In this document: piece after piece, positions 1 to 37,764 of the stretch
How positions within the stretch are numbered: the first letter of the stretch is position 1
Layout: every line of letters starts with the position of its first letter
Origin: a virus
Lineage: Duplodnaviria; Heunggongvirae; Uroviricota; Caudoviricetes
IMG/VR virus record: IMGVR_UViG_2883489344_000002
DNA length: 37,764 nt
Reading direction: 5' to 3' (one strand)
Program-made: the position numbers and the translations under genes
Notes under the pieces: generated by a model
What the model saw: the letters and a program-made list of their open reading frames with translations, nothing else
Databases searched by the model: none
Told to the model about the DNA's origin: nothing

Positions 1-522
1 ATGAAGTATTTTCTGGCTTGCGCATCAGCTCTGGCCTTGTCATTTGCAGCAGTTGCTGCTGAGAAGAACGAAAATGTTACGTACACAGAACCGTCAGCAG
101 GAAGAGACCTACATCTTACCTGCAAAGGTTACCAGGTGAAGGGGACATCCGTAATCCAAATAGAGAGAGCTTCTTACCTTGAAGGGACGGGAGAGCAAGT
201 TGAATTTGCCATCATTGCGCCATATGGTCCTTCTGATGGATTCAAAGTTTTTTTTGATTCTTGGGGTTTTACTTCTTTTGGATTGATTGAAAGTCATGTG
301 ATGCATGAGAACTGGTCTTTAGTTCATGTCGGAGGGAAGGTGTCGGTTAAGGAGAGTAAGATTGATTACTCCTTTTTTGATAACCGACCACAGGATTTAT
401 TGAGCTATAAACCGAAGGCAGAAATATTTCTATATGACTGCCGCAATTCTGATAAAAGGCCATCATGGGTGGACAGAATATACAAGAGAACAGAAATCTT
501 TAAGGGGGACATAGAAGGCTAA
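1..522 (+). CDS. Hypothetical exported protein (173 aa)
   Basis: ORF starts at base 1 with a typical Sec signal peptide (MKYFLACASALALSFAAVAA-E). No recognisable domain. Confidence 0.65.
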   Translation: MKYFLACASALALSFAAVAAEKNENVTYTEPSAGRDLHLTCKGYQVKGTSVIQIERASYLEGTGEQVEFAIIAPYGPSDGFKVFFDSWGFTSFGLIESHVMHENWSLVHVGGKVSVKESKIDYSFFDNRPQDLLSYKPKAEIFLYDCRNSDKRPSWVDRIYKRTEIFKGDIEG

Positions 523-732
523 AATACTGCATATAGTATGAAAACCACCATTCACCTTTGTGCATAGCCATGCAACCGCGCCAAAATCATCAGGGGCGTT
601 TTTTCACGATGCGGGCGTGGAAAGGTACCGGAAAACAGCCCGGACGCGGCAGAAGCGCGCTGAAGGCCTCTGCGGGGGTGCGCCCAAGTACTGTTATGGT
701 AAATGCGAAGAGCCTGGAGCACATGCCTCAGA

Positions 733-903
733 TTACTGCATTACTCTGAGAGCTTGGAATACCCATACTGCAATGGGATAGAACAGGTATAGAAAGACGG
801 TGGCTTGCAGCCCTTTGATCAGCCACCGGGTATGACGCCAGAGGTTGCGTTCATTTTCATTGGCTTCCTGAATACGTTTCTGCGTCTGCTCCTGAAGCGG
901 CAT
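733..903 (-). CDS. Small hypothetical protein with a C-terminal hydrophobic segment (56 aa from ATG 903)
   Basis: Part of ORF 733..1017. ATG 903 follows AAGGA. Hydrophobic tail ATVFLYLFYPIAVWVF. Confidence 0.35.
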   Translation of the reverse strand: MPLQEQTQKRIQEANENERNLWRHTRWLIKGLQATVFLYLFYPIAVWVFQALRVMQ

Positions 904-1023
904 AGTGCCATCCTTGAATGAGGGGTCTAGAGTCCAACATAACGAAAAATGCTTTTCCATCAAGTGCGTCACCGGAATGTTATGTTTGTTTTGGCAGAGT
1001 TTGCCTGTCGCCATCACTTTGAT

Positions 1024-1047
1024 GTCCGCTTTTCGCTCAAAGCGGAC
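1024..1047 (+). repeat. 24-bp palindromic site, type A (loop TCGCTC)
   Basis: GTCCGCTTT-TCGCTC-AAAGCGGAC, perfect 9-bp stem. Family member with 1066, 3309, 4260 and 4825. Confidence 0.9.
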
Positions 1048-1065
1048 CTGACGGACAACTGTACA

Positions 1066-1089
1066 GACCGCTTTGTGCCAGAAGCGGAC
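1066..1089 (-). repeat. 24-bp palindromic site, type B (loop TGGCAC)
   Basis: Reverse complement GTCCGCTTCTGGCACAAAGCGGTC is 23/24 identical to 4825-4848. Confidence 0.9.
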
Positions 1090-1250
1090 TGTTCTAACAC
1101 CTTGCGGATTTAATAAGCTGGGGACAGACCAGTGAGGAGGTTTACGAAGATTAAATCAGTGACTAGAAAATCAAAATATGCTAAAAACTTCCGAATAAAA
1201 AATTTATTATAAATTTTGTATAAATTTAAACCACAGCAAAGGAAAAGATC

Positions 1251-2201
1251 ATGACGATCATTTTATTCATTATTGGTATAGTTGTTGTCTCATGTATTTA
1301 TGAAGCTCTTTTTAAGAGTAGCTCAGTTAATGACATCAAGAAAAGCAATAGTGGGACTCAATTTAAGAAAGTTGAACCAAATAAAAATGCAGTAAAAAAA
1401 ACATCGCTGGAATCATACGAAAACATTTCAAAAAAAGAAGACAACCCATCATTTAGTGAAAGCAATGCTGCAATAAATTACATATTATTTAATGCGAAAA
1501 AAAATTCAGAAACATCCCTTGCAGAAAAAGAAAGCAAAGCAGTAAGTCTTGAAGAATTATTTAGCCAAATACAAAACCTGTCTGATAAAAAGTTTGTTTT
1601 TTTCGATGCATTTGAATCTAACGGTTTGTCATGTTATTTTCTACATGACTATTATCCGTTAAAATATACTGACATCTCTGAAAAAAACAAAGAAAATAGA
1701 AAGATTGTTTATGATTTTAAAGATGGTTTGTTAAATGAAAAAACAAAGAATATCCCTAAAGAGATAGCGACAATTTTGCTGAATAGTTTTAGTAAGGATT
1801 TACTAAAAGAAACAATATTTATATGTCTTCCTTCCTCTACACAGCTAAAATATAGAAGAAGATATACGCGCTTCAGTGAAGAAATTTGTAAATCTTGTGG
1901 AATGATAAATTTTTTCCAGCATGTATCCTATCTTTGGGATAGGAAAGCAAAACATATTGAGGGAATCTCTGCGGGCAGTGAATTATCTCACATTTATTTC
2001 CCTGAAAAAATAGTAGAAAATAAGAATATAATAATTTTTGATGACGTTTTCACTACAGGGAAAACACTCCACGCCATGGAATCAAAATTAAAGCTATACG
2101 GAGCAAACGTCGTGGCAGCCATTTTTATTGGTAAAACTTATGATCAGCATAGAATCAAAAAGGGCATGCTCCGAAAAACCTATTCTTTGATTGAGGATTA
2201 A
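1251..2201 (+). CDS. ComF-like phosphoribosyltransferase with N-terminal membrane anchor; putative ShosT-like defence effector
   Basis: PRPP-binding loop IIIFDDVFTTGKT. Hydrophobic residues 1-21, then a K/E/S/N-rich linker. AT-rich; stop is 3 nt before the DprA-like gene. Confidence 0.85.
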   Translation: MTIILFIIGIVVVSCIYEALFKSSSVNDIKKSNSGTQFKKVEPNKNAVKKTSLESYENISKKEDNPSFSESNAAINYILFNAKKNSETSLAEKESKAVSLEELFSQIQNLSDKKFVFFDAFESNGLSCYFLHDYYPLKYTDISEKNKENRKIVYDFKDGLLNEKTKNIPKEIATILLNSFSKDLLKETIFICLPSSTQLKYRRRYTRFSEEICKSCGMINFFQHVSYLWDRKAKHIEGISAGSELSHIYFPEKIVENKNIIIFDDVFTTGKTLHAMESKLKLYGANVVAAIFIGKTYDQHRIKKGMLRKTYSLIED

Positions 2202-2204
2202 ACT

Positions 2205-3167
2205 ATGGGATTGAGTGCATCAAATATTTTATTCCTAAAATCAGTTCCTTACGTAGGAAACCAATCAGTGTTAAAACTTTTAGGGCAAGATAAGGGAAAT
2301 GATTATGTATCTGTAGCCGATATAATTGACTTCTTTCTAAGCACTTCAAAAATGAAGACCATTAGGTTGGAAACTTTAGATTTCCTGAAAAGCAGAGAAA
2401 AATGCAATAAGTTATACAATGAAATAGAAAGAAAAATTGATATAGGTTATTGTAGTGGTGTCATTCCTCTTGGTTATAATGACGACAATTTTCCTACATC
2501 ATTAAAAATTATAAAAAATAAAAGCGGGGGTAATATTGCCCCTACTGTTATCTTCTACAAAGGGAATGTCGATTGTTTAAGCTATAGTCAAAATGCTACT
2601 GTTATTGGCTCTAGAAAACCTACTGAGCGGACAAAGAAAGCCGGGGAGTATATAGCAAAATTTCTTTCGGATAATGATTTTAATATCGTAAGCGGCTTAG
2701 CCAAAGGATGCGATGAAATAGTCCATTCGGTTGCAGTATCTAGAAAAACAAAAACCACTGCTATTTTGCCACAAGGTATCGATAAAATTTACCCTTCCAC
2801 TAGTACAAAGCTAGCCGAATCTATCGTTGATACAGGTGGTATTCTTCTGTCTGAGCTTATGATTGGCGAACGTGTAACTAAATATAGCTTAGTAGAAAGA
2901 GATAGATTGCAAAGCGCTATTTCAGATAAAACTATCGTTTTACAAACAGCAATAGATGGAGGAACTATGCATGCAGCAATGAGTGCGCTATATAATCTGA
3001 AAAAACTCTATGTCATCGATTACAAATCTATAAATAGTGAGGATGCTGTTTTTTATTCAGGATTTGAGCATTTACTAAGCAATGGCGCGCAAAAATTGAA
3101 TTCGAATGAAATGTATAATTTAGTGACAATGAAAGAGAACAAAAAACAAGAATCTTTATTTGACTAA
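2205..3167 (+). CDS. DprA/SMF-family protein; putative ShosA-like partner
   Basis: DprA Rossmann motifs VIGSR, IVSGLAKGCD, GGILLSE, ERDRLQSAIS, GGTMH. Operonic with the PRTase. Confidence 0.9.
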   Translation: MGLSASNILFLKSVPYVGNQSVLKLLGQDKGNDYVSVADIIDFFLSTSKMKTIRLETLDFLKSREKCNKLYNEIERKIDIGYCSGVIPLGYNDDNFPTSLKIIKNKSGGNIAPTVIFYKGNVDCLSYSQNATVIGSRKPTERTKKAGEYIAKFLSDNDFNIVSGLAKGCDEIVHSVAVSRKTKTTAILPQGIDKIYPSTSTKLAESIVDTGGILLSELMIGERVTKYSLVERDRLQSAISDKTIVLQTAIDGGTMHAAMSALYNLKKLYVIDYKSINSEDAVFYSGFEHLLSNGAQKLNSNEMYNLVTMKENKKQESLFD

Positions 3168-3308
3168 TAACTTTACGTAGCTAAGTGGATACATAATGGC
3201 AAGCTGGTCAACTGCCTAATAATCAGTTATCTGGTACTGACCTGCTTTCCGACGATCATCACATGTTAATATTAGTCATGCCGCCCGACGGTAATGAAAA
3301 ATGAGAAC

Positions 3309-3332
3309 ATCCGCTTCTCGCTCAAAGCCGAC
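3309..3332 (+). repeat. 24-bp palindromic site, type A
   Basis: ATCCGCTTCTCGCTCAAAGCCGAC, 21/24 identical to 1024-1047. Confidence 0.85.
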
Positions 3333-3343
3333 CTTATGCCGCG

Positions 3344-3394
3344 TCAAGCCACGTTATGGCAAAACAGCCCGTGCTGTCGATAGCGTGGATAGCC
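3344..3394 (+). repeat. 51-bp inverted repeat, left copy
   Basis: TCAAGCCACGTTATGGCAAAACAGCCCGTGCTGTCGATAGCGTGGATAGCC; 48/51 identical to the reverse complement of 4198-4248. Confidence 0.95.
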
Positions 3395-3595
3395 AGAGAT
3401 TATCCCCTACATGGCCCGTACCGCCGTAGCTAGTGCGGACCATCGGGAACCGAAGTAGGGGGATCCCTACAACTGGCACGTGCTGTCGTTAGCAATTGGG
3501 CGATTTGAGAGAATTGCCTGCCTGTCGCGGACAGCTATGAGAGAGGTGAGATCGGTCGTGTTTAATCCGCCGCCTGTTCTGCCGGCTCCGCCCAC

Positions 3596-3618
3596 TTATC
3601 CACCGTTTCTGTGGATAA
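3596..3618. promoter_or_regulatory. Inverted pair of DnaA-box-like 9-mers
   Basis: TTATCCACC-GTTTC-TGTGGATAA. The second is a perfect TTATCCACA on the minus strand. Confidence 0.45.
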
Positions 3619-3643
3619 CCCGCGGCCAGGTCTGCCTGACCTG

Positions 3644-3997
3644 CTACCACAACGCCGTCATGATGCTGGGTTCGCCGTCGGCCATGCCCCAGAACATCAC
3701 CTGCAACCGGGGCATCAGGCCCATTCCCGCCATCACCGGGTTCAGGGCCTGTGCCGGGTCAGGGTGAGCCTCCCGTTCGGCCTGGAGTGTGATCTGTAAC
3801 GCCTCAGCGTCAGCCAGATGTTCAAAGGTCAAAGCCATGGACACGTCCCGCCCCCAGTAGCCTGCCCCCAGGTAAAACAGATCGCCCGTCACGTCCGGGC
3901 GCCGGATCACAAATCCCATTGGGCGAATATCTTGTTTATTGTTCGACTGCACAATGTGTAGCCAGAATTCCCGTGTTCCCGCTTCTTTACTCATCAC
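3644..3997 (-). CDS. Hypothetical protein (up to 117 aa)
   Basis: Open frame only; no recognisable domain; start uncertain. Confidence 0.4.
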   Translation of the reverse strand: MMSKEAGTREFWLHIVQSNNKQDIRPMGFVIRRPDVTGDLFYLGAGYWGRDVSMALTFEHLADAEALQITLQAEREAHPDPAQALNPVMAGMGLMPRLQVMFWGMADGEPSIMTALW

Positions 3998-4236
3998 TAC
4001 CTAATAATCAGCGATATTTTCCAGTCAGGATGCCATAGCACGTCTTCTTTCCCATACGACGGGGGACTCAATTCAGGCAAAATCAGAAGGATGCCAGGTA
4101 GCGCGAGGATCCCGGGCAGCCCGAGATACATAACAAGGCCGTGGATGAGCCGCGGCGGCACGACCCATGTATGGGAAACATGTCTATTTTGGTTCCCGGC
4201 GATCCACGCTAGCGACAGCACGGGCTGTTTTGCCAT
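3997..4236 (-). CDS. Hypothetical small hydrophobic protein whose start lies inside the 51-bp repeat
   Basis: MAKQPVLSLAWIA is encoded by the repeat itself; central hydrophobic stretch. Confidence 0.3.
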   Translation of the reverse strand: MAKQPVLSLAWIAGNQNRHVSHTWVVPPRLIHGLVMYLGLPGILALPGILLILPELSPPSYGKEDVLWHPDWKISLIIR

Positions 4237-4248
4237 AACGTGGCCTGA
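4198..4248 (-). repeat. 51-bp inverted repeat, right copy
   Basis: Reverse complement matches 3344-3394 at 48/51. Confidence 0.95.
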
Positions 4249-4259
4249 CAGGGCGAAAC

Positions 4260-4283
4260 GTCCGCTATGAGCGAGAAGCGGAC
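4260..4283 (-). repeat. 24-bp palindromic site, type A
   Basis: Reverse complement GTCCGCTTCTCGCTCATAGCGGAC. Confidence 0.9.
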
Positions 4284-4327
4284 ATGGTATGGGGCCGATT
4301 ACACATTAGTAACCTGACCCAGAAGAT

Positions 4328-4729
4328 TTAATTTTGCTTGTTCTGGTATAGATCCCAGCGGTTACCGTAAATGTCTTCAAACACCACGACCATCCCGTAA
4401 TCCTCCTCCCGCGGCTCCTGGCAGAAGTGGACACCCTTCGCTTTCATGGCGTTGTAGTCGCGCCAGAAGTCGTCAGTCTGTAAGAACAGGAAAACCCGTC
4501 CACCGCACTGGTTGCCGATAAAGCCTTCCTGCCGCTCGTTTGAAGCACGGGCCAGGAGAAGATTACAGTCGCTTTCCGGATTTGGCGTCACAACGACCCA
4601 GCGCTTACCCGGCTGCGGGGTGTCTTCTACCAGCGTAAAGCCCAGCTTATCGGTGTAATACTCAATTGCGCGGTCATAGTCGTCGACCACGATCGCCACA
4701 TAACCCATGCATCGTTTTTGCGTTCTCAT
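4328..4729 (-). CDS. VOC family (glyoxalase/bleomycin-resistance-like) protein
   Basis: YVAIVVDDYDRAIEYYTDKLGF, GKRWVVV, GGRVFLFLQTDDF and VVVFEDIYGNRWDL are typical VOC motifs. SD GGAG before the ATG. Confidence 0.92.
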   Translation of the reverse strand: MRTQKRCMGYVAIVVDDYDRAIEYYTDKLGFTLVEDTPQPGKRWVVVTPNPESDCNLLLARASNERQEGFIGNQCGGRVFLFLQTDDFWRDYNAMKAKGVHFCQEPREEDYGMVVVFEDIYGNRWDLYQNKQN

Positions 4730-4824
4730 TTCTGCTCCATCAGGTTTCAGACACAGCTTTCTTGAAACAACTTTTTAACACAATCTAACGCTACTAGCTG
4801 CACAGATGAGGCCAAAATAATAAC

Positions 4825-4848
4825 GTCCGCTTCTGGCACAAAGCGGAC
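4825..4848 (+). repeat. 24-bp palindromic site, type B
   Basis: GTCCGCTTCTGGCACAAAGCGGAC. Confidence 0.9.
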
Positions 4849-5118
4849 ATATCTCATCCGGCGTTTTGTCGCCGTCAGTCAACCTAGTCTCTTTGTATCA
4901 GGCACGGCGGTTGCTCCAACTTTCTCGTATCATTTGTTGCCATAGATGCACTGCAACGAGGCATTCAACTGCTGTCGCATTTGTCGCCGTTAGGCTGGGA
5001 AAACATCAATCTGACAAGCGATTATTGAAAGCAACCGGATACCGGCTTTTCGGTAAATTTCGTCAGCGGCGACCAGCTAAAGTCCAAAGGTCAAAAAAAT
5101 AGTCCTGGCGTACAATAA

Positions 5119-5763
5119 TTATCGATATCCAAAATAATCCCTGTCGCGCTCTTTGGCATAGGCCTTATCCAGGTTAAGCGTATCGCCGCGCGCATCGCCA
5201 AACGGCACGTTGCCCACGCCCCCATCAAAGCTGTTATCAGGCGACCCGGCGGCCAATGCCTCGAATGGCGTCACCCTTACGTCATCCTCGGGGTGCAGCA
5301 GCTGGTTGATACGGCCGGATACGGCGCTGATCTCGGTGGCAGTCATAATGGTGCCGCGCGGCTTGGTCTCGTTAAAGACCCCGACACCCGAAGACGGCTC
5401 CAAGGTATTGCCCGAGTCCGCTCCGTAGAGCTTCATGATCTCCCACGTACCCTCAGCTACATGCTGCGGGGAGTAATACTCATGCGTCGATCCGCCGATC
5501 CCGCCCTCGCCGGTGTACCCCGCCAAGGTCTGACGCTGCTCGTCTGTCAGCTGCGCACCGTCTGGCAGGCTCTCCAGCAACGCGATCGCTTTCTGGTTAG
5601 CTTCCTTGCGAGCGCGCTCGATAGACACCCCCGCCTGCTTGCGGATCCCGAAGGTCACAACCGGCCGGCGGCTGGCCAGCGATCGGATGATCCGCACAAT
5701 CTCTGAAATCGAGTTACAGCCCTGAATGGCGGCACTGATTTTGTTCCGTAAATCGTCAGGCAT
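5119..5763 (-). pseudogene. darB: Truncated P1 DarB homologue (N-terminal ~214 aa, partial methyltransferase domain)
   Basis: EANQKAIALL, LTDEQRQTLAGYTGEGGIGGS, NTLEPSSGVGVFNETKP, SGRINQLLHPED and GNVPFG match the P1 DarB N-terminus as recalled. P1 DarB is over 2000 aa. Similarity stops near 5140 and no downstream frame continues it. Divergent from prt as in P1. Confidence 0.93.
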
Positions 5764-5803
5764 TCGCCATCTCCAAAGTGAACATTTGCTACGTTGCCGC
5801 CAC

Positions 5804-5824
5804 ATTCTAGGAATTCTTACATCT
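5804..5824 (-). promoter_or_regulatory. P1-type late promoter for darB
   Basis: Minus strand AGATGTAAGAA-TTCC-TAGAAT; same box-N4-TANNNT layout as three other copies. Confidence 0.6.
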
Positions 5825-5842
5825 AAGAGGGTTGTGGCTCCG

Positions 5843-7582
5843 ATGCCGAAATTTGCATACGACACCATTCGCAAAGCACTGGAAGCAGCAATGCCCGGTA
5901 GCGCATCGAATAAGGGGGTTCCTTTGGCACTGGGTCCCACCAGCAGCGGCGGTAATGGCGTGGTTTATTCACGCTCTGCCCTGTTTGGCAACGATGCGGC
6001 GGGAAAAGACTTCACTGACACGCTGGTTAATCCTGGCGGGCAAGTCTTAGATGAGGCGGTGCTACCTGAAGATCGGCTAATGCGCTATCCGTTTTTAGAG
6101 GAGATGGCCGCTTACCCAACCCTTTCGGCCGCGCTCAACATCCATATCTCCTATGCGTTTTCGATAGACAAAACCACCAATCTTTCGTTTCGGCTGAAGC
6201 CGGTAACCAATAGCGAAGACAAGGATTTTGAGTCTGCACAAACGCTCTGCGAGGAGCTGATGGCGGACATTGGGCGCACCATCAACGACGAATTACCGGG
6301 CTGGGCAACCATCATGGCTGTGTTTGGCACGGGCTATATCCGGCCGCACACCAAGCCCAAGGTAGGTATTACCGGCTTTGAGTCCAATTTCTACACCCTG
6401 CCCTATTTCATCCGTGAGTATGAAGTGGGTGGCCAGCTGGCCGGCTTCACCGGGGACTACCTGAAGGATGGCAATGGTGCGCTGGTATTTGCCAAGCCGT
6501 GGGAAATGGTGCCAATGCGCATCCCCTATTGGCGGCCGAAGAAAAACCAAATGCCGATGTACACCGGCACCGAGCAATTCAGCCTGTTATCTGATCCTGA
6601 AAAGCGCGTTCCCGTTGAGACCCAAAACTATGGGACCAGCCTGTTTGAGTATGCCTATGAACCGTATCTCAACCTACGGGCGGCCATCCGCTCGGTAAAG
6701 GGCACCCGCTTCAATGCCAGTAAGGTCGATCGGCTGATCGGGGTTCAAATGTCCTCCCTTGACCCGGCGCGTGGCGCGGAATACAGCCGTACCCTTTCCC
6801 AGCAGCTCAAGCGGTCTGCCGAACAGGTTGAGAAGCGGGCGCGCGGTCACAAAACCGCTCCGACCGTGATCAATACCCTGCTGCCTATCCTGGGGGCGGA
6901 CGGCAAAGGTCAGCTGCAAATCGACACGCAGACAATCCCGGTAGACATCACCGCTCTGGAAGACGTGATGTTCCACATCAAACAGCTGACCGCCAGTGTT
7001 GGAATGGATTACACCATGCTGGGCTTTGCTGACCAGATGTCTGGCGGGCTGGGGGAAGGCGGTTTCCTGCGCACGTCCATTCAGGCCGGCATGATCGCCA
7101 GCTGGTTGCGCGGCGGTGCCGCTGAGATGATTTACCGGATGTGTGACATTCACCTTGCCTTCAAATACGGGAAGGTTTACCCGCCCGGACAACGCCCGTT
7201 CGAGATCGAATTTAACTCGATGGCCACCAGCATCGAACTGGAAGAAAACGCCGCGCTCGATGGCCGCGCCAACTACGCCAGTGTGCTGGTGACCATCATT
7301 GATGCCATTTGCAATAACCCATCACTGGCCGGCTCCGAGACGTTCAAGCAGCTGGTGATGGGAGACATTTTAAAGGTGCCGCAGGAGCGCCTCTCCCTAC
7401 TGCTGACCGAGATCAAAAACGCCCCCAGCACAGAGGGCAACAACATGATGGAGAGCTTGGGCATCACGCCAGACCAGACGATCAGCGACCCGGATTTGCT
7501 GGCCATCATGAAAGCTATGCCCCGTGGCGATCTGGAGGACGTCATATTGAAAACATTCTGTAACCAAGAGGAAAAGCCATGA
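5843..7582 (+). CDS. prt: P1-like portal protein
   Basis: LPEDRLMRYPFLEEMA, ETQNYGTSLFEYAYEPY and DQMSGGLGEGGFLRT match P1 Prt. Start placed at ATG 5843 (GTG 5834 possible); the ORF-track extension overlaps darB. Confidence 0.95.
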   Translation: MPKFAYDTIRKALEAAMPGSASNKGVPLALGPTSSGGNGVVYSRSALFGNDAAGKDFTDTLVNPGGQVLDEAVLPEDRLMRYPFLEEMAAYPTLSAALNIHISYAFSIDKTTNLSFRLKPVTNSEDKDFESAQTLCEELMADIGRTINDELPGWATIMAVFGTGYIRPHTKPKVGITGFESNFYTLPYFIREYEVGGQLAGFTGDYLKDGNGALVFAKPWEMVPMRIPYWRPKKNQMPMYTGTEQFSLLSDPEKRVPVETQNYGTSLFEYAYEPYLNLRAAIRSVKGTRFNASKVDRLIGVQMSSLDPARGAEYSRTLSQQLKRSAEQVEKRARGHKTAPTVINTLLPILGADGKGQLQIDTQTIPVDITALEDVMFHIKQLTASVGMDYTMLGFADQMSGGLGEGGFLRTSIQAGMIASWLRGGAAEMIYRMCDIHLAFKYGKVYPPGQRPFEIEFNSMATSIELEENAALDGRANYASVLVTIIDAICNNPSLAGSETFKQLVMGDILKVPQERLSLLLTEIKNAPSTEGNNMMESLGITPDQTISDPDLLAIMKAMPRGDLEDVILKTFCNQEEKP

Positions 7583-8616
7583 GTCAGAAGGTACTCGCTA
7601 CCCATACCGATCGCTTCTCGCTGTTTGAGAAGGTACGCAAGGGCAAGCAAAACAACCGCAACTACATGCTGGAGGCGGTGAAATCGATGATTAACAGCCC
7701 GGAGACCCAAGAGGGGCTGCGACTGGGTGAGCTGTACGGCTATTACGGTCACACCCGCCGGGTAATGACGGGCAATATGGAGCTGCCGGAGACAGCGGTG
7801 GTGATGGTGGAAGGCAAAGCCGTGGTATTGGACAACGTGCCCTCCAACCGCACCGTTGAGCTGTCGGTTGACGATGACGGCGTAGTAACCCATACCGAAG
7901 AGATTTTTGAGACCCCCACCGGCAAGATCGTGGCCTCCATGCTTGAATCTCGCGCGGGCGGCTGGTCATGGGTGACCACCGGGCGCGATTCCCCGGCGAT
8001 CTCGATCCCCAAGGCATTCTATGGTTTCGACTATGTGACCATGCCGAATTTCATCAGCAAAGACCATCCAGCCGCAATGCATGAAAGTGCAGATTCACGT
8101 ACAGCGGCGATGCTGGAATCTCTGCAAAATCAGGGCTTCAGCAGTGACGCAGCCACCAGCATTATCGAGCACTATGATTTGCTGAGCCACCGCGAAGCCA
8201 TGATCGAAAGTGTGCTGCGCGTAGAGGAGCTGGAGAGCACCACCCTCATTGCTACCGGCCAACTGTTGGCAAAGGAGCGTGAGCTTGAGGAAACCCGCGC
8301 CATGCTTGAATCCTTACGCACTGCGAATGCCCAGCAGGGCAACATGATGGAAGGCCGTAAGTCCATGCTGGCCAAAGCCCTCGACCGGCTGCCGGTATTC
8401 GTCACTGAGCGCCATCGTTCAGCACTCGCCAACATGCAAACAGAGGATGATCTGGCCGTCGCAGTAGCGCTGTTTGAATCGCTTTCTCGCCCAGAGATCC
8501 GCACCCTACCTTTGCATAATGATGCAATTTTTGAGAGTAAAAAAACGAGTTGCGCTGTAGGGTACGACGACAATTCGATCGTATCTTTCACCAATGAAGT
8601 ACCACGATTCGGGTAA
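7579..8616 (+). CDS. pro: P1-like prohead protease
   Basis: ETQEGLRLGELYGYYGH, ESRAGGWSW and DYVTMPNFIS match P1 Pro. ATGA overlap with prt. Confidence 0.95.
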   Translation: MSQKVLATHTDRFSLFEKVRKGKQNNRNYMLEAVKSMINSPETQEGLRLGELYGYYGHTRRVMTGNMELPETAVVMVEGKAVVLDNVPSNRTVELSVDDDGVVTHTEEIFETPTGKIVASMLESRAGGWSWVTTGRDSPAISIPKAFYGFDYVTMPNFISKDHPAAMHESADSRTAAMLESLQNQGFSSDAATSIIEHYDLLSHREAMIESVLRVEELESTTLIATGQLLAKERELEETRAMLESLRTANAQQGNMMEGRKSMLAKALDRLPVFVTERHRSALANMQTEDDLAVAVALFESLSRPEIRTLPLHNDAIFESKKTSCAVGYDDNSIVSFTNEVPRFG

Positions 8617-8711
8617 AATTCAACGCCTTAAATATACCCATATGATAATTGTGGATTAAAGGTTTAGTATTGCCGCTTGATCCTTTACACGATCCGCGAT
8701 TAAACTCCTCG

Positions 8712-8750
8712 GCGCATTGAGATCCTCTTAGGTTTCAATGCGCTTTTTTT
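8712..8750 (+). terminator. Intrinsic terminator after prt-pro
   Basis: GCGCATTGA...TCAATGCGC stem followed by a T run. Confidence 0.7.
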
Positions 8751-8773
8751 TCAGTCACTCAAGGAGCTATTCC

Positions 8774-9013
8774 ATGGAAAACCAGCACCGCTTGATTAAA
8801 ACCTATCGAGAGCTATCCGCTGAAGAGATCGCCTTAATGAATAGCGGCAAAGAGCTTGAAACAGCCGTACAGGCCTATGTTAACCGCCTGCATGAGGCGC
8901 ATAACGCTGGGGAAGTGGTGATTGAGCAACGTTGGCTGGCTATCGGCAAGACCGATATTGAGAAAGGTTTTATGGCCGTCATTCGCGCTATTGCAAAACC
9001 TGACGTGGCATAA
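8774..9013 (+). CDS. acb2: Acb2-family anti-CBASS cyclic-oligonucleotide sponge (79 aa)
   Basis: MENQHRLIKTYRELSAEEIALMNSGK and RWLAIGKTDIEKGFMAVIRAIAKP parallel Pseudomonas phage Acb2 (MDNQHRKIAGYRDL...[24 protein letters not shown], recalled). Y11 and K26 fall at the same positions. SD AAGGAG at 8761-8766. Confidence 0.9.
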   Translation: MENQHRLIKTYRELSAEEIALMNSGKELETAVQAYVNRLHEAHNAGEVVIEQRWLAIGKTDIEKGFMAVIRAIAKPDVA

Positions 9014-9040
9014 AAAAAAGGCCACCGAAACGGTAGCCTT
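9012..9040 (-). terminator. Minus-strand intrinsic terminator
   Basis: AGGCTACCG-TTT-CGGTGGCC-T8. The stem has a G-U pair on the minus strand but a C-A mismatch and no U-tract on the plus strand. Confidence 0.8.
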
Positions 9041-9066
9041 ACAAATAATTCAAAAATCTAAACCTG
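9012..9066 (-). ncRNA. Predicted ~55-nt antisense RNA to the repL 5' region (ends approximate)
   Basis: Minus-strand sigma70 promoter TTGAAA(9101-9096)-17-TATAGT(9078-9073) points at a minus-strand intrinsic terminator (9040-9012). No ORF lies between them. Confidence 0.55.
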
Positions 9067-10044
9067 ATGAAAACTATACCAAAAAAAACCTGTTCTTTCA
9101 AGGAGACAGGTGATTTAAACGGCTATGGCCTGCGTCGCGCCATTGAAGCCCTGACCAATGATTGCTTGCCCCGCCCCGCGCGCGTTGTCCTGTCACAATG
9201 CTGCTCCGTCGCCGCCAGCACCAGTGCCTTCAAAATCACTATGGCTCGCTCCAAAATGGCAGAATTGTGCGGGGTAACCTCTGCAACCATCCGCCGTCGC
9301 TTCAAAGACTCTGTGAGTGCCACGATCATCACTGAAACTGCCGTATTTGATCGTAAGGCAGGCGGGTTCGGCCAGATGCCTACTGAGTACCAGTTTACCA
9401 AGCCATTTTTACAAGCTGCCAAGGCCTTTTGTAAGGCATGGGATACGGGTACAAGAGAGGTTAAGACATTAGCCCAAAAGGCCTTTAATGAGGCCATAAA
9501 AAATCTTCAAAATAAGCCACTTACCTCGGACACCCCCCGATCAAAATTATCGGCCACCCCCGATCAGGATGATCACCAAATACTTGGATTTACTGAATAC
9601 GAGAATCCAAAAGACTATGCGGCTCCGCCCGCAGATTTTGACAGGCCAAAGGCCAAAAGTTGGGATGATGCCCGTGCAGAACGCGCCACGACGCAAGCAC
9701 AGGATCACAAAGCCCGGCAGGAAGCAGCCCGTGCCAAGCGCCAGCAGTCCACCAGCAAGCTCAAGGGGCTGGCAAGGTGGGCATTCAATGGCAGCCGCGC
9801 CACCGGCAGGGCTACGCCACAGACAAGCCACAATGCCGCCCGCATGAGAGAGTCAGACCAGCGGCATGAGCAAACCACCAAAGATGCGGCACGGGCACAC
9901 CGCGAGGCACTGGCAAGCGGGTATAGCCCTCTTGATGCTATTCGCCGTGTGATGCCCGGCTACCGCCCTACTACCACCAGCAAGGATCACCATGACACAT
10001 ACCGGGACGTTAACCAGCCCACGCAAGCCAAAGGGGCGTTTTAA
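9067..10044 (+). CDS. repL: P1 RepL-like lytic replication initiator (HTH)
   Basis: LNGYGL...ARVVLSQCCSVAASTSAFKI, an HTH (MAELCGVTSATIRR), YQFTKPFL and TPDQDD parallel P1 RepL (FSGYEL...ILSQCANLAATTSEYFI, YRFTPSFL, PCQDD, recalled). Confidence 0.7.
   Translation: MKTIPKKTCSFKETGDLNGYGLRRAIEALTNDCLPRPARVVLSQCCSVAASTSAFKITMARSKMAELCGVTSATIRRRFKDSVSATIITETAVFDRKAGGFGQMPTEYQFTKPFLQAAKAFCKAWDTGTREVKTLAQKAFNEAIKNLQNKPLTSDTPRSKLSATPDQDDHQILGFTEYENPKDYAAPPADFDRPKAKSWDDARAERATTQAQDHKARQEAARAKRQQSTSKLKGLARWAFNGSRATGRATPQTSHNAARMRESDQRHEQTTKDAARAHREALASGYSPLDAIRRVMPGYRPTTTSKDHHDTYRDVNQPTQAKGAF
9534..9566 (+). repeat. Direct repeat CCCCCGATCA x2 inside repL; candidate oriL element
   Basis: Copies at 9534-9543 and 9557-9566, followed by a third GATC. 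Confidence 0.4.
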
Positions 10045-10527
10045 GCCTCGCCAGCCGTCTGCCACCCGCTCTCCTGCCCCGACGTCGGAGGAAATCAAAG
10101 CGGCGCACACGCAGGTAGGGACTGAAATCACCCGAAAGAAAAACCATAGCCAACGGATGTTTGTGAAAAAGCTGTTCCCGGCGCTGTTTTCTGGCGATCA
10201 CCCCTCCCGATGGAGAAAGGGATCAAAGACGCCATGCTGACGTCGATTGTGCGCCGTGGGCTGGACGTATCCGAGGCACGGCTACAGGCCGCACTTCGCG
10301 CCTGTTGCGCGTCGCTGGTGTACCGGGCAAGGGTATGCGCTATGCGTTTTCGCCGTGACATAGATGGCAAGCCAGTAGAGGCCATTGAGGAAGAAGACAA
10401 GAACCACGCATGGCAGAAAATTGTGGAGTATCGGGCGCGCCACCAGCTCCCCAGTTGCCGCCGGTGTGGAAGAAAAGCGCCGTTAAGAAGCGTCCGGCCA
10501 AGCCCGGCAAGCGTCGGGCACGGGTAG
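9992..10527 (+). CDS. FinO/ProQ-family RNA chaperone, split by a one-base loss in a C run (10201-10204)
   Basis: ORFs 9992..10240 and 10210..10527 join as LFPALFSGDHPLPMEKGIKD...RLQAALR...YR...RRDIDGKP with one added C. This is the FinO/ProQ core (LKxGI, RxDLDG). SD AAGGA before ATG 9992. A second slip at C run 10449-10452 is possible. Confidence 0.8.
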
Positions 10528-10743
10528 TAACCAGACCCGGCAGCACAGATCGGGCATCAAAACCCACGGCCAAGTAATCCTGTACTGGCGCGATGCCCGC
10601 GCCGGTCATATAATGCACAGATATCCCGTCCGGGATAGTTTGTAGTGGTGTTTGCAATGGCCTTGGGTTACTCTTGGCCTAAGAATAATCCTATAAAATG
10701 CCTCATTGGGGCAGATGCTGACACACGTCTTGAGAGCTATTCC

Positions 10744-10962
10744 ATGAACGCAGAAAAATCTTTACGCAATTTAGAGCTGACCAAGCTGTTTGGTATCTGG
10801 CGCTCCAAGGGCTTTGAAAAGCCCGTGTCGCATGAACCCCGGATCACCCGGCCTGATTGCTCGGTCTATTTTGCCCGGAAGAAATGGATCATCATTGACG
10901 ATAGCGGCAATAAGATCGCTACATGCGATACCCTTCGGGGCGCATTAAACCGCACTCACTGA
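10744..10962 (+). CDS. Hypothetical protein (72 aa)
   Basis: In-frame ATG of ORF 10645..10962, preceded by GAGAGCTATTCC and followed by a terminator. Confidence 0.55.
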   Translation: MNAEKSLRNLELTKLFGIWRSKGFEKPVSHEPRITRPDCSVYFARKKWIIIDDSGNKIATCDTLRGALNRTH

Positions 10963-10983
10963 TCATCTGCGCTGACGCCAAAG

Positions 10984-11010
10984 AAAGCCGCCCCACGGAG
11001 CGGTTTTTTT
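10984..11010 (+). terminator. Intrinsic terminator
   Basis: CCGCCCCACGGAGCGG hairpin plus T7. Confidence 0.75.
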
Positions 11011-11108
11011 ATGTGCATTAAAATCCTTTTGCGTTCATAATCGCACACAATGACCCCGAAAAAGGCATGCCATGAGACCAATAAGAGGTATGTGTGTATC
11101 TTTTTTGG

Positions 11109-11137
11109 TTGCATCATGTAACCGATTTGGATACAAT
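11109..11137 (+). promoter_or_regulatory. sigma70 promoter of higBA
   Basis: TTGCAT-17-TACAAT. Confidence 0.7.
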
Positions 11138-11169
11138 GATTTCACTCAAGGCAAGCACTAAGGGAAGTG

Positions 11170-11466
11170 ATGATTAGTAGTTTCCGGGGTGGCAAGGATA
11201 GCAATCTGAGCCAGTTTATGCAGGAAGGGGCGCGAGTGCCGACTATACCGGCCTCAATTGAAAGTGCTCTCTCACGAAAGCTTAGTGTTATTGACTCGGC
11301 TACGAAAGAAAGAGACCTTTTCAACCCTCGGAGTAACAATTATGAGCGACTGTCTGGCACCCTTGATGGATGGTCTAGCATAAGAGTTAATATCCACTGG
11401 AGGTTAATATTTCAGTGGCGTGATGGATGCGCCTACGAGATATATTTAGACCCCCATAAGTATTAG
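11170..11466 (+). CDS. higB: HigB (RelE-fold) toxin
   Basis: MISSF...LSRKLSVIDSA...DLFNPRSNNYERLSG..GWSSIRVNIHWRLIFQW, typical of plasmid-killer HigB. Confidence 0.9.
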   Translation: MISSFRGGKDSNLSQFMQEGARVPTIPASIESALSRKLSVIDSATKERDLFNPRSNNYERLSGTLDGWSSIRVNIHWRLIFQWRDGCAYEIYLDPHKY

Positions 11467-11470
11467 AAGC

Positions 11471-11503
11471 ATGGGCGGGGCGAAAGCCCCACCCATTTTC
11501 TTT
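11471..11503 (+). terminator. Terminator-like hairpin between higB and higA
   Basis: ATGGGCGGGGC-GAAA-GCCCCACCCAT followed by TTTCTTT. Confidence 0.5.
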
Positions 11504-11521
11504 ACAGTGATAGGTGAGATT

Positions 11522-11854
11522 ATGAATAAAATGATGGCAAATCCTCCAAGCGTTGGTGAAATTCTGGTCGAGGAGTTTTTGAAGCCCTGTAACATCACTC
11601 AGCAGCAGCTTGCCGACGCTATGGGCATCTCTCGTAAAGTGGTTAGCCAAATTGTGAATGGGAGCCGTCGCCTTACTGTGGCCGAGGGTGCCTTGATTGC
11701 TGCCCTGTTCGATATGAGCTGTGACTTTTTCCTGAACATCCAGCACATGAGTGATCGCTGGGAAGCGCATTTACTGACAGAGAAACATCGTTGGACGCCT
11801 TTAGTGCCCAGTGAATTTCCGTATGATGATGAAGTCGCGGCACCAGCGAAATAG
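11522..11854 (+). CDS. higA: HigA/VapI-type antitoxin (XRE HTH)
   Basis: PPSVGEILVEEFLKPCNITQQQLADAMGISRKVVSQIVNG...FFLNIQ; directly downstream of higB. Confidence 0.92.
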   Translation: MNKMMANPPSVGEILVEEFLKPCNITQQQLADAMGISRKVVSQIVNGSRRLTVAEGALIAALFDMSCDFFLNIQHMSDRWEAHLLTEKHRWTPLVPSEFPYDDEVAAPAK

Positions 11855-11888
11855 TCCTGCATGTGCTTGAGTGTCGAATGGATGCGCG

Positions 11889-11931
11889 CCCCTCCCCAGT
11901 TAGCTGGGGAGCGTTTTACGTTGTAGGGAAA
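11889..11931 (+). repeat. Intergenic hairpin element, copy 1
   Basis: CCCCTCCCCAGTTAGCTGGGGAGCGTTTTACGTTGTAGGGAAA; 37/44 aligned identity with 12961-13004. Confidence 0.85.
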
Positions 11932-11975
11932 GCTGGTAGAAGGCCTACTGGCCGCCTTGCCCAAGGAGAAAGAAA

Positions 11976-12371
11976 ATGACATGCCTAAGTTGTGGTTATC
12001 ATGAGTTTGTAGCCGGGAAACGCAGTGTGCCCTACCGTTACAAGGGTAAGGAGACAGTCCTGCTCGATGTCGATGCAAAATATTGCGCCATGTGCGGTGA
12101 TATTAATCTCTCAGGGGATTTGGCTGATGACTACATTGCCAAGGCGAAAGCCTTCCAAGCCTTGGTAGACGCAGATTACCCGGATGCGAAATTTATCGCT
12201 GATGTGCGCATAAAGCTGCACCTTACGCAGAGAGAGGCCAGCAAAATTATCGGTGGTGGCAATAGTGCATTTAGCCAATATGAGGCAGGCAAAAGGAAAG
12301 CATCACGCTCTACGATGATGTTGTTGCAGTTGCTGGATATGAACCCTGACTTGCTGAACATAATCCGTTAA
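11976..12371 (+). CDS. mqsA: MqsA-family antitoxin (Zn finger + HTH), no adjacent toxin
   Basis: CxxC (CLSC) and CxxC (CAMC), YRYKGKET, and IADVRIKLHLTQREASKIIGGGNSAFSQYEAG...LLQLLD. SD AAGGAG. Confidence 0.88.
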   Translation: MTCLSCGYHEFVAGKRSVPYRYKGKETVLLDVDAKYCAMCGDINLSGDLADDYIAKAKAFQALVDADYPDAKFIADVRIKLHLTQREASKIIGGGNSAFSQYEAGKRKASRSTMMLLQLLDMNPDLLNIIR

Positions 12372-12424
12372 TACGCTTTTGCGCGGCAGACAATCCCTCG
12401 CTACCTCCCTGCACTGAAACAGAG

Positions 12425-12451
12425 AAACCGCCTCTCAGGGCGGTTTTTTTT
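12425..12451 (+). terminator. Intrinsic terminator after mqsA
   Basis: AAACCGCC...GGCGG followed by a T run. Confidence 0.8.
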
Positions 12452-12505
12452 ACAACCTTTTGAACCCTAAAACCTCAATTAAGTTGTTTTAATAAAACCA
12501 AATGC

Positions 12506-12534
12506 TTGCTAAACAACCCACAAAAGGTTATATT
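12506..12534 (+). promoter_or_regulatory. sigma70 promoter of the XRE gene
   Basis: TTGCTA-17-TATATT. Confidence 0.6.
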
Positions 12535-12555
12535 GTTGTTATTCCGCAGGGAACA

Positions 12556-12568
12556 CGCTCTTTAACAA
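12556..12568 (+). promoter_or_regulatory. boxA antitermination sequence
   Basis: CGCTCTTTAACAA, the Nus boxA consensus, in the 5' UTR between the promoter and the SD. Confidence 0.65.
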
Positions 12569-12580
12569 GTTGAGGGAATT

Positions 12581-12955
12581 ATGATTGAAGTTCAATACTT
12601 GACCGATGCTGAAGGTAACCGCACCCATGTAGTGGTGGAAATCGGGCTGTTCAACCGCCTTGCAGCGAGTGCTGATATCCCGGAGCAATGGGAGGATATC
12701 CCCTATGAAGCCGGTGAAAATGATTCAGAAACCATCCCAACTGAAGTTGTCGGCATCTCCATCAAAAAAGGTGTCACGCTACTGGCGGCATGGCGTATCC
12801 ATCGCAACATGTCCCAAAAAGAGGCCGCCGATGCGCTGGGGATCACCCAAGCTGGCATCTCCAAAATAGAGAAGAGTGAGCGCCCCCATGCGGCAACGCT
12901 GGAGAAGTTCGCCAAACTCTATGACTGCCGCCCTGAGCAATTGACGACGGCATAA
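12581..12955 (+). CDS. XRE-HTH protein of HigA-like antitoxin type, no adjacent toxin
   Basis: N-terminal VQYLTDAEGNRTHVVV; C-terminal LLAAWRIHRNMSQKEAADALGITQAGISKIEKS HTH. Confidence 0.8.
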   Translation: MIEVQYLTDAEGNRTHVVVEIGLFNRLAASADIPEQWEDIPYEAGENDSETIPTEVVGISIKKGVTLLAAWRIHRNMSQKEAADALGITQAGISKIEKSERPHAATLEKFAKLYDCRPEQLTTA

Positions 12956-12960
12956 TCGCA

Positions 12961-13004
12961 CCCCTTCCCCAGTCCGCTGGGGAGCGCTACACGTTGCAGG
13001 GAAA
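12961..13004 (+). repeat. Intergenic hairpin element, copy 2
   Basis: CCCCTTCCCCAGTCCGCTGGGGAGCGCTACACGTTGCAGGGAAA; its 3' end is the SD region of ATG 13009. Confidence 0.85.
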
Positions 13005-13008
13005 AAGC

Positions 13009-13374
13009 ATGAATACAGCAATTATTGAGTCTACTACCACTAACCTGATGCTGGTGGAAGGTGTCCAGATGGCATCAGTACAGCCCAAGCGGAAACTGCT
13101 TGCCCGAGCCTATGAGTTAACGAAAGGAGACGGAGAGGCGCGCGATGGCCGCATTTTGATGTCCATCGAAGGTCCCCGCGATTTTATCGAGTGGGCAGAA
13201 GCAGATCTTGAGCAGGATTTTGTCAACGTGAAGATAGAAGAAGAAGGAAAAAACGAAGATGAAATCGGTTTGATTTTTGGCTTGGATCGCGCGGACAAGT
13301 CTGTATTCATGGCTCGCTGGAAGCAGCTCAAGGCCGCATGGAAGAAAGGCCAAGGTTATCCTGCTTCAAAGTAA
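13009..13374 (+). CDS. Hypothetical protein (121 aa)
   Basis: ATG after AGGGA; acidic core and basic, Trp-containing tail; followed by a terminator. Confidence 0.75.
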   Translation: MNTAIIESTTTNLMLVEGVQMASVQPKRKLLARAYELTKGDGEARDGRILMSIEGPRDFIEWAEADLEQDFVNVKIEEEGKNEDEIGLIFGLDRADKSVFMARWKQLKAAWKKGQGYPASK

Positions 13375-13424
13375 ATCACTGGGTAGGTCAGTGGCAGGAT
13401 AGACCCCCGCTAGATCAGCAACGT

Positions 13425-13455
13425 AAAAAAGGCCAGTCAGTAGACTGGCCTTTTT
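13425..13455. terminator. Bidirectional intrinsic terminator
   Basis: A run, GGCCAGTC-AGTA-GACTGGCC, T run. Confidence 0.8.
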
Positions 13456-13720
13456 CTACTCTACAGCACCAGTACAGGCTGGTAGCAGCGCGCAATTGCC
13501 TTTACTTGGTCAATGAGTTACCCCCCGCTCACGCGGGGGCAATACAGTGCGATGCCTTAGAGTCGCCTAAAGAATAGCAGCCCTCACCCATGCCCGGCAA
13601 TGGGAAAGCCCTAGGCTTGACGTGCCTCACGTTTATGGGACCAGGCGTGGCAAAATCCCTCGCGCCTGCCATGATCAATGGTGCACATCCATGATTAAGT
13701 ATCCATAGTAACCCGGATAT

Positions 13721-13749
13721 TTGCCCGCCTCGCGCGGGCTTTTTTATGC
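13721..13749 (+). terminator. Terminator upstream of hicA (direct repeat of 14498-14526)
   Basis: TTGCCCGCCTCGCGCGGGCTTTTTTATGC; 27/29 identical to the copy after hicB. Confidence 0.85.
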
Positions 13750-13758
13750 GCCTAACAA

Positions 13759-13813
13759 ATACCCACCAATAACCACTAAATTAGTTGCATTGGTGGTTAT
13801 TGGTGGGTATAAT
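13759..13813 (+). promoter_or_regulatory. hicAB sigma70 promoter with an 18-bp inverted-repeat operator
   Basis: TTGCAT(13785)-17-TATAAT(13808). ATACCCACCAATAACCAC (13759-13776) is the exact reverse complement of 13793-13810. Confidence 0.85.
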
Positions 13814-13843
13814 CATTTCCGAGTTGAGCACATGGGAGGTAGT

Positions 13844-14017
13844 TTGAGCAGTAGGGAATTGATGAAGTTGCTAGTGCAACACGGGTGGGTTTTAAAGCGT
13901 GTGAAAGGAAGCCATCACACCTATACCAAGGTGGGGCGAGTAGACATTATTACCGTCCCCCATCCAGAGAAAGACGTAGCGACAGGTACATTGCGCGACA
14001 TTCTCAAAAGGCTGTAA
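13844..14017 (+). CDS. hicA: HicA toxin (57 aa)
   Basis: TTG start after GGAGG; GWVLKRVKGSHH and ITVPHPEKDVATGTLRDIL HicA motifs. Confidence 0.92.
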   Translation: MSSRELMKLLVQHGWVLKRVKGSHHTYTKVGRVDIITVPHPEKDVATGTLRDILKRL

Positions 14018-14065
14018 ACAAGTGGCGCGCCCAGCGCGCCCTTTTAAGAACCTAGAGGTTTAATT

Positions 14066-14473
14066 ATGATTTTTCCAATCTACATTCATCAGGCTGAAAG
14101 TGGCACCTACTCCGGGTTCGTGCCGGACATTGCAGGATGCTACTTCGCTGGTGCAACCATTGACGCAACCATTCAAGACGCTGATGCAGCCATTGACGCG
14201 CATCTAGAGTTCTTGGCGGATGAGGGACAGGCGTTACCTGTCGCCAACACTATCGAGTTTCACAAAAGCAATGACAGCTGCGTAGATGGTGTCTGGGCTT
14301 ATGTGAACGTTGACTTGTCCAAGTATGACGGCAAGAGCATTAAGTTAAATATCACATTGCCGCAGAATCTGATCGCGCGCATTGACCAGTATGTAGCAAC
14401 CCATCCAGCCTACGGCTCTCGCAGCGGCTTTTTGGCCGCCGTGGCGCGTAACGAGATTCAGAAAAGCGCCTAA
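14066..14473 (+). CDS. hicB: HicB antitoxin with C-terminal RHH
   Basis: YSGFVPDIAGCYFAGATID and KLNITLPQNLIARID...SRSGFLAAVA. Confidence 0.95.
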   Translation: MIFPIYIHQAESGTYSGFVPDIAGCYFAGATIDATIQDADAAIDAHLEFLADEGQALPVANTIEFHKSNDSCVDGVWAYVNVDLSKYDGKSIKLNITLPQNLIARIDQYVATHPAYGSRSGFLAAVARNEIQKSA

Positions 14474-14497
14474 CTTCCCTTTTATGCTCAACTCATT

Positions 14498-14526
14498 TTG
14501 CCCGCCAAGCGCGGGCTTTTTTATGC
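14498..14526 (+). terminator. Terminator after hicB
   Basis: TTGCCCGCCAAGCGCGGGCTTTTTTATGC. Confidence 0.85.
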
Positions 14527-14591
14527 TCCGTACCCAGCTGGTGGCTACAGGCTGTCAGAGTACTCCCCCCATTAAAAGACGTTAATTTGAA

Positions 14592-14800
14592 GTTTTTTAA
14601 TATTAAAAAACATTCATTTCATCTTAATAACCATTTCCCTGAATGTTTTTTCACCAGCTCCGTTATCCTTGACTGAAGATAGCTCACTAACTCTGAGCCT
14701 TTCAGTAAAAAGCATTATATGCGGGTCATGTGCTGGTGGCAGCTGGACAGGGCAGTAAAACAACAAGCCATTATTTCAATGTTTTTTAATATTAAAAAAC
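14592..14800. promoter_or_regulatory. Candidate partition centromere: two perfect 20-bp palindromes
   Basis: GTTTTTTAATATTAAAAAAC at 14592-14611 and 14781-14800. Related copies at 15462, 16144 and 16245 flank the par genes. Confidence 0.6.
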
Positions 14801-14916
14801 ACTAAAACAGTTGCCATTTGCATTTTTTTACACGCATATTCATCGGTTCGCATCCCCTTCAGTGGCAGACAGCCATACTTGATTTTCACCCTTTTCTGTA
14901 ACGAGAGGAGTATGTC

Positions 14917-15078
14917 ATGTCCAAAAGCGGCAGCGGCAGTAGCAAAGGTCAGTCATTATCCAATGGAGCCTCCAAGCCCCAGTCTGACCATCCAGATCCG
15001 GGCGGAAACTGGCCGAGCAAGGTTACAGGGGCGGAGTCAGGAGGCGGGAAAGGTAATGCTAAGCAAAAGGGAAAATGA
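14917..15078 (+). CDS. Small Gly/Ser/Lys-rich protein (53 aa), absent from the ORF track
   Basis: MSKSGSGSSKGQSLSNGASKPQSDHPDPGGNWPSKVTGAESGGGKGNAKQKGK. AGGAG is 6 nt before ATG 14917; a terminator follows. Confidence 0.6.
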   Translation: MSKSGSGSSKGQSLSNGASKPQSDHPDPGGNWPSKVTGAESGGGKGNAKQKGK

Positions 15079-15102
15079 GTATTGAGCAGAGAGGATGCTT
15101 TG

Positions 15103-15130
15103 TAGAAGCCCGCGCACGTTGCGGGCTTTC
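15103..15130. terminator. Terminator between the small ORF and the convergent par operon
   Basis: AAGCCCGC...GCGGGCTT hairpin. Confidence 0.7.
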
Positions 15131-15186
15131 ATCAGGATTGTTCGGTTGACAAGGCATCGCCATAATCCTGGGATGTGGACAGGCGG

Positions 15187-15450
15187 TTACTCGCCCCCTA
15201 CCGTTGCCCCTTTATTCAGCAACTGTCGAATAGCGATGTTGATGAGCGCGGCGCGTGATACTCCTTCGGTAGCGCTCCGGGCGTCAAGCTTCTCCAGCAC
15301 TTCCGGGTCGATGGTAAAGGTGATCTGTTGCTTCTTACCTTTCATCACGCCCTTCTTCTTCACCTCAACTCCATCAGGCGCTGAATTGATGAATTTCTCC
15401 TGCTCCACCTCAGAAGGGGTCGCTTTTTTAGGCAGCTTATTAATCGCCAT
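15187..15450 (-). CDS. RHH (ParG/CopG-like) partition DNA-binding protein
   Basis: QITFTIDPEVLEKLDARSATEGVSRAALINIAI RHH with a flexible N-terminus; directly downstream of parA. Confidence 0.8.
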   Translation of the reverse strand: MAINKLPKKATPSEVEQEKFINSAPDGVEVKKKGVMKGKKQQITFTIDPEVLEKLDARSATEGVSRAALINIAIRQLLNKGATVGGE

Positions 15451-15482
15451 TTAATATCACCTTAATATTAAAAACCTGTATT

Positions 15483-16130
15483 TTAATCGTTAAACAATGC
15501 TTTTACCAATGCCTCAAGCTCTGCTGATGCTTTGGGGTCAATGGGCTTATATTCCTGTACACACATGCCACCGCCTGCGGCATTGGAGAACGCTTTGCGG
15601 CCGACGATGGGGGTGGATAAAAATGCCAGCTCGGTATAGTCGGTGATGATTTCAGCGGCTTCACGGTTGTCGATAGAGTGAGGGTTGGCATCGGCCGCGT
15701 TGATGATGGTGTAGGCAATGAGGTCATCGCGCATACTCCGAGCCTCTTTAATCAGCTCCGAGATGTCTTCAAGCGCCCAAACGTCAAAACTGCCGGGGCG
15801 GTAAGGAACAAGTAGGACGTCAGTCAGGATCAGCGCAGCCCTCAGAGCGGTGGAGTCGCGCCCGCCCGCATCAATGATGATGTCGTCATATTTCCCGCGC
15901 TGCTGGAGCAGCTGGGAGCGGAGGATAGAGCCATCTGGGTATGCCGCACAGGCGATGCCCGGCAAGTCCTCACGTTCTGCCCGGAAGCCTATCGCGGTTT
16001 GGGCTGTACCCTGACGGTCACCATCGATCAGCAACACATCCCGTCCCTGCTTTGCTCGCGCAGCTGCAATGTTGATAGCAAGTGTCGTTTTACCCACTCC
16101 ACCTTTGGTGTTACCCACGGTCAGTATCAT
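15483..16130 (-). CDS. parA: Short ParA-family partition ATPase (type Ib-like, 215 aa)
   Basis: Deviant Walker A KGGVGKTT, VLLIDGDRQ and IIIDAGG; no N-terminal HTH. ATG 16130. Confidence 0.93.
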   Translation of the reverse strand: MILTVGNTKGGVGKTTLAINIAAARAKQGRDVLLIDGDRQGTAQTAIGFRAEREDLPGIACAAYPDGSILRSQLLQQRGKYDDIIIDAGGRDSTALRAALILTDVLLVPYRPGSFDVWALEDISELIKEARSMRDDLIAYTIINAADANPHSIDNREAAEIITDYTELAFLSTPIVGRKAFSNAAGGGMCVQEYKPIDPKASAELEALVKALFND

Positions 16131-16401
16131 ATTAATTTCATCCTTTTTAATATTAAAAAACCTCAATCGACATCATCATGTTACCTCGCCCAGATGCGCT
16201 GTCAATAAACCAGAATACAGTGAAAGAGCATTATTAAACATTACTTTAATATTAAAATAATGTTTTTTGATGGGGTTATGAGTAACAAGTAGAGAATTCT
16301 CAAGGAGTTGGACGTGAAGTGGTGAGAGAAGGTGACAGGCTAGTAATGCAGGTAGCTTTCGATGTGTGCTGGTGGGGCATTCAGCCGCTCGATGTGTTTA
16401 G

Positions 16402-16694
16402 GTATTTGGTAGCACGTATACATATGCGATCGAGGTCACATTATATTTACTTGCACGTATAAGGGGGGTGTGAACCTCGATAGAAGTTCAGAATGTATTT
16501 AGTTACACGTTAACAAGGCTACAATCTGTACTTTCACGTGTTTCTAAATACATTCGCATGAAGATATGGCTCAGGATTGCTCATAAATTAAGCTTTTCGA
16601 GGCCACCAAGATACAAGAACGTGTTACTAAATACATTTCATGAATGATTACGTGCTTGTAAATACCTTTTCGACGCCAACGTGCTACTAAATTC
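16402..16694. repeat. Copy-control (incA-like) iterons downstream of repA
   Basis: Seven CGTGNNNNTAAATAC-like 15-mers: minus strand at 16402, 16443, 16495; plus strand at 16537, 16620, 16651, 16680. Confidence 0.8.
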
Positions 16695-16702
16695 TTTTGG
16701 TC

Positions 16703-17590
16703 TTATTCGATGATATCTAAGGATTTTAACTTAGGATGACGCTCGAAAATGATAAACTGTATTTCTCTACCCTTCTTCGTCTCACTGTATGATAAATATC
16801 CAATTTTCTCTAAATCAGCCAGGGCACGGCGAATGATCTGATTTTGCACATTAACTGGGGATTCCATAGCTAATCTTTCACGTAACCTTTTCATTGATAT
16901 GAATAAAGTTCCGCTAGGCATACTCTCGAAGTAGATATAAAGGGATTGTGCAGCCTCTTTCTTCGCCAACTCAGCTAATGCCTTAAGCCCTAGCAACACT
17001 TTATGGTCATATCGATAAAGCTCCCATAACCGCTTGTCTCCAATGATTTCTACGGTATCGTTTTTGATGTCTAAAACAGCACTATGAACCAGGTGAGTGA
17101 TCATAGATTTCTGTCCATCTTTGGAGCTGAAGGCGAGTGTAAGGCTTGAGATATTGAATAGTGAGTCGTGTAAGCGAGTACGCAAGCGCGCTTTGATATC
17201 GACTGATTTGATACCACATAGCTTAGCAAACTCAACGAAAGGGAGGTTTATCTTTTCGCTTGAAAATCCATAAGTTGAGAATGCAGATATGATGCCTATC
17301 CATGTTTTGAAATCAGTAGACATATTCAATTTTGCACCTTGAATCTTGATGTTCGAATATCCCTCCTGGCGTGCAACTTCAAGGCTAGACAACTCTTCAG
17401 ATGCATCAATCTGAAAATCACGCTTTCCCTTGTTTTTTGGGGAAACAGGTGTGAATACGCTTAAGCGTAACAGTGCTACTGGTTGCACAGTCTTATGGCT
17501 ATTAGGTACTAGTTCATAAACTGTGCCAGACTCCTTCCTAACCACCGCAAATGGATTACCTAATTCGTTGTTTTCAGCGTTCTTTTCCAT
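16703..17590 (-). CDS. repA: Plasmid replication initiator, RepFIB/P1-RepA family
   Basis: KTVQPVALLRLSVFTP, IKIQGAKLNMSTDFKTWIGII, LWELYRYDHKVLL and AAQSLYIYFESMP; flanked by iterons. Confidence 0.93.
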   Translation of the reverse strand: MEKNAENNELGNPFAVVRKESGTVYELVPNSHKTVQPVALLRLSVFTPVSPKNKGKRDFQIDASEELSSLEVARQEGYSNIKIQGAKLNMSTDFKTWIGIISAFSTYGFSSEKINLPFVEFAKLCGIKSVDIKARLRTRLHDSLFNISSLTLAFSSKDGQKSMITHLVHSAVLDIKNDTVEIIGDKRLWELYRYDHKVLLGLKALAELAKKEAAQSLYIYFESMPSGTLFISMKRLRERLAMESPVNVQNQIIRRALADLEKIGYLSYSETKKGREIQFIIFERHPKLKSLDIIE

Positions 17591-17624
17591 TTATCCACAC
17601 CTATGATGAGAATTTAGCATTCAA

Positions 17625-17843
17625 CGTGTAAGTAAATACATATGGTACGTGAAAGTAAATACATTTTACGTGCAAGTAAATACTTAGATCGTGCAAGTAA
17701 ATACATTTTACGTGTAAGTAAATACACAAAGTGCCTTTTTTATTATTAAAATCATATAGATACAAGCTAGGTGATCTTTATTGATCTTGTTTTGATCTTA
17801 ATTGAAATAAAAGAATTGATCTAACCAGTGGATAAGTGGATAA
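17625..17843. promoter_or_regulatory. Plasmid replication origin
   Basis: Five CGTGNAAGTAAATAC iterons at 17625, 17648, 17669, 17690 and 17711 (spacing 23,21,21,21); AT-rich tract with four TGATCT; tandem DnaA-box-like GTGGATAA at 17827-17843; TTATCCACA at 17591. Confidence 0.92.
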
Positions 17844-17897
17844 GTGCCTGATAGCGCTCAGAAGCGCCCTACATTGCATAGGGCGCGCGCTGACGGA

Positions 17898-18383
17898 TCA
17901 GCCGGTAAGCTTGCCGCCAAAGTCCTGATAGGCCTTCAGGAGGCGATTGAGGTCGTTCTCATGCTGGCCATAGCCGGCACCTGGCAGGCTTGCCCAGATA
18001 TTGGCGCACTTCTTGACAGCTGACGTGATACGGCCGGCTTCGATATCAGCCAGTGCCGATCGCTCCTTTAGGAGCTGAATGCACAGCAGATCCTGGCTGG
18101 CCGCACTGAAATCCTTCAGGCCGAGCTGCTTTTTGTAGGCTGGCCACCAGCGATAAAGCTGCTGGTAAGCACCTGACGCCGTGGAGCGCTGCCCATTGCG
18201 GTTGAAAACCTTCCCCGTTCTGCCACTGGCAAAGGGGTGATCGGTGTAGTCGGTGAATACCTCTGGCTTACCGTCGATGCCGGTCACAATGACATCATAG
18301 CCGCCGTTGGTGGTCAGGGGATGGTGAAGGGTGCCTTCAGAAAAGCGCAGCATCTTCATGAATGCTGTGAGGTTTGCAGTCAT
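17898..18383 (-). CDS. Endolysin, lambda R-type lytic transglycosylase
   Basis: AFMKMLRFSEGT, GGYDVIV, STASGAYQ, DFSAASQD and CANIWASLPGAGYGQHE; no N-terminal SAR segment. Confidence 0.93.
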   Translation of the reverse strand: MTANLTAFMKMLRFSEGTLHHPLTTNGGYDVIVTGIDGKPEVFTDYTDHPFASGRTGKVFNRNGQRSTASGAYQQLYRWWPAYKKQLGLKDFSAASQDLLCIQLLKERSALADIEAGRITSAVKKCANIWASLPGAGYGQHENDLNRLLKAYQDFGGKLTG

Positions 18384-18474
18384 ATTTACTCCAGATATAA
18401 CTTTTGGGATATTCGCTGGCGTAAATCCTCATGTAGCAACAAGGACTCTTTTCAGAGTCCTTTTCCTTTTGCGC

Positions 18475-18495
18475 AGATTACCCAAAGTTACATCT
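18475..18495 (-). promoter_or_regulatory. P1-type late promoter for the endolysin
   Basis: Minus strand AGATGTAACTT-TGGG-TAATCT. Confidence 0.7.
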
Positions 18496-18508
18496 GTGCC
18501 CGTGGGCT

Positions 18509-18838
18509 TTAGCAAACATCGCCCTCCTCAAGGCGCTGGCGGTGCTCTTCCTCCATCGACTCCAGCTCATCCACCCAATCCTGCGGCAAGCCAGCCACTG
18601 AGATCGCGCACATGTCCAGCGCGCGGATCAGCGCGAACGGCTGGGCGACATTGCCGCGTAATGGATAGATACCCTGTGCCCCTGCTTCAGCGGTCATTGT
18701 GATCATACCGACCATTGCGTCGATATCCTCAAAGGCAAAATCCCCAGACACATCGAACTGGCATGGCTCTGTCACCTCATCGCCATGAAACGCCAATACC
18801 CCATGCTGGGATCCGGTACTGATTTGAATCTCGATCAT
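18509..18838 (-). CDS. hxr: P1 Hxr-like protein
   Basis: Position after ddrB; C-terminal LPQDWVDELESM resembles P1 Hxr. Confidence 0.6.
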   Translation of the reverse strand: MIEIQISTGSQHGVLAFHGDEVTEPCQFDVSGDFAFEDIDAMVGMITMTAEAGAQGIYPLRGNVAQPFALIRALDMCAISVAGLPQDWVDELESMEEEHRQRLEEGDVC

Positions 18839-20430
18839 ATTCCATGTACCTCTTTCAAAATGCCGGCGGCGAACTCAAGCAGCCCGTCACCATTGACCAG
18901 GGAAACCGCCCCTGCCTGGCTACCCACCAGGTACTCAAAGGCGGTAGAAAACACTTCTGTTGCTCTGGCACCATGGACATCTTTTGCCCCATAGATCTTG
19001 CCAATGTAAGGCGATGCAAAATTATCGATAATTGCAGCCTCATCTTTGTCAAAATTAGCGCCAGCATAAAATTTTCTGAGTGATGCAATGGCAGTAGTCG
19101 AACCTCCTGCCCGCTCCGTCAGGAAGGCCAAAGCCAACTTGAGATAATCCGGATTGGAATACTCAAAGTGATGGCCGATCTCATGCCACAGGACACGCTT
19201 GCCGCCCGTAGGGTTGAGCGAGATGCTCTGCTTGGAACGGCTGGCATAAGAGCGTTTGCGATGCAGGTCTATTTGCTTAAGCGTCTTGATGCGTCCGCCT
19301 GCCAGCTTGAATGCTGCTGCCAGGTCACGGAGCATCGCTCCTTCCCCAGCTGCTGCATCATACTCAGACATCAACATTTTGCTGATTTTTATGCCATTCG
19401 CCCATTCCTCAGCAGCCTCATCGCTGACGGTATCCATGCTTTCCAGCTTCTGGCGCAGCTCCTCAATCACGGGGGTTACTTTGCTAAGTGAATAGCCCAT
19501 AAACTGTTTAAGCCACGACGATGCGGCGTAGGAAGCGTCGTATGAGTAATTGCGGCACCCATCTCTTCGCTGGGGGTTACCATAGCCAAAACGCCCCTGA
19601 ATGAGGGCATCTTTCACTACCCCCGCTTTATCCCCGAACATGTTCTTCAAGTTTAACCATTCGAGCGAATCACCATTGGCAGGATCCAGCATATTGACCA
19701 CATACTCTTTTGCAGCGCTGACCATGGCATCGGCGGGGCTATTCAAACCAGAAAGCAGCGCCACCCCATCCGCTTTTTTGGTTTGATACGCGGCATTGGC
19801 CTCGTCCTGGCTGACACTGGCCTGCTCTACAGGCGGAGCAAGTAGCGTAAAAATCCGCACCAGCTCACCATCAAGAAGATCCCCAACACGGTTTTTGAGC
19901 AAAGCAACTGATGAGCCTTTGAGGGAGCCGTTTGACTCCTGCATAAATTTGAGCACGCCCTTGAGGTTCTCAATGCTGTCGTCAATCTCTTGTGGTGTGG
20001 TCGCTGCCATTCGCGCTTCCACAGCAGGCCGCAGACGATAAGCAGCACCGTTGACGAAAAACATTTTCCAGGCTTTATCATCGGACAGGCTTAAACCAGG
20101 AACGCCGATGATGTCAGTGCAGCTGCGGACAAAGCCCCAAAATGATGCGCCTGTGCCGTCCGGTAACAGGGCTTTTTTTGCGGTGTTGTAACTGGTGCCC
20201 ATGGTAGCGGTGGCCAGCTTCAAAAAAGCATCAATTACTGCATCGCTTGGCGAGTCCTGCTGCACCAATGCCAGGAGCTTGGTTTCAATGAAATTCTGCT
20301 TGCCTCGGACGCCGGCGCTGCCCCAAAAGCTGCTGATGGCTTGGGCAACCTCAGAAGCGGAGTCACAGGCGTTGATAATGCTCAGGGTTTGCTTATTTGC
20401 CCTGGGCATTTTGAGGGTATTTTTTAACAT
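18835..20430 (-). CDS. ddrB: DdrB-like virion protein, shortened (531 aa), with HExxH
   Basis: FKLAGGRIKTL, LWHEIGHHFEYSNP, ATEVFS and SLVNGDGLLE match the C-terminal part of P1 DdrB; syntenic. Alternative start ATG 20409. Confidence 0.82.
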   Translation of the reverse strand: MLKNTLKMPRANKQTLSIINACDSASEVAQAISSFWGSAGVRGKQNFIETKLLALVQQDSPSDAVIDAFLKLATATMGTSYNTAKKALLPDGTGASFWGFVRSCTDIIGVPGLSLSDDKAWKMFFVNGAAYRLRPAVEARMAATTPQEIDDSIENLKGVLKFMQESNGSLKGSSVALLKNRVGDLLDGELVRIFTLLAPPVEQASVSQDEANAAYQTKKADGVALLSGLNSPADAMVSAAKEYVVNMLDPANGDSLEWLNLKNMFGDKAGVVKDALIQGRFGYGNPQRRDGCRNYSYDASYAASSWLKQFMGYSLSKVTPVIEELRQKLESMDTVSDEAAEEWANGIKISKMLMSEYDAAAGEGAMLRDLAAAFKLAGGRIKTLKQIDLHRKRSYASRSKQSISLNPTGGKRVLWHEIGHHFEYSNPDYLKLALAFLTERAGGSTTAIASLRKFYAGANFDKDEAAIIDNFASPYIGKIYGAKDVHGARATEVFSTAFEYLVGSQAGAVSLVNGDGLLEFAAGILKEVHGI

Positions 20431-20481
20431 TTTTTCTGTTCCAGGGTGACCCGCCTCACCGGGCGCGGGTCACAATCGCCG

Positions 20482-20883
20482 TTAAGCCGCCTCAGCGGGT
20501 CGCTGTTGAATCCAAAGCACTGCCCCTGCCTTGATGTCATTTAACGTAATAAATGCGCCCTGGAAGGCCTCCAGCGCGTTTAACGTCGATATGAAGTCAT
20601 CAACCGGCTGCTGCTTAAAATCGCCAGCAAGGAAACGGGTCACAATCTCAGGTGCCCCCTGTTCCTCTTCAGGAGCTGTTGGCGCAGGGGCTGGTTCAGG
20701 TTTTGGCTCCGGCTCTGGCGTGGCTGCCGGTGTGCCAGCAGCCCCATAGCCAAGCTTCACCAGAACTTCATCAATCTGGTCATTCAGATCCAGCAGGTCG
20801 AGGCCTTTGGCCGTGGTCAGCTGCTCCAGTAACGCATCCAGCTCGTCATTGAGGTCGAGGCGCTCTAATGCCGTCAAAGCCAT
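20482..20883 (-). CDS. ddrA: P1 DdrA homologue
   Basis: MALTALERLDLNDELDALL...DQIDEVLVKLGYGA; follows darA. Confidence 0.88.
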   Translation of the reverse strand: MALTALERLDLNDELDALLEQLTTAKGLDLLDLNDQIDEVLVKLGYGAAGTPAATPEPEPKPEPAPAPTAPEEEQGAPEIVTRFLAGDFKQQPVDDFISTLNALEAFQGAFITLNDIKAGAVLWIQQRPAEAA

Positions 20884-20885
20884 GG

Positions 20886-23069
20886 TTAACCCCCCTGCCG
20901 CGCGACTGCGGCCAGCAGATCAGACAGGTGTTGCGCGGCAGCGTTTACCAGGTCTTCGTTTTCGTCATAGATGCCGGCATCGGTCAGGGCTGCAATAGCC
21001 TGGCGCACGGCGGCGCGCGCATTGCGGATCTCCACAATGTCAGCAGATTGCAAGCTGGCGATAGACTTCAGGTAGTCAATGGCCTGTTGTGCGGCTGAAT
21101 CTGCTTCTGGCTCTGGCTCCGGCGCGGGTTCAGGCTCGGGGACTGGTTCAGGTGCCGGAGCTGGCGCGGGTGCCGGCTCCGGTTCAGGTGTCGATGCTGC
21201 CCCACCACCTTCTGCCAGGGTCGGGAAGGGTTGGCCAAATGACACGGCATTGTGTACAGCAGCAACGTTGGATGCAGACGGATTCATGGCCAATTGGTGC
21301 GCCATCTCTCGCAAGGTATCATCGCTATAGTTGCGTGTTTCGCCCCAGGCAGCGACCAAATCACCCGCGTATCCGATCATCTCACCCAGCTTGTCGGCAC
21401 CCGTTAAGATGGCGGGGGTCGGCTCTGGCTCCGGCTCTGGGGCAGGTGTTGGCTGCGGGGCGGGAGGCGGATTGTCTTTCTTCACCTGCTTAAACAGATC
21501 AATAAATTTCTGGGTTGTTTTAGCGCCATAGCTTTGACGGACAGCCTGGAAACCACCGGCATCCTTCATGCTTTGCGGCAGATCATCGGCCTTCGGAGCA
21601 TTATTGTTCAGGTAGTCCAGATAGAAGAGGTTTTCATCGCCCTGATATGCCTTGATGAGAGGGATCAGATCATTCAGCAAGGCGGTGATGCTGGCTTGCG
21701 TCTGGACTTTCTGGAAGTCCACCAGCTCGTAATTAGCAACGTCGCTTTCGTCGAGCGGCGAGACATAAGCCACAGCCCCATGGCGGTAATTCGACGGGTC
21801 AAAATCCTTAGATTTCACAATGGCAAGGCTTGCAGCCTCCTCAGCTGTCGCAATAACCACAGGTTTCGGAGCTTGCGGAATTGCCCCCGGTCCAGCTGCG
21901 CGCGCGCGCAAACCATACCAGAACAATTTGCGCGGACCAGGATCGGTGTTGCCAGAGGAAGTGCCCATGCGCGCCTTAAGCGCCGGGATATCGCCCAGGT
22001 CAGATACCTGGCCTTTGTACATGATGAGGTCTTTCAGATCGCCTACGCTGATTGAGTCCAGACGGCTGGCAAGGTCAACCAGATCACCCGTGGAGATATT
22101 CTGGTTAAAAGCCCAGTTGGCAACATACGTGTCTTTGTAGTCGGATTTTGCCCGGATGGCATCGAGGGCGCTGGCGCGCGCCTGGCGCTCGGAAACTTGT
22201 GCCGCTGCATCGTCTTTTTTCTTCTGGGCAGCCGCCAATTCAGCCTGCAACTCCTCGTTTAGCTCTTCCTGCTGGTCAGCCTGATGGGTCAGCTGTTGCA
22301 GCTGCTGCGAGAGGTCATTGCTGGAAGCCTTCAGCTCGTCCCCCTGCTCCACCAGCGAGGCCTGTTGAGCTTCCAATTTGTCGCCCTCCTCCTGCACGTT
22401 GTCCAGCTCCGCCTTGAGCATTTTCTGCTTGGCCTGGGCGTGTTGGAACTTCGCGGTGTTTCGCTCAATCAGGTTTGATAGGGCATGAGTAACCTGCTTC
22501 AGGGAAATATCGCGGCCGTTGGAGGGGGAAACGGTATGGGTGACATCTTTCTTGTTCAGCAGGAACTGAAACGCAACCAGGGAGTCAGTGGCGGCAATGG
22601 TGCCGACATTGCCCGAAGGGCTGTGAAAGACCAGGGTCACCGTCTGACCATCCGAGAGCGGGATCACCGCCGGCATAACGGCCAGGCCTTGTACCTTGCG
22701 CACCCGGCCGATGTTCGCGCCACCGATAGACTGGCCGCCATCGTCAGTGTCGCCGTTGGTATCGTTGCCGGCCGTGATACCGGTGCCGTTAAGTCCCTGG
22801 TTCAGGGCGCGGACAAAGGCGCGCATCGTGCCGGAAAGGCGCGCCCGGGTCGAGGTCACCGCCTCAAACATGGCGCTGGCCTCAGCCATCACGGGGATGT
22901 CATAGAAATAAGTGGCCTCGATGTCTTCCAGGCTCACAGATTCCACCATGAAATGCTCGCCGTCGCCCTGATAAAGTGCAGCGATGGCGGCGGCCGGAAC
23001 GGGGCGGTTCACCACGTCCTGGCGGTTTTGCAGCACCATGCCGGTGCTCATGCGGATATCAGGCAGCAT
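20886..23069 (-). CDS. darA: P1 DarA antirestriction/capsid morphogenesis protein
   Basis: IPLSDGQTVTLVFHSP, LVAFQFLLNKKDVTHTV and C-terminal EIRNARAAVRQAIAAL...AAAQHLSDLL; PE/PA-rich linkers. Confidence 0.95.
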   Translation of the reverse strand: MLPDIRMSTGMVLQNRQDVVNRPVPAAAIAALYQGDGEHFMVESVSLEDIEATYFYDIPVMAEASAMFEAVTSTRARLSGTMRAFVRALNQGLNGTGITAGNDTNGDTDDGGQSIGGANIGRVRKVQGLAVMPAVIPLSDGQTVTLVFHSPSGNVGTIAATDSLVAFQFLLNKKDVTHTVSPSNGRDISLKQVTHALSNLIERNTAKFQHAQAKQKMLKAELDNVQEEGDKLEAQQASLVEQGDELKASSNDLSQQLQQLTHQADQQEELNEELQAELAAAQKKKDDAAAQVSERQARASALDAIRAKSDYKDTYVANWAFNQNISTGDLVDLASRLDSISVGDLKDLIMYKGQVSDLGDIPALKARMGTSSGNTDPGPRKLFWYGLRARAAGPGAIPQAPKPVVIATAEEAASLAIVKSKDFDPSNYRHGAVAYVSPLDESDVANYELVDFQKVQTQASITALLNDLIPLIKAYQGDENLFYLDYLNNNAPKADDLPQSMKDAGGFQAVRQSYGAKTTQKFIDLFKQVKKDNPPPAPQPTPAPEPEPEPTPAILTGADKLGEMIGYAGDLVAAWGETRNYSDDTLREMAHQLAMNPSASNVAAVHNAVSFGQPFPTLAEGGGAASTPEPEPAPAPAPAPEPVPEPEPAPEPEPEADSAAQQAIDYLKSIASLQSADIVEIRNARAAVRQAIAALTDAGIYDENEDLVNAAAQHLSDLLAAVARQGG

Positions 23070-23694
23070 TGCTGGCCTCCAGGGCTTTAAGTTGCTCTTT
23101 CAGTTGCACGGTCACCCCTTGCGCGGTACTCAGGCGCGTTTTCTGCGCCTCAATGCCTTGGGTCAGAGAGGAAACCTGTGATTGCAGGCGGGTATTGGTG
23201 CTGGACATCTCACTGACGCTGCTGGACAGGGCATCACGGCGCGTCTTGGCCTCTTTGAGGCGCTGCACGTTGGATTTCACGGCCGGGCGAGTGTTGGAAG
23301 TGTCCACCACCTTAGCGGCCTTCTTGGCCAGGCCATCCGTGAACTTTTGGGAGTTTTGTTTCACCGCGCCGGCCAGGGAGCTGGCCACCTTGGTGATGGT
23401 ATCCGCGTGTTGCACCCCGATGGATTTCCCGTTGAGCTTGAAGCCCACCAGGTCGCCGGAGTCGTTCACCTGCACGGTGACTTGCTGCTGATCCTGGAAG
23501 CGTAGCACTGCCTGTTTGACGCCTACCCCGTCTTTTTTGGTGGCGCGGTTGCTGGCTTCAACGTTCTCAACGGTCACGCCCTGCTTGGTCAGGGCGTCGA
23601 TGAGCGGCTTTAACCCCTTCTCGGTCACCTGGGCAAAGTCGAGCTGGGCATACTTCTGGCCATTGCTGGAATGGAGGCTATGGGAGTTAGGCAT
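23059..23694 (-). CDS. hdf: P1 Hdf homologue
   Basis: KYAQLDFAQVTEKGLKPLI, SNRATKKDGV, QVNDSGD and PAVKSNVQRL. Confidence 0.92.
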   Translation of the reverse strand: MPNSHSLHSSNGQKYAQLDFAQVTEKGLKPLIDALTKQGVTVENVEASNRATKKDGVGVKQAVLRFQDQQQVTVQVNDSGDLVGFKLNGKSIGVQHADTITKVASSLAGAVKQNSQKFTDGLAKKAAKVVDTSNTRPAVKSNVQRLKEAKTRRDALSSSVSEMSSTNTRLQSQVSSLTQGIEAQKTRLSTAQGVTVQLKEQLKALEASNAA

Positions 23695-24126
23695 TATCAG
23701 GATCCCGGTCAATCTGGATGTTCAGGTTTTTTTCCACGGTCATGTCCAGGGGAAAATGCGGTAGAGCGGGTTATAGAAGGAGTCGCCATGCACAATTTTC
23801 ACGTGCACGATCCAGGCACCATTCGTACTGATTTTACTGGTTGCCACATCCAGATACTCGCAGTTGGAGCCGGCGCGGGAGTGCTCCAGTGTCCGGCGGC
23901 CGCCGGTGATCACCGTGGTCGGGAACTGCGCATCACGTAACGTGTACTCGATGGTCGCGCCCTTCAGGCGGTTAAATTTGGTGTCGAAGAAGAAAGGGAT
24001 CCGCAGATACCCCTTTTCAACCTTATGTTCACCCACGCGCAGGCCGGTGATTTTCGACCGTTTCATGACAAAGCGATCGAAAACCATCGAAGCCCCGGCA
24101 GTGGAGAGTAAAAGCAAACCGATCAT
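23687..24126 (-). CDS. lydB: P1 LydB (antiholin) homologue; C-terminus shifted by a one-base loss in G run 23749-23752
   Basis: GYLRIPF, VHGDSFYNPLYRIFP. Adding one C restores FPLDMTVEKNLNIQIDRDPDNA*, which ends at 23687 and overlaps the hdf start. Confidence 0.85.
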
Positions 24127-24449
24127 CTGCCCCCCTTGCTAAAGAGCTGTGTTAATACTTTGCCAATGGCCTCACTGTTGAGGCGCTTGGCGATATGGAT
24201 CACCTCGTTCCCGTTGTTGCTGGTAAGCAGCACGGAAAAGTAGATGATGGATTCATCAAATTGCTGATGCCGCCCGATGTAGAAAGCCATCAGCCCAGCG
24301 GTGATGGCGATCGACGTTTCGGTTAAGAAGTCCAGAAAACTCCCTTTAATCCGTTCTTCTCTGATCCCCATGAGGAACACACCAATACCACTCAGAAAAG
24401 ACAGGCCTACGGCGATGGCAATCGGCACAAATTCGGTGGTATGCAGCAC
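24123..24449 (-). CDS. lydA: P1 LydA holin homologue
   Basis: Three hydrophobic segments, SNNGNEVI motif, basic C-terminus; ATGA overlap with lydB. Confidence 0.9.
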   Translation of the reverse strand: MLHTTEFVPIAIAVGLSFLSGIGVFLMGIREERIKGSFLDFLTETSIAITAGLMAFYIGRHQQFDESIIYFSVLLTSNNGNEVIHIAKRLNSEAIGKVLTQLFSKGGR

Positions 24450-24524
24450 CTTTAACTCCTGTTCGCCTATGTCATGGCGGCCGATTTTATGGAATGTTGC
24501 ATTTCCCCTTGCCGGCGCACGGGC

Positions 24525-24552
24525 GTAAAAAAACCCGCCGGAGCGGGTTTTA
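24525..24552. terminator. Bidirectional-type terminator
   Basis: A run, CCCGC-CGGA-GCGGG, T run. Confidence 0.7.
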
Positions 24553-24562
24553 TGATGAATCG

Positions 24563-24817
24563 TCAGGATGTTTCGGATTCTTCTACTGGGTAGGAGAAGG
24601 TGCCATCTGCGGCGTTGTAAATCATGCCGGCCTCGCAGGCCACGCCCTCCGGGATCAGTACCAGGGTGTAGCCTGGCATTTTGAAGGTGTTGAGAGTCTC
24701 AACAACCAGCTCCACAACGTCACTATTGTTGGGGATCATTGCGTACCAGCCAAACTGCGGTTCATCGTCGTAACTGTCTTGGGCGCTCATATAGCTTCCG
24801 ATTTTATGGCGTATCAC
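24563..24817 (-). CDS. Small hypothetical phage protein (start GTG 24817 or ATG 24790)
   Basis: Lies downstream of a late-promoter motif; resembles small tail-associated proteins; unassigned. Confidence 0.55.
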   Translation of the reverse strand: MIRHKIGSYMSAQDSYDDEPQFGWYAMIPNNSDVVELVVETLNTFKMPGYTLVLIPEGVACEAGMIYNAADGTFSYPVEESETS

Positions 24818-24837
24818 GCCTGTAAAAGATGGGCGTG

Positions 24838-24858
24838 AAAATACCGCAAGTTACATCT
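24838..24858 (-). promoter_or_regulatory. P1-type late promoter
   Basis: Minus strand AGATGTAACTT-GCGG-TATTTT. Confidence 0.7.
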
Positions 24859-24869
24859 CCTCCCTTGGG

Positions 24870-25451
24870 CTATACCGTAGGCCAGACAATATTTGGCGCG
24901 TCACTAAGATCCAGTGCCTTCAATGCCTTGATGTAGGTGATCCACTGCACCAGCAGCGCCTTGTCATCGTCAGTGATGGTGCCAAGCGCAAGCTCGGTCT
25001 GCCACAGGCTGATTGTAGAGTTGGCGTTGGCCAGCAATTTATTGCGCGTGGCCTCAGCCTGCCCTACCAGATCCGCAGTGGTGTAGATCCGCGCAGAGAT
25101 AGTCCCGTTGGCATACACCCAGGAGCCATCCAGGGTCAGGCCGTCAGGCACAGCGTCCGCACTCACCTCAGCAATGCTAAAACCGAGAGGCCAGAACCCG
25201 GAGACATCCATGCCATAAGAGCGGATAACGCCGGTATCAGGCTCGTACATCACCTTCATTGTGTCACTGGCGAAGGTCTTTTGTACCTCATACCAATCCT
25301 GGCCATCCTCAGTGCAGGCAAAGGCCACCCCGATTTCTACCAGCCGTTGCTTCTGCTTGGCGGCCTGGAGCTGCTCGGCCGTGGGATTGTCTGCGGCGGT
25401 ATAAGTGATCACCGTTGGCTTATAGCTTGTAAATTTCTCGTAGTTTTTCAT
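24870..25451 (-). CDS. Tail fibre assembly chaperone (Tfa/gpU-like)
   Basis: EDGQDWYEVQKTF and LWQTELALGTITDDDKALLVQWITYIKALKALDLSDAPNIVWP. Confidence 0.92.
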   Translation of the reverse strand: MKNYEKFTSYKPTVITYTAADNPTAEQLQAAKQKQRLVEIGVAFACTEDGQDWYEVQKTFASDTMKVMYEPDTGVIRSYGMDVSGFWPLGFSIAEVSADAVPDGLTLDGSWVYANGTISARIYTTADLVGQAEATRNKLLANANSTISLWQTELALGTITDDDKALLVQWITYIKALKALDLSDAPNIVWPTV

Positions 25452-28400
25452 GATGGGTATGTTGTTAGGCCATTCACATAGGTTGCGGTATACCAGGTGC
25501 CGTTGACGTAATATTGCAGTGGACGGGAGTAATAACTGCCGTCATCTGCCCCAAAATCGCCGCCAGCAGTAATCACATGACCATCATACATCTCCCTCAA
25601 CCGGCCGCTTAGGTGTATGAACACGCTCTCACCCATGCGGATTCCGGTAATGGCACCATTGATGACGGTAGACAAGTAGTCACTCAGCAAACCATTGTTC
25701 CAGGCCGCCCCCTCAATATCGCCGTTTGAGGTGATCTTTGCGGCCTCCTTGAGCTGCAAAGCACCTTCGGCTGTGAAGCGGGCAATCAATTCCTGATCGT
25801 CGCCACTGCTGCCATTGAAGAAGTCATATCCCCCTCACCTCCGCCCCGCTGGTTCAGGAACGATGCCCGGCCATAACCATCCACATAGTTCCAACTGAGG
25901 TACATGCCCTGGGCATCAATTTGAGCAGCAGTCGGCCGTTCTTTGATACGTGCCCAGCTGTTGAGATAAAGGGGTCCGGCCATTGTGGCGGAGCCTGTAA
26001 CGGACAGGGTGCCACCTACAACCGTACTGGAACCGGCCAGAAGAGCCGTTCCGCTTACCGTGAGCGCCGTCCCCACGCTTAATGCTGTAGTGGTTGATAG
26101 CGCTGCGCTGGTTCTTGCGGTCGCAGCTGTCAGCTTCACGGTATTGTCGAAAAGCTGGACACTTGCGGTGGTCAGGTAGCTGCTCAATACGACGACATCA
26201 CTGCTATCTACCGATTGCCCCAGGAACCAGTGCCGGGTGCCATCGCCTTTCTGCGCCTGGATATAGTAGGCCTTATCCAATGTGGCTGGCTTGAGGTACA
26301 GGATGCCGTTATCTGCCTGCATAACTGTACCGCCAGCCACGTTCATGCCACCGTTAAGCGCGGTTTTGCCTGCTACAGTGAGCGTGCTATTAGTGCTGAC
26401 AGCACCTACAACCGAGAGCGTGCCCTGGTCACCGTCCATAGTCAGCTGAGACGTTACGGCGCTCAAGCTATTACGTGCCTGGATGACATTCCGCCCACCG
26501 CCCAGGGTGGTGTAGAACGTTGAAAATAACCCAAGGATCCGACCTGCATCAAAGTTAGTGTTGGTAGAGCCAGTCTTGGCCTGGATTGCCATCACCTGAG
26601 TATCTGCGGTCGGCAACGTACCATCAGGCAGATCACTGCGTGCGTAGGTTGTGTAAGGCAATCCACCGTTGCGGATAACGCCCATGCGGTAATTGGCGAC
26701 CACTGATTGAGTAAACGTGGCATCCGTTCCGCTCAGTGCGCCAGTGACATTCAGGGAGCTGCCCATCGTAGCTGCGCCAGTCAGGATCAGCGATCCGGAA
26801 GCGGTAATGTCACCTCCTGCACTCACGGCACCGGTCACGGCCAGGGTGCTGGAAAGCGTGGTCGCACCGGTAACCTTAAGCCAGTTTGAAAGCGTCGTGG
26901 TGCCAGTTACGGCTAATGAACCTGCTGCGCCAATCGAACCCGTGGTATAGAAATAACCAGTTCGCGTGTTGATGTAGGCAGTGATGCCGGGAGTGCCAGC
27001 AGAGCTGGTGTTATAGAACCCAATCCCATACCAGGACTTGAGCAGCATGTTGTTTGCGGTGGTTGAAGCCCCATCTGCGCCACCATAGATGCCTGTCGAT
27101 TTGCCGTAATCCCCACCGGTGTAGGTGCCACCCAAATTCAGGCCGCCGCCAAATGCGGCCTCGGAAACCACAGTTAACGTATTGGATAAGGTGGTTGCGC
27201 CGCTCACTTTGAGCGTACTGCCCAGGACTGCGGCACCGGTCAGGGTCAGCGCCCCGGAGCCGGTAATATCGCTGCTGGCGCTCAAGGCGCTGCTGACAGA
27301 CACCGCGCCGGTCATCGTGATCGCCCCACCTGCCCCCAGGGCAATCGCACTGCCGCCCAGGGAGTTACCCCACTGGACTGCATCTGTGCTGTTCGCCGCC
27401 TGGCCGAAATACCAGTGGCTCGTCCCGTCGTATTTTTTCCCCCGGATGTAATAGCCCGTGTCAGCAGTGGCAGGTCGAAGAACCATAGCGATATTGTCGC
27501 CCATGACGGACAGGCCATTGGTGACATTGACACTCCCGGCAAGGGTGGTTACACCGGCAACCGTCAATGCCTTGGAGGCGGAAACATCCCCTGCCGCGCT
27601 CAATGCGCCAGCTACTGATAGTGTGCCTTCAGCTTTCAGTGCGCCTGTGAAAGTGCCGGTGGCGGTATCTCCATTGATAACGAGTTGCGCTGCGATGGCA
27701 TTACTGGCATTGCGCGCCTGCAAGTACATTCGACCGCCACCGGAAGTTGTGTGATACGTGGTGATGGCAGAAAGAGAGCGCCCCGCGTTGAAATCGTTAG
27801 AGGTTGAACTGGTTTTAGCATAAATGCCCTGCACTAACATATCGGCCGTAGGTGCCAGCCCATCAACCGAATCTGTACGTGCGAAAGTGATATATGGGTT
27901 ATAGCCATCACTGCGCACAAGGCCAATTCGGTAATTTGTCAGCATTGAGCCAGTCAACGTAGCGTTAACTCCGGTCATATCACCGTTCACGGCCAAAGCT
28001 TTGGTGGTGACTGAGGCGGAAATATCGCTATTGACCTTGGCAATGGCGTTCTTCACTGCCAGGGAGTTGGCGGCCACGGTTTCGTTGCTGCTATCGATAG
28101 CCGAACTCAGCTCAATACCAAGGGTTTGCATGACCCGGCCGGACTGATCGATCATGGCCTGGGTGATCTGCGTGGCTCCGGCGGGGATAGTGACCTTGCA
28201 CAGCTCCAATTGGTTGCCGGCCAGCGCGGTGCCGGCTTTCAAGATCACTATCTCAGCCGCCTGAATGGTCGAGCCACTGTTGACCTGGCTCGTTTCGGTG
28301 CCGATGGCATAAGTGGCCTGAAGCGCCACTACCCAGCTGGCACCAGCGGTAAGGGTCAACGTCACGTCTGCCTGTTGGCGCACGGTCAGCTGGTAATATG

Positions 28401-28632
28401 CCCCGATGTTGAATGAGCAGGTGCCACCCTCTGCGCCAGAACTGATCAGTAGCTTGAGACCCCGGCCTGCCGAGGGTGTAAAGCCCTGGTAGATCCCCGC
28501 CCCGATGATGCCGCGCAACTTGCGGTTGATGGCCGCCGAGCTGTACGGCTCCCGGAACTGCACATCAGAAATCAGCGTAAGCGTCTCGGGCTGCGGAAAA
28601 CTTTTTGCAGTGACGATCGCGGAATCACTCAT
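25448..28632 (-). CDS. S: P1 S-like tail fibre (~1061 aa), split by a one-base loss in C run 25830-25834
   Basis: N-terminus SDVQFREPYSSAAINRKLRGII matches P1 S. One added G joins NQRGGGEGGYDFFNGSSGDDQELIARF to ORF 25448..25789, which has a typical YYSRPLQYYVNGTW end. ATGA overlap with R. Confidence 0.92.
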
Positions 28633-29069
28633 GATGCACCGCCTGTTTGCAATTTCAGCGTACAAACAAAGCCTTTGCCTTGGTATAGCTGATCCTGCTG
28701 AATGCACAGCACCCCACAGGCCACCCCTTCGCTATCGCACAGCACCAACGTATCAAATGGGTAAGAGGTGTTTGCTGCCAGCGTCGAGGTATCGAGGCTG
28801 ACGTTGATGGTGATCACCCCGTTGCCATAAGACAAGGTAAGATTAGCGGTCGCAAACTGCGAGGTGAGATTTGCCAGGGTGAAATCTTTCGGGATAGACG
28901 CAATGTCATACGTGCCCTTACTGTTTTTGGTGACCAGGGAGGACGTACCGAATACGGCGGTTTTCAGCAAAAAACGCTGGCCGGCACCAATCTCTGATTG
29001 CGCGCGCCGCGCGTAGTAGTAAGAAAGCAGCTGTAGCTTACTGAGGCTGGCTGGTACTACGGTTGTCAT
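28629..29069 (-). CDS. R: P1 R-like tail fibre/baseplate protein (146 aa)
   Basis: QLLSYYYARRA, KTAVFGTSSLVTK and YPFDTLVL; ATG 29069 after AGAGGA. Confidence 0.92.
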   Translation of the reverse strand: MTTVVPASLSKLQLLSYYYARRAQSEIGAGQRFLLKTAVFGTSSLVTKNSKGTYDIASIPKDFTLANLTSQFATANLTLSYGNGVITINVSLDTSTLAANTSYPFDTLVLCDSEGVACGVLCIQQDQLYQGKGFVCTLKLQTGGAS

Positions 29070-29193
29070 TTTTGGGTGTCCTCTAATCCAGCGGCCAGGC
29101 CGCATGGAAGGTTGAGCGCACCACATGGCATGACGAATGCCCCTGCCTGGAGGCATTCGTCATGACGTGCGGCAAATTGGTTAGGTCATGGGG

Positions 29194-29214
29194 AGTGTAG
29201 GGAAACTAGCATCT
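29194..29214 (-). promoter_or_regulatory. P1-type late promoter upstream of R-S
   Basis: Minus strand AGATGCTAGTT-TCCC-TACACT; same position as the P1 tail-fibre late promoter. Confidence 0.6.
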
Positions 29215-29229
29215 CACCTTTGGCCAGCA

Positions 29230-30102
29230 TTAGGTGTCAGCCCCTTCAATGCCGCTCAGGCGATCCATCTCCCAACCATCCAGCAACACATCGTCGTAAG
29301 CCACCAGATCCTGCGTTTCGATGATGAGATCAATTGCCTCGATCTCCCCTAGCTCAACGGTCACTGTCTCCAGCACGGCCGCCTCAGTAACTTCCACCAG
29401 CGGCGCTATTTCCTCACTCACTGAGATTATCCGGAGATAGGCCGAGACTTCCGGCTCTGTAATTGTCCACTCATAGAGCAACTGTAATCCGCCAAAAACC
29501 ACGTGCAGGGGTAACAGTGGCACCACCACCTGTTTAAACTTGGTAAGCGCCGCCTGAGTCACCTGAGCGACTGTAGTAATATCTGGGTTATTACCTATTG
29601 TGATCAGGTCGGTCAGCTCCTGATATGAAATGCTCACCACACCCCGAGAGGTCAAGAACATCTCGCCATAGTTACTACCTACCGATTCCAAGTTGTCCTC
29701 AGAAACCAGGACGGTGCCATAGGGATATTTCTCCTGGTTTATCGGGGCATAGATAGGCTGCCAGGTGATCGGGACGCCATGGAACTCGCGGTAGAAGGTC
29801 TGGATAATGGGGCGTTGAGTCCCTTTAAAGTGGATCTCGTCAAGCCGTTGCTGCAAAAGCATCGGCTTACTTGAGGCGTCGCTCGCTCGGATGGTAAAGA
29901 ATTGCCCCATCTCGCTGATTCGGGTGTCAAGATCCTCATCCGTCATTGAGAAGAAGGATTTTCTCTCGGTCAGGCGCTCGAGGTAAGGCTCTACCGCGTC
30001 AATAAACAGCGTCTCAACAATGTCCGCAAAGCCGCTTTGCATCACGGAGTTTTGCTTGGCTTTGGTAAGCCGGTTTTTAAACCAGCCCGAGGTTAACCCC
30101 AT
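29230..30102 (-). CDS. 16: P1 gp16-like baseplate protein
   Basis: PMLLQQRLDEIHFKGTQRPI, GEMFLTSRG and PLLPLHVVF. Confidence 0.92.
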   Translation of the reverse strand: MGLTSGWFKNRLTKAKQNSVMQSGFADIVETLFIDAVEPYLERLTERKSFFSMTDEDLDTRISEMGQFFTIRASDASSKPMLLQQRLDEIHFKGTQRPIIQTFYREFHGVPITWQPIYAPINQEKYPYGTVLVSEDNLESVGSNYGEMFLTSRGVVSISYQELTDLITIGNNPDITTVAQVTQAALTKFKQVVVPLLPLHVVFGGLQLLYEWTITEPEVSAYLRIISVSEEIAPLVEVTEAAVLETVTVELGEIEAIDLIIETQDLVAYDDVLLDGWEMDRLSGIEGADT

Positions 30103-30104
30103 GA

Positions 30105-31531
30105 TCAGGCCTCCGTATAGGTGATATTGAAGGTCGAACCGCCAACATCCAGGTAGACAAATTCGTCATAACCGTTCGGGGAAAACATGTTGGCCACTGT
30201 GAGGGTGAACTCGTCGAAATAGCCCTGCTCATTGATAAAGCCCCAGATGTCTTTCAGTTTGATCTGTTTGAAATCACCGGTGCCATGGGGGTCAAACTCA
30301 GCAGAGTCGCGGCCAAATCGGGTTTCCAGGCCGGCTTTCAAGTCAGCAAGGATGACGGACTCAGTGAGGCTTGCAGGGATCTCACCGGTAAGCGTCAGCG
30401 TAAAAGGCAGCATCTTCGCGGGGTATAGGTGAAACGTTTGTTCATGGCGTTCGGCACCGTTGCCAAAGCCTCAAATACCAATGCTTGCATCTGCGCCTGC
30501 GTTTTGCCCGGATACCAGCCGGAGATAAAGATCCGGTTGATGTTTTCGAGCTTCATCACTCCATCAATCTTTTCCTGCTCTCCCTCCCCCCAGGCACTTA
30601 ACCAGGTGCTGGCCGGTATGTTCTGCTTCAGGTAATAGGTATAGTCCTCAGCCCAAACTACCTGGTTGTCGTAGGACAGCGCATACTGCGCGCGGTTACG
30701 TGTCACTTCGGTGCTTTCAACATCAGAGCCGCCAGTGATAGAGGTAAGGCTTTTAACCGTCATGGCGTCAGCCAGGCTGGCAGAATCATCTGAAGGTGTC
30801 AGTGTCTGGCCAGCCAGCAAGGTGACATCGCCCGAGCTGCACCAAACCCGCAATGTGATGGTAGATCCTGCCGGCGGCATCATGCCGATGGTGCCGTCAC
30901 CAAAGCGCACCCCCAGCTGCTCAGTGGGTTTATAGAACTCTACATAGACCTGGCTGTCATTGGTGGCCAGACGAAACATGGTGCTTTTTTTCCAAGTGGT
31001 CGTTTCGCCGTCAATCGTCACCAAAACATCGATTTTGTAGCACACCTCTGTCAGCGCGCGAGACAGCAGCACCTGCTGGAACTCTTGCGCCTCCGTCACA
31101 GTCGTTGAAACCTCCACGATCTCCAGCTGCTTCACCATGGCTTCAGCCGTGCCGCCGGCCGGAACCTTCACCACGTCCATAGTCAGATACGGATACTGGT
31201 CATCGGACAAAAATGTAGTGTACTGCGGCACCGTCAGCACCATATTCGTCAAGTTGGTGATGACAGCGGAGCCGCTGGACGGATCAACCCGGGAGCCGAC
31301 ATATCCCCGGTCTTCAGCGGCCGCCAGGATGCTTGAGCGCTTCGTTGCGGTGGAGATAAAGCCCTCACTGAGGGCTGCATCTGCGAACTGCTGGCATCGG
31401 TAAACCATTTGGCCGATGAATGTTGCCAACATGGTGACAAACTGGGATCCGGCAAACTGGGACCAGTATTCGTTGCTTTCCACCAGGGCATCGAATTTTT
31501 CTTTGACAGCGGATAGGCTCAGGATAGCCAT
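30105..31531 (-). CDS. bplA: P1 BplA-like baseplate protein, split by a one-base loss in G run 30420-30423
   Basis: SQFAGSQFVTML, EGFISTATKRSSILAAAEDRGY and EQLGVRFGDG. One added C joins RFTYTPAKMLPFTLT to ORF 30105..30413. Confidence 0.92.
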
Positions 31532-31875
31532 TATGGTGTTACCTCAGTGTTGATCGTCCCTTCTGGGAGCTTGATGATTAATTGCGCCCAGTCGATAGCG
31601 CGCGGCACGTAGCTGATGCCGGTGATCCGCAGATTGGGTAAGTCCTGTGACAGCTTCTGTAACAACCGGCACTCAACGTTGACCTGTTCGCGGATCGAAT
31701 CCATTGGCTGGTGCTTAAACTGATGCAGGATGCAGCCCCAGCTTGGCTGCCCATACACACTTCCCACGGGTGTATCCAGCCATTCCCGCAGCTGGGATGC
31801 TTTCGATTGCAGCTCGCCGCCGTACTCCTTCAGGCCGTTTGTTTCCAGGGTCATGAGATGGTCAATCTCTTTCAT
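31531..31875 (-). CDS. pmgA: P1 PmgA-like (gp25-type) baseplate protein
   Basis: EWLDTPVGSVYGQPSWG..L.QFKH, LLQKLSQDLP. Confidence 0.9.
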   Translation of the reverse strand: MKEIDHLMTLETNGLKEYGGELQSKASQLREWLDTPVGSVYGQPSWGCILHQFKHQPMDSIREQVNVECRLLQKLSQDLPNLRITGISYVPRAIDWAQLIIKLPEGTINTEVTP

Positions 31876-31886
31876 ATTGAGCCTCC

Positions 31887-34800
31887 TCAGCTATTGGCCA
31901 CATTGGCCATTAAGGGATCGTTAATGGAAAGCGGTACGCTATTGCGCGGCGCTGGCTGTGGCGTGTTGGCCTTTGGTGTCTGGTCGCCGGCCTTCTCTGC
32001 CGAATCCTTGGTATGCCCACGGATCTCGTCCAGCGTATCGCTCATTTTCTTTAACAGTGCAGTGGCTTCTTTTGGGAAAGCCGGCTGGCTGTTTGCCACG
32101 TTTACGCTGGGCTGCACGTGGCTGGCCGAAAAGTCTTGCAACATGGGCATTCTGACTGGAATAGCTATGCCCGGTCGGCCAACTGCGGCCGACTTTCTTG
32201 GGCGTGGCGGCGGCGCGCCCCCAAATAAGGATTGCGCCAGGGCGGCAGTGTTTTGGTGTCGCAGGCCTTCGGCATTGCGCACCTTATCTCCGCCCAATTT
32301 TTTGATAACTGGACCCATGAATGAGTTCTCAAGCGGTAGCTTGGCACTGGTGTACAGCGGGGCATTTTTGGCGGTCGCGGTCGCGGTAGCAGCCGCAGAC
32401 GGTTTGGCCGGCGCGGACGCCTTGCCATGCTCGGCATCGTATACCGCCTGGATTTGCTCCTGAAGTGGTGTGGCCGGCGCGGTCGGCGCGGACGCCTTAC
32501 CCTGCTCGGCATCGCGCACCCGCTGGATCTGCTCCTGAAGTGGTGTAGCCGGCGCGGCCGGCGCGGACGCCTTGCCATGCTCGGCATCGTATACCGCCTG
32601 GATTTGCTCCTGAAGTGGTGTGGCCGGCGCGGCCGGCGCGGACGCCTTACCCTGCTCGGCATCGCGCACCCGCTGGATCTGCTCCTGAAGTGGTGTAGTC
32701 GGTGCGGCCGGTGCGGACGCCCTGCCATGCTCGGCATCGTATACCGCCTGGATTTGCTCCAGAAGTGGTGTGGCCGGCGCGGTCGGCGCGGATGCCTTGC
32801 CCTGCTCTGCGTCGTGCACTGCCTGGATCTGTGCCTGGAGCGGTGTCAGTGGCGTGTTTGTGGCCGTATCCTGCTGTTGCGCCTCATGGGGCGGCTTTTT
32901 GGCCGCCTGGGCATGTTGGATAACCTCCCCACCGGCGGCCGGGGGAACGTTGGCTAAGTTAGCCAATGAGGAACCATCACCGACTGACTTGCCGTGCACC
33001 GATGCCAGCCCTGAGAATTGAGCATCCTTGGTAATCGCTGCCTTGCCCAGCTCATGGCGCTTTTGGTTGATAATGCTTAACGTAGAGTCGTTAAATTCAC
33101 CGACCCATTTGCCAGGCTGGCCATTCTTGCCCTCATGGTATTGGCCGATCGAATTTTGGATGTAGGCATCCTTAACCTGCGGGTCACCCCCCTCAGCCTG
33201 GGTGATGGCGCGCATAAGCTTTGTCATCACCTCTGGATTTTTCATATCCAGCTTGTCGTTCACCCCAACATTCAAGTCCTTCGACAACTTGGCCATGTAC
33301 CGCTGGGTATCGTTCTCCGTTGCTGGCGCAAAGTTTGGGAAAATCTCGCCAATAGTCTGGAGCTTTTTGTTACCCACAACTTTGGAGGTGCCCTCAGAAT
33401 AGCTGGTGAGCTGGTTGGCCAGCGCCCGGAATCCTTCTTCCGGCGTATCAAAGCGGGCAAAGCGGCGCTCCCCATTGGCGTTGGCGTTCTCCAGGCGCGC
33501 GCCTTCCTGCCCAGCATATTGCAGGTTGCCAAAATTATTGTTTCGGAAGTTACGGTTTGCCGCGTTGCTGCCACCAATGTTCAGCTCAGGGCTAACGTTA
33601 TCTGTCTCAGGCTGGGTAAAACGGGCATAGGTGCGGGCACCAAAGCTTTCTGCCTGCGAAGCCGCTTCGCTTCCCATCTCGCCCACTTTCTCAAAGAAGT
33701 CCCCTGACCCCACAGCTTTCGCCAGGTCACCTACTGCTTTCGTGGTCGCGTTAGCGCCGGCCTCAATGGCTTTGATAACTTGGTCAGTGCGGTCTTCAGC
33801 GGCCTGTTCCGGGAGGTTGCTTGCCACCGCGCCAGCAGCACCTGCCATGCCTGCAACACTGCCGATACCCAGCGCACCGCCGGCTTTGGAGGCCAGGGTT
33901 TTGGCCGCTGTTACCTTACTGTCTAGCCCGCGCGCAATATCGCCCGTGTTGAATGTTAGCGCCTTTGCCGCCCCGTCCCAGCCCATGGCCGATGCGCCCT
34001 TAGCCAGCAGACCCGCACCGCCAGAGACCAGGCCGCCCATATCCAGGACATTGGCGGCCGTAAATTCGGCCTTTTGCCGCTTGCTGGCCTCCTGGCCTTC
34101 TTTGAGCTTAAAGGCGTCCGCCTGGCCTTCCTTATCCCTCCAGCCTGTTACCGCGTCATAGCCGGCACCAAGGACTTGCCCTACTACCGGCACTGCCCGG
34201 AGCGCGGTTTTCGCTGCCGTTTTGGCCGCCAATTTGGCCGCTACTTTTTTTTCACCCTTTTCTGCCACGCCCTCAGCCGCTGCGACTACCTCTTTACCCG
34301 CAGTTTTTTCAACCCCTTCCCCTACTGGCTTCAGCTTGCCCGGCTCTTCAGCCGGTGCTGCATTGGGTTTGCTTTTAGTTGACTCGGTGCTTGAGGTTTT
34401 AGGCTTGTCTTTTTCAGGACGCTTTTCAGACCGATCGCCAGCCGCCTCCTCGGCTGCTCCTGCGGCAGCGGAAGGTTTACCGGAACTCTTGCCTGTTTTG
34501 GCAGCCTTACGGGCTTCACGTCGCGCGCGACGTGCCTCACGGCGCTCCTTGCGGGTCATCTTGCGCTTTTTCTTGCCGTCATGCCCTTCGGGCAGATCGC
34601 ACCCGCAATCATCACCGCCACCCAGCCCGCCCAAGCCATGGCCAGGCTTTTTCTTGCGGCCTGGAATAAGCTTCGTCAGTGCGCCAAGGCCAAGGCCTGT
34701 CAGCAGCCCGCCCAGCAGCTTTTTGCCAAGCTTGGCCAGGGCAGCGCCGCCCAGCAATGCCCAAATACCACCGCCACCTTTCGAGCCGTGATGTTGCTTT

Positions 34801-35855
34801 AGCAGCTCGTCAAGGCGATCGACAATCTCCCCATCACCCTTCTGGATGATGTCAGTTTGGTGCTGTACTGCCTGGCGTTGTTCGCGTTGCTCATTACGCG
34901 CGATGACGCTCGCGGAGCTGTCTTTGGTCTTGCCGGCGCGGCTGAAAGCGCGATTAAGCAGCCCAGGCCGCTTGGCTGGACTTGTCGTTTCAGCCTCTTT
35001 CTTATCGGATTTGAGCACATCACGCATTTTTTTGACGGCACCATGCCCGCCTGTCACGACGCCTTTTGTACCGCCATAGATCTCGCGGCCAGCTCGCCAG
35101 AAGGATCCGCCCGTCGCCACACCGGCGGCGTCAGTGCCATCGGCATCCATGGGATCACCGGCATCAGAAAGCATTTTGACGATGCGTGTTAACACCGCGT
35201 TGTTCTTTTTATCCTGCGCCCCTTGATTGCGCGCGCGCTGTTCGTCACGGTTCTGCTGTGCTTTATCTCCTGACGTAAACCGCCCGTTAGCGCCGCGTGC
35301 TTGCCCACCTGCTGGTGATGACGCGCGCAACTGGGCAAGCGCAGCATCGCGGTCTTGCCCAGTGTTTACATTTCTGTCGTTATTTTGGTTACCAAATTTA
35401 CCGCTATTGGATGCCTTTTTGTTTGCATTAGGTTCCCTATTGGTCTCACGTTTATCTGATGCATTTTGTTTGCTTTTAGGTTTCCCATTAGCCTCATTTT
35501 GGTTACCAAAGTTACGCCTAACAGTCTGTGAATTAGGTGGTGCGCTTTTATTGTCATTTTGGTTACCAAAATAACCGCTTTTTTGTGTACTTTTGGTGGC
35601 GTTTTGGTTTGCACTATTTTTGGCTTTGAGCCTGTTCAATCGCTCTTGCTCACGTGCCTCTTTACGTTCTTGGGCGCGTAAAGCGGATCGGGGAGCAGAT
35701 GAAGATGAGACAGATTGCCCAGCTGGTGACTGGGACAAACCATCAAGCTTGCGCTCAATTTTGCCCAGGGCTGCCAGCTCTTTCGAGCTGGCGTTATCTA
35801 CCGAGTCGATGACTGCGGAAAAGACCAGGGCGTTTTTATCGTTTTGTTCGGCCAC
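31887..35855 (-). CDS. sit: P1 Sit-like tape measure/injection protein with a putative peptidoglycan hydrolase domain
   Basis: 1322 aa, Ala/Gly/Lys-rich, between pmgB and pmgA; RNFRNNNFGNL...FARFDTPEEG...APATENDT domain near 33180-33570. Confidence 0.88.
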   Translation of the reverse strand: MAEQNDKNALVFSAVIDSVDNASSKELAALGKIERKLDGLSQSPAGQSVSSSSAPRSALRAQERKEAREQERLNRLKAKNSANQNATKSTQKSGYFGNQNDNKSAPPNSQTVRRNFGNQNEANGKPKSKQNASDKRETNREPNANKKASNSGKFGNQNNDRNVNTGQDRDAALAQLRASSPAGGQARGANGRFTSGDKAQQNRDEQRARNQGAQDKKNNAVLTRIVKMLSDAGDPMDADGTDAAGVATGGSFWRAGREIYGGTKGVVTGGHGAVKKMRDVLKSDKKEAETTSPAKRPGLLNRAFSRAGKTKDSSASVIARNEQREQRQAVQHQTDIIQKGDGEIVDRLDELLKQHHGSKGGGGIWALLGGAALAKLGKKLLGGLLTGLGLGALTKLIPGRKKKPGHGLGGLGGGDDCGCDLPEGHDGKKKRKMTRKERREARRARREARKAAKTGKSSGKPSAAAGAAEEAAGDRSEKRPEKDKPKTSSTESTKSKPNAAPAEEPGKLKPVGEGVEKTAGKEVVAAAEGVAEKGEKKVAAKLAAKTAAKTALRAVPVVGQVLGAGYDAVTGWRDKEGQADAFKLKEGQEASKRQKAEFTAANVLDMGGLVSGGAGLLAKGASAMGWDGAAKALTFNTGDIARGLDSKVTAAKTLASKAGGALGIGSVAGMAGAAGAVASNLPEQAAEDRTDQVIKAIEAGANATTKAVGDLAKAVGSGDFFEKVGEMGSEAASQAESFGARTYARFTQPETDNVSPELNIGGSNAANRNFRNNNFGNLQYAGQEGARLENANANGERRFARFDTPEEGFRALANQLTSYSEGTSKVVGNKKLQTIGEIFPNFAPATENDTQRYMAKLSKDLNVGVNDKLDMKNPEVMTKLMRAITQAEGGDPQVKDAYIQNSIGQYHEGKNGQPGKWVGEFNDSTLSIINQKRHELGKAAITKDAQFSGLASVHGKSVGDGSSLANLANVPPAAGGEVIQHAQAAKKPPHEAQQQDTATNTPLTPLQAQIQAVHDAEQGKASAPTAPATPLLEQIQAVYDAEHGRASAPAAPTTPLQEQIQRVRDAEQGKASAPAAPATPLQEQIQAVYDAEHGKASAPAAPATPLQEQIQRVRDAEQGKASAPTAPATPLQEQIQAVYDAEHGKASAPAKPSAAATATATAKNAPLYTSAKLPLENSFMGPVIKKLGGDKVRNAEGLRHQNTAALAQSLFGGAPPPRPRKSAAVGRPGIAIPVRMPMLQDFSASHVQPSVNVANSQPAFPKEATALLKKMSDTLDEIRGHTKDSAEKAGDQTPKANTPQPAPRNSVPLSINDPLMANVANS
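32409..32846 (-). repeat. Tandem 75-bp (25-aa) repeats in sit, about six units
   Basis: xAPATPLQEQIQ(AVY/RVR)DAE(H/Q)GKASAP with alternating variants. Confidence 0.95.
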
Positions 35856-35946
35856 TCAGGATTACCTAGTTTTGGTTTTTGTTTTGAGCTTTTCAGCTAG
35901 GGCGTTGTTAAGGTCGAGGGCGAAATCGACGGGCAGGCGGCCAATG

Positions 35947-36840
35947 TCAGAGATCGGCTGACCACCATACAAGGCCAGATTGAAAACTAAGGTTTGCAAG
36001 CGATCCGGTGCCAAGGTCTGGAATGAATTGCTGATTCCGAAAGGGCACCAGCAGGCGCGTAGATGGGCGCACTGCTTCCTCCTTAAACTTGTCAGCGCGG
36101 CAGTAATGAGGTGGCAGCAAAATGGTGCTCAGGCCTTTCTCATGGGCAATGTTCAGACCATGGCGTAGGGTGGCCTGCATATCTGCGACATAGTTCGTCA
36201 GCGCCAGCAGCTCAGTGCCCAGATCCATTTTGCTGATCAGGTTGTAACGGATTTGGGCTGCCTTATCAGGATCCTGTTCTGTATCGCCCACCAGCCGCAG
36301 TTGGTAGGCCAGCTCCCATACCAGCAAGTTTTTGACTTCTCGCTCATACGCCCGCGCGCGATCAATATCTCCTCCGCGTGGCGGCAAGCAGGCGCGCAGG
36401 CGCTCCAGCTGCTCTACGGCATGGCCATTGAGCGGCATTGCCACAAACTCATGCGGTTCACCCTGTACGTTAAGCGTCGCGGCCGGCATCTCAGCAGGGC
36501 AGGCCAGCACCTCTAGCTCCTCCGCCAGCTCGCGCATATCGCAGTCATGCCAATGCTCCTCGCCGCAGTGCGCACAGTCGTAGTTAAACGAAATGGTGGC
36601 GTCCTTGCGGGAGTTGATGAAGATCCACCACAGCGCTGTGCGGCGGTCTTGGGTTGTCCACGTCTTTGAGTCGCTGAAGGAGTCAGCTAACTGGAGCTTG
36701 TTCAGGTACTCCGTTGTGTCAGCCTCCTCAGTTTCTGGCCGCGCCTTGCAGAAGTAGGTGGCCATCTCCACATTGGGAGCCTGAAACTGCACCACCGTGT
36801 CAGGGCGCGAGGGCAGCGGAAAATAGGGGATCAAAAACAT
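35947..36840 (-). CDS. pmgB: P1 PmgB-like morphogenetic protein
   Basis: FPLPSRP, TWTTQDRRTALWWIF, CAHCGEEH and LLVPFR. Confidence 0.92.
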   Translation of the reverse strand: MFLIPYFPLPSRPDTVVQFQAPNVEMATYFCKARPETEEADTTEYLNKLQLADSFSDSKTWTTQDRRTALWWIFINSRKDATISFNYDCAHCGEEHWHDCDMRELAEELEVLACPAEMPAATLNVQGEPHEFVAMPLNGHAVEQLERLRACLPPRGGDIDRARAYEREVKNLLVWELAYQLRLVGDTEQDPDKAAQIRYNLISKMDLGTELLALTNYVADMQATLRHGLNIAHEKGLSTILLPPHYCRADKFKEEAVRPSTRLLVPFRNQQFIPDLGTGSLANLSFQSGLVWWSADL

Positions 36841-36853
36841 ACTTCACCTGTAT

Positions 36854-37438
36854 TTAGAGGGGGATGTAGTCACCGAATGTCTTCCACTGCACAAAGGACA
36901 GCGGGAAGGTAAGGAACTCAGTTACCTGATCTTTGGATTGGGTGATCGCGCCCATTTCTGTCGGGATTACCGTAAATTCAGAGTCAAGGATGGGGACGGC
37001 GGTCGCTTCCAGGCGGTAAACGCGCAGCGTCATCAGGTATGCGCCCGGGAGGTTAATCGTGCCGTCATCATTGACGACATTGCGGATGCACTCGCGGAAC
37101 CATTGGCGGATCAGGCCTTGGTTGGTATCGCGTACCATCATCGTAATGGGCTGTGCGCTGCGGCCGACTGGCATGTTAAAAACATTGGCACCAATGCGCT
37201 TTTCTTCGGTCTCTATCGTGTACTCGCCATAGGTAATGTCCTTGACGAAAAACTCGATGCCGGCCATCCCATCGACCTCTACGGCGAACTGCCAGCCCTG
37301 GGCAAACAGGATTTTATTGAGCGCCGCAGAGGTGAGGCGGCCAATCACTGGCTCACCGAGGCCAGTAGCCATCATGAAGGAGGGGAGCGCGCTGGCGACC
37401 GATTTGGCGGCCTGGGTCAGAAGATCGGATACAGCCAT
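36854..37438 (-). CDS. tub: P1 Tub-like tail-tube-fold protein
   Basis: LFAQGWQFAVEVDG, ITMMVRDT and DQVTEFLTFP. Confidence 0.9.
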   Translation of the reverse strand: MAVSDLLTQAAKSVASALPSFMMATGLGEPVIGRLTSAALNKILFAQGWQFAVEVDGMAGIEFFVKDITYGEYTIETEEKRIGANVFNMPVGRSAQPITMMVRDTNQGLIRQWFRECIRNVVNDDGTINLPGAYLMTLRVYRLEATAVPILDSEFTVIPTEMGAITQSKDQVTEFLTFPLSFVQWKTFGDYIPL

Positions 37439-37440
37439 GA

Positions 37441-37764
37441 TTACACCTTTCCAACGGCTGAATAGATGGCCACCGCGCGCGGGATCGCGCCACGGGCTGC
37501 CATGTCCTGCTCCAGCTCGATTTTACGCTGATAAAGCGAGGCCTCATCTGGCAGGTTGGACACATCCATTTTCTGGGCGATATAGGCACGGCGTACCCTG
37601 TCCATATTGGGGATGGCAATCAGTGCCTCGAGGTAGTTTTGCAAAATCCCCCGGATGGTTCGCGGCACGGTGCCCGCATCCAGATCCAGCGCGGTGAGGT
37701 CTTGCAGGTACTCTACAGTCAGCGGGTAGCGAAGCCCCGGGTTTGACTCAATCTCAATCACGCC
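37441..37764 (-). CDS. pmgC: P1 PmgC-like protein, 5' part outside the window
   Basis: YLEALIAIPN...KMDVSNLPD resembles the P1 PmgC C-terminus; syntenic. Confidence 0.7.
   Translation of the reverse strand, partial: GVIEIESNPGLRYPLTVEYLQDLTALDLDAGTVPRTIRGILQNYLEALIAIPNMDRVRRAYIAQKMDVSNLPDEASLYQRKIELEQDMAARGAIPRAVAIYSAVGKV

Follow-up and report, generated by a model that had tools for sequence, protein, structure and literature searches.

A family of 24-bp palindromic sites in two variants bounds exchanged gene modules in a P1-like phage-plasmid and on other replicons

The 24-bp sites described here occur in two variants, A and B, and form a widespread family with a fixed grammar. They bound gene modules that are gained, lost and replaced as a whole, the module boundaries are located at the sites, and the point of exchange lies inside the site. 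Overall, this is probably best explained by a family of recombination sites, whose A and B variants bound swappable modules that are exchanged with the help of an enzyme acting in trans. In the window, i.e. the whole stretch of 37,764 nt that was analyzed, an accessory insert within the darB gene of a P1-like phage-plasmid holds two modules and a junction doublet.

Results

Sites and cargo in the window

Searching the window for GTCCGCTT-N8-AAGCGGAC with up to three mismatches gave five matches, compared to a mean of 0.08 in shuffled sequences, and none of 100 shuffles attained five. These are the five palindromes reported in the initial annotation (Table 1). They also fall into the two loop types it distinguished, YTCGCTCA in type A and CTGGCACA in type B. 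The spare A site that it placed 18 nt ahead of a B site is present as an A-18 nt-B junction, and the sequence said to be common to both A-site flanks turned out to be a long inverted repeat. The ShosTA module (B site at 1066 to A site ending at 3332) and the VOC/glyoxalase module (A site at 4260 to B site ending at 4848) have opposite orientations. The previously noted PRTase-DprA operon of the former is the anti-phage pair ShosT/ShosA according to PADLOC.

Table 1. Sites, cargo genes and neighboring features in the window
Feature	Position	Strand	Remarks
Site 1, type A	1024..1047	+	Perfect arms, loop TTCGCTCA; left half of junction doublet
Junction spacer, 18 nt, between sites 1 and 2	1048..1065	.	
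Site 2, type B	1066..1089	-	1 mismatch; left boundary of ShosTA module
ShosT-like phosphoribosyltransferase, cargo	1251..2201	+	Pfam PF00156; PADLOC ShosT E 1.7e-13
ShosA, DprA-like, cargo	2205..3167	+	Pfam PF02481 E 2.9e-47; PADLOC ShosA E 4.9e-56
Site 3, type A	3309..3332	+	Decayed: 2 arm mismatches, without stable hairpin; right boundary of ShosTA module
85-nt inverted repeat, left arm	3310..3394	.	A site plus 62 nt outside; 88% complementary
Orphan GC-rich segment between two inverted A sites	3395..4197	-	
85-nt inverted repeat, right arm	4198..4282	.	
Site 4, type A	4260..4283	-	One boundary of VOC module
VOC/glyoxalase-family gene, cargo	4328..4729	-	Same module in four further plasmid contexts
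Site 5, type B	4825..4848	+	Perfect; other boundary of VOC module
darB N-terminal fragment	5119..5940	-	Matches positions 2-211 of 2278-residue profile; right border of accessory insert

A family search with the ORFs 3644-3997 and 3997-4236 of the orphan GC-rich segment gave no match; a DnaA-box-like palindrome is located inside this segment at about 3587-3612.

The array does not replace the 3' part of darB, as had been assumed. It is the middle of the gene that is lost, with approximately 5.4 kb of darB swapped for approximately 8.9 kb of accessory DNA, and a C-terminal fragment is found at 97253-98062 of contig C7, the same circular contig that carries the N-terminal fragment, which is located at 5143-5748 of the window. 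The breakpoints in darB do not coincide with A or B sites.

Site grammar across replicons

The grammar was derived from 172 sites in 34 sequences, which comprise 86 A sites and 86 B sites; 60 pairs form B..A modules. Close pairs number 45 and all consist of an A site in plus orientation followed by a B site in minus orientation at a spacing of 11-18 nt, and doublets of the type A-A or B-B were never seen. Neighboring A and B sites are oppositely oriented in 112 of 113 pairs. The general layout is B-cargo-A, a spacer of 11-18 nt, and again B-cargo-A. Each site is composed of an 8-bp arm, an 8-bp center and a second 8-bp arm and has, on the side facing the cargo, a conserved AA two bases in. The two variants differ solely at positions 3 and 6 of the center, and these positions are fully linked: C..T is present in 75 sites and G..A in 87, while the chimeras C..A and G..T do not occur. 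Compensatory changes account for 30 of 89 double changes, which is the level expected by chance, and the arm sequence is therefore conserved beyond mere pairing. The sites are indeed not attC-like, as the 172 sites and their position profile contain neither R/L boxes nor a GTTRRRY core, the arms being GTCCGCTT and AAGCGGAC.

The polarity from B to A relative to the coding strand, which had been noted for the two cargo units of the window, is not general. Among 26 distinct single-direction modules taken from annotation tables, the genes of 17 run from B to A, those of the other nine from A to B. The constant feature is the arrangement of the mutually inverted B and A sites and not the gene strand; many modules carry their own regulator. 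The carriers include phage-plasmids, megaplasmids of plant-associated Erwiniaceae, plasmids of Klebsiella and Enterobacter, and approximately one fifth of the complete E. coli genomes; the enterobacterial plasmids among them number in the hundreds. Sites are concentrated on plasmids, and chromosomes have few of them (0.18 per 100 kb); the 3.9-Mb chromosome possesses seven sites, all within 230 kb, in contrast to 19 on plasmids. Arrays reach up to seven consecutive single-gene modules.

Module boundaries, gain and loss

The proposal that the sites are the ends of mobile cargo units is borne out by discrete units that could be traced between unrelated replicons, and the homology between module copies stops exactly at the sites. 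The five copies of the VOC module are alike from A to B, with flanks that are all unrelated. Moreover, a Klebsiella IncFIB/FII plasmid carries a doublet that matches the one in the window, spacer included (1022-1088), at an identity of 89.6%, and neither flank is related. Since the VOC copies match from A to B only and the window doublet recurs between unrelated flanks, the exchange points are inside the sites. The VOC, LysE, OMT and ASCH modules on plasmids likewise show differing cargo with boundaries at the repeats, and the chromosomal modules of the own genome are found separately in sister genomes, each bearing its own sites.

Precise gain and loss at the sites is evident from strains of Duffyella gerundensis, whose backbones are approximately 98% identical. 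They differ by a block of three modules and by a 3.4-kb module, each junction lying within a B site, and in one case an ASCH module substitutes for another module between the same two neighbors. Strain A4 possesses a hybrid B site with one arm from each parent site. These parent sites have only nine identical bases in common, which is far below the requirement of RecA-dependent recombination. However, the Duffyella doublets share a 15-nt spacer consensus and thus offer approximately 63 bp of similarity, so that some of the Duffyella events might be ordinary homologous recombination. Target-site duplications were not visible at any of 54 modules, including modules without neighboring sites.

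Search for the recombining enzyme

Genes for tyrosine and serine recombinases are both absent from the window, in line with the initial annotation. PF00589 has no match in the window, and its sole match on contig C7, at 68.8 kb, belongs to a clade of plasmid recombinases of approximately 340-370 residues. No obvious special enzyme is shared among the site-rich genomes. The idea of an HUH-type enzyme was not supported either, as the site-rich genomes yielded no Y1 or Y2 transposase: the Y1 transposase RAYT (PF01797) was not found in the richest genome (Duffyella, G034) or in genome G066, the copy in genome G000 is located on a contig without sites (C5), and a Y2 transposase of the IS91 type was found only in genome G085. 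Readings based on RAYT, IS91, integrons or Xer were rejected.

Discussion

The most likely mechanism would be a conservative site-specific recombination that takes place within the sites, between two A sites or between two B sites, with the enzyme supplied in trans. The incompatible centers would keep the two ends of a module from recombining with each other, and modules could be deleted, inserted or swapped among any replicons that possess sites, like in a cassette exchange at heterospecific lox sites. We infer a dedicated recombinase, putatively of the tyrosine type, for which the difference between A and B would serve as a compatibility code. The 8-bp arms are short compared to those recognized by known tyrosine recombinases. 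Recombination from site to site gives no account of how a new gene first gains its two sites, nor does it account for the isolated chromosomal modules without neighboring sites.

An alternative reading draws on the resemblance of the doublets to the Y/Z palindromic units of E. coli BIMEs. The doublet of 64-66 bp, with two palindromic unit types in inverse orientation and a linker, might be a selfish spreading intergenic element, and the modules mere by-products of a shuffling among dispersed doublets, by homologous recombination or via microhomology. The occurrence of one doublet including its spacer in two unrelated contexts, and of common spacer families within and between genomes, is in agreement with this, and such a spread would also account for genes becoming flanked by sites. 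Nevertheless we regard it as unlikely, since RAYT was not found in Duffyella gerundensis or G066, the sites are scarce on chromosomes, arrays of single-gene modules exceed by far the clustering of an intergenic repeat, the parent sites of the deletion share too few bases, and no case was seen in which a doublet by itself was polymorphic for presence and absence. It is similarly doubtful, and slightly more so, that the A-spacer-B doublet is the actual unit. One strand of it would fold into a stem of 24 bp, with two fixed mismatches and a loop of 15-18 nt, and be the substrate of an integrase-like or HUH recombination enzyme. The doublets fold into a single extended hairpin (-22 and -19.6 kcal/mol, z -5.9 and -5.0). 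Its two mismatches, which are C.C plus T.T or, on the opposite strand, G.G plus A.A, never vary, as every doublet pairs A with B, and they recall the strand-marking extrahelical bases of attC. However, boundaries are located at A sites as well as at B sites and not once per doublet, compensatory changes are not in excess, single sites and isolated modules are common, and IntI-type, Y1 and Y2 enzymes were not found. Far less probable still are transcription terminators or mRNA-stabilizing hairpins traveling with the genes, or terminal inverted repeats of a cut-and-paste (DDE) transposon. The single sites have the potential to form 8-bp hairpins (-7 to -8 kcal/mol), a T-rich tail, on the minus strand, follows site 5 alone, and the B..A ends are identical at 22 of 24 positions when taken as terminal inverted repeats. 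Yet just one of the five window sites is terminator-like, and the three such structures in the whole region are at the level of shuffled sequence (3.8 expected). The loops are conserved beyond the needs of a stem, in two linked types, the 54 modules lack the target-site duplications of a transposon, and an Rfam search with the sites gave no family match.

The search for a co-occurring recombinase family that the initial annotation had proposed yielded a lead only, namely one resolvase clade that always occurs with a B site, 18 nt past the stop codon. A small serine recombinase of this clade, or a relative, might recombine sites of 24-26 bp at the central GC, which we consider improbable to about the same degree as the folded doublet. 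A 757-bp module of res subsite, resolvase gene and B site is present in five replicons of four genera with varying cargo past the B site, and among 121 sampled genera the clade is found at an identity of at least 92% only in the two site-richest genomes. The features of the sites fit in part: the half-site of the resolvase itself, TGTCCGAAA, has its outer hexamer in common with the A/B arm YGTCCGCTT, and the most frequent variant of the arm, with T instead of C at position 4, agrees with the TGTCYG consensus generally known for the Tn3 family. However, the linkage does not extend to homologs with 80-90% identity, which lack the B site, and might go back to a single historical junction. The gene is present in few Pantoea plasmids, the Duffyella copy is truncated at the 5' end, and genome G131 possesses sites but no match to the resolvase family. 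Wild-type resolvases require accessory sites, and a palindromic 2-bp GC overlap would permit exchange between A and B, yet chimeric centers do not occur.

The module arrays resemble several known systems. Like integrons, they are rows of mostly single-gene modules between short palindromic sites, with gain, loss and replacement of whole modules, and the A/B doublet is able to form a stem whose mismatches are fixed. In contrast to integrons, there is neither IntI nor attI, each module has two heterotypic sites with exchange at both, and the genes face either way, often with their own regulators. The dif modules of Acinetobacter (pdif, XerC/XerD) are also plasmid modules with short sites in alternating orientation and an enzyme encoded outside the module, and their movement itself has not been reconstituted either. 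The A/B arms are, however, unlike the 11-bp XerC and XerD sites (8-8-8 instead of 11-6-11; the dif/cer consensus was taken from general knowledge), and each of the two orientations has its own sequence variant. REP/BIME elements with RAYT share the two inverse palindromic unit types, the short linkers and the location outside genes, whereas A/B sites have a low copy number, occur mainly on plasmids, phages and islands and bound swapped cargo, and RAYT was not detected in the site-rich genomes. The proposed mode of exchange comes closest to heterospecific lox or FRT pairs, with identical arms and two incompatible centers, where each end recombines with its own kind and the cargo is exchanged. 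Those pairs are man-made, with 13-bp arms and Cre or Flp as enzymes, while the A/B pair would be natural and has 8-bp arms.

A further-reaching proposal, plausible although we lean slightly against it, is that the A/B sites represent a general gene exchange of the Enterobacterales that is independent of integrons. One putative trans-acting recombinase and two incompatible site variants would then trade defense, detoxification and metabolic modules between P2 hotspots, P1-like phage-plasmids, megaplasmids, conjugative plasmids and chromosomal islands. If true, this system would supply the mechanism that is missing for the rapid cargo swapping at phage and plasmid hotspots. A survey of P2/P4 hotspots from 2026 described a very fast swapping of defense loci and left the mechanism open (PMC13586616). 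With the A/B sites, this turnover could be put to the test as a recombination reaction whose 24-bp substrates are defined. The sites also provide a simple signature delimiting mobile cargo, including the defense systems ShosTA and dGTPase, and the enzyme, once found, would place a gene-capture system alongside integrons and dif modules.

The statement that no named system explains the sites has to be modified. The same two sites flank the variable Z/fun slot of phage P2, where they were annotated as inverted repeats in 2002-2004. A paper by Nilsson, Karlsson and Haggard-Ljungquist in Mol Biol Evol (2004, 21:1-13) proposes, in its title, a site-specific recombination and ties the repeats to other enterobacteria. 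The P2-type sites are covered by repeat_region features (left and right inverted repeats) in the GenBank record AJ512685. P2 carries two genes between a B site in minus and an A site in plus orientation (4 and 2 mismatches to the consensus), P2_4C9 a NUDIX and a HAD gene between the same arrangement (1 and 2 mismatches), and P2-EC67 its ORF1 (3 and 4 mismatches). These three cargoes thus occupy one backbone slot between the tail-fiber assembly gene and the sheath gene, with conserved flanks. Site family and B-cargo-A arrangement are the same as in the window, but the window sites are located inside darB of a P1-like phage-plasmid, with an A-spacer-B junction and two opposed modules. The sites that frame the Z/fun slot of P2 here appear to act as a two-site code on phage-plasmids and plasmids.

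Two types of palindromic sites with a fixed arrangement

In the 37.8-kb window, the pattern GTCCGCTT-N8-AAGCGGAC (up to three mismatches tolerated) is matched five times, always within positions 1024-4848, whereas shuffled sequence gives 0.08 matches on average and no shuffle gives five. This confirms the palindromic sites in two loop types reported in the initial annotation. The loops read YTCGCTCA (type A) or CTGGCACA (type B) and are identical at six of eight positions. Both inner A sites are extended by an 85-nt inverted repeat, which is real as well.

The arrangement of the sites was analyzed for 172 sites from 34 sequences, evenly divided between the two types (86 A, 86 B). All 45 close pairs consist of an A+ site followed by a B- site with a gap of 11-18 nt (modes 15, 16 and 18), here called doublets. 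Neighbouring sites in the order B-..A+ were found 60 times and enclose 0.54-8.5 kb of cargo, here called modules, and just one out of 113 neighbouring A-B pairs shows the same orientation. The loop positions that discriminate A from B are fully linked, with C..T in 75 sites, G..A in 87 and a chimeric combination in none, and an AA two bases in toward the cargo is conserved in A and B alike. Compensatory double changes in the arms amount to 30 of 89, which is the chance proportion, and the arms are conserved as sequence, beyond mere stem pairing. No target-site duplication was seen at any of the modules examined, and an Rfam search with the sites gave no match. A function as terminators was rejected, with a T tail at only one of five sites and terminator counts at chance level.

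The accessory insert in darB

The window represents the first 37.8 kb of the 101.9-kb contig C7, and the genome has seven further contigs besides its 3.9-Mb chromosome. C7 is a P1-like phage-plasmid with portal, tail-fibre, baseplate and DarB-like profiles. Comparison with a Pantoea relative that possesses an intact DarB homologue of 2255 residues revealed about 8.9 kb of accessory DNA, spanning the contig start, in place of about 5.4 kb of darB. The breakpoints in darB do not coincide with A/B sites. The insert contains a 675-residue ORF with a B+ site, a ColE1-type fragment and two modules, whose cargo is the ShosTA toxin-antitoxin defence pair and a VOC/glyoxalase gene, respectively. The further B+ site is located at C7:100605, 84 nt past the end of the 675-residue ORF, which may be another cargo module with a decayed A site. 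Relatives of the 173-residue ORF occur on 4.4-kb plasmids and Klebsiella plasmids.

Features of the phage-plasmid contig and of the resolvase block (G000, source genome of the window; L-numbers, extracted loci)
Feature	Location	Strand	Basis or context
Site A	window 1024	+	pattern match
Site B	window 1066	-	pattern match
Site A, decayed	window 3309	+	pattern match
Site A	window 4260	-	pattern match
Site B	window 4825	+	pattern match
darB N-terminal part	window 5143-5748		comparison with Pantoea relative
darB C-terminal part	G000:C7:97253-98062		comparison with Pantoea relative
675-residue ORF, no Pfam match	G000:C7:98494-100521 (L011 495-2522)		inside darB-replacing insert
MbeD/MobD-like gene, part of ColE1-type small-plasmid fragment	G000:C7:101429-101731		accessory insert
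Secreted-looking 173-residue ORF, part of ColE1-type fragment	window 1-522		accessory insert
757-bp block: res-like subsites, 198-residue serine resolvase gene, B- site	G000:C2:30823-31579 (L012 824-1580)		

The ShosT-like PRTase (window 1251-2201) carries an N-terminal hydrophobic stretch, where residues 2-67 weakly match DUF4834. Its PADLOC match begins at residue 122, and the ordinary ShosT models omit the N-terminal stretch. For the central segment 3333-4259, a search for relatives found none except for a 49-nt piece (3571-3619), which harbors two DnaA-box-like motifs inverted to each other (TTATCCAC .. GTGGATAA). Copies of this piece with 88-100% identity lie in intergenic DNA that carries no annotation, on about 25 plasmids of Enterobacter, Klebsiella, Serratia and Duffyella.

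Sites as boundaries of exchangeable modules

The VOC module is present in the window, on P. vagans pPant1, twice on a P. ananatis plasmid and in Pantoea sp. JZ29. Alignment of the five copies shows homology from the A site to the B site, with all flanks unrelated. The doublet of the window and its spacer are 89.6% identical to a doublet on a Klebsiella IncFIB/FII plasmid, again with unrelated DNA on either side. Since the whole sites are homologous in both comparisons, the exchange points lie inside the sites.

The chromosomal modules of the source genome encode an MFS transporter, a FAD monooxygenase with a LysR regulator, SnoaL-SDR-AKR-AraC, and a cytosine methylase with a partner gene. Those that also occur in sister genomes stand there as separate units, each with its own sites. 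The chromosomal doublet region is not conserved in the sister genomes and therefore no empty site can be read there.

The clearest picture of site-bounded modules is provided by Duffyella gerundensis. On pEM01, a row of modules (NIPSNAP, LysE, a hypothetical gene, GST, O-methyltransferase, a four-gene and a six-gene module) is linked through doublets with 15 or 16 nt between A and B. Compared to pEM01, strain A4 lacks precisely the first three modules, and the junction is a B site with one arm from each of the parental sites, which have only nine identical bases in common. In strain AR, a 3.4-kb module is missing with a B-by-B junction, LysE-GST-OMT is placed in another array, and the hypothetical-gene module is replaced, between unchanged neighbours, by an ASCH module that has a 96% identical counterpart on the second EM595 plasmid. 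Precise gain or loss in relatives is documented by whole-module differences among D. gerundensis strains, with junctions in B sites.

The initial annotation had read the sites as boundaries of gene cassettes. This is largely right with regard to modules bounded by sites, but it does not extend to the proposed polarity relative to the gene strand. Counted from annotation tables, distinct modules with all genes pointing one way run from B to A in 17 cases and from A to B in nine, and many modules contain divergent genes plus their own regulator.

Search for the enzyme

Five protein families were searched for in five genomes and one protein in 121 genomes, and no enzyme acting on the A/B sites was found. 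As stated in the initial annotation, the window contains no tyrosine or serine recombinase gene. The other part of the cassette reading that is not supported is the suggested HUH-type enzyme: searches of Duffyella and the compared genome G066 gave no Y1 transposase (RAYT, IS200), and Y2 enzymes are present in G085 only, among the genomes searched.

A small tyrosine recombinase of about 200 residues is absent from the source genome and from D. gerundensis, the two richest genomes, and the small tyrosine recombinases of the compared genome G131 are a Fim-type pair. The Cre-like recombinase of Pantoea (Panto/pox) was rejected, its rox-like 13-8-13 site being unrelated to A/B. The xerC-mcr-10 candidate has no connection that we could find, and the recombinase on contig C4 of the source genome is a P2-type phage integrase adjoining a CI repressor. 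Plasmid recombinases about 340-370 residues long belong to a single clade and were judged to be resolution enzymes, since this clade is found also on a site-free plasmid. D. gerundensis pEM02 carries three copies of a two-recombinase element of about 700 and 330 residues (L047 31655-34745 and two more); one element with this tyrosine-recombinase pair terminates 17 bp away from a B+ site, at the expected A position.

Possible mechanism of module exchange

In our opinion, the most likely explanation, though of moderate probability, is conservative recombination within the sites, carried out by a trans-acting enzyme, with A and B as a compatibility code. It fits with the identical arms, the never-mixed centres, the exchange points inside the sites, the absence of target duplications and a parental identity too low for RecA. 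The A and B ends of one module could then not recombine together, which would make modules stable, and any module would be excisable, insertable and exchangeable wherever another A or B exists. The geometry would point to a tyrosine recombinase, since the overlap region would span both discriminating positions, though arms of 8 bp are short for such an enzyme. This account leaves the origin of sites at genes and isolated chromosomal modules without explanation.

One main alternative is a doublet that spreads by itself like a BIME, with the cargo being shuffled via general recombination. Another is an attC-like folded doublet, and the doublet indeed folds as a single long stem with two fixed mismatches.

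The third main alternative assigns the A/B sites to a serine resolvase clade or a relative of it. The 757-bp resolvase block, with the gene at G000:C2:30938-31534 and the res-like region upstream of it, has copies of 92-98% identity in Pantoea, Mixta and Klebsiella plasmids; its flanks are unrelated on both sides, its left boundary falls within a res subsite, and the DNA past the B- site differs every time. This B- site follows the resolvase stop codon by 18 nt in five replicons from four genera (also L062, L063, L064 and L026), although homologues with 80-90% identity lack a B site and the Duffyella copy (about 84% identity) is 5'-truncated. Among 121 genera, the clade is confined to the two site-richest genomes, yet the site-bearing genome G131 has no resolvase-family gene. 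The outer hexamer of the resolvase half-site is common to the A/B arms, but a 2-bp GC overlap would permit A-by-B exchange, which was never observed. Judged from these sequence comparisons, the clade of the 198-residue resolvase may be regarded as a lead and is the remaining candidate for the enzyme.

Precedent in phage P2 and distribution of the sites

The A/B elements are of the same kind as those noted two decades ago at the Z/fun locus of phage P2, where the Z/fun genes are enclosed by B- and A+ in a slot with the tail-fibre assembly gene on one side and the sheath gene on the other. This slot holds a NUDIX-HAD pair in P2_4C9 and a different ORF in P2-EC67, and both flanking regions are annotated as left and right inverted repeats in GenBank AJ512685. 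Because of this annotation and Nilsson et al. 2004, as cited by Rousset et al. 2022 on P2 variable loci, this kind of element is already in print. The P2 precedent was the sole description found in a literature search by sequence and key words, which yielded none of two site types, doublets or plasmid arrays. A 2026 survey dealing with P2 and P4 hotspots is silent on repeats and leaves open how the exchange takes place (PMC13586616).

The system is real and widespread. In the source genome, the sites are concentrated on the plasmid contigs C4, C6 and C7, and the chromosome has few (seven strict ones, all at 1.43-1.66 Mb). A 78-nt junction query matches 2194 records of a plasmid collection (Klebsiella 1173, Enterobacter 391, Pantoea 152), with up to 25 places apiece in Pantoea and Duffyella megaplasmids. 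At least one site with at most one mismatch is present in 34 of 121 genera of the family, the reversed control pattern giving 0-2 matches per genome. Of 5426 complete E. coli genomes, 1014 possess a site, nearly always on the chromosome. About half of the 30 matching records in a phage collection are P2-like (Peduovirus, P2-type, related Escherichia and Yersinia phages).

On Klebsiella IncFIB/FII plasmids (L004, L037), module rows start about 1 kb downstream of the IncFII repA and carry defence-type cargo. On one plasmid this is a dGTPase; the other has a helicase, an ATPase and a TerB-N protein adjoining a Lit-like gene. A P. ananatis plasmid carries a gene for an IS110-family transposase (L002 11641-12584) about 50 bp past a B+ site. 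Since IS110/IS1111 elements target palindromic repeats, the A/B sites may double as their landing places. Another repeat family, about 730 bp long and internally symmetrical by inversion (G000:C1:1570260-1571000; L006 5763-6500), is unrelated to the A/B sites and has many chromosomal copies in the genus, on both strands and with 70-95% identity.

Follow-up and report, generated by a model that had tools for sequence, protein, structure and literature searches.

Comparative analysis of a 37,764-nt stretch of phage DNA (referred to here as the window) revealed a 79-aa gene, acb2, which on its sequence context appears to be clade-specific cargo inserted into the leader of a RepL-like replication gene, at the promoter-proximal slot that kilA holds in P1. 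This reading follows from the occurrence of the gene in only three of eight elements compared, always between a block of GATC sites and an antisense terminator. The protein itself adds little, because it is a further member of a known sponge family that is well characterised and very widespread; the only new aspect is where the gene sits, namely in the leader of RepL in one P1-like sub-lineage. The statement as a whole, combining a functional Acb2 sponge, placement in the repL leader, co-transcription, and timing, is judged probable. The features on which the analysis is based are listed in Table 1.

Table 1. Coordinates of the features discussed in the text, given as positions in the window
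Feature	Position	Strand	Description and basis
ShosTA-type defence pair	1251-3167	+	PRTase and DprA-like; PADLOC ShosT E 1.7e-13, ShosA E 4.9e-56
prt and pro	5726-8616	+	P1-type portal and head-processing genes; phrog_1497 and phrog_1801 matches
Promoter-like block	8677-8706	+	TTGATC-18-TAAACT; GATC (Dam) sites at 8679 and 8691; best sigma70-like candidate 5' of acb2
Terminator-like hairpin	8711-8752	+	14-bp hairpin and T8; terminator scan, dG -22.4 kcal/mol, z -4.2; between promoter-like block and acb2 RBS
Shine-Dalgarno sequence	8761-8766	+	AAGGAG, 7 nt 5' of acb2 ATG; read from sequence
acb2	8774-9013	+	79-aa short-form Acb2-family cyclic-oligonucleotide sponge (predicted); Pfam, PDB homology, AF2/Foldseek, contact residues
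Intrinsic terminator	9010-9040	-	Hairpin 9040-9018 followed by T8; 3' of acb2; no T-tail on the plus strand
RepL-like gene	9067-10044	+	Replication initiator, 325 aa; BLASTP to P1 RepL, alignment, synteny after prt-pro
Antisense promoter	9073-9101	-	TTGAAA-17-TATAGT with upstream TG, 10/12 match; within first repL-like codons
FinO/ProQ-domain gene	10210-10527	+	RNA chaperone; Pfam ProQ E 1e-11, NCBIfam FinO E 1.1e-10 (below cut-off)

Contig C7, of which the window makes up the first 37.8 kb, is 101,864 bp long and has a GC content of 52.7%, compared with 60.8% for the chromosome of the same genome. The host genus is probably Chimaeribacter, since the nearest named homologue of the Acb2 protein came from C. 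californicus. As the initial annotation had proposed, the element is a P1-like phage-plasmid, carrying P1-type virion and Dar genes together with a plasmid replicon composed of a Rep3-type initiator and ParA (15483-17590), both of non-P1 type; it is, however, a distant relative of approximately 102 kb and not a Punavirus. Its portal showed 53% identity to P1 Prt, and Pro was 50% identical in Cronobacter phage JK004 and in genome G171. The other P1-type genes included DarA-like, Hdf-like, DdrA-like, and PmgB-like genes, a Sit-like tail transglycosylase gene, and baseplate and tube genes. The P1 C1-operator consensus had no match at up to three mismatches, and matches to the P1 late-promoter -22 box were no commoner than in shuffled sequences. 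A megablast search of positions 8000-10500 against phages and plasmids returned nothing, which indicates that the phage and plasmid sets searched contain no close relative of the element.

The mixture of anti-defence and defence cargo described at the outset was also found within the window, with Acb2 and the DarA-, Hdf-, and DdrA-like proteins on one side and the ShosTA-type pair and several TA modules on the other. The Pfam domains of the ShosTA-type pair were DNA_processg_A and Pribosyltran, the latter at 25.3 bits, just under its 26.3-bit cut-off. The palindrome TTTTTAATATTAAAAA was present in about five copies around the ParA gene (14594-16246), and these copies are candidate partition or operator sites. 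Chi-containing 11-mers (GCTGGTGG core) were among the most frequent words of contig C7.

The acb2 ORF begins at ATG 8774 and ends with TAA at 9011-9013, with an intact frame of 79 codons, exactly as annotated. Translation from the ATG at 8738, which would give a longer frame, is unlikely, as the homologues all begin at MENQH; this start would also lie within the upstream hairpin and its T-run, and the position of the RBS argues against it. Comparison with the ortholog from the same genus (genome G122, 74% identity) gave a pN of 0.165 and a pS of 0.82, the latter being saturated, which indicates that acb2 is under purifying selection.

Profile searches assigned the protein to Pfam PF24729 (Acb2_Tad1_hairpin) with an E-value of 3e-15 and a score of 56.6 bits over profile positions 1-58 of 58, against a curated cut-off of 27 bits, and the match to the acb2 product was confirmed on the genome. 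A single-sequence phmmer search of the PDB retrieved PaMx33 Acb2 ('p26') as 8h2j (E 4.5e-16) and 8ixz (E 1.8e-15). A profile built from 63 homologues reached PaMx33 Acb2 with an E-value of 1.8e-32 and T4 Vs.4 with an E-value of 1.8e-5. The Acb2 N- and C-terminal signatures noted in the initial annotation are thus real, on both the Pfam and the PaMx33 matches, and correspond to an MxNQHxxIKxYRxLSxEEI block and an RWLAIGKTDI...IRAIAxP block common to the window protein and PaMx33 Acb2.

The structure comparison with Acb2 that had been suggested for this protein pointed to the same family. An AlphaFold2 model based on the 63-homologue alignment (mean pLDDT 88.7) contained helices at residues 4-7, 16-44, and 52-74 and no beta strands, giving a short N-terminal helix and two long antiparallel helices, which is the protomer fold of the family. 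Foldseek comparison of this model with the PDB returned Acb2 (8h2j, 8h2x) or T4 Vs.4 (7uq2) at ranks 1-9 with TM values of 0.61-0.76, Vs.4 occupying ranks 7-9; the next match had an E-value of approximately 1, so that significant fold matches were confined to Acb2/Vs.4. Identity to PaMx33 Acb2 (PDB 8H2J, 8H2X, 8IXZ) was approximately 45-48%, with the helical hairpin and the contacts to cGAMP and cA3 kept, whereas identity to T4 Vs.4 was just 22-25% or so, despite the common fold and the profile match. PaMx33 is a lytic Pseudomonas phage, whereas the gene described here resides on a phage-plasmid, and the hexamer and ligand binding are predicted here. Membership of the Acb2 family can be regarded as virtually certain, and the predicted activity as a cyclic-dinucleotide sponge as very likely.

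Examination of the ligand-contact residues supported this assignment. In PaMx33 Acb2, cyclic dinucleotides are held by Y11 and K26 and cyclic trinucleotides by R67 and T74, with A70 and I71 (PMC10312549), and the adenine of cGAMP is also contacted by L14 and P90 (PMC12393519). All eight published contacts are kept in the window protein as Y11, L14, K26, P76 (=P90), R53 (=R67), A56 (=A70), I57 (=I71), and T60 (=T74). Four of these, namely Y11, K26, the RW arginine, and the KTD threonine, had been named in the initial annotation; their numbers and roles agree with the published ones (PMC10312549). The trinucleotide-pocket residues R53, A56, I57, and T60 fall inside the RWLAIGKTD block, identical to PaMx33, and such residues mark a broad-spectrum Acb2 subgroup, not the entire family. 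Across the 63 homologues, L14, K26, and R53 were invariant, and Y11 and T60 were at least 90% conserved.

The central helical region had been described as shorter than in other phage Acb2 proteins, and the window protein indeed has 14 residues fewer than PaMx33 Acb2, at the hairpin tip. Among the 120 closest relatives in the database, most were 74-84 aa in length, which suggests that the short form is the usual one among near relatives and that PaMx33 Acb2 is a long variant. JBD67 Acb2, considered as a short form that had already been tested, was ruled out with its length of 108 aa. Binding of trinucleotides (cA3) is less certain than that of dinucleotides, because the shortened tip abuts R53 and because cA3 is not bound by T4 Acb2, even when the D61R mutation provides it with both equivalent residues (PMC10312549). 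Wild-type T4 Acb2 differs from the window protein in this respect, as it has no R67 equivalent, whereas the arginine and the threonine are both present here.

BLASTP analysis of the gene downstream of acb2 revealed a remote relationship to P1 RepL (E 7e-10; 29% identity over the N-terminal 153 aa), and a five-protein alignment that included P1 RepL identified motifs common to the two. No RepL match was obtained in the local Pfam or NCBIfam libraries; homologues of the protein carry a precomputed assignment to PF26868, a family absent from the local library. Metagenomic homologues (P0122-P0128) were also identified, and a search of the genome and viral contig sets found no relatives. The prt-pro-repL-like order recurs in Cronobacter phage JK004, in G171 and G052 (other species of the same GTDB family), and in G122 of the same genus, as well as on plasmids of Pantoea, Enterobacter kobei, and Xenorhabdus bovienii. 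Judged on these comparisons, the repL-like label is justified. The replicon is presumed to be the lytic one, on the analogy with P1 and in view of the separate Rep3/ParA plasmid replicon. A FinO/ProQ gene follows the repL-like gene here and also in JK004 and on the Pantoea plasmid, and its position 3' of the repL-like gene fits an antisense-RNA control module. P1 IsaA was also considered as a homologue of the repL-like gene and rejected as unrelated.

To locate acb2 within this arrangement, the interval from pro to the repL-like gene was compared in eight elements: the window, G122, the plasmid of Pantoea sp. CCBC3-3-1 (NZ_CP034366), JK004, G171, G052, and the E. kobei and X. bovienii plasmids. 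The eight had in common the order prt, pro, GATC cluster, antisense terminator, and repL-like gene, although JK004 has just one GATC site and lacks a candidate antisense promoter. The three acb2 carriers were the window, G122, and NZ_CP034366, each with the gene directly 5' of the repL-like gene. No Acb2 gene was detected in this slot in the other five (JK004, G171, G052, E. kobei, and X. bovienii), and P1 as well as the records of JK004, E. kobei, and X. bovienii yielded no Acb2-family gene at any position. Clusters of two to four GATC sites were located 170-400 nt 5' of the repL-like ATG in seven of the eight elements. Within the promoter-like block, the TTGATC and TAAACT hexamers and the positions of the GATC sites (in the -35 hexamer and in the spacer) were identical in all three acb2 carriers, and the flanks diverged. 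The block matched the promoter consensus at 8 of 12 positions, with a weak -10 hexamer. No other promoter-like site was found between 8707 and 8773, and contig C7 held no repeated operator-like copy of the block elsewhere.

The strong hairpin between the block and acb2 had no equivalent in G122 and no strong one in the Pantoea plasmid. In both of these elements the pro terminator lies 5' of the block, so that terminator and promoter have changed places in the window element. The second hairpin, 3' of acb2, was of a different kind. An A-run followed by a GC-rich hairpin, which can act as a terminator on the minus strand only, was present in all eight elements at 55-164 nt 5' of the repL-like ATG, with differing stem sequences; because the T-run is on the minus strand only, the hairpin at 9010-9040 should not stop sense transcription. 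A minus-strand sigma70-like promoter was found within the first approximately 20 nt of the repL-like ORF in seven of the eight elements. The antisense RNA predicted from these two features is approximately 55 nt long (from about 9066 to 9010) and spans the repL-like leader, overlapping acb2 only at its final bases. As most of acb2 is spared, the output of Acb2 and that of RepL could be uncoupled even on one transcript. A search of Rfam with the region around 9004-9121 yielded sub-threshold, terminator-like matches only.

Differences were observed between the acb2 copies of the three carriers. The ortholog in G122 (contig C68, 4282-4518) differs at the ligand-stacking Tyr11, which is replaced by His, and at Asp61, which is replaced by Gly. 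On NZ_CP034366, acb2 (3200-3435) contains a frameshift at about codon 10-11, and its annotation covers no more than a 51-aa fragment; the GTG start given for the adjoining repL-like gene (3432) is probably wrong, and ATG 3496 aligns with the other homologues. Retention of acb2 in the clade is thus not absolute, given the frameshifted Pantoea copy and the H11 of G122.

The layout of the locus resembles that of kilA-repL in P1. There, three Dam sites are annotated in the PkilA regulatory region, and the operon has an antisense promoter, PaskilA, at its head. Both loci (PkilA/P53, operator Op53, and PaskilA in P1) begin with a promoter that bears clustered GATC sites, next to which lies an accessory gene, followed by repL, the RepL proteins being homologous, and in both an antisense RNA starts near the 5' end of the operon. 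They differ in the accessory gene, which is kilA in P1 and acb2 here, and in their surroundings, as the P1 locus follows ant whereas the locus described here follows prt-pro and is followed by a FinO/ProQ gene. Furthermore, the present locus has no C1 operator consensus, and its predicted antisense RNA spans the repL leader instead of the first gene.

The initial annotation had placed acb2 at the head of a lytic repL operon and had regarded the two genes as co-expressed. The placement has comparative support from the RepL-like gene downstream and from a slot conserved in three elements; against co-expression stand the hairpin and T8 that separate the promoter from acb2. Transcripts from the late prt-pro operon or from the block promoter must cross this terminator-like leader before reaching acb2 in the window, and the hairpin should terminate or attenuate those that start at the block. 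Such an arrangement could also be read as that of a functional but insulated moron outside the repL transcript, expressed on its own or by late read-through from prt-pro, with the block serving as a regulatory or Dam/SeqA site. In keeping with this, acb2 is bracketed by two strong hairpins, the upstream one being a textbook plus-strand terminator after a candidate promoter that scores just 8/12, and its GC content is lower than that of the flanking genes (49% and 55%, respectively), as is typical of genes acquired as cargo. However, the downstream hairpin has no plus-strand T-tail and is kept as an antisense terminator even where acb2 is absent, G122 and Pantoea have the pro terminator 5' of the block and no strong hairpin after it, and the stretch between the block and acb2 offers no other promoter-like site. 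We consider insulation of acb2 unlikely and, from the arrangement of these sequence elements, modestly favour its co-transcription with the repL-like gene.

The ligand and the integrity of the protein were weighed in the same way. Ligand range differs among Acb2 homologues (PMC10312549); ten of them act against type I Thoeris, of which one, Acb2_43, is inactive against CBASS (PMC12393519), so that the window protein could in principle be an Acb2-fold sponge for another ligand, such as the 3'cADPR of Thoeris, and not an anti-CBASS protein. Acb2_43, however, relies on extra N- and C-terminal beta strands and on different contact residues (PMC12393519), whereas the window protein is modelled without beta strands and retains the PaMx33 contacts to cGAMP (Y11, L14, K26, and P90) as well as those to cA3, which makes a different ligand very unlikely. 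That acb2 is a decaying or non-functional remnant might be suspected from the frameshifted copy on the Pantoea plasmid and from a host without CBASS, but its frame is intact, its RBS is good, every ligand contact is kept, and pN is far below pS in the comparison with the same-genus ortholog; decay of this copy is extremely improbable.

According to the preferred reading, in which acb2 encodes a working sponge co-transcribed with the repL-like gene, the protein would be a functional short-form Acb2, a helical hairpin that presumably forms hexamers and captures the nucleotide signals of CBASS. Y11, L14, K26, and P76 would make up the pocket for cyclic dinucleotides, and R53, A56, I57, and T60 another that would probably accommodate cyclic trinucleotides such as cA3. 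One branch of phage-plasmids would have inserted acb2 into the leader of its RepL-type, presumably lytic replicon, 3' of the conserved Dam-site promoter and 5' of the antisense-RNA terminator that would gate repL. Acb2 would then be translated from the RepL transcript as lytic replication begins or shortly before, at the stage when CBASS would be expected to fire if left unchecked. A more specific proposal is possible but tentative: the kilA slot of the lytic replicon may have been refilled with an immune-signal sponge in one P1-like branch, its synthesis being tied to a Dam-sensitive earliest lytic promoter, with RepL gated separately by the antisense RNA of approximately 55 nt and a FinO-type chaperone. 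If this were so, Acb2 would accumulate before replication starts, and some leakage while the element is maintained as a plasmid might also weaken CBASS in the host.

The host genome itself contained no CD-NTase (SMODS). Among 61 genomes comprising the host and 60 relatives, a CD-NTase was found in six (approximately 10%), including one of the three other genomes of the genus, which is consistent with a counter-defence gene carried for horizontal spread. The anti-CBASS gene would in this setting be clade-specific cargo of P1-like phage-plasmids, together with Dar anti-restriction genes and a ShosTA pair. Its defined and comparatively conserved slot in a RepL-type leader would provide a testable case of the way in which a temperate phage-plasmid coordinates counter-defence with the beginning of lytic replication, and a natural 79-aa short-form Acb2 with the residues of both ligand pockets intact would be useful for biochemical comparison.

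Acb2 homologues are numerous outside this clade, a recent survey having reported 4,204 non-redundant sequences, some of which bind the 3'cADPR of Thoeris instead. In our searches, homologues were present in 241 phage records and 48 plasmid records and in 17-20 of the 401 species genomes of the host's family. In a full-text literature search, Acb2 in phage-plasmids appeared only as an incidental mention. Klebsiella accounted for 35 of the 48 plasmid records with Acb2, most of them approximately 110 kb in size and non-mobilizable. The 81-aa proteins of these Klebsiella phage-plasmids were the closest named relatives outside the genus (58-62% identity); they are also of the short form, and their elements are likewise non-mobilizable phage-plasmids. 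The single one examined, Klebsiella oxytoca pCAV1099-111, differs in that its acb2 stands beside a DUF2829 gene in another type of element and not in a repL leader. On that plasmid (1968-2746), the gene for the 81-aa Acb2 homologue overlaps the stop codon of the DUF2829 (Tad2-type) gene, and the overlapping genes look like a two-sponge anti-defence pair.

Follow-up and report, generated by a model that had tools for sequence, protein, structure and literature searches.

The window analysed here (the whole stretch of 37,764 nucleotides) opens a contig of 101,864 bp (C7) and makes up its first 37.8 kb; the contig belongs to a genome of 5.03 Mb. Contig C7 encodes a RepA and a gp23 capsid protein that are 49% and 57% identical to those of P1, respectively, together with a c1-like repressor, and it is collinear with the Pantoea plasmid NZ_CP034366. 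Since a RepA replicon is combined with a P1-type capsid, portal and head-processing genes and a c1-like repressor on one element of ~100 kb, collinear with that plasmid, the element is a P1-like phage-plasmid of 102 kb. DNA-level searches turned up no closely related phage or plasmid record. The repA gene (Rep3 family; 16703..17590, minus strand) encodes a plasmid-type initiator and forms a separate lysogenic replicon.

The locus of interest lies on the plus strand and begins with the portal and head-processing genes (5726..8616), which are a conserved landmark upstream of the repL slot, followed by an Acb2/Tad1-family anti-defence gene (8774..9013; PF24729, E 3e-15), a 325-aa ORF and a FinO-domain gene. 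An acb2/tad1-family gene was also found directly 5' of repL in five other loci (L001, L010, L013, L014 and L015), and the slot after the head-processing gene is a cargo hot spot that can hold acb2, toxin-antitoxin pairs, a lysozyme gene or a colicin-like gene. There was no match to kilA anywhere in the genome. Elsewhere in the window, a toxin-antitoxin-like gene cluster occupies the region between finO and repA (11167-14473), with a HigB/HigA-like pair (11167-11854), a zinc-ribbon HTH gene (11976-12371), an HTH gene (12581-12955) and a HicB-like gene (14066-14473), and a pair formed by a phosphoribosyltransferase-domain gene and, behind it, a DprA/SLOG-domain gene (1251-3167) resembles predicted defence or nucleotide-signalling modules.

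According to profile comparison, the 325-aa ORF (9067..10044, plus strand) encodes a putative, repL-like lytic replication initiator that is a distant homolog of P1 RepL: the ORF family aligned to P1 RepL over 169 columns (hhalign probability 97.3, E 2.8e-11). The ORF itself was named neither by the local Pfam nor by PHROGs, but the Pfam family of the P1 RepL lytic initiators (PF26868) was present on the RepL of close relatives and faintly on a 99% identical protein, which places the ORF in that family by sequence homology. No additional full-length repL was recovered from 400 genomes of the same order. As an alternative start of repL, a strong Shine-Dalgarno sequence with GTG at ~9104-9112 was considered and rejected, given that its frame comprises only two codons and that it is absent in L008.

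The FinO/ProQ-domain gene was recognised from its domain and its relatives. A reading of this DNA made earlier from the letters alone (the sequence-only reading) had correctly placed it over the end of repL, which it overlaps by 53 nt, but had taken it as a single ORF ending at 10527; it runs instead from 9992 to ~10577 on the plus strand (~195 codons), with two 1-nt frameshifts (~10200 and ~10452). The middle fragment was assigned to PF04352 with 48.9 bits (cut-off 27), the RNA-binding Tyr and Arg are kept in the alignment with FinO and ProQ, and the FinO domain of an intact relative matched 1DVO (E 1.6e-7). The reading frame is intact in the relatives and broken in the window, both breaks sit in C-runs, and a 99% identical Logan contig carries one extra C at ~10200 and reads through the first break. 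The two frameshifts are probably assembly errors, since several structural genes show similar frame changes relative to the Pantoea plasmid. In particular, apparent frameshifts affect conserved phage genes, those of the baseplate among them, at ~30430 of the window and at ~38950, ~90100, ~94590 and ~97800 of contig C7, so that the contig assembly probably contains 1-nt indel errors. Besides ProQ, a further FinO-domain protein is encoded by the host genome.

Inside the first codons of repL (codons 3-12), the sequence scan detected an antisense sigma70 promoter (TTGAAA-17-TATAGT; 9073..9101, minus strand), exactly as it had been described from the sequence and with an extended -10 TG besides; it stands in the same register in relatives. 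With both strands scored by an approximate sigma70 matrix, this was the sole site of at least 12.3 bits in the 37.8-kb window, and it exceeded synonymous-codon shuffles (p=0.012). The terminator towards which it points also stood as proposed: an intrinsic terminator (9012..9040, minus strand) with its stem at 9040-9018 and a T-run to 9012, for which we looked for a plus-strand counterpart at the same hairpin and found none. The stop codon of acb2 adjoins its A-run. The predicted antisense RNA of ~54 nt (9012..9065, minus strand, from the expected start site) consists of the terminator hairpin and a weakly structured 5' half and has a folding z of -4.0; the Rfam scan of the window gave no match, antisense RNAs and FinP included. 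This RNA had been expected to lie over the region just upstream of the repL ATG, and the leader is indeed covered, to about -2 and thus short of the AUG. A Shine-Dalgarno match for repL was not found in the window, and the AT-rich leader targeted by the RNA is largely unpaired (mean unpaired 0.76). The antisense unit at the repL start is therefore supported at the level of sequence, and the predicted RNA is probably made in vivo.

On the sense strand, a candidate promoter of an acb2-repL-finO operon (TTGATC-18-TAAACT; 8677..8706, plus strand) is conserved in L001, L014 and L015. It carries two GATC sites, which recall the Dam sites annotated at P1 PkilA in NC_005856, and an operator-like TTAGTAT precedes it at 8664. 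This motif, often followed by N-T-N-TGT, was present 27 times in NZ_CP034366 (L057/L058; ~12 expected) and 22 times in the Citrobacter plasmid NZ_CP056338 (L068-L070; ~14 expected), often ahead of genes, and was not enriched in the window's contig; it is a candidate repressor operator that differs from the P1 C1 consensus. Just 3' of the candidate promoter lies a strong terminator-like hairpin (8711..8752, plus strand) that is specific to the window, the relatives having a different hairpin that lacks a U-run. The window's hairpin might act as an attenuator of the acb2-repL-finO operon or give rise to an RNA of ~40 nt, and as a plus-strand terminator it complicates the sense transcript of repL. 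We also noted a 13-mer, GAGCTATTCCATG, with only two copies in the contig (8764-8776 and 10734-10746), which end at the start codons of acb2 and of a 72-aa phrog_804 gene and may reflect either a common translation signal or a duplication. In the JK004/Salmonella clade (L007 3850-3865, L059 2358-2372, and L062), a sequence resembling the P1 C1 operator was found just 5' of a TTGCGA-17-TTTAAT promoter ahead of repL.

We then compared the antisense unit across 27 repL loci, whose RepL proteins are ~20-45% identical to that of the window. The scans recovered the PaskilA promoter annotated in P1 (NC_005856), used as a control, and predicted an RNA of ~179 nt for it. A TTG-17-TA..T promoter was the best minus-strand site near the repL start in 22 of the 27 loci, with a perfect TATAAT in two Xenorhabdus loci (L003 and L022), and the codon pair that it overlaps is shared by the window's clade, L003, L004, L020, L021, L022 and L056. 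The excess over synonymous shuffles was significant when one locus per lineage was combined (Fisher p=1e-4; 7e-4 without the window), though single-locus p-values were often 0.05-0.3 and the promoter overlaps conserved codons. The minus-strand terminator, an A-run with a hairpin upstream of repL, was present in all loci except the L012/L016/L017 clade. In the close group, 89% of the stem cells were paired and 3 pairs were doubly changed, figures that kinship inflates; over 20 hairpins, G-U wobbles favoured the minus strand by 12 to 3 and the T-run was on the minus side in 20 of 20. The conservation of promoter and terminator and the covariation of the hairpin, by which the proposal had asked to be judged, thus came out in favour of the antisense unit.

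The RNA always covers the translation-initiation region, and in most relatives it spans the Shine-Dalgarno sequence and the AUG. Its predicted length ranges from 52 to 222 nt and its 5' sequence is likewise highly variable; a second conserved hairpin and a conserved kissing loop were both searched for among the loci without success, and the 5' hairpin predicted in the window is not conserved. Two groups depart from the general pattern. In the JK004/Salmonella clade and in L052, the terminator is retained but the promoter is weak or missing. In the L012/L016/L017 clade, which is nested in the window's group, a c1-like gene precedes repL; the RepL protein has been kept there, but the -10, the terminator, acb2 and finO have all been lost. 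The repL-like genes of the latter clade appear to have been relocated outside an intact phage context. Taken together, conservation makes an antisense RNA that would restrain repL well supported.

The finO gene is found directly behind repL in L001, L010, L014, L015, L053/L054, L007, L059 and L062, the JK004/Salmonella clade included. In loci that have finO and a visible promoter, the predicted RNA measures 52-57 nt, against 79-222 nt in loci without finO. A Mann-Whitney comparison of these lengths was set aside as evidence because the loci are kin: those with finO and a short RNA form one weakly supported clade, and the pattern therefore represents one or two events. Adjacency of repL and finO holds in the window's clade, but the link between finO and the antisense unit is mixed among the relatives. 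Twelve loci keep promoter and terminator without an adjacent finO; conversely, JK004, L059 and L062 keep finO and the terminator with a decayed in-register promoter. The nearest finO relatives outside these loci (Citrobacter plasmids, L066 and L067) occupy the same slot without repL, and no repL was detectable in an entire plasmid of 98.8 kb. The P1-like Citrobacter element NZ_CP056338 keeps icd- and kilA-like genes although no repL was detected anywhere in it, and it may have lost its lytic initiator. These finO loci without repL have their own upstream terminator and operator-like motif. In the phage-plasmid contig L066, finO is directly followed (3601-5311) by a colicin-like gene and a gene that probably confers immunity, as read by eye from the ORFs.

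This presence and absence among relatives indicates that neither the antisense unit nor finO needs the other. A dependence of the RNA on finO is suggested by their joint loss in one clade and by the short-RNA pattern, against which stands the occurrence of each element alone elsewhere. The operator-like motif ahead of finO in the repL-less relatives, which is enriched genome-wide there, and the overlap of finO with the repL end in the window suggest that finO is probably an early lytic gene. It appears to belong to the lytic operon itself; apparently co-transcribed with repL, FinO would be scarce in lysogeny, which makes a constitutive silencing role there doubtful. A feedback by FinO during lytic growth would fit better than lysogenic silencing.

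The sequence-only reading had taken C1 and the C4 antisense system as the sole controls of repL in P1. This premise does not hold, as P1 has an antisense promoter of its own, PaskilA, annotated in its GenBank record (NC_005856), and a title listed among the references of PMC9948254, that of Heinrich et al. 1995 (NAR 23:1468; PMID 7784198), names antisense control of the P1 lytic replicon. In both P1 and the window, a sigma70 antisense promoter within the opening codons of a repL-operon gene points back over the leader to a terminator with A-run and hairpin, which would define a discrete RNA acting on a RepL-family lytic initiator; the P1 -10, TATATT, recurs unchanged in the window's closest relatives. 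The overlapped gene in P1 is kilA, which the window lacks, so that the window's RNA is not an askilA proper and faces repL directly. The antisense RNA of P1 (askilA/P53as) is ~180 nt long, compared with a predicted ~54 nt in the window. Furthermore, the C1-controlled P53 promoter of P1 lies within the antisense span, whereas the candidate sense promoter of the window lies ~350 nt upstream, ahead of acb2, and P1 has no finO behind repL.

Other systems resemble parts of the locus. FinOP of F-like plasmids (FinP, traJ and FinO) likewise joins a terminator-ended cis-antisense RNA over an initiation leader with a FinO domain. FinP RNAs, however, have two stem-loops and are antisense to traJ; the target here is repL, there is no Rfam FinP match and no conserved first stem-loop, and the RNA and FinO occur separately in relatives. 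Another parallel is FopA/Inc/repZ of the IncI plasmid pCol1B9, in which experiments showed a FinO-domain protein acting with a replication antisense RNA (PMC7491321). It shares with the window an element-encoded FinO-domain protein and a short cis-antisense RNA against the leader of a replication initiator, but it controls plasmid copy number through a kissing loop and a pseudoknot, whereas the window has a phage lytic initiator, a predicted RNA and a hypothetical FinO binding. In pRSF1010, FinO supports the antisense RNA RepX, which spans the ribosome-binding site and initiation codon of a replication gene (PMC8136791); there FinO comes from another plasmid and RepX is FinP-like in length and structure, while only the terminator hairpin is conserved here. 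Finally, PcnR is a FinO-domain protein that acts without an antisense RNA (PMC9977716). The locus would work like askilA, perhaps like FopA/Inc, and is not a member of FinOP. Hence the idea that fertility-inhibition logic is reused survives as antisense restraint of repL, which conservation supports, but the principle is that of P1 askilA/P53as and not a borrowed FinOP. The arrangement had also been thought undescribed. Given the P1 precedent, antisense control of a lytic replicon was already known; the novelty lies in the kilA-less form of ~55 nt, in its distribution among P1-like elements and in the finO gene next to it. A literature search for FinO with repL or phage-plasmids returned nothing relevant and no paper on a phage-encoded FinO at a lytic replicon, where a role of FinO is plausible and undescribed.

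We consider it likely that the locus is a kilA-less, shortened counterpart of askilA that brakes repL through an antisense RNA. Sense transcription of repL would start from a repressor-controlled promoter upstream of acb2, while the strong promoter in the first repL codons would fire backwards and halt at the minus-strand terminator, giving a constitutive cis-antisense RNA of ~54 nt. Pairing of this RNA with the unstructured, AT-rich initiation leader, to which interference between converging polymerases may add, would keep leaky repL expression in the lysogen below the threshold for lytic replication and firing of the lytic origin. Upon induction, sense transcription would out-titrate the RNA. 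The FinO-domain protein encoded downstream, a linked early gene, may stabilise the RNA in a system that does not generally depend on it. Several findings weigh against this explanation, namely the overlap of the promoter with conserved codons and its modest single-locus p-values, the weak or missing promoter of the JK004/Salmonella clade and L052, the RNA of the window that probably misses the AUG, a repL without Shine-Dalgarno match and the plus-strand terminator at 8711-8752. The first of these could even suggest that the promoter match arises by chance from AT-rich N-terminal codons, its hexamers overlapping conserved Ile and Phe-Lys codons, with the hairpin an ordinary terminator. We regard this as highly improbable in view of the combined p-value against synonymous shuffles, the strand-biased wobbles, the annotated P1 precedent and the clade without terminator, which lost the -10 as well and kept the RepL protein. 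It is also rather unlikely that the promoter works by transcriptional interference in cis, with the RNA as a by-product and the terminator serving only to keep antisense read-through out of acb2 and the head genes. The variable length and 5' sequence of the RNA and its non-conserved second hairpin would agree with interference, as would P1, where P53 and P53as are reportedly mutually inhibitory; the RNA nevertheless spans the initiation region in every case, and in most relatives the Shine-Dalgarno sequence and AUG too.

The part played by FinO is less settled than the antisense brake itself. That finO is an independent early gene sharing the slot, acting on other RNAs (of the phage, the host or a co-resident plasmid) or on an mRNA leader like PcnR, has a nearly even chance of being right. 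The Citrobacter relatives and two viral contigs, which keep finO without repL and with its own terminator and operator-like motif, point in this direction, as do the cargo hot spot in which it sits and the activity of PcnR without antisense RNA; against it stand the tight adjacency of repL and finO across such divergent RepL proteins, the clade in which both antisense unit and finO were lost, and the distribution of RNA lengths. The same adjacency, in eight loci or pairs, and the same joint loss of finO, promoter and terminator in the L012 clade are what would be expected of a full FinOP-like switch, an addition to the preferred explanation in which the phage FinO would be a dedicated chaperone that binds the terminator, stabilises the RNA and speeds its pairing with the leader. 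The short RNAs of finO loci, the retained RNA-binding Tyr and Arg, the binding of FinO domains to terminator 3' ends (PMC9977716) and the precedents of FopA/Inc (PMC7491321) and FinO/RepX (PMC8136791) are consistent with such a chaperone. We hold it only as a tentative possibility, considering the 12 loci that keep the unit without adjacent finO, the outside relatives in the same slot with repL absent from a whole plasmid, the decayed promoter beside finO in the JK004 clade, the one or two events behind the short-RNA pattern, the expected scarcity of FinO in lysogeny, the ProQ and further FinO-domain protein of the host and the frameshifts in the window's finO. What likelihood these two readings of FinO leave falls to a dead or indifferent finO gene.

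The antisense brake described for P1 thus appears, on the preferred explanation, in a form that is kept without kilA and written into the repL codons, which suggests that P1-like phage-plasmids across Enterobacterales generally conserve it in their lytic replicon. More speculatively, and with some doubt, one clade of these elements may have shrunk the P1-type RNA to ~55 nt and placed its own FinO chaperone behind repL, forming an antisense loop that would set a threshold or ceiling for lytic replication. Relatives with the RNA only, finO only, both or neither provide a natural comparison set. If the link to FinO is true, the ~55-nt RNA would be among the shortest ligands of FinO domains and would inform how these domains choose their RNAs, and the locus would offer a compact part for tuning the copy-number amplification driven by RepL.
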